Shown here one piece after another: positions 1 to 64,000 of a DNA stretch of 64,000 bases (within the stretch, counting starts at the first letter, position 1; the number at the start of each line of letters is the position of its first letter). Below the pieces are notes generated by a model. That model saw only the letters and a program-made list of their open reading frames with translations. It did not search any database and was not told the DNA's origin. The position numbers were made by a program, and so were the translations under genes. The DNA lies in the NCBI GenBank assembly GCA_022813865.1, contig JALDZX010000018.1:248001-312000 (forward strand), in the 5' to 3' direction. The stretch is from Xylographa opegraphella. Lineage: Eukaryota.

Positions 1-3000
1 ACAGCGCCGCAATAACGTCGACCAAGATGATCCTAGGTGAGCTAGAACGAACAGCCTTAGAGCTATGCCTTCGATCCAATCCCTTACAGTTGGAAGGCTG
101 TTGATTATATCTTCTAATATTGCATCATGCTCTTTCAGAATGAAATGACCAAAGATGCCAGAAATATTTCTTCCAACGAAGAACTTGACTGAGACAGTAC
201 CCTCCTCAAGAATTTGAAATAAGCTTGTTCTTGCGGACGGTAGATCAAGACTCCTAGCATAATCTGGACGGATCTTAACAACACTCTGAAGCAAAAGGGA
301 AAGACATTGATGAACATGCGGTGAACAAATGCCGCGACTGAAGACCTTGATAAACCATTCATAAAGATTGGAGCCAAGATCCGTAATGGAAGTGTCGCCA
401 TTGTCTAACCAAACAATTGCGGAAGAGGCCATCAAGTCTAGACATAACCCTTGAGCGACTTCACATCTTTCGTACTCGTAAGGCTCTAGTATGGTGTTGC
501 CGAGATACTCCAGCAACAATAGTACTGCAGAGTTATCCATACCGATACCGCTGTTGAGAAATTTCCTCAGGTAAACTCTACAAGCAAGGAACTCGTGAGG
601 AGGTAGAGAAATCAGGTACTCAATGTGTCTGAGGTCGACTGATCTAGCTCCATCGCCACTTTTGTCGATAGCCCGGTCTATCGACTCCTGACAAATCCTA
701 GCAATAAGCGATGCACGCTTTGCTTGTACGCCGGTACTGGAACAAACCCAATCATGCTCTATATCGTGTATCAAATAATCCGTTTTGCTTGTACCGCAAT
801 TCTGTGAGTCAAAATCTTGATCAATTTCCATAAGATCTTGTTTATCATTTTCACGTCTTCCGAGATTAGAAAGTTCCTGCCAAAAGTCACGATCGAATGG
901 CAAGGCGGTCGCTAAGGCGCCTTTGTGTAGCATAGAATTATCAACTTTAAAGAAAGTACTGCTACTAAGCAGTATCCCGAGAGCGTTCAGGAGACCATCG
1001 ACGACGGTCATGGGGTCCTGCTGACAAAGTATGAGACGAACCAATCGTGTTCTCAGCTGAGTTGCCATGAGCGTAAGCGATCGCGACTTGACGGAGCCAC
1101 TGACGGGACCGGCCGAAGAAATACCAAATGCAACTATACACAGCGAGCTCATGATGCTCGTAACATCAGCACTTAGTGCTTGCGAATCAGAATCCTCGGA
1201 TATTGGGTCTTGCTTAAGCACATTAGTAACCTCGATAATAAGGAGTTCGATAGCGGTGTCATAGATGTTCTTAAATCTTTTATCCACGGTCTGAGCAGCT
1301 GTACGTTGGCATGATTCTGACTTCGAAGATGGAAATCCCAAGTCAGCCGTCTCATTCATGTGGAGATACTTTGCCAGATTCTCCTCGTGCTTACTTCGCA
1401 GAATTGCCTGTGCAATTGTGCCCAAACCTAGAAGACTCTGATCGCTATCATCAGTGAACGGCAGGCGTAAGACAGCGGATATGAGCTTCATTATAGTTGA
1501 AGCTTCGCTATGACGTGACAAATGGGCAATCTGATGCCGATCGTGAATTTGTGCTATCGTCAAGTCAATCAAATACATGCAAATGAGGTAATCGAAGGCG
1601 AGAGTGACCTACAAGGTCTCCATCGAATAAAGAGCCAACGAAGAATACGCTCAGATGTCATTTGCATTGCAGCGGGGTTTTGCTTTAACATGATGTTAAT
1701 GACAGTTTTCCATAGATCAACAGCGGAATCACAAAACGCCGAAGGGCCGTTCAGCTCTACGGAGCTGAGCATTTTGTCCGCGACTTCTACGATATCTGCG
1801 TAAACAACAAGCCCTTTATCAAGAATAATGGCCATCAGATGACAGGCTGCTCTGCATGTCGAGTTTGAGGAAACATTCCGTGCGGCTACCTGCCAAGCAT
1901 CCAACCAGAATCTGCAGAGCAATGTTGTTGTAGCATATGCTTGAGTCGCAGCACTAAAAGATTAGGTCAGCCATCCATGCGACCGTGGTAATGTAATCAG
2001 TGGAGTTTACCAAGCCATGGCAACCATTGACCAGTTTGCCTTAAGTGGGTTGTCACTGGAAAGGCATGTACTTAGAACTTCGATAGTCTGTAGTATCCTG
2101 TTCTGATCAAGGTTGATGGAGCCCATAACAAAAGTCAGTAGCTTTAACGCTAGTATATCGTCTTGTAGAGAATAAGAGTTCAGGGAATCAAGCAGCACAT
2201 CGAATCTATTTGTAATCTTCCGCCGTTTTTGCGGAGTTGTTCTTTCATCCGCGGCAAACTCGGAAGACGATAAACAAGAAAAGTCGTATAGAGCGCAAAA
2301 TATCGTGGCAATGACATGCAACGAAGCCCATGCCCACTCAGATCTTGGTGTACCGAGTCTTAATCGTATAGTGGGTAAGCTCATGATGGCATGATTCTTG
2401 ACTTGTGAACCTGCAAGAGTCAAGTCAAGATCTTCGAGCTGGAGTTGATCCCTCTCCGCACGCTTCACATATTCCGCACTACATATGTCCAGTATACCTT
2501 GAAGATCACTTCTGCACTCGTGTTGTTCTTCCATACTCAGAAGGTTGGACATCAAATTCGCTCCGTAGATCAGGGTGACTAGCATCTCCTCCTTTAGCCC
2601 AGCCGATTTTGTTTGCCACAGACGGCGTATATGCGGTATTACGCTTCTAAACGTTTGTTGTACAACGCCGATATCCTCCGTAGTATATCGTATCAATATC
2701 AAATTCAATGTCACGAATGTTGCTTGATGGGCGCTTCCAGTTGCAGGAGCTTGTAATAGTGCTAGTAGCACTCCTGCTACTACACCGGCCTTGTCCAGCA
2801 AATTTGCATTTGTTGTACGCAGAAGGCACGACAAACAGAAAATAAAATCATCCAGTATCTTCACAGTATCACCATCGGTGTATGTTCCGAATCCAAGTTT
2901 GCGAGCTTGCCCGAGTGAGCTTCCCATTGTGCTAGGGGTAACGGATCTGCTAAATGGAGCGGATCTAATAGCTAAGCTCGAAAGATTCGTATTCGTCTCT

Positions 3001-3660
3001 CCGATACAGATCGCGAATTGTATCCCATCATTACAGAAATCCACGAGGTCATGACACTCTTTCTTAGAAAGATGTTCCAGATGGGGCTGATGCTCAAGAA
3101 TAAGTCGAAGAGCTTTGATGTAGTCACTGAGCAATGGTTCATGGTATTGATCGTCACAAGAAGGTAAAGTTTGCGTTATATGATCGATTAATGCCCGTAC
3201 AGTCTTCTTCCGTATAGTGCGCACACCGATCGTGACCGCAAGGCGAAGCAAACTAGCGCACGCCGATAATCTTCCGTCAGATTGCAATTTTGTCCTTCCA
3301 CTAGTTTTGATGTTATTTGACTTCTCATTCTGAGTCACTCTGAATAATGCCTCAAAAAGTGTGTGGAACCCATCATCATTGAGTTCGTGTCTGGAGCTTA
3401 ATTAGAATTGATGCAATTGCGACCAACAGTGAACATACAGCCTTGGGTTTCGGCGGTTCTGTTCTAGTATATGTTTCAAATCTGTACCAAATCAGTCCCG
3501 CCTACGAGCTAGTAGAGCTTTGTTAATAACTAACCAGCTAAGCCGTCCGTTCGCTCCTTTACCCTTGTAGATTTTATACGCTCTGGTATCAGTCAATTTA
3601 GTCCCAAATAGCCGCTGACTCGCGTTTACCTAGTGCCGTGTTTAAGCTAATACCACTCAT
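1..3660 (-). CDS. TEL1: Tel1/ATM PIKK-family kinase, N-terminal part (gene continues beyond window start)
   Basis: ATG at 3660. Small exons splice to MSGISLNTAL-ERIKSTRVKERTDGLA (TAN motif-like), then the TAN-domain text RLSACASLLRLAVTIGVRTIRKKTVRALIDHITQTL in ORF 2007-3338. Further helical exons run to the window edge. Confidence 0.85.
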
Positions 3661-4059
3661 GTTTGGAACTTGATAGAGAACGGAAAGCGCATTGGGGACC
3701 TGGACTGCCGACGTGCTTGGAACGAATTGACGTGACAGAAAGTATAGTAACGCTCCTACGCAAAACTCTTCTCGAAGACATGTAAATAGAGTGTTCTATG
3801 ACAGTAAGCTTTCTCGTGAGCTGCATCCAATGTCGCCTCACAACTCAAACCGCGAGCCTGGAAGGGTCATTCGATAAACACAAACAGTTCGACGAACGCT
3901 GACGGAAACAGAGCTTCTGCACTGGAACTTCAACATGAATTTGCATTATCATAGAAGCATTGATTATAATTTAACATGTAACTCTTCAAGTCTCAATAGA
4001 ACAAGGTAAGACGTGGGCAGGGCAGGTAGGCAGCGTGGGTTGTGTAAGGTGAATCAAAC

Positions 4060-4240
4060 AGGGTTAGTCTAATGTACCTCAGTGAGAGCTTTGACGCGTA
4101 GGTAAGGTAGGTAGGTAAGTTCAAAAGTTGTCCTAGTTGTACCTACCCTCGCTACCTTAGCTCGCTTAGGTTACCGTACCGCCTTATTCTAGTCCTAGGT
4201 CCTAGTCCTAAACGCGTAGACGCGTAGGGACTCTATCTGA
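4060..4240. repeat. Short TpA-rich, CpA/TpG-depleted tract (possible RIP-mutated small repeat)
   Basis: 4141-4237 contains no CA or TG and about 14 TA, with GGTA and CCTAG(T) micro-repeats. Confidence 0.35.
4094..4225. promoter_or_regulatory. Three MCB (ACGCGT, MBF-binding) elements in the divergent TEL1/NUP192 promoter
   Basis: Exact ACGCGT at 4094-4099, 4212-4217 and 4220-4225. Function is inferred. Confidence 0.45.
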
Positions 4241-4383
4241 CTTAATTCGCGTGCACAGTTTAGCCGCGTCAAACTTCATTTGTACAGCACCCAAGTGCAG
4301 GCTCAGGACAGCAGAGAGTCTGAATTCCTTACAATGTCTTAATAGAGAGCTGATGGTCAGGCAGCGGATCGTTGTTCCGCACA

Positions 4384-7300
4384 ATGGACGCTGAGGATCA
4401 TTTACCGATTTTGGACGACTTGCAACAAGACCTAATTGCATTAGCCAATTCGCAATTGATGAACGTTGAAAGGTTATGGCGTAATCTAGAAGCCAACATT
4501 GATGCATTCCGAAGGCTACTGGACAAACCAGCCAGGCGTGAACCAAGCCGGCTGCAGGTAGTATCAGGTATGTTCCTCTTCTCCATCATCTGAGCCACTC
4601 TCAACGGCATAAATCTGCTTACACACGTTATCTACATCAGGCATCATTGAGGTGGACGGAGAACGGTATGCCATCAACGATGAGTTCCGACAGTTGACGG
4701 TACAACTTGCGGAAGCCCTAGATTTAGATGAATTGGAGTCCGCACGACTGCTAAGTTTAGGAACACAAGTGGCATCATCCTACTTGGATCGCCCACCTTT
4801 ACAATGCGCGGTGTTCCACTTCCACCGAACCCGAGAGAGTCTGCTGCAGTGTTTACGTCTGGTGTTAAGGGAGTCTCAAGCTATGGAGTGTGATGAAGAA
4901 GTCAGGGCAATGCTGTTACAGCTCGTTACCCTGGTTCTGGAGACAAACGATGGACCAGCTAGGAATGGGTCCCTCTTTCTTCGAAGATGTATACGAGAGA
5001 TGACGGGATGTGAAACATGGCTGCAAAATATCATGGATCAGGTGCAGCGGTTCGTGATTGTAGGGCAGTCCCAGGATCCAGTGTTCACAGAGATGATGAA
5101 TTTTCAGATGGGCAGTTTACACCACCAGCATGAGGCGTTAGCGACCATTGTTACGCTTCTCATCAAGGGAGGTTACGCAGCCGACGCAGACTTCTATCAT
5201 GCCATTGAGCACATGCGGACAATCGATCGCTGGGGGGAAATGACATTGCATTATGTCCCTATTCTCACAACGTTCACATCGCAGTATGGATCTTCCGAAG
5301 GCAGTGCTAATCTGCGAGAGTCAAGGGCTATCAACAACAAAATTATGGAGGGAAGAGATTCTCAAGCATGGGCGCTTCCTAATCTGCAAGCGGCCATGAC
5401 TACTTGGTGGCTCGCAGAGTATAGTGGATGGTACTTTGATCAGCCTACTGGATCTCCTTTGCAAGGAGTAGATTTAGAAGCCGAAGCTCAAAACAGATCG
5501 GAAGCATTTGTTCGGGCTCTTCGTGAAGGAGCTCTACAGTGTACGCTTTCTATTGTTTCACAATGCCAACGAAGTGATTGGCATAACCCGGAGAAGATGG
5601 GTTTGACGCGATCTCTCCTTGGTGAGGGGCCGGTACCCTCATTTGAGTCAGCTACTATGACAGCGGAATTCCAGGAACTCGTCAAGGAGCAGTTTGAAAA
5701 TTTTACGACTGCATTCATCACAAATATGCCAGACACATTGCGAAGATTCAAGGTTGAGGAGGACGACCAGCGAAGGAGAATACTATCAGGAGTACAGGCG
5801 AACTTACAGAATAGTACTGCTGAGGATAACGGCCACCTAGAGAAGTTCTTACTTATTATGTCTTATGCATACGAGAACCGGCCGGAAGCAGCGGAGGCAT
5901 TCTGGGCTGATCCGGAGAGTAACCTATACGGGTTTCTGCAATGGGCATCGAGAAGGCAATCCACCCCTTGTATAAGCGCATTTTGCGAATTCTTCCGCGC
6001 GATATCCACTGGCCAGGAATGCTCGATTGCAGCTCAAAGATTCTTGTTAGACGAGAATATTGTTTCTGCCAGCCGACATCGTCGATCCATCTCATTGAGT
6101 TGGACCCAAATTTTCGAAGAGCTGGAACTTTACGCATCGCGAATTCGGGATAATACTGCTGTAGCTCTTCCCTCCCACCAGATGGGGGTTACGAAGCCAA
6201 AAAACGTCGACATTGAGGAGCCTGAGAGTCCAGTCATGCTAGAGTGTTACCTCCGATTAATAGCCCATCTTTGCTCCCAGAATCAGGAAATAAGATTATG
6301 GATTTTGGCACATCCAACATTTCGGATTGTCGAGACCCTATTCGCCCTTTCGTTAAGCACCGTGCCAGCGCGTGTCCGTGCTTGCGTCTATATCGTGATA
6401 CATGCAATTCTCATGGAAAAAGACTCAGATTTAGGGTATTACGTCTGGACAATACTCGATCACTGGGCATCATCGTCTTATCCACAAAGTTTTCAAACCT
6501 CAAGCGGCTTTCGGCCCGTTAAAGTTTCAAGTGCTGCCGCTGCGGGTGAAGAAATCACCTTCGAGACAGTAGCAAGCTCGTACGAAGAAGCGAATGCCTT
6601 TATGTCAATGCTTCATACTCTTGTATCGCCATCGGCAAATACAGGGCGACTAAATGATGTATTACAATTCCCGGAGCAACTGGGTTCGTCTTATCGAATG
6701 CCTGGAATTGAACCATATGTGGACTTAGTCTTGGGGAAAGTGTTTGCAGAGCTTGTTCCACACTTGGGAGATCCGCCAAAGACGAGAATTCTGTCTTTGA
6801 ATGTCCTCAACTTCATTATGGAATGTCTCACCACTTTCAACGAGGATCTAATATTCATAAACAACAACTCTAAAGATTCTCTTGAAGAGACCATGAGAAG
6901 CTCGGCATTGACCACCTATACTCGTCTTCATCCTTTCAACCGAACAATGGAGTGGCTATTCAATGATCGTGTTGTTACAGTGCTCTTTGCCCTGGCACAT
7001 CAGAACAGCCTTGATGTTTCGAGATCTATGTCTGAATCGCCACTGGTAGTTGCTCTTACGCGAAGCGTTCAACTGATGAGCAAGGTATTGAAGCTACAAG
7101 CGACATACTTAGATATTGTGAGACCTTTCATAAAGGTCAGCACGATTGGGGGTGGCCAATCTGTACTTGATCCTGCATTGTCATCATTTGAGGACAGTGT
7201 GAGCACCAACCTACATATCGTCGTTGATCTTGCCCAATACAGTGGATCCGGTCAAACAGATCTGGCATGCGCTTCACTCGTACTTCTCAAGCAACTGTGC

Positions 7301-9742
7301 ACATCAAGAAAGTTGAACATGTTGCAACCATCACATCTGGGCTCCCAAATAACGGAGAACAGATTAGTTGGTGTTCTTCTGCATCATGAGGATCTGGAAC
7401 CTATCTGTATGTCTCTTATGGAAGCTCTGACTTTCGACGCACGGGAGCTCGATCTAGGCTCTTTCGCAGAATCTTATCGTGTCAAATTATCAGTTCTCGA
7501 CTTTCTAGATGCAACCTTGAGTTATTCACCAGAAAAGCCTAACGTGGCCCACATTCTTCTTGGCTTCGGTTGTATCGGTAACTCCCTCATGGTCGAAGGT
7601 GATGGACCTCTCGCAAAAGGATATTCCCTTCTCTACAGCGTACGTGCTCTCGTGATAGGATATCCAGTTTCAAGTGAGGATTCAATGTTATCGTGGTCAT
7701 TAGGTCTCAAACGGAAAGGGCTACAAATACTCCGGACGTTGTGGAACTCATCATTAACCAGTGCTCACACTTTGACACAGCTGAGAGACGTACAGTTCCT
7801 ACCTGAAATGTGGCTGCAGCAGTCCGTAATCAACCAAAGCACTCGGTGGAGCGGCATTTCCATTCGTGATGGCGATATCTTGTCAAATGAAGATTCAGTT
7901 GAGGCACTTGATTGCTTTTTAAGCCAGCGTCGACTACTTCTCGAGTTGGCCAGTACGGAGATTCGTCTACTAAATGCAGAGGAAGCATCACAACGTAAGA
8001 GAGAACTCATGTCTATGTTTCTCGGCGTTCTTTCATTACCGGACGGCAATGTGCCCACCACCACTATATTCGATTTACTCGATTTTCTGGAGATTGACGT
8101 GACTGATAATTCCATCCGTCCGGATACCCGTTATGTATCCGCTTCCGCCCCCGACATTGGCATAGAGCTGGCGAGTGATGGCTCTGTTTTGGCTTACAAT
8201 ATATCGATGATGGAAGAGGTTCTCGAGCTGCACCACAGCACTCTGCTAAGAAGCGGTCGAATTGCTGATCCAGCCGCTGAGGCTGAGTTTGATGTGGAGG
8301 CTCAGGCTTTACTCGTTCATTGTACCCGCCAGAATCGATATAAACAACTAATGCGTACTCGATTATTCACTCTTGCGTGCTGGATTGATTTGGCTACTTT
8401 AATGATAGAAGGCAATGACGCTGATGAAGCCGTGAGGCGTACTTTTATTTTGCAAGCGCTCCAGACTCTATCTCCCAAACTCGAATTTTACGCCTTACAG
8501 GACAGACAAGAAGCGGTCGTTATTGCTAAATTCGCCCAAACGCTGTTGGCACGGCTTGATACAATGAAATCAACATATTCGACGGATGGAGGGCCACGCA
8601 GTGACTCCGGCATTCGCATTTCAAATGACAAAAGACTGTCAGATAACCTCTTCCTACCAGATTCAGAGAGTACAAGGACCGGAGATGTTACAAATGATCG
8701 ACTTTTCCAATTGTTCAGGATTTCCCTGGGAGCAATTCAGAAAACTGAGAGCAACGAAATCCTACGCGAAGCATTATACAATATCTGCTTGAGATATCTG
8801 GCTTTTGACGAGATTAATACTGATGTAATCATAAATAGGTCTCAGAGCATGCGAGTTGTGACCGCTGAAGGGGGGGTGCTGCTAGATATAGTGAGTGATG
8901 ATGGGTATAGTGGTGAGGGAACATGCAGACTCGCTGCACTTTTACTTCTTGATGCCTTGACGGAACTCTCGTATGTGGAGAAGACGACTTACATCGTAAA
9001 GGCTTTAGCACGAACGAATTATCTTGTCGTCCTTGTGGAGAGTATAAAACACATTCCACGAGAGCTTCGAGAGACCGATCCTGCTGGTCAGTACCAGATC
9101 CCGTCCTGGTATCTTTCAACGTTGTGTCTTATTAACTAATTATATAGACATCCACTCACTGATCACTTATCATGAAGCCAAATTTTCACTGCTCTTGGCG
9201 ATATCACAAAGCAGACTCGGTGCTATGCAGGTAACGAATGCTGGTCTCTTCTCCTCAATACGCATTTCTGGACTCTTTGCGACGGACTTTGACCTGGGGG
9301 TTGGTAAGTCACCAGTATTGACATACATAGTGGAGGGAATCGTGAACTAATTGAATTAGATATCGATGACCCACAAGCGACCCAAAAGTACTACCAGCTT
9401 CTTCTCGCTCTCCTTCGCATCGTAGTAGCTGTGGTCATCAGTCGTGGATCACAGAACGAACAAACGATTAACCAGGTCCGAGGATTCTTGACTGAATATC
9501 GGCCATTGATGGTGGCGATCTTCAAGCGACAAGCCAACATTGGAGGACTGACAAGCGGCATGGCGGATAATAACAGGTTCCTTGATGAATTGGCAGAGCT
9601 TTTTGTGCTTTTGATATCCTTGAGTGGCTTCGTGGAAGTAAGTGCAATTCAATGTCAACAATCCTTTATGCACTTCGTTAACGCTTTGTAGCACGAATTT
9701 GAGAGTGATGCGCGACGATCTCGACAGGGGGTGTTCTTATGA
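4384..9742 (+). CDS. NUP192: Nucleoporin Nup192/Nup205 family
   Basis: Start MDAEDHLPILDDLQQDLIALANSQLMNVERLWRNLEANIDAFRRLLDKP. Intron 4569-4640, long exon (ORF 4652-9139, YAINDEFRQLTVQLAEALDLDELESA), then three short 3' exons to TGA at 9742. Confidence 0.88.
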
Positions 9743-10235
9743 TGCGAGCATTTGGTGGACCGATAATAGTGCATCAGCGTATCAACCTTCCTTTCCGTTA
9801 CGTGGAATATGTAGTGGTCGTCTAAAAGGACTAGAGTTGTACCAAACTTTCGGTGAAGCCACCAAAAGTGTGACCAGCCGTAAGCGGCTCTTCACTTCCC
9901 GCTGAGTCCCCCTAAACCACGTAAATCTAGGCGTTGAATAGTACGTGACCTGCCTCCTAATGTAGTTGTAATAGCTGGACCGCGGCTTAAGTAGCCGCCA
10001 AGTTTTAGATGACAATTGGGAGGTCGCGATAAGGAATTTGCTCTAATCGTTAGAACCTGGGGTTCGAGCCTCCGACTAGGATTCCATTCGTCTACGATAG
10101 AGGTCGCCGCGCATTTCAACAACACCGTTTGGTCATATGTGTTCTGACATAGTTTACGACCAGCGACCTGAGAAGCAGAACTCCCCTGCTTGGTATGTTT
10201 TATATATGTCGAACGTGAGTTCGGGAAGCTGCTAG

Positions 10236-13132
10236 ATGCAGCACTCAACGTCTACGTCCGATCATTGTGGTGTCAAGCCTGAGCCCGGACGACGAGAGCA
10301 ACGCCTGCCGTCTCCTGCCCAGTCTCTGGACGTCTTCCAAACTCAGAAGACTATCACCGATCTGTTCGCACCCTCAAAACATAAAAGCACCGAATCTACG
10401 ACGTCATCCGCTCACAAACGTCTAAAGCGGGAGCATTCCACGAATACTGATGCTGTCGTCGCCTTTGAGCTAGAACCTATGAAAGCTGAAAATATGTACA
10501 CTTTTAGCTCTACAAATACAAATGGCTCAACTATGGTCGACCTTACACAATCGTCGATCCTGAGTCCTCGAAAGAACTCAGTGTCCCAGCGACGTCCAAT
10601 CAATTCCGTGCCCCCGACAGGAACTAAGAAGCTGGTTGTGAAGAACTTTAGGAAAACGTCAAAATCAAACCCAGACCAGTATTACGATACTATATGGGAA
10701 CAATTGGACAAGGCACTGTCAGCAATATTTCATCACGAAACAATCTCTCTCGAGGAGCTCTACAGAGGGGTTGAGAACCTTTGCCGCCAAGAAAAAGCTC
10801 CCGCATTATTTCAAAGACTCTCTGATAGATGCAAAGATAACGTAGTAGAGAATCTAAGGGCCCCTCTTGTTAAGGCTGTAAGCCGCGGGTTGACACCAAC
10901 GGAACTCCTTCGGGCAGCTATAAAGGCGTGGACGACATGGAGAGAACAGATTGTAAGTAGGCAAAATTGTCTCTTCGATGGATCGAGAGGAGTATGCTGA
11001 TTCATGACTAGTCAACCATTCGCCGGATCTTCTACTACATGGATCGCTCATATCTTCTCCACTCCCCTTCGCAACCTACTATTGAAGAGCTGGGCAGAAT
11101 TATGTACCGTACACACATATTTGCCGATGCGGGACTGAAGCATTTGATTCTTCAAGGGGCATGTGATCTTATAGCAAGTGATAGGAAGAGAGATGAGATA
11201 CAAATGGACGCTCCATTGCTGCGCGAAGCTATCGATATGTTCCATAACTTGGCTGTATATACGAAAGAGTTCGAGCCAAAAATACTTGGAGAATCGCAAA
11301 GGTACTTCAAAGAGTGGTCACAGTCTCAAAGCTCCAGTTCGAGCCTTGCTGGCTATGTCGAGGAGTGCCATGACCTTATCGATCGGGAGAGGATGCGTTG
11401 TATGGTATTGAATTTTGAGCCGACTACAGAAAAAGATCTTACAACGCAGCTAGACAGATTTCTGATTATTGATCAAGAGCAGATTCTAGTTGATGCAGGA
11501 AATGTTTCAGATCTCATGGCTTCTGATAAGCTTGACTCGCTGGGACAGCTATATACACTTCTGGAGCGAAAAGAATTGGGTGAGAAATTACGGCCTCCTT
11601 TCGAAGCATTCATCAATCAGCACGGTTCTGAAATTGTATTTGATGAAGCACGTGAAGCAGAGATGGTAGTGAGGCTACTTCAGTTCAAGAAGAAATTAGA
11701 CACAATGTGGGAATTCTCTTTCGCGAAGCATGAGGGCCTCGGGCATAGCTTACGAGAGGCATTTGAGTCATTTATTAATAAGACCAAGAAGAGCAATATG
11801 ACTTGGGGAACGGATAACCCGAAGCCGGGTGAAATGATTGCGAAGTACGTTGACATGATATTGAGAGGAGGTTCGAAGGCAATTCCGACAAATCTATCTT
11901 GCACTGGAGACACTAGTAGGATTCCCAACGAGGATGATGTGGACGAAGCCGTCGATGACGAAGACACGGTCATCAATCGTCAATTGGATCAAGTGCTTGA
12001 CATGTTCCGATTCGTGCATGGAAAAGCTGTATTTGAGGCTTTCTACAAAAAAGATCTTGCTCGTCGGCTGCTCATGCAAAGAAGTGCCAGTGCGGACGCA
12101 GAGAAGAATATGCTTAATCGCCTAAGTTCCGGTAAGAAAATTCCCTTTCCCCCACGCGTTGAATAAATGCTAACTAGATATTAGAGTGCGGATCTGGCTT
12201 CACTCACAATCTGGAGCAGATGTTTAAGGATGTTGAGCTAGCAAGAGATGAAATGGCTTCTTACAAACAAATGCTTCAAGACCGCCAGAAGAAGCCTCCA
12301 GTGGATTTGACTGTCAATGTGCTTTCCGCTTCTGCTTGGCCAACGTACCCCGATGTTCCTGTAGAGGTCCCTATTGATATACAGAAGGCAAGTGCAGATT
12401 TCGAGCAGCATTATAGGATGAAGCACACGGGCCGAAGGCTAGCATGGAAGCATTCATTAGCACACTGTCAGCTGAAAGCCGCTTTCCCAAAAAAAGACAA
12501 GGAGCTTGTCGTCAGCTCTTTTCAGGCAATCGTTCTGCTATACTTTAATGATAAGGATGATGAGGAGTCTATAGGTTACGCAGAGCTGAAAGCCGCTACG
12601 AGCCTGAGTAACAAGCCTTCTCTCCGGTTACAGTTCATGTTACTAATGTGTCATAGGCGACGAGGAGCTGAAGCGGACTTTACAGTCCCTTGCTTGTGCT
12701 AAGTACCGAGTCCTGACTAAATCGCCGAAAGGCAAAGACGTCAACGAAACCGACACCTTCAGCGTGAATCTAAAGTTCGAAGATCCCAAGTATCGTATCA
12801 AGATTAACCAAGTCCAATTGAAAGAGACCAAAGAGGAGAACAAGGAGACACACGAGAGGGTCGCAGCTGATCGTCACTACGAGACCCAGGCGGCAATCGT
12901 ACGCATTATGAAGAGTAGAAAGACCATCAAGCATGCCGAACTGGTGGCGGAGGTCATCAAGGCCACAAAGAGCCGAGGTGTACTGGACCCTGCTGACATC
13001 AAGAAGAACATAGAGAAGTGGGTAACCAGCTTGCTTTTGGCCACACTACACAATGCTGACCGTCCTTGCAGACTGATCGAGAAGGACTATATGGAACGGA
13101 ATGACGGCAACGTGTACGAATACCTAGCATAG
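10236..13132 (+). CDS. CUL4: Cullin-4
   Basis: KKLVVKNF N-terminal motif, SLEELYRGVENLC, cullin homology GKAVFEAFYKKDLARRLL, neddylation domain ETQAAIVRIMKSRK, C-terminal YEYLA. Four introns. Confidence 0.93.
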
Positions 13133-13317
13133 ACATAGTTTGTGAACAGTTGGTAGCGCGTATATGCATCCAGATGGTATGTGTTTGGTGTCAATAGTCA
13201 CTGGTCTTTACGAGTATAAAGGGGTCTCTTGAGGTCTAAATTCCAGCAATTGATCACGTCCAGGTTCTCCAAAGCTCCGCAACCAGCCAATGCCTTCATT
13301 GTCCAGTCCTCTCTTCT

Positions 13318-14052
13318 CTAACTCGCCTGAATGGCTCCGCGCATCTCCCCATCCCACCCCACAACCTCCACCCCCATCTCACTCTCCATCAGCCTCTCCA
13401 ACCAGCGGCCCATCCTCCTCTCCACACAACCCCTCACCCTGGCCGTGCCCACACCCCTCACGTCCCAAAAGCCCTCCAGCACCCGCACCCCCGCCGCGCC
13501 AAAACTCGCCTCCCACACGTCCACCGACAGCTCCTCCACACCGCTGAACGCATCCGTCACCTGGCGCTTGCTCCAATTCGGATCGGTGTCCAGCCGCACG
13601 CTGATGCGCCATTTCCGGATCAGGGAGATGTAGAAGCGCGACGTAAGCGGGCGGGCTGGGTCTGCGAAGTGCGGGAAAGAGGTGAGCAGCGAGGAGTGCG
13701 CGCGGAAGGGGTGCGCGTACAGGAACGGGGCGCTCTCCGCGTGTAACTGGTGGCAGACGCGGAGCAGGGAGGGCGTGAGGTGGTGGTGCTGCCGGAGGGG
13801 GTGATGGAATGGGTGGGGGTTGGACTGCGAGGTGGGGGTCAGGAGGAGGGCGTAGATGGCGTTGCGGAGCTCGCCGGGCAGGGAGAGGAAGGGGAAGGGG
13901 GTGGAGGGCTCGTCGGGGGCGAGGGGCGCGGTGCTTGTGGGGCCCGCGAGGATGGTGCTTGGGACGGCGAGGGCGGTGGTGTTCGAGTCAATGAAGGTGG
14001 TCGTTCCGCTCGATTCGGCGGGCCGGAACGCAGTCATCGTGGCCGTCGCCAT
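13318..14052 (-). CDS. F-box-like domain protein (fungal FLxLPxELRxxIY family)
   Basis: PFPFLSLPGELRNAIYALLL and SLLRVCHQLHAESAPFLY. Single GC-rich exon; first ATG at 14052. Confidence 0.75.
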   Translation of the reverse strand: MATATMTAFRPAESSGTTTFIDSNTTALAVPSTILAGPTSTAPLAPDEPSTPFPFLSLPGELRNAIYALLLTPTSQSNPHPFHHPLRQHHHLTPSLLRVCHQLHAESAPFLYAHPFRAHSSLLTSFPHFADPARPLTSRFYISLIRKWRISVRLDTDPNWSKRQVTDAFSGVEELSVDVWEASFGAAGVRVLEGFWDVRGVGTARVRGCVERRMGRWLERLMESEMGVEVVGWDGEMRGAIQAS

Positions 14053-15105
14053 TGAGTGTCTCACGTGTAGCTGTCGGTGTTTGGCTGTAGCTGGTCGTCG
14101 TTGTCAGGCGATAAGGGAGATAAGAGTCGTATGGATGGCGTCATTGGCAGATGCTCGGCTCTTGCGATGGAGGACACGCGTGGCGCCGTATACTTGCGAG
14201 AACATCACACCAGAATAAGCTGAACCGCGCTTCACTCATGCGCGTTCGAGGGAATGAACGCTGCCCAATCTTATGCCGGGCTGGCGCGTTTAGCATATCC
14301 TATCCCAGTCAGCGCGTTCGTGTGGACACACTAGCCGGCTGCAAGTTCTGCTTTACCACACTCGCACAACCATGTCGTGGTCGTCGTCTGTGGAAATAGC
14401 TTCACTCTGCCTGCACTGAGTGTTTGGCTGTGTGAACGAATGGAGAGCCGATGGGTGAAGGTGCAGGTGTGGTCCGGCTTTACTGCTTTGGGCAATGCGC
14501 TGGTGTTGTATTTTCCTCGATTTGTCCACTAAGCAGCATCATTGAAAGTAAATGATGTTTGATGGTTCCGTATATTCGGCTTTGGTGCATTGGAAGCCCC
14601 CTGTGGAGTATATCATGATGTGAACGCAATGCTTTTTGATTCATTTCTGTGATGTGAATTCGATGGTGTTTAGGAATGGACTTCCTTTCTGCTATGCTAT
14701 GTTTCTTCCACGTTCTTGGTAGCGTACTGCGTCTATGAATTCACTGCGGCCTCTGATGGAAGAAGTAGGGATGAATGGCAGTGGAGACACACTGGCTCGA
14801 TCTAAGGCAGATTCACCTGTTCCCACCAGTGACAAACACACGTTCTCGTCTTGTCCTGAGCCATCTCATTCTCTTGCACGTCTTTCCTGTCTCTCTAACT
14901 TCCAAACTCTCTGCTCTGATCTGAATCTTCAAATCCCTCTCCTCGAATACCGAGTTCATCTCCAGCAGCGGCATAGTCCAAAAGCAAGCTCCCACCATCC
15001 TGTCAGCACCTCCTGTTCCTTAACACATCATCAAAATCTGTAAGGTTGACACATCCCGAACATGACCGCGACTGAGCTAATGGATAGGTGCCGAAGCCTG
15101 TCACT

Positions 15106-15462
15106 ATGCCAGACAACAAGAAGACCGCCACCACACACCATTGTCCATTGGACGGGGGCAGGAAGGGCAATTGCAGGCTGGGGCCTGCCGCCGGTGGTCA
15201 GCTGAGAATATGTACGGTTCATCAGACATTGTGTACCAAACACGACAAAACGCACCCTTTAACCGAGCCTTGCCCCTCGTGCCTTGGTGAGCAGAAGAGG
15301 GCGGCGAAGGAGGCAAAGAAAGCACAGGAGGCAGAGAAAGCACAGGAGGCAAAGAAAGCACAGGAGGCAAAGAAAGCACAGGAGGCGGCTGCCAAGGCTG
15401 CAGCAGAAGAGGCGAAGAAGCCGAGTAAGTCCTGGTTGGGCCGGCGTTTTGGACGGAAATGA
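15106..15462 (+). CDS. Small 118-aa Cys/His-rich protein with EAKKAQ coiled-coil repeats
   Basis: ATG at 15106. C-x9-C-x12-C-x2-H-x3-C-x2-H-x3-H-x5-C-x2-C pattern; upstream canonical intron 15040-15087 (GTAAGG..GCTAAT..TAG). Confidence 0.6.
   Translation: MPDNKKTATTHHCPLDGGRKGNCRLGPAAGGQLRICTVHQTLCTKHDKTHPLTEPCPSCLGEQKRAAKEAKKAQEAEKAQEAKKAQEAKKAQEAAAKAAAEEAKKPSKSWLGRRFGRK
15308..15386 (+). repeat. 18-bp coding minisatellite AGGAGGCAAAGAAAGCAC, about 4.4 copies
   Basis: Directly visible; one substitution in copy 2. Confidence 0.95.
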
Positions 15463-15686
15463 GGGGAGATGCGCTGCTGGGGGCCGTCGTGCTGTTTTGG
15501 GCCGAGGCGGGGGTTCAATTCCAGGAGATTGGGGTGGATGCGCCTTCTGAAAGGGATGTAGCCGGTAAAGGGGTAGCTGGGTGTGTGGCGGTTATCGCCA
15601 GAATCAAAAGCTTTGGGTTCGTGTTTAGCATCACAATCATGATGGTGACCTGCAGTGATAAATGTGTAGTGTATGTGCTGAGCTAC

Positions 15687-17144
15687 CTAAGATTCTCGTG
15701 TCGAGACCTGTCCCGCGAGTTTCCCACGTAGCAGATCCCAATCACTAAACAACTTCTCGATCTTAGGAACATCCCATCCAAGATGCAATCCCACTCGAGC
15801 GAAGTAAAACACCTTCCGGGCTAATCGATATTGTGGCAGGTAACAGAGCCTACAATACTCTTGCCCCATCAGTGCTTCAAATGTATCTTTCAAGATCCGC
15901 ATAGCAGGATCTTTGGGCACTTTGTAACATTCCGGCTCATCATTGTGATCATCATTAGCCCAATCCCATATCCAATGAGGCGCCACACAGGACTCAAAAC
16001 GAGGCGCAAACATTGCTCCATCCCAGTCCAAGACACCAGTGATCTTCAAGAGGCCATCGTCGTTAACCTGTATCATGATGTTCCTAGGAGCAAGATCCCC
16101 ATGTTCGAGGACAAATGGTGAACCACACAGACAGCCTAGCTGATCCATCTCCTTTGCTATGGTGGACAGACGTTCCAAGAGTGGCCCATCGAATTCAGAT
16201 TTAGAATTCTTCTGATGGCATTCAATCTGCATCAGAATCATACTGAGTATTGTTTGTCCTTCCAAAATGTTCTTTGCCCCATTTCTAGGGTCGTCAGGTG
16301 CCCAAACATCACGAAAATGGAGGACCTGCACTTCTGCTTTCTCAGGACATCCTCCTTCGACGAAGCCAAGTTCTCCAGCTACCGAGCTTGTAACGCTTTG
16401 AATCGAGCGAAGGAGTTCAGCATACTGATGTACAAAGGCATACTTCTGCGCGAGGTTCAGCCGTCGGTAGGCCGTACATAGTACCTCGCCTGGGATACGT
16501 AGCTGCAGAGTGTAAGGGCTTTGAATAGCGTTTGCCGATGTCAGATCGTAGCTGATGATGCTTGGAGTTGGGATTGAGGTGTGGTTCCGGATGTAGTCCA
16601 ATATACTAATCCCTGGAAGGATAGAATCTGTTATGAAGCGCGGGATGCTTATAATGTATCTTGTCTCTACAACTCCATTGGTGTCTATTGCAGACTCTGA
16701 GGGAAGACCTTGCAACGTAGACTTTCGAACCGTGGACAGCAGCTTGGGAGGTTCAAGAGGATTCGTGTTGTGGACTTGAAGTGTAGAATTTGGTAGATCA
16801 TGCAGTGGTTCGGTGGTTTCAGACTTCGTATTGGGCGAGAGCACACTGCGGATTGTGAGTCCAACAACTCGGTTGGAAGCGCCTCCCGGAAGGTACTGAA
16901 CAGTTGAATCATCGATCGGTGAGAGTGGCCACAAAGTCTTGCAGAGCTCCTGAACATCATCCTTGAACTCTGAAAATGGTCTCTGGCTGTACATATATGT
17001 TGAGCCCGACGACTCTGAAGACGTTTGTGACTTTCGGAAGGTTTGGAAGGTTCGTTTCCAGCGGCGGGATCGACACTTCACACGGAGACAGGAACAACCA
17101 AACACCAAGCGCAGAGCGCTGGCAACATGAGGAAAGAAACGCAT
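15687..17144 (-). CDS. Aminoglycoside phosphotransferase/choline kinase-like (APH) family protein
   Basis: Intronless 485 aa with GGASNRV, Brenner motif HGDLAPRNIM and GVLDWDGA. Confidence 0.85.
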   Translation of the reverse strand: MRFFPHVASALRLVFGCSCLRVKCRSRRWKRTFQTFRKSQTSSESSGSTYMYSQRPFSEFKDDVQELCKTLWPLSPIDDSTVQYLPGGASNRVVGLTIRSVLSPNTKSETTEPLHDLPNSTLQVHNTNPLEPPKLLSTVRKSTLQGLPSESAIDTNGVVETRYIISIPRFITDSILPGISILDYIRNHTSIPTPSIISYDLTSANAIQSPYTLQLRIPGEVLCTAYRRLNLAQKYAFVHQYAELLRSIQSVTSSVAGELGFVEGGCPEKAEVQVLHFRDVWAPDDPRNGAKNILEGQTILSMILMQIECHQKNSKSEFDGPLLERLSTIAKEMDQLGCLCGSPFVLEHGDLAPRNIMIQVNDDGLLKITGVLDWDGAMFAPRFESCVAPHWIWDWANDDHNDEPECYKVPKDPAMRILKDTFEALMGQEYCRLCYLPQYRLARKVFYFARVGLHLGWDVPKIEKLFSDWDLLRGKLAGQVSTRES

Positions 17145-17271
17145 GATATCAGCAGCCTGAATAATGACAGTGAAGGAAGGAAGGTGAACTTGAAATGAAG
17201 AAGTCGACTTTCATTCTGGGTAGGTAGGATTCAACCATCAACACAGGAATTGCTCGCGGTGAAGCTTCACC

Positions 17272-17280
17272 ATGACTCAT
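17272..17280. promoter_or_regulatory. Optimal Gcn4/CpcA (AP-1-like) site ATGACTCAT in the divergent APH/cupin promoter
   Basis: Exact 9-mer about 130 bp upstream of the APH ATG. Confidence 0.4.
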
Positions 17281-17764
17281 GGGTCAATTTCTTGGAAACT
17301 TTTGTGAATCGATGGGAGGCCCTCTACCATATTCTCTGTGTTTGCTGCTGGCAAAATTGTGCAGGAGCTGCATGTTCATGAACATTATAAATAATGATCG
17401 CTGGTAATCAGCAATACAGAGCTGTTATTTAATACGGCTACGCTAGTTCTGGCATTATTATAGCGTCCACTCCGTATTTTTGGATCTGAGAGTTAACCCT
17501 GGTTTGTTTCAACCTGGCGAGCACAGTCAGCCGTGTTTGATTATCGGCTTATCATCCACGCTATTCTACTCCGTAGGAGCAGCCACGGAGGATTGTCAAC
17601 GGATGTCCGCGGATCTTCATGAATAGACTACTCAATTACCAAGAATGGGTCACGGAAACGGAGAAGATGGACTCAATACATGTCCTGTGCGGAAATGGCA
17701 AGCCAATCTTCTTTACGAGTTCTGAAGATGTCCTGAAAAATCAAGAACCTCGTAAATTATCGTC

Positions 17765-18538
17765 ATGACTACGTGCTTTGTGACGAAAGCGAGCGAAATT
17801 GTTCCTACGTTTGTTTCTAAGCCTGGAAATGTGGAATCAGCATATATCCGTAACCTCATTTCGAAACTGAATCTCCAGACGCATTTGGAAGGAGGATACT
17901 TTGTTGAGACAGACCGCGATACTCTACGCGTTCCCAATCCTTTTCGAACAAATGGCGTGAACCGAGCAAACCTACCATCAGACGGCAACCAGGATGACTC
18001 TTCTCGATCTGCCAGTACCACCATCTATTACTTGCTGACACCCGCGAATCCGACCGGCGTGTTCCACAGGAATAAGGCAAGGACTATGCACACACTGCAC
18101 AAGGGACGAGGACGATATGTGATTATCCATGCAGATCAGACCGAGCATGGTCAGGAATCAAGGGTTGAGACGTTTGTGGTCGGACACGATGTCGATAAGG
18201 GAGAAAGACTACAGTGGCTCGTCGAAGGTGGAAAGTACAAAGCGAGTTTCCTGTTGCCGGATGTTGAGGGTGGTGACCAGAGCGATGGGTTACTTATCAG
18301 TGAGGTGATTGGGAGCCGATATTGTACTTGATATACCTTATTCTGTACATGTTACACTGACACTTCCCTACAGACTGTCGTACCGGGCTTCGAATACCAG
18401 GATCACGACTTTCTGCTAGCTGGTGCCCTACATGATCTAGTCACGGCCGAACAAGAGAAAGAGCTTCGTTGGTTACTGTCGGCAAATGCATACGATGATC
18501 ATCTAGAACCTGTAGCTAACGACAGTCGTTCACCTTAG
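17765..18538 (+). CDS. DUF985 / Cupin_5 family protein (yeast YML079W-like)
   Basis: LNLQTHLEGGYFVET, RSASTTIYYLL, GERLQWLVEGGKYKASF. Intron ~18305-18372 joins LLISE to TVVPGFEYQDH; stop at 18538. Confidence 0.88.
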
Positions 18539-19107
18539 CTGATGCCTGATAGGCATCTAGTTCTGGTTTCAACGCCATACTCATTATAGGATTCCCTTAC
18601 TATTCGTAATGTACGAATAAGAATATATATCTTAACTTACCTTACGACTGCTCCTTCTAGCATTATAAGCTTGATAGATGGCGATCAGTAGGAGTAGAAA
18701 GCATCCCTCATGCAGATCAAACTTCTCCGGAGTTGAGATTGCCAGAAGCCGTGTCACAATTTCGTAGCCACTATTATGAAGTCATTTCTGAATGCAGACC
18801 GTGCCAATACATTACTTCCACAACTATATACAAGTCTTATTGCCATCCCAATTCTCTATAGATTAACAACAATCAATTTGTCAGGGATGATAATCTGCAC
18901 TTAGAGGAAGTACATGGAGTTGTATCTATCGGGGTTCGTTACCCGGTGAAGACTTCTAACCACCAATGTAACCTGGTGTCAGTTCCACAATAGCAACAAG
19001 ACAGCGCACCTCCAAGCACCCGTCAATCATGCCAGCACGCCATATATCATATCTTGCATGCTCTTCAATATGATATAGGATCAAACGATTCTTCTCCCAC
19101 CAACACA

Positions 19108-20604
19108 ATGGCCACCAACATCCCCATCCCCATCCTCGCGCCCCCACGAACGCCCACCCCACCCCCTGATGATGACCAGGTCGGAATGGCAGGACTAGGC
19201 CTGGACGGCATTGGGGACCTCCTCTCCCCTACCAAAGGGCTCTATGATCCAAGCTCCCTCTCGCCCATGGATGAGAACTTCGCCGTCAGCCGCTTCAGCT
19301 CAAGCCCATCCCTCGCGCTTTCAAGCCAGCCTCTCAGTCCCACAAGCCCCAATTCCCTCTACAGCTCTATATCCGCAGAAAGCAATGGTAGTAAAAGCGA
19401 ACTGTCTATGCAGAATGGCAAAGGGCCTTTCAACTTCCAGCCTATGTCGCTGGCCAAGTCGCCCATCACGAAATCCGTGAACACAATTCCTTACACTCTT
19501 CGTCTCCACAGCTACTGACCGAGTTTCCAGAGCGTTGGCCAGCGCCGCGGCCACAAATACAAACACAGCAGCGTCTCGCACCAGATCTTCCTCGAGCCCA
19601 CTCCTCGCGCCCCCATCGCGCTACCCTCCTCCCTTCCGATTCCCACCTTCGCGGAATGCCGGCGCAGCATGTCCACGGAGCAAAAACAGCGCTTCTACTG
19701 GTCCATCTGCCACATGGCCGTCGCAGCCTATACACTCTGGAGTGCATCAGGCTCGCTGGCCCTCACCGCGCTCTCACACCTCATCCTCTTTGACTCTTTT
19801 GGCGCGATGCTATGCGTGATCGTCGATGTCCTCTCCAACTTCGAGGTGTGGAAGCGCTCCAGCATCCGCCACCCCTTCGGTCTCGAGCGCGCGGAAGTCC
19901 TCGCCGGCTTCGCGATGAGCGTGCTACTGCTCTTCATGGGCATGGACCTGATCTCGCACAACCTGCAGCACGTGCTGGAGGAGATGGGCCAGCACGAAGC
20001 GCACCACACGCACGAGCACGAGCGCGTTACCCCTGGCGGGATCGACGCTGCGAGTCTGCTGGCGATCGTGTCGACGGTGATTTCGGCGCTGGTGCTGAAG
20101 AATCACGCACGGATAGGTAAGGTAATGCGTTTCGCGTACATCGAGACCCTGCCGTCGATCCTGAGTAACCCATCGCACTTCCTAACCATCACGTGCTCGT
20201 CCATGCTGCTTCTCCTGCCGCTGCTCTCCGTCCAGATGTACACATGGCTCGACCGCGCGCTGTCGGGCACCATCGCCCTCAGCATGTGTATCCTCGGCGC
20301 GCGCCTGGTCAACACCCTAGGCCTGATGCTGCTGATGTCGTACACCGGCGGCGGCGTCGCTGCCGTCATCCGCGACATCGAGTCCGACCCGTCGGTGACG
20401 GGCATCGAGGAGGCTAAATTCTGGCAGGTGCATTACGGGCTGTGCATGGCGAACTTGAAGCTCAGGGTCCGGGGCACCGACGACAATATGGTCCGGCTGC
20501 GGGACCGCGTCACGAGTCTGATCCGCAATCGCCTTGGAGGGGGCTACGGGGGCGGAGGGCAGCGGTGGGAGGTGTCGACGCAGTTGGCGGTTGAGAAGTA
20601 TTGA
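19108..20604 (+). CDS. ZRG17: Cation diffusion facilitator zinc transporter, Zrg17-like
   Basis: RRGHKYKHSSVSHQIFLEP after intron 19477-19530, SSIRHPFGLERAEVLAGFA, His-rich loop, multiple TM helices. Confidence 0.85.
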
Positions 20605-20905
20605 GTCATTTGCATTTATGGAGCGTCTGTTTGGAATAGAGGGCCTATCGATGTGCCCGTTTTCTTGCAATGAAGTGATTACACTATGAAAAGCTCCTCC
20701 GTGTCTAACATTGCTACGCATACTCCTGGAAAAATGGCGTCCCAGTCCCTTGCGCTGCATGACCGGCGCTGATCTGCGTCGCTGTGCCTGGAAGACATTG
20801 CGTAGCGTGGTGTGTGCAGACATAAAAGCAGCTCGGAAGCATGTTCAGATTGCCAAAGAAGTGGTTACTCATACATGTGAAGTGCGAGACTCGGGTGTAT
20901 ATTAG

Positions 20906-23329
20906 TCACAGAGCCAAATCAATGTCCTCTATAGATGCCTGTGAACGGGTCACCATGCCACGCATATCCGGCGGCACTACGTTCGTGGCAGTCTCGTACA
21001 GCGAACGCTGTGGTGTTTCCGCCTCTGGTATAAGCTCAGCTTTTTTGAGCCAGGCATCACGCGTAGAACCACCCAATGGGTGTCTGCCATGGCGACCCCG
21101 TACTCGGGATAGTTCCTCTCGCATGAGATCATGCATTTCCATGATGTTGTCCTGGAAAGATGCCGTCGACGGGGCGAACTGGATATGGAGTTGTGAACAG
21201 GGGTGCGGCATTAAGTGTCTAAATCGCGATTGCCAGTACACGAGGGCGTTAGATAGATCGCTTCCTCCTGTGTAGTCGGGGAAATAGGTTTTCATTGGGT
21301 CGTGGAGAAGCTTCTTCCTGAAGAGCTCGATTTTGGTGAAGATGAGGAAGAAAGCAGAATTCGTGAACCGCTTGGATGCGATGAGCGATTCGAACAACCC
21401 GAGCGAGTCCACCAAAGGGTTCTAATGGGGCAGCCTGATTAGTCTGGTAGTCATGTGAAGAGGCTGCTTGTTCAGCTGTGAATTCACCATGCCATACCAC
21501 CAATCCACGTTATAACCCGAGAGTCCGACAGTGAAAGCCACACAGTCCACGGCTTCAGATACATTTATCCACTTCCTCTGCTCGGATGGAACCCCCGCAA
21601 CATCATGCACATCATATACATCACCCTCGATCATTCTTAGCTGACTGGATATACCAGTAGATGGGGTCCACAGGCCAAGAATGTCAAGGTCTGAAGGGAC
21701 GAAAGGTTCCTTCACAATTCGTTCCGCATGGTACAAGTAACTTTCTGTCAGTAAGCAAAGCCATCTATCCCGAATGAGCTGGGGGAAACGCGTACTGAGC
21801 AATATTGTCGTGGCGCATTCTGGTCTGTGTGATCATGAAATTCTGCACAAGGTATTCATTCCATAGTTCTTTGACAGCTCCAATTACTCGAAGAAAATTA
21901 CTGTGGTCATACTTCAAACACTGCCTGTTCTCAAGGACTGTAGCCTGAAGAGCCTAGAAACCTTTAGTGGGTTTCTGCTGAGAAGGAAACGATTCGAGCA
22001 CACGCACGCTGGAACGTCCGTCACCAAAACTCATGCTTTGATTTGCTAGGCTGGCGAGACAATAATGCATATCAGAAATTGAATTTCCAAGCAAAGCGCG
22101 AATTGGTTGGACTGCATCTTTGCGATTCTGCAACTCGAATGAACTACCAGAACGAAGTTGAAATTGCTTGAAGAGTGTGGATTTTCCAGATTGCGTAGGA
22201 CCTATTCCAAACAGCCATCAGTCTACTACTAAGATGATTAAGGCTAGCAAAGAAATTGTGGCCTGAGGCGGGCCATACTTTTGTCTTACCTAGAATCAGA
22301 ATTTGGAACGTGGGAAAGATTTCGGAGCCTGGGCCACTGGAGTTTCCAGCTGTGCCATCTGCTAGAAGTCTCTGTAAATCATTTGCGTACACTTGATGGT
22401 TATACAGCTCGTTCACAAAGATAGGCAATGCAAAAACTGATAAGTTTGAAACCTCTGAAAGACTGATTCCAGATAACACAGACCATCCCGTGGTTCGGGC
22501 ACCGGATGATGGAAGAGATAGTGAGGAGTGTTTCTTATTGGCCCTGCTGTAAACTGGCGACGCTTGCAGATCCTTTTCAAAGGTGTAGCTAAAACTCATT
22601 GTTCGAGTGATAGGGAAGTTGCGAAGCCCTTCCGTCTATGTTTGATCTCGTCATCGCATTGTCGTCCAATATATCTTCTTGGGCTCCACTCTTCATAGAC
22701 CCATATCGGCTTACCAAGTCATGTCCTGTCTCTAAAGATCGTACCCGGTTCAAGAGATCGTGGTTGCTTGATAATGCTTGCTGAACGACACGGTTCAGTT
22801 CTTTAGCACAGTCGCGAGCCTCCTCTGTTCTCACACTATCTCCACAGGCTTCTCAGCCTCTGTAGTGTTTTTCGGAGAGGTGAAGCGTGGGGGATTCTTA
22901 CCAGGAAAGCATTGTTAGCATGAGATTCAATGAAATTTTCGATGTCTGGACACGGGATAGAATTCTCCTTAGAGTCTGATCTCTCAACGCCCACCGTAAC
23001 CGCTCAATAATAGTGTTAGTCTGAGTGCTCTTCAAAGGTTCGAGTGCCTTTTCGAGATCTGAGAAGGCTATCATGCAATCTGTGAGTGTGACGATAACTT
23101 GATCCAGCATGATCATAGACGTCCGAGATATAGACGCAACCTGGATACCTAGAAGGAAAGGTCTTAATCCTCCCAGGCAGGAACCAATGCCGTGGACCTC
23201 TGCCAATAAATGCCGGGCGAGCTCAGGCGCGCCAGTGGTGTTATTGACCAGTCTTATCAGAAATGTAGTAACGCTGCCCACTGCAGTTAGGAGTCCGAGG
23301 ACAGAAACAGAAATTGAGAGAGGATCCAT
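20906..23329 (-). CDS. HeLo-like (fungal STAND N-terminal) domain fused to a divergent G-protein alpha domain, 671 aa
   Basis: Exons 23329-22902, 22835-22715, 22635-22290, 22201-22008, 21953-21796, 21740-21488 and 21421-20906 splice in frame. N-terminus MDPLSISVSVLGLL..APELARHLLAEV..RLRWAL..LNLMLTML. G-alpha motifs ILILGPTQSGKST, YLYHAERI, DVAGVPSEQRKW, DSLGLFESL, FLIFTKIELFRKKL, YFPDYTGG. Confidence 0.8.
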
Positions 23330-23392
23330 TATTGGTATCGGCGTTCGCCACGAACGCAACCATCAGAAATCAATTATTCTATCGTAGCAGCT

Positions 23393-23760
23393 CTGCTTAT
23401 CAATCCTGAGATCCACAAGCTGAACCCCGATGCTGACATCAAAGGACTGCAGCTCGACATGGAAGACTGCAAAGGTGTAATTGCATTTGCACAAGGCGTC
23501 AAGAAAGAGTTTCAGGACAGGCATGTTCTTCTCCTGAATGCTGGCATCGCTTAGCTGGGCTACAAGGTCAGCGTGACAGAACATCAGAAAGCAACGCGTG
23601 TCCATCATCTCTCCAGCTCGCTGCTTTCCTTCAGCAACTGCCGCTCCTGGAGACAACTAACGGCACGAGCGGGTCAGGCAGCAAGACTGAGCTGGGTGGG
23701 AAGCTGGATGCAGCAGTCAATTTCTTCAGCGAAGATGCAATCGGTCCTGCCGAAATCATG
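23393..23760 (+). pseudogene. Internal fragment of a retinol-dehydrogenase-like short-chain dehydrogenase pseudogene
   Basis: Translates LQLDMEDCKGVIAFAQGVKKEFQDRHVLLLNAGIA*LGY..., then with frameshifts LPLLET and RLSWVGS. In-frame TAG at 23552-23554; no N-terminal TGxxxGxG. Confidence 0.6.
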
Positions 23761-24787
23761 GATGAACAAATAATTACGAGTAGCTTCCAATTGTCGAGGT
23801 TAGCTCTGTATGAGTGTTGCTATATGGCTGGCATGAGCCTGATTCCTTCGATAGTTCAGCAGTGATGGAAACATCGTTTTCCTGCAAACATCTGTTGCTG
23901 CTGCGTGTCTAAGGGATATCTATATTTGCAACGTGCATTCTGCATAGTTAGTAGGTCAGTGACGAGAAATCCCTGCAGCACATCGTGCACGTGATCGTCG
24001 GCCCGAAGCGCGAGAGATCTCGTGCTCTGATTGGCCAAGACGCGAGGGTGGACGTCAACTGATAAGAAATGCACCCCGCGGCGGCCCCACCTCCTATAGA
24101 CAATGCAAGCAGCCAGTCCAGTGACACGGGCGTATGACAACAGGTGCTGATGCGTGCATGGCTTCGACTCTGCATAGATCTGCTGAGATCCTTCAGCCCG
24201 TCGATAAGCGCCTGCATCGCCCGCAGCCATGCTCACTACATCACTCGTGCTTCAAGGCTCACCCCGAGACATGGCTGACCACGGGTTGTGCCTGCCGAAG
24301 CTGATCACTTGAACCGGAGATAGGCTGCACCTCGAATGCGAACGTGCTCCCTTTCGGATGGATCGTGCTTGTACACTCCCCAGTGTCTTCGACTTCTCCA
24401 ACATATCATACTGCATTTCCATTGCAAGCATATATAGACAGACCCTCGCTTTTGGATCGATTCCATTGCCGCATGACGTCCTATGAATTCTATTGAAGGT
24501 CGAGGACTTTAGTAATTTAATCATTAATATTAGAATGCCACCGATCTAGAAACTCACGCCTTGACGTGTCGCTCTCGACCTTGACGCGCGATATTATTTC
24601 CTCCTACATCGAGGTATAACGGGTGCAACTTCTGGCCGAGGTCGAAAACAAGAGGAGGTTGCAAAAGATACATTATTCCGAGAACTCCATTCATACACCA
24701 TCATCTCAACCTCAGGCGACTCATCGAGTGAGGTTGCAAACACTGCTATGATAATCCGGAAGGAGCGTGATATACAATTGTGAAGAA

Positions 24788-26101
24788 ATGGCAGCGTGGT
24801 TATCGTCGATCGGGTTTTCGCCCTCCCTCCCAGACCACTGTACACCACAAAACTACTTCCTCACACGCCTCTCCTCCGACTTCCACACCTGCATCCCCAC
24901 GCCTCTCGCTTTCTTCTCGACCCTGCTGGGCAGTCTGAGCATCCTGTCATGGCTGTTCGCCCAGCTCCCTCAGATCTTCAAAAATTACAGCCTCCAGTCC
25001 ACATCGGGGCTCTCGATCTTCTTCTTGATCGAATGGTGCCTGGGAGATGCAACGAACCTCTTCGGCGCGTTGTTGACAAATCAGGCAACGTGGCAGGTCG
25101 TTGTCGCTGGGTATTACGTCTTCGTTGACGTGGTGCTCGTCTTGCAGTACATATGGTACACGCACTTCAAGCCATGGCGGGAAGAGCACAAATCGGCGCA
25201 AGGCGGTCGACCGAGATGGGGTTCGGCTAGACGGAGACCCCCGGTCATCGATGGCGTCTCCAGTTCCGGCGAAGCGTCCAGCCGACCCTCCTCCTCAAAC
25301 GACCCCAACCGTGACGACAAAGCCTCCAGCAACCCGCTCCCGGCCCCCTTCAACGCCTTCCGCTTCCCGGCCTCCTTCTCCCCCCGCGAAAAAGGCACCC
25401 CCAGCTCCTCCCACCCCACGATCCACCGCCTCCAGCACACCACGCCCTCTCCCGCACCCTCACCCAAAACGCTCCTCCTCATCTCCATACTCTGCGCCGT
25501 CCTCAGCACCGCCTCCCCCCTACCCGCCCCATTCCCCACAACGCACGCCCACCCCGCCGAAACCCCCACCGCCACCCTCGGCCGCCTCCTCTCCTGGACC
25601 TCCACCCTCCTTTACCTCGGCTCGCGGCTCCCGCAGCTATACAAGAACCACCGACGACGCTCAACCACAGGCCTCTCCCCTTCTCTCTTCGTCGCCGCCT
25701 TCTTCGGCAACCTCTTCTACGCCTGCTCCCTGCTCGCCAACCCCCTCGCCTGGGCCTCCTACCCGCCCTTCGGCCTGCACGGCTGGGTCGGCCCCGCCGG
25801 CAGCGACCGCGCCACCTGGCGCGCGCTCGCGGCTCCCTTCTGGCTCGGCGCCGCGGGCGTGCTTGCTCTCGACGCCGCCATGGGCGCGCAGTTCTTGGCA
25901 TTTGGCGAGAGGGAGGCGGTCGTGCGTGTGAGGGATCGGAGGGGGGCGAGTCATTGGCGGAGGGTCAGTGGTTGGATGAGGGGGTGGGTGCCGAGTGTGC
26001 AGGCTGGGGGGGAGGGCGTTGTCGTTGTGCAGGAGAGGAGGGGCTTGTTGCAGTCGGAGGGGGCGGGGAGGGCGGGAGAGGGGTATGGGGGTTGTGGGTG
26101 A
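24788..26101 (+). CDS. PQ-loop vacuolar cationic amino acid transporter (Ypq1/Rtc2-like)
   Basis: Two PQ loops (WLFAQLPQIFKNY, YLGSRLPQLYKNH) and a C-terminal ERRGLL dileucine signal. Confidence 0.9.
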   Translation: MAAWLSSIGFSPSLPDHCTPQNYFLTRLSSDFHTCIPTPLAFFSTLLGSLSILSWLFAQLPQIFKNYSLQSTSGLSIFFLIEWCLGDATNLFGALLTNQATWQVVVAGYYVFVDVVLVLQYIWYTHFKPWREEHKSAQGGRPRWGSARRRPPVIDGVSSSGEASSRPSSSNDPNRDDKASSNPLPAPFNAFRFPASFSPREKGTPSSSHPTIHRLQHTTPSPAPSPKTLLLISILCAVLSTASPLPAPFPTTHAHPAETPTATLGRLLSWTSTLLYLGSRLPQLYKNHRRRSTTGLSPSLFVAAFFGNLFYACSLLANPLAWASYPPFGLHGWVGPAGSDRATWRALAAPFWLGAAGVLALDAAMGAQFLAFGEREAVVRVRDRRGASHWRRVSGWMRGWVPSVQAGGEGVVVVQERRGLLQSEGAGRAGEGYGGCG

Positions 26102-26909
26102 TGGGGTGGGGCGGGGAGGGTGATGGGGTGGTGGGTTGGATTTGTGTACTGAGTTGGGCATTTTGGAGGGGAGACTGGGTGCGCTGTGGGTTGAGTGGAC
26201 TGGTATTTGGAGTATGGAGTGATGGCATTCGAGGCATTGGTTGGTGGGTTTGGTGATAGCATCATTGCATGGTGAGGCATTGCATCACGAAGGTTGCCGT
26301 TTCGCAAGATTATACACAAGACTGCAGTCAATAGCACTAGGAATGTAGTAACGCTTCGCATGTAAAGTTTTTCCATTGGGTATGAATTACTAAGTTATCT
26401 TTACTGCATTTCGGGAAGCTGTATCCGAGGTCTCGCAACCTCATTTTGACTAAGGATTCGCAACCAATGGTCTCATTTCTGTACCAATACATTCGCGTGC
26501 AGATCCTGACAAGAGCGTGTACCATTGACTCCGGGACTGAAGAGCGAACTGGACATCTAGCCCGACGATGCCGAGCTCAGATACGCCTTCACAGCTAGTC
26601 ACACCGGTCTTGTCAACCACGTCCTCATACAAAGTATTGGAAGCTTCACGGCGTCTCTGCCCTTCTGTTTTTGCTCGTTGGTAACTTCCGTACAGGGTTC
26701 TCAGGGATGCGGATCTGGATTGTACGAATGCTCGCTTCGAATTCGAGCAGCTCTCAACGGCTGTGTATTTTGGTGAGATCTATCCTCTTCCAGGCCTGAT
26801 AATAATCGTGGAGCTCGCATTTTTGAACCAAGTACCTGCTCTGGACGTGGAAACCCCAGAGCCGCTGTCTCGGTGACCGAGCTCGGTAGAAACCTCCTGA
26901 GCATAAGAA

Positions 26910-28515
26910 CTACGAGCTGTGCTTCTGTAATAATTTTGGCTTCCCACCCAGGAAAACATAAGACAGAACCGACACGACAAGGCACATAGCCGCAACCACT
27001 GCATTCATATTGCCGTAGCCGATGGAATCACGCAGAGAACCTGCAAGTAACGGTCCGAGGGTCAAGCCAGCGCTGAATACCTGTGAGATGTGTTAGACAT
27101 TTTGAGAATTAAGCACGAATACCAGAAGTTATACCATGGAATTGATAGCGTAAAGCTGTGCATACGGGCCCTCCCCACCAAAGAACTCCTTATTGTTTTT
27201 AAAGTATCCCTCGCAAACATATGACGCCTCGACAATAGATGGCGAACCGATCGCAGCGAGACCCACGCCATTCAGCGCAACGACAACACAAAATACCACA
27301 ATTTGCTTCGTTCCGCCCGCTTGTGGTAGCCGGAGGAGAATCAGAGCAGGAACTTGCCACGCGAAGCCTAGCACAGCCGCCGGCTTAGGGCCATACTTGT
27401 CGACGAGCTTTCCAGCAATAGGACCACCGATGAGGTAGGGCACCACGAGGGGCGCAAAGAGTAAGCCAGCCTTGAGGGGGTCGAAGCCGAATAGCGATTT
27501 AGCTTCTGTGGGGATGGTGGCGTCGAAGGTGGAGAGTAGAGTGGCTTGCATGAAGGCGACGAGTTGGGCGACGATAAGCCGCGAATTGGAGAGACAATAG
27601 AGAATAGGGAGATTGCGAACCCAGTTTGGGGGTTCAGACGTGATTTTCCATTCGCTTTCTTGTTTGCCATTGCCGATGAGAGGGTCTTCCTCGTTAGGCT
27701 CGTGGTCTTGGGATTCTTCGTCTTGCGGTGTGCCTGAGTCGGGAGCTGAAGTATCATCTGCAAGGTCGACCTTGTACTTCTTCGCAGTCTTCTTCTCGAT
27801 GATCAAGAAGCGCATGATAAAGTCGATGCCTAAAAGCGTGTATGCGATGGAGAATACAGCACCATAGCCAGCTTTTTCATAAAGTATTCCACCAAGGATA
27901 GGTGCTCCTAGTTCTCCGATACTGAACCACGCAGGAAAGTTAGAACAACCGTAGAAACCAGCCGTCGGAAAAGATAGTGAATTTGTACCTGATGAACCCG
28001 AATATACTACCAATTGCCACGCCTAGATTTTCTGCTCCGACTGTATCCAAGAGTAAAGCCAGTCCGATTGTCCAGACCACCGCTGCGCTGACACCCTGTA
28101 GAATCCGTGCAACAACGAGCACGACGATGGTTTGTCCCAAGTGAAGCATTACGGTGGCCGAAAGAAGTGCTACGAGGCCGAGCAAGAATGGCAATTGGCG
28201 TGCAGAGAGCCTGTCGGCAATGATACCGGCCGGTGGGGAGGAAATTACTGAGGCACCTGCATAGGCGGCTAGAAGGGCGGAGGTATAACTTTGAATCTTG
28301 CTGGAGGGCACACTGACACGGTCTTCGAGGATGAAAGGGAGGATTGGCACAATCAAGCCATATAAGAAGAGATCCTGCAGGCAATTAGAAGTGGTGGTTA
28401 CGTTATTAATCAGTGTGTGGATGCTCACTGTAAAAAGACCTATTCCGACAGTGCTGATGATGAATTTTGTCGACGACCTGAATTTCAGGAACATCGGGGG
28501 CTTTGAGGCACTCAT
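26910..28515 (-). CDS. MFS transporter, vesicular amine transporter (SLC18)-like fungal family
   Basis: KFRSSTKFIISTVGIGLFT|DLFLYGLIVPILPFIL, ARILQGVSAAVVW, GPYAQLYAINSM|VFSAGLTLGP. Three introns; stop at 26910. Confidence 0.88.
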
Positions 28516-28617
28516 CGTATTGAGACAACAATCAAAACACGAGACAATTGTAAGTATGAGAAGCCTCAATGTCTGCTAATACTTTCTGTGGTGAAATCCC
28601 GATGATTTTCACATGCT

Positions 28618-28625
28618 TGACGTCA
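28618..28625. promoter_or_regulatory. CRE/Atf1-type palindrome TGACGTCA upstream of the MFS gene
   Basis: Exact 8-mer about 100 bp upstream of ATG 28515. Confidence 0.35.
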
Positions 28626-28749
28626 TGCGCGTGAGATCGAAGCATCATTCGCTGACAGGGATCTTGACGATCTTCGGTCAATAGTCAAGCCGAGTACATT
28701 CACTCAGCCAATCAGGTGCAGACCGTGACATCCCAGCTTCCATGCAAAC

Positions 28750-28778
28750 AAAAACATACAAAAACATACAAAACATAC
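28750..28778 (+). repeat. AAAAACATAC x3 tandem repeat
   Basis: Directly visible. Confidence 0.85.
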
Positions 28779-29084
28779 CTACACTGCCGTGTGTGAAGAA
28801 AATTCCTTAAGCATACCGGCTGCTCTATTCTGGCTGGAATTGACAAAACCGGGCATCGGCTCGACATTGTAGCAAATGAAGCATATGAACAAAGGCGTTG
28901 GGTACCGAGAAACCGACGATGCTTTGAACTAGTTGTAGAACATGGTCTCATCTTGGATGGGTAAACATGACTTACAAAAATACCATGTATCGCGATATGA
29001 TTTTGGGACTCTCTGAACTCCTCACTGCCGACACTCCGCCTCCAGGAGCTTTCAGTCAAACTTCCCAGGATATTCGTTCACAAA

Positions 29085-29720
29085 AATCAGTTGAGATAGA
29101 CCGTCCTGAATATAGCAGACACAAAAGCAAAATAGTCATTATTACGCAAGGCGCTGATAATTTTGGGACTTTACCTATGAATTTGACAGCACCACCGAAC
29201 ACAATCCGGAGTATGAACGTCGGGAATAGTGCCTGATTCTGCTGACCATAGAGCTGTGGCTGTGCCAGGGCCATGGACTCGATATTACTTCCGACGGAGA
29301 CCTTGTCGAGCGTTGTTTCGACGTCTTACTGACTCGGAATACCTTGTAACGACAAAGCACCACATTATCTCTTTGGGACTTGATTACTTTCTTTTTCCTC
29401 TGACTTTTCATATTACCACATAAATCTCTTTTGCCCCGGAGATCATGGAGGGGTTTGGTAACTAAGTTGGCGTTTCGACGTCGAGTTCCAGGCCTACGAC
29501 CCTGGGGCACGGCACATGTGTGTACTGGAACTTGTTGCAGATAGGAACACATGATTTCTGACAAGAAAATCATCTTCATCTCCACACAATTCATAAAGCG
29601 CAGTAAAGTCGGTAGAGAAGTGGACAGAATAATCACATGTGTTCCGACTGAAGCTACCGTGCAATAAATGTTCCTGCTGCATGGCGCAGGTTTCTATACT
29701 GACGGCGTGCGGTTCGAGCC
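29085..29720 (+). pseudogene. Possible heavily decayed short-chain dehydrogenase relic
   Basis: HKSKIVIITQGADNFG resembles the SDR KVVIITGGAxGIG motif. Downstream DGDLVERCFDV and VTTK/APHYL fragments lie in shifting frames with stops. Confidence 0.3.
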
Positions 29721-30481
29721 AATCTGTCTCCTCTATTAAGCACTTCGATATCTATGTGAGTATGGACTCGGAACAGCAAGACCCAAGTGTGGGACCACTT
29801 CGAAGAGAACCCAGATAAGATAATTGTGCACTTGTGTCAATGCCATTTCTCCACGAAGGACAACGAGGATTCGAACACCTTAAGTCACGTTTTGCAAAAG
29901 CTGCAGTAGTGATATTTCAGTATATTCCTCACATGGTCTGTGGTTCTGACCATTAGCAAGAAGGACACGATCAAGAACAAAAAAGGTCCCCTCCGCATTG
30001 ACAGTTCTTCGTCTTGAAGAACGCTAAGCCTTGATCGCGATAGCTGTATCGATGTCCAACGTCAGGCCGTATTGATCGTAGTCCAATCACTAACGCCAAC
30101 CTTAAGTTTTAAAGTGTCCAACTTCGTTATGTGCTTCTTTTTCACAGCCTTCCGTACTCCGGACTCCATGGATAAGCTCATGGATTGCCCCAACTTTGAT
30201 GACCAGAAGGTAGTGTTCTCACAAACAGAACCCTTCATTGCCAGTGTGAAGAAAGCCATGCTAGCTAGCACTAACAAAAGCGTCTCATTTCCCGTGACTT
30301 ACGTGTTGTGCAATTCCTTATAAGCTCGAAACGCACCCCTATCATTCACCGGATCTGTCTAGTCAACGAACACACGCGACTTACTGTATCATGTCATCGG
30401 ATGGATTTCTTAAGTCCCAAAAGCTTGCTTCTTTCAAATGTCAACGCTGCTCTATTTGCTCCTCCCCAAAAGTTGCCTGTC

Positions 30482-31644
30482 ATGTCTGCATCGATTGATA
30501 TATGGGAGCGGATGGAAGTGCTGCATCTCATAGTGTACGATACTGTGGAAGCATACTTACAGCAAGTTCCTGGTAACACAGCCGCAGAGGTTGCCCTCAA
30601 GATTGATGCTTTGTTGCCGACGAACTGCGTTGGGGAAGGAGAGAAGGATTTGCCGGCACTCTTCATCATAAGCGTGTGGCGGGTCATTGTAACGATGACC
30701 ATGAAGTTCTCTCACGGCCATGTCTACCAGGAAAAACTGTTCGAGCTGATCGTCGCTATTCGCCATCTGCCAGTCGATATCATCAAGATCCGTTCGGTTG
30801 AAGTCAGGCTGTGGGAAGATATGCCATTCCTCTCACATAATCTGAATTTTGAATACGATAGTCAGTAGTGGTCCCATTGATCACAACTTACCACCTATAT
30901 TCGAGTTTCTAGATAGCTTACAGCGTTGCAGAATTCGATCCGATGATCATTCCCTTTACTGCTGAGCAGCGGGAATGGCACAGTCTCAGCGCCTTGGCAG
31001 CACGCCTGACAAGTCACGACATTCTAAACTATACGCCAGATGCCCTCCATGCTCTACGCGCCGCCTTGGAATACAAGCCAGCTGCCCAGGCCCGTCCTAG
31101 TGAGTACGTGCTGTACACCAGGCTCCTGGAGTGCCAAGTCCCAGTGGCCTCCACGTGGATCATGGAATGTGGCTCGATCATATACACCTGCAAGGAGGAG
31201 TACAAGAACCACGCGAGCAAAGGCTGTTGTCTCTGGAACGGCCCGGAAGGCTTCTCCTACGAGCGCTGGCACCTGTGGGAGCAGCGTTTCCACGACATTG
31301 GCCATGACAGGTGGGGAAGCGAGGAGATGCGACGGATCGCTCGCATTACGGCGGAGGTAATGAGGCTGGTTGAGATTGAAGTGCTGACTGAAGTGGGGAA
31401 GATTTTGGGTATGGATGGGTCGGATGATGGGTCGGAGGAAGGGTCGGAGGACGAAGCGGAGCAGGAATCGGAGTTCGACTCGGACGAAGACTACGCCTTC
31501 GACTTCGACTTCGACTTCGATTCAGCCGTAGTCTACGTGTTCGACTTCGACATCGACTCGGGATCCGATTCGGAGGACGGGTCGGGTGGCGATTCGGACG
31601 ATGCGCTGGAAATGGTGGCCTACCGGGGTGGTTCGCACGCTTAA
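30482..31644 (+). CDS. DUF3632-family protein with acidic C-terminal tail
   Basis: QEKLFELIVAIRHLP, LWEDMPFL, WHSLSALAARL, ALRAALE, LWNGPEGFSYERWHLWEQRF. Intron 30861-30931; TTCGAC repeats give DFDFDFD. Confidence 0.8.
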
Positions 31645-32129
31645 GGTGATCCCATCTTGCAGTCCCGGGTCGCACAAACTCCAGCATCCTGCTCGCGGGC
31701 CCGACTGCTCTTTTCGGATCGACACTGATAGCTCCACCTCCCCACTGACTGGCAATCGAATCTCCACTCTCACACAGCATTAGGCTTTCTTCGGGTTCAC
31801 AGGCAATCGAGAAGTCGCTGACCAACGTCTCTCATGTGTGCGTGCCTTGACTGCTTGACAGTGAATTGGAGGTGGCTATACTTTTCCCTTGACCTGTATT
31901 CCAGTCTCCACTCTCACCCAATGTTGAACTTGCTTCAAGCCCACAACCAATCGGTAAACACTGAACACTGCCTCTCCTCCTACGTGGGTACCCTGAGCAC
32001 TTCACCACCCACCATGATCCCGAGCTTACCCCCCAATTCGTAAGAGACTCCACGTCTCTCTCCAACAAAACTTAAGCCATCCCAACATCCCCGAACCTGC
32101 CCGAACACACCCTTCTCCCTCCATAACCG

Positions 32130-32519
32130 GTGAACGTCCCAATGGAGAACATTTCCCAACTCCCCATCCCCTTTCCTCCCCCGCCCTTTTCCCCTAGGCC
32201 CAGCCGTGCCCACCACCTTCCATCACATAGCCCCGTCCTCTGCAGCGAGTCCTCCGAGGCAAGACCACCCGCTCTTTCACCCACCCACCCAAGAACCACA
32301 TACCCTCCTTTCCCTTCTGCAGAGTATCTCCCTGAGATCCCACCACCGGCCCCAATGCCGGCAGTGCACGTGCACCCTTCAACACCCTTCAACACCTTTC
32401 AACCCCCTCCAACACCCTCCAAGCCGAAAAGCACAAGTGTAAACCTCGATCGCTACACTCCACGGCGCAGTGGATCGACCTTTTGGTTACAAAGAGCACG
32501 CTGGATAAGGCGTCAATGA
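32130..32519 (+). CDS. Doubtful proline-rich hypothetical ORF
   Basis: 129-codon ORF in a C-rich tract with no recognisable domain; may be compositional. Confidence 0.2.
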   Translation: MNVPMENISQLPIPFPPPPFSPRPSRAHHLPSHSPVLCSESSEARPPALSPTHPRTTYPPFPSAEYLPEIPPPAPMPAVHVHPSTPFNTFQPPPTPSKPKSTSVNLDRYTPRRSGSTFWLQRARWIRRQ

Positions 32520-32932
32520 GGCCCGGGATAGGATAGATTGAAATAACCGGGGTGGAAGATAGTTGGCAGAAATAAAATAATAGGGATAGAATATCAGGCA
32601 GTGGAGCGTGCATTCGAGAATGGGAGGGTCGCAGCGTCAGTATTGGCGTTGGCGCGAAGTAGGGGAAATTGGGGGCTTGAAAGAAGTCCGGGTTTGTGTG
32701 GCGATCAAGGATGACTGTGTAGCCAGAGCAGTGGGATTCGGACCCAGAAGCGGAGCAATGACATAGAAGAAAGGACACGGGGAAGTTTCACGAGCAATGG
32801 AATACTAAAGCTGGCACAACGCTTGAGAGTAGCTGGGTAGTTCTTCGACCTACATTCTGAGAGAATCGCATTTTCAGATTGAATGACTCCAAATCCTACT
32901 CCAGACATCCCATGTACAATTTTCAGAACTCC

Positions 32933-33944
32933 TCATACCGGGTCCTGCACTTCCTCCGTCGCCGCTCTGCTGTAGCCCTGACCCTTATAAGGAGGCCTAC
33001 CCTTCGTCAGGTCTGACTTTGCGGATGGGTGACCCCTTTCGAGGCGCAGCCCTCACCTCGCCATGTTCTTCGCAGTTACGATTGCGGCGCTTCCAACGGT
33101 ATAGGCGCCCAACAAGGTCCTCCAGCTCCCGCTCTGCCCAACTGTCAGAGCGAGCAGATCGTAGACCATGCATCCACCGAAGATCCAGTCGCTCGCAGCG
33201 CTCAAGCCTGCGAATCCCAAGCCGGTGATGACCTTCACGGCGGTGGAGGGTTCTTCGCCGACGAAGAATCCTGCGGAAGTGTTGTGCAGGAAATCAAGCA
33301 CACCGATTCCACCAAACGTCTTGGCGACGATATGAGTGAGGACGGATGAGGTGGAGCTGGTGTTCATGGGTGGGAGAAGGCCAAAGATGTAGTAGAGCTG
33401 GGTAAAGGAGTTGATGGTCACGAAGACATTCGAGGCCTTGAGTTGGGAGGAGTTCCAGAAAATCATCCATGCTGTGTAAAGTAAGTACAATGGACTTGGC
33501 CTCCGCAGGTTATATACTTACTTGCAATGCAAAGGTTGCCGATCGCGTAGTAGGGCACGTAGTGTGTGATGGTATCGAGCTCGGCACGCTCTGACTGCTT
33601 GCTTGGATCAAGCTTCCAGAGGCGGTAGAGCCAAGCGATCTGTAGGATCTGTTGGGGAAAGAAGAAGGCTCCAATGAAGTATGGCTGGAGACGGGTCAGT
33701 ACAAGCTAGGTAGATTGAATGTCTTATGGGACTTGGCTTACCTGTGGGCTCCAAAAAGAGATGTTCGCATCGTTGACATCTTGCATATTCGGGCTGCTGA
33801 ACAAACCATATTGCTGGGCTGCAAAGTCAATAGCAAAGGAGGCAGGCGCCTGATCGAGCTGTCAATATTGCTTGCTAAGGAAGGATCCGGTGTTCGGGTG
33901 AAAGATCTTACCAGCCATTTTGCAGTGGAATAAGAGACACCCAT
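32933..33944 (-). CDS. Conserved fungal multi-pass membrane protein of unknown function
   Basis: Five exons splice in frame: MGVSYSTAKWL|APASFAIDFAAQQYG..FWSPQ|PYFIGAFFFPQQ..GNLCIA|..WMIFWNS..THIVAKTFGGIGVLD..|PPYKGQ.. to stop at 32933. Confidence 0.8.
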
Positions 33945-34813
33945 TGTGATTGATTCGATCTGCTTTCAGGAGTTATGAAGCTGGAATTGAACGCACTGCA
34001 GAGCCACAATGTCTTGTGTGGCACCGAGTGGCCGTGATATGCTGCCTGGAGGACTTCATGTCGTCACCAGTCGGAGTATTGTAAAAGCCGAGCCGAGTGG
34101 CAGCGGGCCGCGTTGGCAGAGAACGGAGACATCACGACTTCCACTCCTGGAATCCGAGCCATATTGGCTGCATACTTTGCCAATGTGTTGTCTGGTCACC
34201 ATCGAATGCGAAGCGCATGAGGTGTTCTTCCCTTCGAGTTCTTGCCACAGATCGCGATAGTTGTACACGGAAGGATTGAGCCGGCGTCCTCCGGTGTTAG
34301 TGCAGCAACTCCGGGGATGATTCCGACTTCCTTATCGATAAGCAACGTCACACATATGATGAGGTCATCGAGTACTTTTTGCGTGTCAACAAACGGAATG
34401 CCGATTGAGCGCGTCGACAGTATCATAGATAGATCAGGGGCTATGCTCTGTTCATGACCCCCGGGACTCCAGTTGTGACGAAAGGCGTTGAAGCAACTGC
34501 AATGCCCTGTATTGATGAATAAACAAGTAGCCAAACATGGCGCCTGATGACCAACGAACAACGAATCTTTGACGCCCTTGGAAGTAGCAGCACAGAATGG
34601 TGCTGCTGGAGGTGAGATGCCGTATCTCCAGCGGATGCTCCGGCAGCTGAGCCCGCTTCCTTCCCTGGACAGCCCACTCGCGTGAAAAGAAAGTGCCCCA
34701 CCATAGCTTTTCATCTGTAAAAGAAAACTTTGCTGGTACAAGAACTTTCTCGCAAGCACATGTCGCAGCAAGTTCTGAGCAATATCATCCCACTCATTAA
34801 ATCATCTCTCAGA

Positions 34814-36210
34814 ATGGCTCCTTCCCTCCCCAAGAGCTACAAGGTAGCCGTCTTCAAGAAAGCAGATGAGCCCCTCACCATTGAGGAGGTCGACCTCAAG
34901 GAGCCAGAGGCCGGCGAGGTCCTGATCAAGGTTGAGGCCTGTGGAGTCTGCCATACCGACGCCGAAGTCAAAAGTGGGCACATGGGAAACTCATTGTGAG
35001 CTAGGAACCATGGAAGGATGTCGGAAATTTACTGATCTCTGAACCTTACAGCCCCATTATTCCAGGTCATGAAGTTATTGGCAAGGTTGTTGCCGTCGGA
35101 CCTGGCGACAAGCCATTGTACAAAATTGGCGATCGCGTTGGCGGTGGCTGGCACGGAGGTCATGATGGTATGCCTCCACGCTGTAGCTCTTCGGATTGAT
35201 CAAGTCACCATGGGCTTCAAAGGTAGTGTGACGAATGGGAAACCTCAAGCTAACCCGCATCAGGCAATTGTATAGCGTGCAAGAAGGGGTTCTTCCAGAT
35301 GTGCGAGAACGCAGCTGTCAACGGAGTCTCTCGAAATGGTGGATGTAAGTAATAAACTCTCACTGTGACAACTAGAGGGTTCGCTCATCTGAACTCAGAC
35401 GCCGAATACTGTACACTCCGAGAGGAAGCAGCAGTACCCATTCCATCCCACGCAGATGCAGCTGCTTACGCACCTCTTCTATGTGCCGGAGTCACTGTTT
35501 TCAACAGTATGCGCCGGTTGCAAGTGCCACCGGGAGAACTTGTGGCCATACAAGGGCTCGGTGGCCTAGGACATCTGGCGATCCAGTATGTGACCTTAAC
35601 CTCTATTTTCAACTTTCACGCTCTAAGTGTTGCAAAGATATGCCCACAAGATGGGATATAAGGTTGTGGCTCTTTCCAGTAGTGGCGCCAAGGAGAAGTT
35701 CGCCCATGAACTCGGTGCGACTGAATACCTTGACGCCAGTAAGGTCGATCATGCCGAAGGTCTACAGAAACTTGGCGGTGCTTCTATGATCGTCGTTACA
35801 GCGCCCAATCCGAAGATCATAGGTGCGTTGGTTCCAGGATTGGGGATCCAGGGCAAGCTTCTTATATTGGCTCGTAAGTTTCACATTACTGTTTCGAGGA
35901 CCAAACTTCTAACGACATGGTAGCTGTTGGCGAGATCCAGGTGAACACTTTGCCTATGGTGGCCAAAGGACTTTCGGTTCACAGCTTCCCCAGCGGACAT
36001 GCGCTCGACAGCGGTAAGTGTTCCCGAAACGATAGAAGAGTACCAGCAAAGTAAAGGACTAACGATCCAATAGAGCAAGCAATTGAGTTCGCGGAACTCA
36101 CTGGCGTCAACTGTATGGTGGAAAGATTCCCCCTTGCAGAAGCCAACAAAGCCTTCGATCATATGATGGGTGGCCATGTCAGATTCCGGAGTGTGCTTGT
36201 AATGGAGTAA
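34814..36210 (+). CDS. Zinc-dependent medium-chain alcohol dehydrogenase
   Basis: CGVCHTD, GHEVIG, structural-Zn cysteines, APLLCAGVTVFNS, Rossmann GLGGLGHLA. Six introns. Confidence 0.93.
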
Positions 36211-36753
36211 GCCCGTGGTTGGAAATACCGTTCGCATGACTCGTATAAATTGCACCTCAAGCTTTTGTGTCCATAATAGTACTCTTTACGTCTATGAATA
36301 TGATGATAATTTTCTGACAGGATGAAGAGCTCCAATGCGGTGAGATGTAGGTCCTAACGAAATTACCCGGCAATGTACTGAGACAATCCGCACAAATGTA
36401 GCGTGCATAAGCAAATTTCTTCAGAACGGTAGCTAGGCGTTCTTTACAACACGGCTTGAATGAGCAGTTACCATAATGGTTGTTGACTCATGAGCCAAGA
36501 GAATGACAGCCATGATGCTTGCAGCTGTACAACTACGTGGCGAGCTGCGACGTAACGCCTCGAGAAATCTGATAATTTTTGTTTGATGTTTCGCAGAGCC
36601 AGTCATTGTTGTATTCACGCGTCCTCTAAGCCTGCAATTACGATAAGAACCCTCTTTTAGCATCTAGCTTTTAGCATCTAGGGGCCTATCCGCGCCCAGG
36701 AACTGCACCTTCGTGCACAAAGCACCCTCAACAACCGGATATCAATCGCAACG

Positions 36754-38211
36754 ATGTGCCGCTTCCTGGTGTGTGCTACACCGTCTATGTGAACTGCCAG
36801 CCACGCTGACACTACGCGTGCAGGTCTACAAAGGCAAGGACGAGATCCTCCTCTCGAAACTGATCCTCGAGCCCTCCCACTCCATCCTCACGCAGTCGTA
36901 CGACTCCCGTCTCCGGCTCGTAAGTCACCCTTTCCTGAATCTTCAATATCACCGATCCCTTCGTTTCATGCTATCCCAATCCATCCACCCCCCCTTAACC
37001 CCCCCTCGTCTCAAACCCCTCCTCGTCTCAAACCCCTCCATGCCCCACGTCCACTTCTAAGACCGCCCTTCCCACGCAGGACACGCGCCGCCCACACAAC
37101 GGCGACGGCTTCGGCGTCGGCTACTACACCTCCGCCGCCCTCGGCCCGGCCCCCTGCCTCTTCACGTCGACGATCCCGGCGTGGAACTGCATCAACCTGT
37201 CGCGGCTGGCGGCGAAGACGACGTCGGCCCTCATCTTCGCCCACGTGCGCGCGACCACCTCCGGTGCCCTCGCGGACGCCAACTGCCACCCGTTCCGGCA
37301 CCGCTCCCTCATGTTCATGCACAACGGCAGCATCGCGGCCTGGCCGTCCGTCAAGCGCGCCCTCGCCGCCTCCCTCGCGGACGAGTGGTTCCTCTTCGTT
37401 CAGGGCGGCACCGACAGCGAGTGGGCCTTCGCCCTCTTCCTCGACAGCATGCAGCGGCAGGGCGTCGACCCGAGCCGCGACCCGCCGGGCGCGGCCGCTG
37501 CGGGCTTCGGCCACGGCGTGCTGCGCGCCGCGTTGCGGCACACGGTGGAGCGCATCAACGCCCTCGTGCGTGCGGTGCCGGACGCCGGCTTGGACGCCGA
37601 GGGCCGCCGCAGTCTGCTCAACTTCGCCGTCACCGACGGCGTCAGCGTCGTGTGCACGCGCTACGTCAGCAGCCGCACCGACGAGGCCGCCAGCCTGTAC
37701 TGGAGCAGCGGCACCAGCTGGCGGGACGAGGGCGGCGGGCGCTTCGTCATGGAGCGGCGCGACCGCGGCGCGGACATCGTGCTCGTGGCGAGCGAGCCGC
37801 TGACGTTCGAGCGCGGTACGTCTGTCTCTTTGCTCTTACCTTCCGGGTGTGGGCTGTGGGCTGTGGGCTCGTCGAGCGCGTTGTTACTGTTATTGCGGTG
37901 GGCAAGACGGGGGCGCAGGCTGACCGGCGGCAGATAATTGGGTGACGGTGCCGACGAACTCGATCCTGACGATCCATAAGCAGATCGTCATGGTGCATCC
38001 CATCGTCGATGAGTACTACAACCATAGCCCGTCGTATACGCGGCGGTCCGAGTTCGCGAAGAGTAAGGGCCTCGTGAGCACGGCGCCGGGCGTGACGGAA
38101 GTGTTGACGCCCGCGGCGGGGGAGGGGGATGGGGTGGTGGGGGAGGAGATGGATCGGGTGAGGGAGAGGTTGGAGGGGGTGCGGATGGAGAGGGAGAGGG
38201 GTGGTAGATAG
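36754..38211 (+). CDS. DUG3: Class II glutamine amidotransferase Dug3 (glutathione degradosome)
   Basis: MCRFL|VYKG, ILTQSYDSRLRL|DTRRPHNGDGFGVGYY, FAHVRATT, NCHPF, FMHNG, TDSEW, VASEPLTFER. Three introns. Confidence 0.92.
37004..37037 (+). repeat. Perfect 17-bp tandem duplication CCTCGTCTCAAACCCCT in DUG3 intron 2
   Basis: Directly visible. Confidence 0.9.
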
Positions 38212-38417
38212 GTTTGAGTCACGTGGTAAGGTAGGCTTAGTTGGAACTTTGAAGGGGTGGTTGCTGGACCGGGCATATCGGAGCGCGTTCGCATTCAGGT
38301 GTGATCTTTCTTGGAAGACGATGAGCTTTCCAGAAAATAACATTCCCACAACCGTCACCGCCACCAACGCTCTCAAGAGCTACACACGCACCTCTTCCCC
38401 CATCACCGGGCCCATCC

Positions 38418-39412
38418 CTAAACTCCCGCTTCCACGGTTCCAGTGTCCATCGCCCCTTCGCATTTGTCGGACAGACCCTCCACAAAGCACCAATACATCC
38501 ACTCCCCGCCGATGCGCACGCCCCATTTTCTAAACAAGTGTAGCTCCCTAGCATCAGGGCTCCGTACCGAAAAAGGGTGGAGCTCGACTCCGTTCAAGGG
38601 ACTTACTAGCAGGTTCAACGTTCCGCATCCAGCATGCACGTCGCAGGCGCTCGAATCGGCCGCAGCACGCGGTCCGGGAGCTATCGGTTCGGAGGAGCAA
38701 GTAGCGATGTCGCTCAAGATGCCAGTAGCGGCCAGGGTTTAAGAAGGATGTGGTACGGGGAAGGTATCGGTATCGCGGCGCTGAAAGACCCATCGAGTCT
38801 GGAAACCGGTTGGGTTGCCGAGAAGGCGCTGCATCCCGAGCTCTTCAGCCACGACACCGAGTTCCCGTTCTGGGAGCTAGTTGACGTGTACAGTCTCGTT
38901 TGGCAGGAGAATGTTGGCGATGCGGTTACTGCCCTTGTGACCTCATGAAGACCAATTATCTTTGAGAGAAAAATGTAGACTGAGATCCAGCACTGGTATT
39001 GCCCTTTCAGCAAGTCGCTTCCGTGATGGATAGTCCGGGTTACTCTGTCTTAGTGATAGAAATGTACAAGACGAGCGGTGACGAAGGGGGGTACGGTAGG
39101 GAGAGTCATTCGAAAGGGTCTGTTCAAGTCAGCCTGAGGTAGCGAGGTTGAAGATCGCGAACATACCCAATTTGTACATCGTAGAAGTGGTGGCGGTGAA
39201 GAGTATCCGGTAGCGTTCCTTGAAGACAACGAGCTGAAAAGTAGAAGTTTCTCCGCCTTCAAAATTGTAGAGAGCGTCTCCCCGTTGGATCTAGATATGG
39301 TCGGCAGTACAAGCAGGCCTCGATGGCTTAAGCTCCGAGTCGGGTCCGTAGAGACGGCAGATAGACCCAGAACCCCAGCAGGCAGACTGTAGAGCAGTAT
39401 TCCAGAAAACAT
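38418..39412 (-). pseudogene. Probable decayed gene for a secreted Cys-containing protein (or a 140-aa two-exon ORF)
   Basis: Signal-peptide-like MFSGILLYSLPAGVLG. Canonical introns 39166-39120 and 38606-38548; the frame continues through three stops to SSACDVHAGCGTLNLL. Confidence 0.35.
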
Positions 39413-40512
39413 CACATATCCTCGCCTGAGATCTTCGCATGCTTGAAGTACTTCATCCCCACCCACGCGATCGTCACCCACACCCACGCCATGATAGCCG
39501 TCAGCATGATCAGCGCCGGGTAGTAGCCGACGATGGGCAGAGTCGGATCGTCGTTCAGTTCGGGCGGCGCGTATGGCGTCTCCCCCACATCCCAGGCCCA
39601 GCTCCAGACGCCAAAGCAGCTGCCCATGCCGACGACGAAGACGATCCAGGTGACGAGCAAGATGACCCAGCCCCACCATTCCGTGTCGGCGTAGTCCCAG
39701 TCTTCGGGCGACAGCGTGGGGTCCAGCGGCAGCGTAGCCAGTGGCGATTTCGGCCTGTTCATGGAGCGCCGTCGCTGTATCCCGGCGCCGTCGACTGGGA
39801 AGTAAGATTCTCCTCCGCCAGCTTTCTTCAGCGAGCCGACACTGTTGCTCAGGTTCGAGACGCGGGAGAAGGTCAAGACATCGTCGTCATCCGTCGTGGA
39901 CATATCCCCGAGCGTGGGCTTCCGGTTCAGGCTGGTGAACGGCAGTATCTCGTCACTGTCATTGTCGTGTAACCGTCCCATACTCCGGGCCGGCCCGGTC
40001 GAGTCCGAAGTATCTACCGAAGACGCTCGCTCATATGATTGTCTTGGAGTGGGGAGGTCGTCGCCCGACTCGGGGCTCGGACTTTGTTTCAGTACTGCAC
40101 CGCGTATGTCATGCTCCGAGTGTAGCGTGTCCACCAGCTCCAATGACGAGCTTCGCTCTTCACGGTTCTCGAGCCTCAATCTGCCCGTGCCCAGAATCGC
40201 GGTCTTCCGGAGGGAGCCTGTCCGCTTTCTGGTTTTCTTCGGATCCTGCGACGGAGGAGGGCCGGGCGGAGAGGATTGGAAGCGCTCATACGCGTCGTGA
40301 CTGTCGTTGATATGGAAGCCAGTGTTACGCGTGTTGCGACTCTCCGCTGCTGGCCTTAGGAAAGAGAGTTTCGACAGAATGCTGCCAGAAAGACTCCTCT
40401 TGTGGCTGGCTGCAGAAAGACCTCTGTCGTCGTCGGGGTGAAGGTCGTTCGAAAGACGCTCGTCGAGGCCATGGTGTGGGGCATTCCTTGACTCTGAGGT
40501 CCCATTCTCCAT
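39412..40512 (-). CDS. PIG-Y/Eri1-domain protein (GPI-GlcNAc transferase subunit) with long disordered N-terminus
   Basis: C-terminal two-TM hairpin WWGWVILLVTWIVFVVGMGS..GYYPALIMLT..WVWVTIAWVGMKYFKHA; Ser/Arg-rich N-terminal region. Confidence 0.78.
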   Translation of the reverse strand: MENGTSESRNAPHHGLDERLSNDLHPDDDRGLSAASHKRSLSGSILSKLSFLRPAAESRNTRNTGFHINDSHDAYERFQSSPPGPPPSQDPKKTRKRTGSLRKTAILGTGRLRLENREERSSSLELVDTLHSEHDIRGAVLKQSPSPESGDDLPTPRQSYERASSVDTSDSTGPARSMGRLHDNDSDEILPFTSLNRKPTLGDMSTTDDDDVLTFSRVSNLSNSVGSLKKAGGGESYFPVDGAGIQRRRSMNRPKSPLATLPLDPTLSPEDWDYADTEWWGWVILLVTWIVFVVGMGSCFGVWSWAWDVGETPYAPPELNDDPTLPIVGYYPALIMLTAIMAWVWVTIAWVGMKYFKHAKISGEDM

Positions 40513-41866
40513 ACTCTGCACCGCCTTGCGCGCGCGACTTCGAGATCATTCACAGGCAAGGTTACAGTAGCAGTAGCCAGGAGTCAGTACGTAGCAGCCA
40601 ATCGACGAATGATACTACGTAACGCATAGCTCCACACGCTAACGCGTAAAGGCTCGTATCGTATTTGGGATACCTCGTATGAGGGTCTAACAAGGGTCCC
40701 GCCAAGACCAAATGAATGATTGGCACTCCTCGCTTCATCCATCCCGTCCAACGTCTTCCTTCGACACCCGCCTCCCTACGGACGAAAAGACCTCAAGCCC
40801 TCACCCAGCCCTGAAACATCCCCCGTCCAGAAGGCAGCAGCATCACACCACAAATCAAATTAGCGAGAAACAGTCGAATCAGCTGCGTTGCGTGCGTGCG
40901 TAACCTCCACCCCGACGCCACGGCCGCGGGCCCCCGAGACGAAAGGAACTCGACAAGATTGCGCAGGTGCCACTGTCCCCTTTCGCCAGCCCGTGGGATG
41001 TGATATCGCGCTGCCAATTAGACGATCCCCATCCATCCATGCCCCCAAACTCCTCAATCCCCCATGCGTGGCGCCCTCCTCAGCTTGTTCCCCCCCTCTA
41101 GGATGTTTATGTACAGACCCCTTCGTAAACCCCCAGCCAGCACAGACCTCCCATCACCACCAAATTCCCTCGCCCCCTATCCGATCCCACACCGCGTCCC
41201 TCCCTCACCCCCAAAAAAAACCCACGCCATAGAAAACCGTCCAGGCAGCCTCCCAATCCCCACTCGGCGAGCAAGCCCCATGTCAACCACGCCACAAAAC
41301 GGCAGGGTGGCAGTGTGACAGCACGGCGGGTCGCGCGGGCTGGGTTAGTATCAAACCGCCCGCAGAGAGGTGCCGTGACTTGCCCCTTCGCGAGCTGGAG
41401 AGTCACATCGCGAGGGAATACTCCGTAATAGGCTGCCTGGTGACGAAGCGACCGGTGCTGTACCCAGCTCGCGCGCGGTTGGTATGTCCCATGTGGCAGT
41501 GGACCCGATGGCTGGGGCCTCATTCTGCATCCTACCCCCTCGGCGAAGCTCGTTCGACTGGATGTCCAACCCAGCAGAGACGCGTCCGATCTGCGTGCGC
41601 TAGCAAATGCCCTGGCGTGGCATCCATCTATCTCTCCGGTCCCCAGAACCGGTCGGTGGTACCGAGAAGCAGGACTCTACAGTCACATAGAGACATGTCG
41701 CAAGAAAGACCTTCTCGGCAGCAGATCCCCAGGCTCGAAGAAAGATGGAATTTTAATGTAGAATAGCCAGCGATGCCTCGCAGCAGAGACAGAAGTAGAA
41801 TCTTTCCCAAGAAAGTCGCAACCAGTATAGAGACCCCCCAAATAATCTTACAGCCAAAGTAGCAAG

Positions 41867-42053
41867 ATCTCCCATCTATACAAGTAATCGTGCCCAAAGA
41901 AGCGAAGAATAATAACCATACACCAACCAGTCCTCCTCTTCCCACTGATGTCCCCACCCCACATCTCCCATCTATCAATACAAGTAAGTAATCGTGCCCA
42001 AAAAAGCCAAAAAAAAAAAAATAACCATTACACCAACCCTCCTCTCCCCCACT
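41867..42053. repeat. Imperfect tandem duplication (period ~96 bp) of the multicopper oxidase proximal 3' UTR
   Basis: ATCTCCCATCTAT..CAAGTAATCGTGCCCAAA..ATAACCAT..ACACCAACC..CCTCCTCT occurs at 41867-41946 and 41963-42053. Confidence 0.85.
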
Positions 42054-43781
42054 CAACTCCCGGCCGCCAACCAATCCACACTATTACCCACCGCGTTCCC
42101 CCCCGTCGGCACCCCCTGCCCGACACATATCTGGATGCCCTCGAACGGGATCCGCTGACGCGCCTGCAACACATCCGGGGCCTCGATCACCGTCGCCGTC
42201 AAGCCGGCCTCGACGTGCCACTCAATATGGCAGTGCAGCAACCAGACGCCCGGGTTCTCGGCCCGGAACCGCAGCACGACGAAGCCCATCTCGGGCACCT
42301 GCACCGTGTCGCGGCGCATGGGCACCGCCCGCTTGGCGGAGTAGTCCACCTGCGGCGGCAGCAGCGCGGCGAGGGAGGAGGAGGAGGAGCCGTTGCCCGG
42401 GACGAAGGCCTCCATGGCGGGCGTCTCGACGAAGACGTTGGGGGCGGAGCGGGCGATGACCTGGACGGGGTGGCCGTGCAGGTGGAAGGGGTGAGCGCCG
42501 CCGTCGAGGTTGTTGAGGCGGATGTCGACAACGGCGTTCATGGGCAGGACGACGGGGTTGGTGTGCGGGCCGTAGATGTGCGGGTTGGAGACGACGCTCG
42601 GGGGCGCGGTCAGGGCGGTGAAGAGAGTGGGCACCACGGGCGACAGGTAGGTGCTGTTGTTCATGACGGCGCGGTTTTGGCCGTTGATCTGGGTGAAGTC
42701 GAAGGCGAAGGTGATGACGGTGTCGGGAGCGGGGAGCAGGGGTTGCTGGTCGTAGGGCACGAGGTCGAAGTCGTTGTAGGTATTGAAGGCGGGCACGTTG
42801 AGCGCTGGGGGAAGGGGTGCTTGCGCGTCATAGACCAGGTAGCCGGTGACGTTGGGTTGTAGGTAGCGGGGGAGGGTGTTGAACATATCGAGATCGAACG
42901 AGGAGATGAAGGCGTAGTTCTTGCTGGCGGAGGGCTTCGCGGTGATGAGCACACCATAGCGTTGCGCGGCGGTGACATAGATGCTATCCACAGTCTGCGG
43001 CTGGGTGTAGACGCCGTCGATCTCGATGATGGTCATGCGGTGCTGGTCGAATTGCACGTACGTGGCGGCGAAGGCGGCAATGCTGGCGATACGGACGAAG
43101 TATGTTTTGCCGGGCTGCATGGCGAACTTGATGTTCTGAGCGTCGTTGATCAGGTTGGAGTAGGGGACGGACTCGTTGCCGGAAGGGTTCAGCGTCGCGG
43201 AGAGGTAGGTGCTGACGAGGGTAGGGAACTGCTCGTGGTACCAGTCGGAGAGGGTGAGGATGATTTCTTCGTCGTATTTGCCGGCGTAGGGGGACTGGGG
43301 ATCATGGACGATAAGGGGCCCGCGGAGGCCGTCGGGGTATTGCCCTCCAACGTGGGAGTGGTACCAGTAGGTTCCTGGTTGATTGATCTTGTAGACAAAT
43401 TAGAAATTGTGGTGCTGGAAGTGGTGGGCAACTCACAGTAAATTCATACGTATAGCTTTCACCGGGAGGTATGGCGCACTGGGTGACTCCCACGGGGCCA
43501 TCCATGGCGTTGCTGCCCTGCTGGTAAAGACCATGCCAATGTATACTCGTCGATTGATTGCCAAGCTGGTTATTGACGTTGACAATCACTGTATCGCCAA
43601 CAGTCGCCTTTAGCGTTGGGCAAGGCCACTGTCCATTGATACCGATGGCCGGGCGAACATGCCGCGAATCGGGGTTCACACTGACCCAAGTGATATCCCA
43701 GTTGTAGGTCACTGTTGTAGCAAATACCAGATTCGCGGACAACAGAACAATTAGAAGACTTCGAAGGGATAACATTGTCAT
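42053..43781 (-). CDS. Multicopper oxidase, Fet3/ferroxidase-laccase-like, secreted
   Basis: Signal peptide; copper motifs HWHG, WYHSH, HPFHLHGH, HCHIEWHVEAGL. Intron 43436-43388; ends GNAVGNSVDWLAAGS. Confidence 0.92.
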
Positions 43782-46700
43782 TGGTATGAGTACAATAAGA
43801 GGATACGCTGAAATTTGACGATGGTTCAAAGCTCTTGCAAAGGACAGGACCAGCCATTTTATATTACACTGATCGGAGAAAGGCTCGAGCATTTCCGTCC
43901 TGGCTGAAGAGGTGGCGGTTGATATCCCGTGAATATCCTTACTCAGAGCGCCTCGCCCCCATCCTTCACGGCTGAGTGTGAATCATCCTGAGAACTGACA
44001 TGCTCGCAAATTAGCTTACTATTGAAATCAGCACACCGGCCTAGCACACACGCCACCAATACTACTTAGCAAACTCGTATAGAGAAAATCCTTACGTTCG
44101 ATCACGGAAAATCAATTTGGATCACACCGATCCCGTGCCTCACAGGATGAGATCAGGGCCACAAAAAAAACCCCCGGTCTGCATGGAAGTAAAGAGCTTA
44201 CGGAATTCCGAGAAACCCTTTGTCCTAACAACAACGAGCAAAGATCCATGAATTCACTGCTCAAATTGTCCCAGATGACTGTATGAAAAAAAAAAAAACG
44301 TGAGAAGCCATGGCTTGTGACTAGGATTTCCATGACTTGATAGTGCTAGGAAACTTCAGGGAGACGGTGGAATAGTGGAACACATGTCAAAGCATAACGG
44401 GATGCAGAAGTATTCGAACCCAGTAAGGGACGCTGCGCCACATATGAATGAACTAATGGAAGGATGCTGAGATGAAGAACACGCCAAACACGGTGACCAC
44501 GGGACGATCCTGGCAAAGCGTATTTGGTCAATACAGAAACGGAGCAGCCCGATGATTCTCACGTAATTACAAGATAAATATAACGCAGCGACTCCATAGC
44601 TGTACATGCCAAGCGAGACGCGAACATAGGACGCCAAATCCACACGACAAGAAATCCAGCTCGCTCACGGTGACAGAATTTTTGGTATAGCAGCACGAAA
44701 TGAGGCTTGCCGTGTACGAGGGGTTGAATTTCCACTCGATGAGACGGGACGACTGATATTGGCCACGAGAGGGCCAGATCTTGACAAGGGTAAAGTGTCT
44801 CGAACACGACCACGCACGTTGTTCGTCGCCCTATCATGCCGAGACTTGAATCAGCAGGGTTCGTACCATGGGTCTCCGTTGCCTGCGTCGACCGCCACAT
44901 GATTTAGTATCACAACGCCGTCGGGGACGCGGGAAATGTACAGGTCAAGCAGAGGAAAGCGATGTAGAGCCTAGTCGACCAAACAAATGGTATTCCGTAG
45001 CAATTCCGACTTGAGATGAATTAACATTAAGTCATCCACGAGGATCAAAGTTGAAGAAGGGCCAATCCTGCGCGATAAATTTGGAAGAACATTTCAGAAT
45101 GCTACTCTGACAAGGGCAGGGGGCTGTACCTAGGATACGATGTCAGCTCAGCCGATGTAGGCAGCATCCGTTAGCAGCCCTATTGAAGGCTTCGTCGAGA
45201 ATGCATGAGGTTTACAGTTATATCTGTCTGGGATTTCATCACCGTGTCCTTAGGTACACTATGGTTGGTGAACAATCGCATGACCTGTATGTATATGTGC
45301 ATGATGATATCGAGGCCTTTCAACGATCTCTCCGTTGCGGTGCCTCGGTATCGTATGGCTGTACAGGAGTAGCTAGCAAAGGAAAAGGAAAGGGCAAGGC
45401 GCAGCTCGTCCTAGGCTGGCAGCCTTGCACGACATGGCAACAGTTTTACACGAGGATCGGGTAGGATACAACAACAGAGTTCCCATCAGTGCTGACAAGC
45501 TGATCGGACGAGACCGGTAGATCGCGGTCATTGTAAGCCTGGTATGTGTATCACGTCTGGTCCTGTTCGCAACAGAGACAGAGGTCAGAGCATGGAGTGT
45601 CGTTGGTCGTTAGATATCAGCTGAAAGGCCGGACTAGCTGAATAACGTTAGCCTCGTTCTTTTCCCAGACGTGCTTGCAAATTCAATCGTTCCGATTCGC
45701 CGAAGCGGAACCGCCCCCAGCTCCCATCGGCAGTCATTCTCTGCCTGCTCACCCACGTGCCCATGCAATCCTACGAGTATCAGTCATGTTTGAAAGCAAT
45801 GAAATGAAATGAAAGATCCCGTCGACACCGGAGCCTGTGAGGTTTGCGTGGCCCCGGCACAGTGTTCCCTGTCTCCAACCCGGACTTTGGGGACTTCCGA
45901 CAGCATGGGGAAGAATTGACGATACCGCTCCGTAGAAGTGCATTAATTGAGAGTGACTGACAAGTGTGAAGGGGGGGTACACAGGCGCTTGTTCCAATGA
46001 GGCAGTCACGTGACGTTTCAACCGAGAACTGTCAAATCCGAATGATGCACGTGCCGTCGGTATCGTTGAACCTTCGGGCCGCGCAGCCTCGTGCATCTTA
46101 CGTGAGTACGATCAAAAGCAGGCAACGGCCCTCAAAGTTTCTCCGAGCGAAAGGCGGTCAGAAAAGAGCTTCACCGAAGGCCCCCTCTGCCGCGTCTGAA
46201 CTCTGTGCAAGACTAGGAGCTTCGGGCAGGCAGCCATCCTGCAGCAAGGTCGACGTACCCAGTCCCAGGTACAGCGGACATACCGCGCATGATCGCTCCA
46301 GACTCTGATGGCCGATCACGTCAGGACCTGGATCAACTTTGATTCTAGCGATTGAGCGTCCAGCAATGCTTGATCCCCGTCGCTGCCCTCGGCCGGAGTC
46401 GCCTGTGTAGATCTTCTGCCTCTACGATCAAAATGCGACCGTAGGGTTCGGAGCTGAAGGAGGCTTCCTCTCGACCTAGCCAAAGCCCAGTCATCGGACT
46501 CACGCCCGTGATCAGCAGCGTAAGGATGGCACAGCAACTCCGTACAGAAGATGCAACCGCCTCTAAGGTTGAGCTGGCCTGCCTTGTGCTTCATCCGTAG
46601 TAGCTTCCGAAGCTGCGCTTTCTGGAAGCGCTGGCCAACGGGGCGCATGTCACGAACAACGAGGACGAGCGGGACCAGCGGGAAAGGCAAGTGGGAAGCG

Positions 46701-48840
46701 AGAGCGCTGCACACAACTAGCACAACACACGTCTTGCTCTGCCTCGGCCAGCACCCTCCACTCCGCCGGGTGGCAGGATGGATGTACTGTGTAAGACCGA
46801 GACGGCATTCGTCGCATAGATAGTAGAGTCAGTGGTGCCGCCAAGGTCCGAAGACGACTCTGCAGGCCACGGGCGTTTGGAGGAGATGGCGGCACGCGAG
46901 GAGGGAGGTGGAGCAAATGAAAGTCTGCTCGACCAGGTTGTCCACACGATATCAAGTGAAATGATCATCGGCAACATCGAGAGGCGATTTGCCAGGGCCG
47001 TCCAGGTGCGAGCGGACTGCCGGAGCTGGGCGAAACGAGCGGCTGGCGGGCGAAGCGTGCCACTTCCTTTTGCATCCTGACGGTATCCTTCTGGCGATGT
47101 TTTGGTGCTAATGCTGTGCTCCCTCGACCTTTTCCCGCCGAAGCAGGGTCATTGAAATTCCTGGAGTCGCAATGATCGCGTTCTGAGTCACACGTCATGC
47201 ATCGTGCATCTGCACCCACGTTGCAGTCGGCCGGTTACAGGGCGCGCAATCGAGAAGGGAGGAAAGCCTGCAGGCTGCCGCTACCGTAGTGCTGTTGTTG
47301 CGAGGCTAGGCTACCTAGGCATCGCATGAGGGCGAGTGGGAGGTTGGATGGGTGCACATGCGAGGTCGGATCCGCGGCGCGTGATTTGTTGGTGGACGTG
47401 ACATCGGCATGGAACTTCGAACGGGTCTGTCGCTGAGAGGCCGGGGTGTGATGAAGATCCGGCGCGCAAGGATGGTCGGCGTCGCAGATCTCCAGGACAA
47501 AGGTTTTTCTTCTTTTAGAGTATTTCGATCACCCAACTCCTCCCTTAGCTGCTTGCTGGGCTGGGAACGGACGGAGCTTTTTTGGGCGGTGTCACGGTAG
47601 TAGCGCTGCGGTCCCGACCACTGGGCCACAACTGACAAGGCACAAGTGAGACTTTGGAGCACAGGCCGGTTTCCTGTGTTGTCTGTTCGCTTTCTGACTT
47701 CATACCCTCCTCCTCGTCCTCCTCCTTATCATCCATCGTGATCGTCTCGGGCTGACGGCTTATTCCCGAGTGCAACAGACCGCCTAGTTTGGCGACCGGC
47801 GTGCGCTGTACAGATGGGGCCTGTACGAGGTGTCTCCGTAGTCGTAGTCCGTACAAGTGGATCAGATGCTGCACTTTCGCGGTTCCGAGTTTGGACGATT
47901 ACGTGGACTACGTGAGACTGCGTGGCTTGATGTTCCATTGTCCAGGCAGTCGCAATGGAGGCATTTCCCACATGCAGCGCGGACCTTGGAGCTTCGGTGA
48001 GAATCAACCATGAGTTTTATCCGCCCGCGACTTGCAATCTGGTGTGGATGTGGGTGCCTAGAGATGGATTGCGATGCGCTTGCTGCACGTTTCCACCACA
48101 GACAGGCGGTGATAAGGCAAGTGCCAAAGTCAAACAACGGTCAGCTTTGGCTTTGGAACCAGCATTCGTGTATGTAGAGTGCGTACGTATATTGGCCATG
48201 GTCCACTCACCTCCCGACCATCTGACTCGTGCATATTATTGATTATTATGCTTCATCCACCGCCTCTCGAAACATCATGTCCTCTATAGCCGTACCCGTA
48301 TGCGGTTCAGTCATCCTGGGGGTGGCCTGAACCATGGCTCCCGTGCCAATAACCAGGGCTCTTTTTCGTGCCCAAGATTCCAACGGTTCACCGCCACCCC
48401 GAAAGAGGACAAAGCGAGGCGCGGACCCAGCTTTGCCATGATCCGGGAAGCCTTTGAAGCGAGTTCGGGGGGGAGGGTTCATGTGGCATGGCGAAGGCAT
48501 GGTGAGTGGGGTGCGGTTGATTGCCATCGTCTTGACTCCGGCTCCATGCAGACGTCCACCCCACCGGTCCCTACCTTACCTTACCTTACCTTGTAGCGTC
48601 AGCGTTAGCAAGGTGCAGTTTCTCGTTGCTTTTTGCCCATTCGCGACCGTGCATCCACGCCCCAAAGCCGGCCCCCCGTAAGATCGAACGATTCATTGGA
48701 AGCCCACTAATCATAGCGCTTCCCAGTCGAAATTCCTTCCACTAAGCTCGCTGATTCCGCCTTAGCCTCCCCCCCTTACCTCCCCTAGCATACCTCCCCT
48801 ATCACACCCCGTTCCTTGTCACATCAGCTGGAGTAACCAC

Positions 48841-48870
48841 TACCGTGTACCGTGTACCGCGTACCGTGTA
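48841..48870 (+). repeat. 7-bp tandem repeat TACCGTG x4 (CCTTA repeats also at ~48570-48592)
   Basis: Directly visible. Confidence 0.85.
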
Positions 48871-50099
48871 AAAGGCGCCGCCTGTCCCACTCCTTCTACA
48901 TGAGTTCTCTCGTGCCCCTGTCAAGGCCCTGCCCTCGTCCCCCCCCCCGGCCACCGTCCCCTGGATCCCTTGCTGGACACCTGGACACTGGCCCAGCAGC
49001 CAATAATCCCCGTAGACTGTCGTTCGTCCAGTGGCACGACTCAATCATCCATGATCCCTTCCCGCCTAGACCGTCAATGGCAATTCTTAGCAAAGCCTTC
49101 GCCGCAGCAGAATTCGGATTATTCCCTATTCTCGGCACTGTGCTAACTTGCCTAGTCGCTGGCCTCTTCCTCGTGAGAAACTCGCGCCTACCTTACTCGG
49201 AGTACATACGGAGTTACGTAGTACGTACTTGTGGTAGAGACGACAATGGTGCGTGCGGATGCCACACGCTAGACCCAGCATCAAACTCCTCCCACCCCAT
49301 CACATCATGTCCCATCTGTCCGTAGCAGTATACTAGTCAATCCGTACTCCGTACACTCCCCCAATCAATTCTCGATCCATCCCCTGGAACACCCTCGCTA
49401 CTTCGTACCCCCCCCCCAAAGGCACTCGACTCTGACCTTAGCCTGGCCCACCGTTCGCCTGCTCTTAATAATCCCGACCGAAACGCCCCTCGTGTCTCCT
49501 CCTTCCCGCTGGTCTTTCCTTTCCACACCACACACACACACTCACACTCGCTCCTGCTTCCTTCCTCCATATCCCCACAGCCCTTGCGCCATATCCCCCC
49601 CAACTTACCCACCACGTACTCCGTACCACCCTTTTTCCTAAGCTTTGCCTAACCTTGCATTATACCCCCCCCTCCGAAAGCCCAGCGCTTTCCATATGCA
49701 CTGGCGGGCTGAAACTTCAATCTGGGATGCAGGCATTCCGCGCGCTTGTCTGACTCCAAACCTTCTCGTTGGCCTCTCCCGGCCGTCAGTCCATGTCCAA
49801 GAACTATGCTCCGGTGAGGCTTGCATGGCCCTGATCTCTGACCGGTCTCGTTTGGATGCCCTGGTCGGGTTCGTGTGTAATCTGTTCTCGTCATGTACCT
49901 TTTTATTCTCCTGTGCAGCCGTGAGATACTGTGGCTTCGTCCGTGCCTGCTTGCCGCTGCGTGATCGTTCCTGCCTATATTCATCATCCCGCCTGCTTCT
50001 CCATACCTCATGACGATTGCCAGTGATCTCGGACCGTCTGTGGATGGTCCCTCTGTTGATTGAACCCGAAAGACGTTCCTCCATTACTGTGAATTCATC

Positions 50100-51431
50100 A
50101 TGTACCACAGTCTCTCGTACGACAATGGCAATGTCCATGAACAACCACTCGACGTCGACGCCATGCTTTTCGATGTCTCCAATAGGATGGCAAGAGCACA
50201 GCTGGCTCGACAGATATCCTCTTCGTCCAGCTTTCGAGAGCGAGCATCGAGGGTGATGAAGCCGAGCAGCGTTGGCAACAGCCCGCAGAACCCGCAACGG
50301 AGAAGAACCGTGACGGCACAGACGACTTCTCGGCGGCGATCCGATATATACAATCAAGCCACCCCGACGCCCCGTCCAGGAGCAGAACCTCAGGCTGGCC
50401 ATCAGTCGTGGTCGATGTCCAATGTGAGGCCTGTGAGTTGGCATCCGTCGTCGATGGGGATCAACCGGTCGAGTGGGAGAGCAACAAGCGCTCGGACATC
50501 CAGCTATGAACCCCATACCAGAAGCTCAATGATCGGCTACCAGACGGTCGCCATGAACGGCTTGCCCACACCAATGACCCAGCCAGACCTGAACGCCAAT
50601 TTCCCCGTCGATCCGTACTTCAGCCTCGATGGCTCCTGCATCCCATATCAACAACAGATCACACAACAGTCACAACAGTCACAACAATCACAACTGCCAA
50701 TGACGATACCTCAAGGGTACGACCCAGCTGGCCTGAGTCTGGATACCTCTTACCCATCCTATGTACCGTCGGACTCATCCTACCACCTCGAATTCCCCAC
50801 CGTACCACTGTCAAACGACTATCCGACCTGCTCACTCATGAGCTATGCCACCCAGACCTGGGCCGAATCCCTTTCCGCCTTCCCTGCCTACACCGCCCCT
50901 CCCACCCCCGACTTCCTCCCGATTCAAAACCCTTCCGACATGTGGCAAGGAGCTCCCACCGCGGTGCAGCCCCGCCTCACCAAGCCCCGCAGCAAAGAGC
51001 TTGTTGGTATGGGCCTCTATGACACCCCTGACCGCAACAGTTTCTCCCCCGACAGCGCGACCGACAGTCACGGTGGCAGCTTCATCGCGGACCCCCATCA
51101 CGAGTCGCTCGGCAAGGGTCTGAAGCTCGAAGAGACGTGGGAGCCCCCAGCGGAGGAAGAGGAAGACGATGAGGATGCGGAGAGCACTGATGAGGAGGAG
51201 AAGGAGGAGGAGGAGGAGCAGGAGGTGGAGGAGCCATCGCCGGTCGGTGCGCCCGAGCAGCTGTGGCAGGCGGAGGCGGTGGGCGCCAAAGTGCACGACG
51301 TGGGGCAGCGGGGCTATGGGGATCTGTCGAATCAGTCGTTCTTCTTTGATGGCGACGATACTGCTTTCGACGGCCCGGCGATGCAGTCGAGTCTGCAGGG
51401 TGTGGCGTTGCAGGATTACATGTGGGTGTGA
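50100..51431 (+). CDS. Disordered hypothetical protein (apparently a conserved Pezizomycotina family)
   Basis: 443-aa intronless ORF with RPVSWHPSS, TAPPTPDFLPIQ, KELVGMGLYD, LGKGLKLEETWEPP, an acidic tract and QQS repeats. Confidence 0.8.
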   Translation: MYHSLSYDNGNVHEQPLDVDAMLFDVSNRMARAQLARQISSSSSFRERASRVMKPSSVGNSPQNPQRRRTVTAQTTSRRRSDIYNQATPTPRPGAEPQAGHQSWSMSNVRPVSWHPSSMGINRSSGRATSARTSSYEPHTRSSMIGYQTVAMNGLPTPMTQPDLNANFPVDPYFSLDGSCIPYQQQITQQSQQSQQSQLPMTIPQGYDPAGLSLDTSYPSYVPSDSSYHLEFPTVPLSNDYPTCSLMSYATQTWAESLSAFPAYTAPPTPDFLPIQNPSDMWQGAPTAVQPRLTKPRSKELVGMGLYDTPDRNSFSPDSATDSHGGSFIADPHHESLGKGLKLEETWEPPAEEEEDDEDAESTDEEEKEEEEEQEVEEPSPVGAPEQLWQAEAVGAKVHDVGQRGYGDLSNQSFFFDGDDTAFDGPAMQSSLQGVALQDYMWV

Positions 51432-52702
51432 TGCGATGGTGCGGTGCGTGGCGATGCACTTGCAGTTGCAAAGGGTGGCCTTGAAGCATTACATGTAGGT
51501 GTCATGCGATGGGGTAGTGGGCAGAGAGAGATAGTGGGCGTTGTGCTGTGGATAGGGGGCGTGGGTGCTGGTGCAGAAATGCACGTGATGGGTTGAGAAT
51601 ATTAATATATATTTTATTACAAGAGAGTTCCCTTCACCTGAGGGTGGTTGCCCGGTCAAGATCGCAGGTTGTTCAGGCTTTGATCCAACTTTACTCGGTT
51701 GGGGAGTCGATCACCAATACGGCGGCTTGTGCCTCGAATGCAGACGTATGTCTGAGCATGCCATCCGATAGGGTCTGGGTTCGAGTCCCAAGCGAGACAA
51801 TTGACCAAAAACATTTAGGGAAAACACCAAGCACCAGCTGAGTTTCATACACACAACACCCCCAAGTATGTTTTGGCATTCTGGACTCTTTAAAAGCTGC
51901 TGACTTTTTTGGGGGGCTTTCTACCTGACATTTGAGGATCTCTACCTTGAGCCTGCGGTCTTCTATGGTGGTTGAAGAGGTGCTGCCCCGAGTCACGTTC
52001 AATTCCCCGCTAGTGGCGGATTTATACATCTACGAGCCTACATGTGGTCCATGCCCCATAATCCCTGTTAATTCATTCTGTATCTGCCTACGAGGGAAAG
52101 ATTAATGTTGACTCATGATTTTGCTTTAATTGATACTATGTGCCATTACAATTGCCATCTGCGGGACTCGATGTGCATGACTTGCCAGGATGGCTCGTGG
52201 ATACCACGATCCGGGAGGTATGGTGTTGAGGCTCTGATGCCAAGCTTTCGCGCTCCCGCTTATCCTATGGCCCTTCGCGCAGATCACCCGCCGAGATCCC
52301 TGCACGCTCGTCATAATTTCAGAATTCACCTTCGGCGTCGAGAATCTTCGTCGTCGAGACTCACACCTTCGGCGGCGACATTCACCGCTGGCAGAACGCA
52401 GTGGTTTGCCTTTCCATTCTTCTTCACAGCGACTCTAATTACGGTTTGTGCTGCAATGGCCTGCTGGCTATAAGACTGCCTGCCTGCACCCGGAACTGCT
52501 TCATTTGGGACTGCATGCCTCCAAACTATCTACATCAGAACTGCTTGCACGGGAGTTGTTGCTCTGAACCTACTTGCGTCGGGACTGTTTCTATTCTTTC
52601 AAAACTGCTTGAACTGGAATTGTTTGTAGGGACCTGATTGCACTGAGCTTGTTTGCACGGAACTGGTGTCCCTTGCAATTGTGATATCAGTCTGGTTGAA
52701 AT

Positions 52703-54265
52703 ATGGCTCGTCAAGTTCTCAACTTTCATCCATGGGACGAGAAAGATGTTTTGGAAGCGCTGCGAATCAAATTCTATCCGCCGAAATCCTATGTAGGACC
52801 CGATTTGCGGAAAGATGCGTGCGCCGAGGTTTGTAAAATCTAAAATCGTTTCATCTATCTCATCATTTTGTTACTCACTCCCTGAACTCAGGTTGCGATG
52901 TGGAAGATGAAGAGACCCATCCCCGATGATATTGAATCAACGGGTCTACTCACTGAAGCCGTCCTAAACGATCAGCCGGACACCGTCTCATCCGAGGCTA
53001 TGGAGTTGATGTACAGTGCAGCTTTCTCTCGGTACAATACCCTCTGTCGTGGTTGTAGACTCATGAGCTAACATTCAACAGCTTTGTCACTCTACTGGTA
53101 GATGGCTATCGGCAAAAACGGAAGCACCAGGAGAACATGTATGATGTTGGCGTGAACATTGGACTTCCCAAGCGCTTCGTTGAGCTTCGCCATGAGATCA
53201 ACCACGGGAAGATGCCAACTTTAGCAACTTTGCGCACATATACACAGCAGGCTCTAAACTGGCTCCACCATGATTATTGGAAGCACTTGGGCGCCACAAA
53301 GGCGAGGAAATTTGAAGATTCTGATCCGACAGAGGCCTTCCGTCTGACGATTGACCATGATTTGGCTCAACATCGTGTAACATGTCTTCATGCGATCAAT
53401 TCCCGGGTACCTCCTATGAAGGCGGCCACCGAGATGAAACATTCGGCAGATAAAATATGCAGCAAAGTCGTCAAATTGTGTCAAAATGATATTGCAAAGT
53501 TACAGGTAGTGATTGGAACATTGCTCGAGCTTGGTATGCTGATACCTGTCGGCAAGAAGTATGTATATTCTTGTTTTCAGTATATGGTTATGAGTTGATT
53601 TTGATATTTATAGGGCTGGTAGCAGCATGACGAATATGTTTCGTGTCTGGGACACTCTGTTGTGGGCCATCAGCAGCAGACAGGTTAACTTCCTACACGA
53701 ATTAACTGCTAAAATGACTGAACGACTGGTTCCTGCGTTGTCGCCGCAAATAAAGAACGACGTGGAGCGCGAGGGTATTGGGCAATGGCTTCTATATATA
53801 TATACTGATGGCCGCTGGGCCAAGGCCCGAAATGCCGCGCACCTCAAGGTTACAGTACTGATGGCCGCCTGCCTGGCCAATCCTTGCTTCTGGACTTTAC
53901 ATGTGGCACTGGCTGTTATTACTAAGAAGGCCTGGAAAAAGTATCGCCCATTGTACGAGAAGATGATTCTCGATGCCATGGAGGCCGACGAAGGTTCAAT
54001 TGCCGAAGCTGAGGATGCAAATGCCATGGATACTACAGATGGCAACGACAACGAACCCGCTGAAGAGTCAGAGGCCGCCGTGGTGAACAACGATACGCCG
54101 CCTGCGTATGGGCTTGATACCGTGGTGGCGGCACTTCTGGACCTGGAGGAGGATGGCGAAGAGCGAGTAGGAGCGGCGGAGGCGCCCTCCGCATTGACAT
54201 ATACGCTCTGCCTACGGACCATGACCAACCCATGGTACACGGCGCCGGTCGGCACATTCAAGTAG
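52703..54265 (+). CDS. LAS1: Las1 HEPN pre-rRNA endonuclease
   Basis: PW motif, IESTGLLTEA, YSAAFSR|FVTLLVD, IGLPKRFVELRHEINHGKMP (RxxxxH), ALNWLHHDYW. Three introns. Confidence 0.85.
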
Positions 54266-54490
54266 GAGCAGGGCACGGTGCGGGGCGGTATATCATGATC
54301 TTGTCTGTTTATAGCATTGGGCGGAAGATACCCCAGCATGGATTGGCAGTTTTTGTTTGTTTTTTACACGTGCCACTTACACGCGTGGAGAGGTGGTGAT
54401 TAGATAAGACGTTTCGACGTCATTAGGACGATCTCGAAAGTCCTGACCAGTTGCTCATACTACCAGACTTAGACTACGGTGTTGCGACAA

Positions 54491-55821
54491 ATGCAATTGC
54501 AGCGAATTCTCAGACCATTCATCGGGCAGCGAACAGTTACAATCACCGCGAGTGTATGTCCGAAGGTTGATGTGTTGCCGCGATACTCCCAATGACATGA
54601 AATAGCTTGCTCTAATACGCGCGATGCATATCCAATCGATACCTATGTGTATGCTACACAAACCTATGACACTGTGATGATTGCGTTGAATAACTTGGCC
54701 TGACGTACAGGGGAGGGGAGCAGCAACAACTACGCATACTTGGTGGTTGACGACAAGACCAACGACGCAGTGATCATAGACCCCGCGAACCCTCCAGAGT
54801 GTGGCCGACCGGGGCTCAAACGGCTTGGGATCAGCTAACAGTATCATGCAGGGTAACGCCGGTTTTGAAACAGCAAATTGACTCGGGGAAAATCAACCTC
54901 ACTTCCATAATCAACACACACCAGTAAGTATCCTCCAACCCAATGGAAAAAGGGGTGCGTCGAGGCCTAACGTGTGCGCAGCCACTGGGATCACGCAGGT
55001 GGAAACTCTAAGATCGTGAGTTCTGCAAATCAATCCGACTGGACTGGCGCTCACTGGTCTGCAGCTCGAGCAATTCAAAGGCCTCCCGGTCATAGGTGGG
55101 AAGCAGTGCGAGGCGGTCACCACGACACCAAAGGATGGGGAGACGTTCAAGATCGGAGAGGGCATCACGGTGAAGGCGCTCTACACACCATGTCATACAC
55201 AGGATAGTATTTGCTGGTACATGGAAGATGGGGACGAGAAGGTGGTGTTTACTGGGGATACACTGTTCATTGGAGGTGCGTTGTATGGGCACACACATTT
55301 GTGGTACCTTAATTGGGCTGACGGAGCTTCAGGATGTGGGAGATTCTTCGAAGGAACACCGGCAGAGATGAACACGGCGCTGAATAAGACGCTCGCCGCC
55401 TTGCCGGATGACACAAAGGTCTACGTAAGGAATCTTTGGGAGCTGAAAGCTGAGAGGGGTGCTCATATCGGGTAGCCTGGACACGAATACACGAAGACGA
55501 ATGTCAAATTCCTCACCACAGTGCTGAAGACCGAGCCAGTCATGAAGCTGCAGTCGTTCGCGGAGAACAACAAGGAAACACAAGGGAAATTCACGATTGG
55601 GGATGAAAAGGTGGGGTATTCTGGCGTAAGACCCACAGTCGAGTTTGCTGACGGTGAGATAGACATATAATGTTTTCATGCGGCTGGATGTGAGTTGTTA
55701 CTATGCGAAATATGAATGCCAGAGCTGATATGTGCAGGATCCGACGGTGCAAAAGGCGACGGGGAAAATGGACCCGGTGGACGTGATGGGGAAGCTGAGG
55801 GAGATGAAGAATAGCATGTGA
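54491..55821 (+). CDS. GLO2: Hydroxyacylglutathione hydrolase (glyoxalase II); core starts at ATG 54624
   Basis: NNYAYLVVD, THHHWDHAGGN, TPCHTQDSIC, FTGDTLFIGGCGRFFEG, PGHEYT, NVFMRL. Nine introns including an upstream presequence exon. Confidence 0.92.
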
Positions 55822-56142
55822 ATAGTAATATCCATCTTCGGTCTGGTCGCATTATACATTGGCTAATCATGATCTGCTGCTTTCAGGCCTCCAGATCCGA
55901 GACCAAGACTGTGAATGGATGAGCGCCATACTCTGTTGTATTCACGGAACGGGATAGATAGAAGCAAAAGCGAGTGAATTCGTTTCCAACAATGCAGATA
56001 TGCAGGCTGCGTCAGCATGACGTCCTGCGAGGAACCTCACATTGGCAAACTGCTTCTAAAGTGACATTTCATGCCTGTCAGATCACCCATATCAAATCAA
56101 CTGATTAAAACCCGAAATTCAGAACCTACAAGCCAGACCATC

Positions 56143-57266
56143 ATGGAGGAGCAAGTCCCGAACATCACCAACGGCGCGGCAGGAGACCCGCGCTCCACCA
56201 CTAGCACCGTCCTCGAAACAGCCGCGGCAGCCACGCAGGTCGCACTCGCTCCCCTCCACCCAAGCATGGGGTAGCACCGCAACCCACTGCTCCCACAGCT
56301 AACCGCCTGGCCACCACAGGACTTCAGCCCCGTCAAAGCCATCTGCGCGCACCTCAACGCCTTTCACGTCTACGCCTCCGACCCCTCCCGCTGCGTCGAG
56401 GCCAACCACTACTGCACGCACCTGAACGAAGGCTCGTCTTCTCCCCACGCACCTCATCCGCCCCACCCCCCCCCTTTTCCCCTTCCCTAACAACTTACCC
56501 ATCACTAACCCCACCCTTCTCCCGCACAGACATCCGCCAGTGCCTGATCTACGACGCCCCGGACAAAGGCGCCCGCCTCATCGGTGTCGAGTACATGGTT
56601 TCGCCGCGCCTCTTCGCCACCCTGCCGCCGGCGGAGCGCCGCTTGTGGCACTCGCATGTCTACGAGGTCAAGTCCGGGATGCTGATCATGCCGCAGCCGG
56701 CGCTGGTGCCGCGCGCGGGGTGGGAGCGCGCGGAGACGCTGGAGATGGAGCAGGTGGTCGGCTTGTATGGGAAGACGTACCATTTTTGGCAGGTGGATCG
56801 TGGAGGTAGGTGCGAGGAGGATTTTGTTTTGTGGGGGGGGCGGTTCTTTGTGCTTTGATTTGGTACTGGGGGTGGGGCGTGGAGCTGGCTTGTTTTCTTA
56901 TTTTTTTTTTCTTGGCTCGGCTGGTGGTAATTGGGCTGGTTTTGTTGTGGGGTGATTTGTTTAATGTACCTGGTGCTGATCGTGGGGATTCAACAGACGT
57001 GGTGCCGATGGGGGCGCCGGAGCTGATGATGAGTTTTACGGCTGAGGAGCAGTTGGCCGATAAGGCGCATCTGGTGAAGGAGAGGGACAAGAGGTTCGCC
57101 ACCGATTGGGGCCATAAGCGGGAGATTAGGAAGGGGATCGAGGAGCCGACGATTGAGGCTGGTGAGTTGGCGTACGTGGTTAGTGAGCGGAGTTTCATGT
57201 GACTGATGTTTGTGTTGGGCAGACGCAGATCAGGTGTGGAAGGGAGGGCGGGATGGGAACTATTGA
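56143..57266 (+). CDS. DUF1264 / oil-body-associated-protein-like
   Basis: [57 protein letters not shown]. Four introns, one of them GC-AG. Confidence 0.9.
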
Positions 57267-58307
57267 GGAGAAGAAAGGGTGTGGAGACGGATTGGGGGAT
57301 GGGGGGCGGGGGTGAACGTCTTCACGGACTGATGCGGATGTAGAGGATTGGATACGGTAGACTAGTCAAGAGGGATTTTCCATAAATCTCCAAATCTCCC
57401 CCCCTCTCTCCATTGGGGAAAACATCAGCCCGTTCTGCAGATTGCCAAACCACTTCTGCTCATTTGAAAATGTCTCCCCCTGACAAACCCCGTGCTCCAG
57501 CATACCGGCTACCCAGTAAGTAGCTCAACGCAGGACCCAGTCGGCCTACCAAGGGGACTCTCCGCATCGCGTGGTGGAAGCGGGAGATTTTGGGGGGAGG
57601 GAGGGGTCGATCTTGCTTCGCTTTCTACACCTGCGCATCCTTGGGGGTTGGAGATGGCAGGCTCTAGCTATTTGGGAGCTGGGGGGGGGTGCGGTATGTA
57701 TGCTTGGATGGCTTGGACTGGTGCTTTGTGGGGCTTTGGTGGGTGTGCCGAGGTAGTGATGGGTTGGGACGTTTCGTGCATGTGGTAGGCTTTCTGGAGT
57801 GTTAGAAATCGGTCTGCTGGGACCAACGTTATTTTTTCTGTATGATTGTATAGCTGTTTTTAGCTATAGTGCTCGATCGAAGTCGTTCTGGCTTCTGAGG
57901 TCACCACGAAGATATAGATCGACAAGCCTTGACAGAGTTTTCCTGTCAGGATTCTTACTTCACACATATATATCCCGCTTCTATCGTCAAACGTAGCCTT
58001 GAAGTGAACAAGCCGGCTGTCGAAGACAAAAAATCCCCAGCTTCAGCACTAAGCCACCCTAGCGCAGGGCTAGCCGAAGTCTTGGCGCCCACAGCATAGC
58101 GAGCCATGAAACATCGTTGTGGAAGCAAAGATATCAACCACTAACGATTCGACCACACGCCTGCGCCAAATCCCAGACGTATCGTTGTTGTAAGTAGAGA
58201 ATAGCTGTGATTATTGATTAGAGGCGGGTGAGAGACGGATGCTAATCGTGCAACCGCTCTATAGGTGACCCTTTCTCCCACCTCACCACCAACAATACAC
58301 AACAACC

Positions 58308-58680
58308 ATGTCTCACGAATCAGTCTGGTATTCGCGCCCGCGCACCTACGGGAAGGGCAGTCGATCCTGGTATGTCTTCCTGGTGCTCTTAAGCCATCCA
58401 TCAAACGGTGCCGAGATGTACGGCCTGCAACATTCACCCACCTCTACACACCTCTTTGCTATCACGCATCTATAGAACTACGACAGGGGCACATGCTAAC
58501 ACCTGACTCTCGCCCCACAGCCGCGTCTGCACCCACACCGCCGGTCTGATCCGCAAGTACGGCTTGAACATCTGCCGTCAGTGCTTCCGGGAAAAATCGA
58601 CGGACATCGGATTCATCAAGGTATGGGATACGTGAGATGGCAGAGACGAGCGAGCGCTAAGTCGTTGATAGCATCGGTGA
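58308..58680 (+). CDS. RPS29: 40S ribosomal protein S29 (uS14)
   Basis: [56 protein letters not shown]. Introns 58370-58520 and 58621-58671; absent from the ORF track. Confidence 0.97.
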
Positions 58681-59344
58681 ATGGAGACGTGGGTGTATGA
58701 AATGGAAAAAGAGGGAAGGATGGGGGAATATGGTGGCAGAAATGGACGAGATGGAGGGTGGAACGCTTGATTGCATAGCGGTGCCTGGCTCGCCTGGGAC
58801 TGCGGGGGGTAGATAGACCGAATGAGCTATGGATTTTGCCGTGCGGTACTCGACATGGCTTATTTTCTGGGATCTGATTGTGTTGCGCCCCCCGTGAAAT
58901 ACTTGCGTGCTCTTTGGAGTTCGATTGTCTTGTCGTGAATATAATCAGGAGCCACCCCGATCCATGATCTTCTGGGATAGGGTGTTCGAAGCCCGTCATC
59001 GGGAGCAAACGAAGCTTACTCAATACAGGAACTGGAGCTGACATATAATCCCAGTGACCAGTGCCGTCCCAGGAATCTAGGAGAAGAACGCTGTGATATA
59101 TGGGTGGCCCGCTGGCTTTCAAGAACGTTGCTGTGCGAAGACTTCTGGGCAAGACGTTGGATGCATGTAGTCGGAAGACTCTTTCAAGCATTATTGATTA
59201 TTTCCTGTACTTCTACTGGCCTAGAGCCTCCGGTACCTCCTACGTACACGACTGACCGGGCTACCTAACCCGGGTGCCTGAGTCCTGCAGCATAGATGAC
59301 AGCCACCTTATATAGTACAGCTTACACCATTCCTCATTCCATCT

Positions 59345-61440
59345 TCACTCCTCCCTCGTCCGCCTTTTCTTTCTCTCGTCTTCTCCGTGTCCAGCTCCAC
59401 TACCACTACTGGGTACATACCGATCGATCTCAACATATCGATGCTTCTCTTCGCCATAACGTCCCTTCTCATCGCCATAGCGTCTCTTGTCGTCGCCATA
59501 TCTTCCCTTGTCGTCCCTTCCACTGTCCCTTTCTCGTTCACGTCCTTCCCGATGATGTTTCCTCTCTCCTCCACCGTCCCTATCCCTGTCCCTGTCCCTG
59601 TCCCTAACGCTTCCTGCGGGCACATACCGGTCAATCTCCACTGGACTCTTCCTTCCAGAGACCCTCTTCTCCCCATCATGGTATCCTTTACTCCTTCTCG
59701 AGCTTCTTGACCTTTCGTACTTTCGTCTATCGCGGGTTGGACTTCTTGACCGGCTATGATGTCTCCGGTGCGAGTAGCTTTGCTCTCCGTCCGAGTCCCT
59801 CCGATAGTGATGGCTCCGTTCTCGTTCCGAGCCACGTTCCTTTGTCCGGCCATGAGAGCGGCTCCGACTCCGGCTGCGGCTTCGACTGCGGGCTCGGCCT
59901 TCTTTGGCGGCACGCTTGTAAGCTTCTGCTTCGCGCTCCCGTTTGGCGACCGCTTGGGCTTTCCATGCTTCTTTGGCTTCAGCATCGAGCACACGGCGTT
60001 CCGAGTGCCGTGGTCGTGAGTATGAGCGCGAACGGCTTCGATATCGTACGGAACCGTATTTAGATTGACGGTCGGGGGTGCTGCTGCGCGAGCGCGGAGC
60101 TCGCTTGTATGAGCTAGAGGGTGCTTCGACAATGTGTTTGGAGGGCTTGAGCTCAGGCTTTGACGGGGAGTGTAAATCGTCTTTGTGTTTGGGGGTGGAG
60201 AGGTCCGAGGCTCTCATCTTGATTCCCTGTCCGCGGCGGGGTGGCGGCTCAAGGGATTCGGAACGCTCAACTTCCGTTTTGGGAGCGGATTTTGAAGCGA
60301 GCTCACGGCCTTCCTTAAGGAGAAGCTCCAGAGCAGCTTCTTCTAGGGCTTTCTCATCGACAGCGGGTACATGCGTTGCGAAAGTTTCGCGTTCGCGTGA
60401 ACGGCTGGGAGAACGGCGAAGGTGGGAGTCGTCACCAGCCCATGGTATTTCATCAGTCTCCTGGCGTCTCGATCGGTGTCTGTCTCGGTCCCTCTCTCTA
60501 TCATGTTCCCGATCTCGATCACGCTCTCGCTCTCGCTCTCGCTCCCGATCCCGACTTCGGCTTCGGCTTCTTAGCCGTTCTCTTTCCTTGATTCTCTCCT
60601 TCTCTCGTTCCTCTTCCTCCTTCCGACGGCGTTCATATCGTTCCAGTCGTTCGGCTTGACGCTCTTCCTCCGCCTTTTCCGCTGCCAGCCGCTCAGCTTC
60701 GCGTTCCAACTTCCTCTTTTCTGCCTTTGCTTCTTCCTGCCTTCTTCTTTCGTCCACACTACGAAGCTTGTCAAGTTCCAGCTTTTTCAGCCTCTCTTCC
60801 TCTCTCAATTTCTCCTTTTCTTCCTCCCTACGCCTTTTCGACTCTTCTTGCCTTCTGGTCCTCTCACGAATCTCTCGTTTTCGTGCGACTTCCTGCGCAT
60901 ACTCCTCCTCAGTCTTGCTCCCTCGCTTCTCTTCTTCTAGAGCTACGTCTTCCCCAACTTCTACCCTTCTTATATCCCTAGCGGCCAATTCTAGTTTTCT
61001 TATGTGCTCGGCGATCAACGCGTCGATATTGGATTCGACAGTCTTGTAAATTGTACTTCTATCAACAGCTCCTTCTATGAGCGTAGCGGCTTTACCTCGA
61101 TCGCGAGAAAGTAAGGAGGGCTCACGGTCGACCTCGGTTTCAGCAAGATCGGTTAGAGACGTAGTGAAGGCAGTCTTAGCATCCTATAGTAACATTAAGA
61201 TCCAACCGTAGCAGGCTTCGCTTGGATACCGATAGAACTAACGCTTCCTGTGTATCGCGACCATACTAGTTTCCTCAATGAATCAAATTCTCCCTTCTTC
61301 TTGATCGTATGTAACAGGCTGTCAATGGATGAACGCTGTGCGGCATTGAGTGGGAGATCAGATGTTCTGATCTTTTTTCGCTGTGGGAGGATTGAGTCTT
61401 CCACTGGCTGTTTACTGGCTGCAGCAATCTCAGTCGACAT
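59345..61440 (-). CDS. BOD1/Shg1 (COMPASS) domain protein with long RE/RD/RS-rich tail
   Basis: IKKKGEFDSLRKLVW|..DREPSLLSRDRGKAATLIEGAVDRS; RS/RD dipeptide repeats, VEIDRYVP twice. One intron at ~61184-61242. Confidence 0.78.
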
Positions 61441-61754
61441 CCCGATCCAGTCTGCCAGGCATCAAGTAGATCCCTAGCCCCAGACTCACAGAATACAACG
61501 GAGATAAACCTAGTTCGAGCTGATATTGATGCTCACCAGTCCTGGCTGGTCGGCTAAATTTGATTGGTGCAGACCCTTGCCGAACAGGGGTTTGGACGTC
61601 ACACACCTCAAGCACCAAGCAGCTCTCCTCATGACAACAAAAGTCACGTCCCTTTCTTATTTGGCGTCATTAACAATCTTTGTTCCCGAAGTGGCTTCAA
61701 AACGATCCGCGAAGTACTGAGCGACCCAACTTCATCCCCAAAGAATTATCCACA

Positions 61755-62128
61755 ATGGTGCACAAAATCCTTTTCTGGGGCGGCTTCGGTATATTGAGCT
61801 CCTTCACCTCTGGTGTTTAACGTGATTAAATAGACGCTGACTTTGGGTAGGCCTGGCCGTACGATTCTGGCAGCTCGGCATTGAAATGCGCCCATTCTTC
61901 AACAGGGAATCGTTATGGGCATACCCAGTATTTGCTGCAGCAGGTGGAAGCTTTGGGTACTGGTTAACGGGCGTCGAACAAAATCAACTCAATATATTGA
62001 CGGGTAGGAGGAATGCGTTACTGGAGAAAAGGAGGCGGAGAGCCGAACGAGAAGGGCGGGAAGGACCAATAGAAGGAGCGCACGAGGATAAAAATGTTCA
62101 GCCTGGAGCAATGTTGACAGGTTCATGA
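61755..62128 (+). CDS. NADH:ubiquinone oxidoreductase 14 kDa accessory subunit (NDUFC2/B14.5b-like)
   Basis: MVHKILFWGGF|GLAVRFWQLGIEMRPFFN..GGSFGYWL..LLEKRRRR. One intron. Confidence 0.85.
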
Positions 62129-62589
62129 TGAATGAGATACTCTCGGACTGGGTGGAGAGGCTGGCATGGATGGACGATTCGGAAATCGGGGGTTATTGTA
62201 CCATTCGCCCAATGCTGGCCCAGCTTGACAGTATATTTGGGGCGCTTCGAGGAACTCCTTTTGCACGTGCTACGGGCAATTGCAATATTGGCATGTTACA
62301 GAGCATAAGATAATGACTCAAGAGTATCAGCAGTTCTATCCTTTTGTTTTTTCAAATTGTGGAGCTACGAACAAATGCAGAGCGATTTGCGCTTGACCGT
62401 CCACTGCAAGAACAATCTGTGCTAGAAACGTCTTGACCAACGACACTATCTGGAGTGGCATAACGTGCATCAATATTTCCAGCGCTCCCAAAGCTTCGCT
62501 AAAGACTTTTCCCTGGCTATACCTGCGCTACGAAATACATCGCCCACGAACATAGTTCAATGAAGTCGATATCAAAATATCAATCACTA

Positions 62590-63221
62590 TTATAATATCT
62601 CGTCTTCGGAGTCTGGGGGGTTCGCTGGAAGCTGGATATGCTCTGGAGATAGAACAGCCGTTGTTTCGGCAAGCGGACTGGCTACTGCGTCTTCAACCTG
62701 CATCTCCTCATCCTCCCAGCCATCTTCATCCTCCTCTTTAGGTATTGGCTTCGTTCTCTTGTCATGAACCTTGCCATTCAGCTCATCCCATGCCGCCTGA
62801 CAATAATTTAGCATTCGAAGCTCTAGGTCTCGTGGAGAACGTACGCTGCGCTCTTTCACTGCCTTGCCCTTTATCGCACTGCGCTCCACCTTCTTCTCCT
62901 TTTTATCAATCACAGCCTCTGCCCTTTCCATCCCCTTCTCGTGCCTGAGACGTTGTTGTCGGCTTAAAGACTTCCCTTTGCCTTTTCGTTTCACGATACC
63001 GGCGCCGTTGTGAACTGACAGGACAGAGGGATGTGATGCAGAACCCGTATTAGGCGATTTGACACCTTTGAGTGATTTATCAAGGTTTATTGAAGGAGAA
63101 GAAGCTCGCTTGGCCGCTCGGGAGTGTATCGACTTTGCTGAGTTCGATCAGCGGAGAGCACTTCTCGTGGAGCTGACGTCTTGCATTTGTTGTTCTTCTT
63201 CAGCTTAGCAGTCTTCGCCAT
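62590..63221 (-). CDS. ALB1: Alb1-family pre-60S ribosome biogenesis factor
   Basis: MAKTAKLKK..SIHSRAAKRASSPSINLDKSL..EKGMERAEAVIDK..KERS|AAWDELN. Two introns. Confidence 0.8.
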
Positions 63222-63550
63222 GACTGTAGCTATCTTCCTGTAGGATGGACTTTAGTGGAACTAGGACCTATGCTAATGGGAGGAAGGGGCGCAGGTCGAC
63301 GGTACGGAGTAAAATGTTACGTCAAATGCAGTGTCTCGTTTTCCCGGATGACATTTCCTTTCACGCGACCACATCACTATTCGACAACTTTGCTCATGCT
63401 TGTTATTCTCAACTATCTGCATAATATAGCTCCAGATCGGACAGCTATTTCTTGGAGTAGTAATCTACATATTCTGAGGCCTACATTTGCGAAAGTATCA
63501 GGAACATGCTCCACGGGTAGCGGGAGGGCTCCAGCAAACCTTTTTCCACA

Positions 63551-64000
63551 ATGAGCTCTGAGTTGAGAACAGAAACATCTGAAGCTTTCAATAGCTGGAA
63601 AGGCTCGCAGAACTTAGGTATTCCAATTGCCTGGACCACACTACTTGCTTATGGCATGCTCGCCGTGTTGTTCTGCTACTACGTCCTTCAAACTCTTGAC
63701 TATTATCCACTCCTATCTATTCCGGAACGAGCGTGGGAGGTACTTGTATACATGACGCCGTCATCTCTAGTGATTGCACTGGACAAGCGCAAAAATACAT
63801 CAAGCGAAGGCAAGCCAGAGAACCCCGAAGATTATTCAAGGTCTCGATCATTTGCAGCAAAGAGTGACGCGATGAGACATATTCTGGGACTAAATAGTGC
63901 GAGTATGCTCAGTAGCTTCCAAAGAGCAAGGTCTTTGTCGGGCATGACCAGCATCTTTAAAGCACCACCTAAAGGCAGTCTTCCAGGATTGGGAAATTGG
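63551..64000 (+). CDS. USP-family ubiquitin C-terminal hydrolase with N-terminal TM segment (Ubp1/Ubp16-like), 5' part
   Basis: Open frame from ATG 63551 to window end. Hydrophobic segment WTTLLAYGMLAVLFCYYVL; ends at the start of the Cys box (LPGLGNW). Confidence 0.75.
   Translation, partial: MSSELRTETSEAFNSWKGSQNLGIPIAWTTLLAYGMLAVLFCYYVLQTLDYYPLLSIPERAWEVLVYMTPSSLVIALDKRKNTSSEGKPENPEDYSRSRSFAAKSDAMRHILGLNSASMLSSFQRARSLSGMTSIFKAPPKGSLPGLGNW

Follow-up and report, generated by a model that had tools for sequence, protein, structure and literature searches.

Membrane-attacking domains of the necroptosis type are known to be controlled by a pseudokinase in MLKL, which consists of a four-helix bundle, a brace and a dead kinase, or by a NOD in NLRs, such as the 'all-in-one' proteins with a HeLo-like domain and NACHT. 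The kinship of the HeLo, HELL and MLKL four-helix bundles and the role of their helix 1 have been described (PMC12881547). Among G-alpha-like proteins, the plant XLGs combine a long N-terminal extension with a poor-GTPase G-alpha-like domain that acts independently of nucleotide cycling, and XLG1-3 are linked to immunity and cell death (PMC13185490). For the lichen fungus Cladonia grayi, 'five divergent G-alpha paralogs' (MAG C) have been reported and proposed for symbiotic signalling; extra divergent paralogs are also reported for Endocarpon (PMC6652019, Additional files 6 and 8).

Here we describe a locus of Xylographa opegraphella at which coding sequence for an N-terminal helical bundle precedes that for a G-alpha domain. 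With HELLP and the HeLo-like-NACHT NLRs, the family to which it belongs shares the N-terminal position of the bundle, the MDPxS start, the hydrophobic first helix and PF17111 matches in relatives. Unlike them, it has no C-terminal amyloid motif, no NACHT or NB-ARC domain and no repeats; a Ser-rich linker and a G-alpha fold are found instead. The likeness to MLKL is one of design only, an N-terminal bundle joined to a dead nucleotide-binding enzyme fold: the enzyme is a G-alpha GTPase rather than a kinase, and there is no sequence similarity. The XLG extension differs in being Cys-rich with a nuclear localization signal rather than a HeLo-like bundle (PMC13185490); the origins are independent (plants versus Lecanoromycetes). 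Canonical fungal G-alpha proteins (MAG A/B/C, Gpa1-3) have the same PF00503 fold, made up of a Ras-like and a helical domain. They differ from the X. opegraphella protein in having Gly2, the catalytic Arg and Gln and unaltered G4 and G5 motifs, and in carrying an alpha-N helix where the latter has its N-terminal module (N-module).

The initial annotation of this DNA had remarked that no functional description of such an architecture was known, novelty being unverified. In the literature searched, we met with no account of a combination of HeLo-like and G-alpha domains; the divergent G-alpha paralogs of Cladonia, however, are already in print. Compared by description, these MAG C paralogs share the occurrence in lichen fungi and may belong to the same family; the N-module is unmentioned in the available part of that article (PMC6652019).

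The gene and the frameshift between its halves

The gene occupies positions 23329-20906 of the minus strand (Table 1). Positions refer to the window, i.e. the whole 64-kb stretch of DNA analysed. The coordinates 20906..23329 of the initial annotation are correct, and its seven exons do join without a stop: the recomputed join has 2016 nt, corresponding to 671 codons and the terminal stop, without any internal stop. Every motif it had quoted is present in the 671-aa model, namely MDPLSI (residue 1), RLRWAL (110), LNLML (134), LGPTQSGKST (298), WTPSTG (440), DVAGV (462) and TKIE (529).

Table 1. Coordinates of the X. opegraphella gene and its parts in the window
Feature	Position	Strand	Description and basis
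Seven exons of the initial annotation	23329-22902, 22835-22715, 22635-22290, 22201-22008, 21953-21796, 21740-21488, 21421-20906	minus	
Exon 1	22902..23329	minus	Start codon 23329-23327; N-terminal HeLo-like/PigL_N module: hydrophobic first helix, then helical bundle
Intron 1	22836..22901	minus	66 nt, GTAAGA...AGATAG; basis: relatives P0002 and P0003
Exon 2 by homology, frame -1	22613..22835	minus	tblastn with P0002 residues 10-226; profile positions 144-215
Frameshift site	22612..22615	minus	One base more than in relatives, within CCCT of the coding strand
Intron 2 of the initial annotation	22636..22714	minus	79 nt, GTAAGC...ACATAG, branch-like ATGAC 15 nt from the 3' end; coding in relatives
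Exon 3, frame -2	22290..22611	minus	Profile positions 217-311; P0001 sequence; family alignments
Intron 3	22202..22289	minus	88 nt, immediately 5' of the P-loop; spliced in P0001
Exon 4	22008..22201	minus	P-loop G-PTQSGKST (22176-22201 + base 22290), start of helical domain; PF00503 profile positions 27-91
Intron 4	21954-22007	minus	P0001 model
Exon 5	21796..21953	minus	Helical domain; P0001 model; AF2 helices 127-230
Intron 5	21741-21795	minus	P0001 model
Exon 6	21488..21740	minus	Switch I WTPSTG 21653-21670; G3 DVAGV 21590-21604; PF00503 profile positions 142-220
Intron 6	21422-21487	minus	P0001 model
Exon 7	20906..21421	minus	G4 TKIE 21326-21337; APST at G5 position; stop 20908-20906; PF00503 profile positions 230-323, 61.2 bits

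Five of the six introns are supported by protein models: introns 3-6 by P0001, the NCBI annotation at the locus, and intron 1 by P0002 and P0003. Splicing of intron 1 yields ...MLSCVRTEEARD..., which matches P0002. In the public model of P0002, intron 3 is retained unspliced. P0001 comprises 476 aa, the G-alpha part only, and starts at the ATG at 22599-22597 in exon 3. Read by homology, exon 2 completes the N-module with its final helix and continues into a variable linker with a DDxxTxR motif; exon 3 codes for the conserved linker motif F.FE.DL..S.VYSR ... LSLPSS..GWSVLSGISLSEVSNLSVFALPI. Exon 7 additionally codes for a C-terminal tail of about 60 aa, which is of low confidence in the AF2 model.

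The junction between exons 2 and 3 is not a regular one. A tblastn search with P0002, the closest relative, gave a continuous alignment in frame -1 up to position 22613 (...GRASQLP), with the next residue resuming in frame -2. The match of the N-module profile likewise changes frame between profile positions 144-215 and 217-311. On the evidence of both searches, the N-module and G-alpha halves are parted by one extra base within 22612-22615 and not by an intron. Frame -1 closes at the stop 22591-22589, giving a 224-aa product. We compared contigs of three DNA runs, in which minor variants would be hidden; the one that covers the locus, an independent contig probably derived from the source run, is identical to it, including the frameshift, at a depth of 156. 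The fusion had been called intact. This claim is not supported, as it requires either that the 1-nt frameshift is ignored or that an intron deletes conserved coding sequence, and NCBI annotates the 476-aa G-alpha part alone.

Because the two halves are in different frames, this copy is a pseudogene, a split gene or a splice-rescued gene. It could be a split gene coding for two proteins, a HeLo-like one of 224 aa and a G-alpha-like one of 476 aa. Alternatively, the 79-nt segment (22714-22636) might be spliced out in X. opegraphella, as in the initial model, which would restore a fusion of 671 aa, shorter by 26 residues in the variable linker and working as the family does. The splice signals of the segment (donor GTAAGC, branch-like ATGAC, TAG acceptor) equal those of the five supported introns in quality, the 671-codon join is open throughout, and the removed stretch falls where the family alignment is least conserved and rich in gaps. 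However, the segment is coding in relatives: its 26 codons align 1:1 with P0002 and hold the DDxxTxR motif of the family, the 'donor' corresponds to Val-Ser codons that are also present in P0002, and the NCBI model does not use the intron. There are eight frame-restoring GT...AG pairs of 40-130 nt at this junction, so that the occurrence of one such pair by chance is unsurprising. The seven others were rejected, since with each of them a conserved segment would be lost, either the linker motif or F.FE.DL. We regard a splice rescue as doubtful.

The copy could also be a recent pseudogene, dying and without function, with only the family being of interest; a frameshifted copy may do nothing at all. 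The one-base shift with a stop seven codons on, its confirmation in the independent contig, the truncated public annotation and the changes TKIE, DVAG and EQRKW, unique or rare ones at positions that bind nucleotide, argue for this. On the other hand, there are no other stops across the 224 upstream codons or the 476 downstream codons, which extend over five exons, the splice sites are all intact and a rescue splice is possible. P0001 departs from the consensus at six of 34 conserved columns, compared with 1 to 18 of 32-34 in other members. This is not above the family range and gives no clear sign of decay; like the open downstream frame, it speaks against a pseudogene and for splice rescue. 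Decay without function is possible, but we consider it somewhat unlikely.

Loss of GTPase residues in a family of lichen-forming fungi

On sequence grounds, the locus belongs to a conserved family of lichen-forming Lecanoromycetes. PF17111 and PF00503 occur together in 28 of 36 close relatives (E<=1e-20), and both domains were also found in 12 of 36 further representatives scanned. All 32 named relatives are lichen-forming fungi; where lineages were checked, three of the genera fall in Lecanoromycetes. A quick tree separated 25 family G-alpha domains from 27 canonical ones by one branch with a support of 88, which is not decisive.

The G-alpha part was readily recognized. Exon 7 alone reaches 61.2 bits with PF00503 (cut-off 48.8), and P0001 has a precomputed match to this profile. 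The AF2 model of P0001 has a pLDDT >90 over residues 95-415 (approximately), and Foldseek matched it to Gq, Gi and Gt (E~1e-22, TM 0.75-0.83 on the target). As modelled, the C-terminal domain is a true G-alpha fold with a Ras-like domain and an inserted helical domain. A search of PDB chains with the family alignment profile returned G-alpha chains alone, this alignment including the G-alpha columns.

The Arg and Gln of G-alpha proteins are needed for GTP hydrolysis. Alignment to human Gi alpha-2 revealed that in the X. opegraphella protein the catalytic Arg is replaced by Trp and the catalytic Gln by Val, that NKxD reads TKIE and that TCAT reads APST. The P-loop GxxxxGK[ST] is retained as GPTQSGKST. 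The Gly2 lipidation site is absent from the fused model, which starts with MDPLSI, and from the annotated short form, which starts with MSFSYT. Upstream of the P-loop, the module and linker stand where canonical proteins have an alpha-N helix for G-beta-gamma. AF2, Foldseek and alignment thus agree with the G-alpha fold and intact P-loop proposed initially, and the losses listed there (switch-I Arg, G3 Gln, NKxD, TCA and Gly2) were verified by the Gi alpha-2 alignment and the MDP start. The view that the protein is not a classical transducer is supported by these losses beside the retained P-loop.

The same residues were counted in 46 family rows, with the rows aligned at the respective position as denominators. 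The catalytic Gln of G3 is present in none of 33 rows and the switch-I Arg in two of 31, while 40 of 42 rows retain the Lys of the P-loop; the loss of the GTPase residues is therefore a trait of the family. NKxD was found in 20 of 32 rows and [TS]KxD in seven of 32; P0005, which comes from Teloschistales, has NKAD. All three canonical controls carry every motif. Among the 32 rows aligned at NKxD, Glu in place of Asp occurs in the X. opegraphella copy alone. This copy also has DVAG where DVGG is expected, so that its nucleotide binding may be weakened.

The N-terminal HeLo-like module

The initial annotation had matched the N-terminus to a HeLo-like domain and predicted Pfam hits to both parts of the protein. 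Whereas PF00503 exceeds its cut-off, exon 1, which covers 143 of about 190 domain residues, scores 19 bits (E=0.001) with PF17111 (once Helo_like_N, now PigL_N), below the cut-off of 27.2. Its relatives with 56-40% identity do exceed this cut-off (P0003, 32.4 bits; P0005, 35.7; P0008, 41.8), and 51 of 61 aligned module sequences match at E<=0.001. Sequence comparison thus supports a relationship of the N-terminal part to the PF17111 family. In the nearest ESM-Atlas clusters, for which the taxon is Ascomycota, PF17111 is present throughout, and a Ses_B amyloid motif occurs in 13% of the members of one cluster.

Exon 1 shares 73% identity with P0002 and 56% with P0003. Its AF2 model (pLDDT 81.4) consists of helices at residues 3-30, 36-59, 75-100, 106-115 and 117-142. 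The first helix is hydrophobic, with a mean Kyte-Doolittle hydropathy of 1.78 for residues 4-27, and this holds for all 61 module sequences (1.18-2.08). The residues M1, D2, S5, S9 and G12 are near-invariant among them.

Structural comparison of the AF2 N-module gave IncA as top match (Z 13.2), followed among others by MLKL (4btf, Z 11.7, rmsd 2.4 A over 100 residues; 6ux8, Z 10.8) and plant CC domains (Rx, 10.2; NRG1.1, 9.9; Sw-5b, 9.7; MLA13, 8.8), but a Z value below 13 may reflect no more than a generic helical bundle, and the MLKL likeness lies within this range. HET-s was not among the 50 best structural matches. Foldseek gave no PDB match for the N-module at E<=0.001 (best, IncA, 0.07), and exon 1 alone gave only two chance-level matches to PDB chain sequences.

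No amyloid or prion motif family was detected in the 61 module-bearing proteins, and Pfam revealed no NACHT, NB-ARC or repeat domain in these, in the 36 relatives or in the exons of the gene itself. Apart from G-alpha, the partners of the N-module are RhoGAP (5 of 61), PBD (3 of 61), CDC24/RhoGEF (1 of 61) and a Spa2-homology domain (1 of 61), a sample biased by its origin from the best 150 matches of a profile that included G-alpha. A Ras/Roc domain is fused to the module in one Atlas cluster. Complex prediction for the N-module with linker and the G-alpha part gave a score of 0.00. Within Xylographa, identity to P0002 is 73% for the N-module and 61% for the G-alpha part, which would fit the pattern of a conserved effector with a faster-evolving sensor.

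Possible roles of the family and surroundings of the gene

The protein of the family is built of three parts: a probable HeLo-like (PF17111) bundle of about 190 aa with a strictly N-terminal hydrophobic first helix, which resembles the membrane-inserting helix of executioners of the HET-S, HELLP and MLKL type; a conserved Ser-rich linker; and a complete G-alpha fold which has kept the P-loop and lost the hydrolytic Arg and Gln, i.e. a putative 'pseudo-GTPase'. By analogy with MLKL and the 'all-in-one' HeLo-like NLRs, the dead G-alpha domain may serve as a switch for regulation or sensing, which holds back or frees the membrane-targeting N-module according to the nucleotide or partner bound. 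Membrane targeting, switch control and a role in death or immunity are inferred from this analogy. We tentatively favour the combined reading, quite possible though short of probable, of a family member with this MLKL-like design whose X. opegraphella copy is split, decaying or splice-rescued. Of the initial interpretation, a G-alpha domain unlike that of a classical transducer and the kinship to HeLo-like domains are supported, and the NLR-analogous switch or decoy controlling a death domain is a hypothesis.

If the favoured reading is true, a pseudo-GTPase would be a new controller of a necroptosis-type membrane-attacking domain, beside pseudokinase and NOD. The proteins would be unable to cycle GTP like normal G-alpha, yet bear a death-domain-like module, and the 'expanded G-alpha paralogs' of lichen fungi would need rereading, having so far been treated as components of receptor-coupled signalling in symbiosis. 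The family is widespread in Lecanoromycetes; the X. opegraphella copy, with its truncated annotation and frameshifted gene, is of smaller practical weight.

Alternatively, the N-module might be an anchor to the membrane or cortex and the protein a G-alpha-like scaffold that is always 'on' or independent of nucleotide, similar to the XLGs and possibly acting in symbiosis or polarity signalling. This would agree with the fusions of module and linker to RhoGAP, RhoGEF/CDC24, PBD, Spa2-homology and Ras/Roc domains, which are parts of polarity or GTPase signalling, with the position of the module in place of the lipidated N-terminus and alpha-N helix, with the XLG precedent of an extended, poor-GTPase protein and with the symbiotic signalling proposed for the Cladonia paralogs. 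However, the HELLP cell-death domain and the N-termini of NLRs belong to PF17111 (PMC9815663, PMC12881547), and both the fold of the bundle and its free, near-invariant N-terminus are executioner-like. We consider an anchor conceivable, but rather unlikely.

The partner domains would also suit a guard with integrated decoys, in which G-alpha, RhoGAP, RhoGEF, PBD and Ras are baits that mimic GTPase hubs, and modification of the bait frees the death domain. The strikingly narrow restriction of the partners to GTPase signalling and the faster evolution of the G-alpha part point in this direction, although the restriction was seen in the biased sample described above. Known bacterial toxins that modify G-alpha proteins attack the catalytic Arg and Gln, and these are just the residues that the bait lacks; we know of no attacker of such a decoy. 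We judge this explanation very unlikely. The widest proposal would be that lichen fungi hold undescribed, NLR-independent death or immune switches in which a HeLo-like bundle is placed under a dead G-alpha domain or under RhoGAP, RhoGEF, PBD or Ras, either as counterparts of MLKL or as integrated decoys guarding GTPase signalling, with the Cladonia paralogs being such switches. So broad a generalization is improbable at present.

A six-frame profile scan of the 64-kb window revealed no second N-module or G-alpha domain. Reading frame fragments at 23318-23865, taken by eye for remnants of a short-chain dehydrogenase, had no match in Pfam, and this assignment was dropped. There is no immune context among the neighbouring genes, which code for a cation-efflux protein, a PQ-loop protein, an MFS transporter, an APH-like kinase and a cupin.

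The fusion as a family design in lichen-forming fungi

A database search with exon 7 of the seven-exon gene returned, at 100% identity, the 476-aa 'guanine nucleotide-binding protein subunit alpha' annotated by NCBI for Xylographa opegraphella (P0001), together with a 738-aa protein from X. soralifera (P0002). The lichen-forming X. opegraphella belongs to the Lecanoromycetes, order Baeomycetales. P0002 and three more relatives retrieved by word search have the N-terminal HeLo-like (PF17111) module of ~190 aa ahead of G-alpha. A profile search over 1.84 billion representatives yielded full-length matches and many partial models, and both domains were present in 12 of the 36 representatives scanned. 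The family-alignment search (E ≤ 1e-20) gave 36 relatives, many of them short models from metagenome-assembled genomes; 28 contain both domains, six PF17111 only and two G-alpha only. All 32 named relatives in this set come from lichen-forming fungi, and most of their genera belong to the Teloschistales. Both subclasses of the Lecanoromycetes are covered according to the lineages checked: Xylographa and Circinaria belong to the Ostropomycetidae, Letrouitia (Teloschistales) to the Lecanoromycetidae. A 94-member ESM Atlas cluster gives its taxon as 'Ascomycota' only. As a family design, the fusion of the module with G-alpha is conserved and genuine. Database labels in the E ≤ 1e-20 set are exclusively hypothetical or plain G-alpha. 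One relative, P0177 from Teloschistes chrysophthalmus (1004 aa), also has carboxylesterase-type domains (PF00135, PF20434) in a precomputed list, which may reflect a merger of gene models.

Literature searches revealed no description of this architecture. None of the papers listed for PF17111 concerns G-alpha by its title or the start of its abstract, and no G-protein or GTPase terms occur in the main texts of the fungal NLR surveys PMC4986451 and PMC9815663 or of a cell-death review (PMC12881547). Armaleo et al. 2019 (PMC6652019) describe, as 'a unique set', five G-alpha paralogues of Cladonia grayi that are divergent and MAG C-like; such paralogues also occur in Endocarpon pusillum, and a role in symbiotic signalling was proposed for them. 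Passages of a 2025 review (PMC12161586) restate this report. The text consulted in these two sources mentions neither an N-terminal module nor lost catalytic residues. The architecture is a fresh combination of known kinds, a HeLo-like effector and a G-alpha-like pseudo-GTPase.

The N-terminal module and its linker

A match to PF17111 (now PigL_N, formerly Helo_like_N, according to passages of PMC9815663) had been predicted for the N-terminus. Exon 1 indeed matches at E = 0.001, but its 19 bits are under the curated cut-off of 27.2. The 61 aligned modules share a near-invariant start (M1, D2, S5, S9, G12), and residues 4–27 form a hydrophobic helix with a mean hydropathy of 1.78 in the window (family median 1.44, minimum 1.18). 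The AF2 model of exon 1 (143 aa, leaving out the last domain helix, which lies in exon 2) is a helical bundle with a pLDDT of 81.4. Foldseek found nothing in the PDB at E ≤ 0.001 for this model. Exhaustive structural alignment, for which the tool warns that such Z values are common for helical bundles, placed IncA on top (Z 13.2); among the best 25 matches were MLKL (4btf, Z 11.7, rmsd 2.4 Å over 100 residues; 6ux8, Z 10.8) and several coiled-coil domains of plant NLRs (Rx, Z 10.2; NRG1.1, 9.9; Sw-5b, 9.7; MLA13, 8.8). The Atlas clusters nearest to residues 1–320 of a further relative (P0003) all contain PF17111, and 13% of the members of one carry the Ses_B amyloid motif. From sequence and model, the module is a credible, putative HeLo-like domain. 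Passages of PMC12881547 describe HeLo and HeLo-like domains as relatives of the MLKL four-helix bundle, with membrane attack driven by helix 1. Within Xylographa, identity to P0002 is 73% for the module versus 61% for the G-alpha part.

The conserved Ser-rich linker (F.FE.DL..SRVY.R ... S.LSG.SLA.VSNIS...LPI) accompanies the module in other fungal proteins too. It was modelled by AF2 with low confidence (pLDDT 37–58) and matched no Pfam family; amyloid-motif families did not match any of the module-bearing proteins. In the three family alignments (A1–A3), conservation of the fuller motif F.FE.DL..SRVY.R ... LSLPSS..GWS.LSG.SLA.VSNIS...LPI equals that of the folded domains.

Pfam analysis of the 61 aligned module sequences detected PF17111 in 51, G-alpha in 22, RhoGAP in five, PBD in three, and CDC24, RhoGEF, a Spa2-homology domain, Beta-lactamase and DUF676 in one each; NACHT or NB-ARC was found in none of the 61. 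In this sample, which is biased as it comprises the best matches of a profile that included G-alpha, the partners of the module are strikingly confined to GTPase signalling. In a 77-member Atlas cluster, Ras/Roc occurs together with PF17111, which 12% of the members carry. Module and linker also occur with RhoGAP, CDC24/RhoGEF, PBD plus beta-lactamase, or DUF676 (P0063, P0079, P0091, P0151, P0064, P0031).

A G-alpha fold with altered catalytic residues

Pfam analysis of the seven exon read-throughs detected PF00503 on three exons (profile positions 27–91, 142–220 and 230–323); exon 7 alone scores 61.2 bits against a cut-off of 48.8, as the initial annotation had anticipated. In the AF2 model of P0001, the Ras-like and helical domains (~residues 95–415) have pLDDT values >90, with low values for the linker and the ~60-aa tail. 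Foldseek matched this model to Gq, Gi and Gt (E ~1e-22, TM 0.75–0.83).

Motif correspondences were set by HMMER alignment to Gi alpha-2, and only rows aligned at each position were counted among 46 family sequences. None of 33 rows keeps the catalytic Gln of G3, and 22 of them have Thr or Ser there; the switch-I Arg is kept in two of 31 (His 15, Trp 5, Tyr 5). The P-loop Lys is retained in 40 of 42 rows and the DxxG Asp in 29 of 32; G4 reads NKxD in 20 of 32 and [TS]KxD in seven. Three canonical sequences aligned alongside as controls keep all motifs; loss of the hydrolysis residues is thus ancestral to the family. In most members, the ability to bind nucleotide seems to be retained.

The family design, conserved across the Lecanoromycetes, joins a HeLo-like bundle through a conserved linker to a G-alpha fold expected, from sequence and models, to bind but not to hydrolyse GTP. 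This parallels MLKL, which joins a dead enzyme fold to a membrane-targeting bundle, and all-in-one HeLo-like NLRs. On the favoured reading, the dead G-alpha would be the switch or sensor and, as in MLKL, would restrain a membrane-targeting bundle. In the main rival explanation, the module would do no more than anchor the protein to the membrane, and the protein would be a scaffold working independently of nucleotide, by analogy with plant XLGs as described in passages of PMC13185490. An integrated decoy is a possible but weak reading. For the family, the initial interpretation is supported in part.

A quick maximum-likelihood tree separated 25 family G-alpha domains from 27 canonical ones by one branch (SH-aLRT 88), which is consistent with a single origin but short of proof. 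The window's copy, reading DVAG and EQRKW, is altered beyond most members, and it alone among 32 rows has Glu at the Asp position of NKxD. Judged by conserved columns, it is overall no more divergent than other members (six departures in 34 columns; family range 1 to 18 of 32–34). A subclade (P0011, P0012, P0028) is also devoid of the P-loop Lys or DxxG (GLRSSGMTS, DTKD, DSTK), and its G-alpha domains have probably lost nucleotide binding altogether.

Gene model and frame break in the window

The N-terminal helical region, the linker and three G-alpha pieces lie in stop-to-stop frames on one strand. The seven exons initially proposed do join into 671 codons plus stop, with no internal stops and all quoted motifs at the expected positions. 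Introns 3–6 are used by P0001 and intron 1 by P0002 and P0003; intron 2 (79 nt) is the doubtful one.

Features of the fusion gene and its surroundings in the window
Feature	Coordinates	Strand
APH-like phosphotransferase	15690-17210	-
Cupin_5	17756-18328	+
Cation-efflux protein	19519-20601	+
Fusion gene	23329-20906	-
Proposed intron 2	22714-22636	-
Extra base, within	22612-22615	-
Linker	22290-22611	-
ATG of NCBI model	22599	-
Stop of unspliced upstream frame	22591-22589	-
P-loop-splitting intron	22202-22289	-
Upstream interval	23330-24750	
PQ-loop protein	24755-26098	+
MFS transporter	27132-28575	-

The tblastn alignment of P0002 begins at the start codon and stays unbroken in frame -1 up to 22613 (...GRASQLP), and the very next residues resume in frame -2 (PITRTMSFSYTF...). 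Matches to the module profile cover positions 144–215 in the first frame and 217–311 in the second. Read from these alignments, one extra base offsets the two halves and no residues are missing between them. Splicing of the 79-nt segment would remove 26 codons that match P0002 one-to-one and include DDxxTxR, a motif common to the family. Unspliced, the upstream frame comprises 224 codons. An independently assembled contig from the likely source run, probably built from the same reads, is identical across the whole gene at a depth of 156, so an assembly slip at the extra base is unlikely.

The 79-nt segment opens with a GTAAGC donor and closes with a TAG acceptor, and a branch-like ATGAC lies 15 nt before its end. 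As the five supported introns have no better signals than these, a rescuing splice is possible; eight frame-restoring GT–AG pairs exist at the junction, so that finding one is no evidence. Three readings are left for the window's copy: a split gene, a dying one, or one that this splice rescues. The first description of it as 'intact' is not supported, because its frames are offset by one base and intron 2 would delete family-conserved coding sequence; the exon join and the motifs of that description are confirmed. The significance rests mainly with the family, and the frameshifted copy matters less.

No NLR, HET or amyloid-motif genes were found near the fusion gene (15690–20604 and 24755–28575). 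In the upstream interval, 1.4 kb 5′ of the start codon, the only ORFs are short fragments on either strand; Pfam matched none of them, and the promoter must lie within this interval. The public 738-aa model of P0002 reads through the P-loop-splitting intron, which places ~35 spurious residues before GKST, and starts nine residues upstream of the conserved MDxLS.
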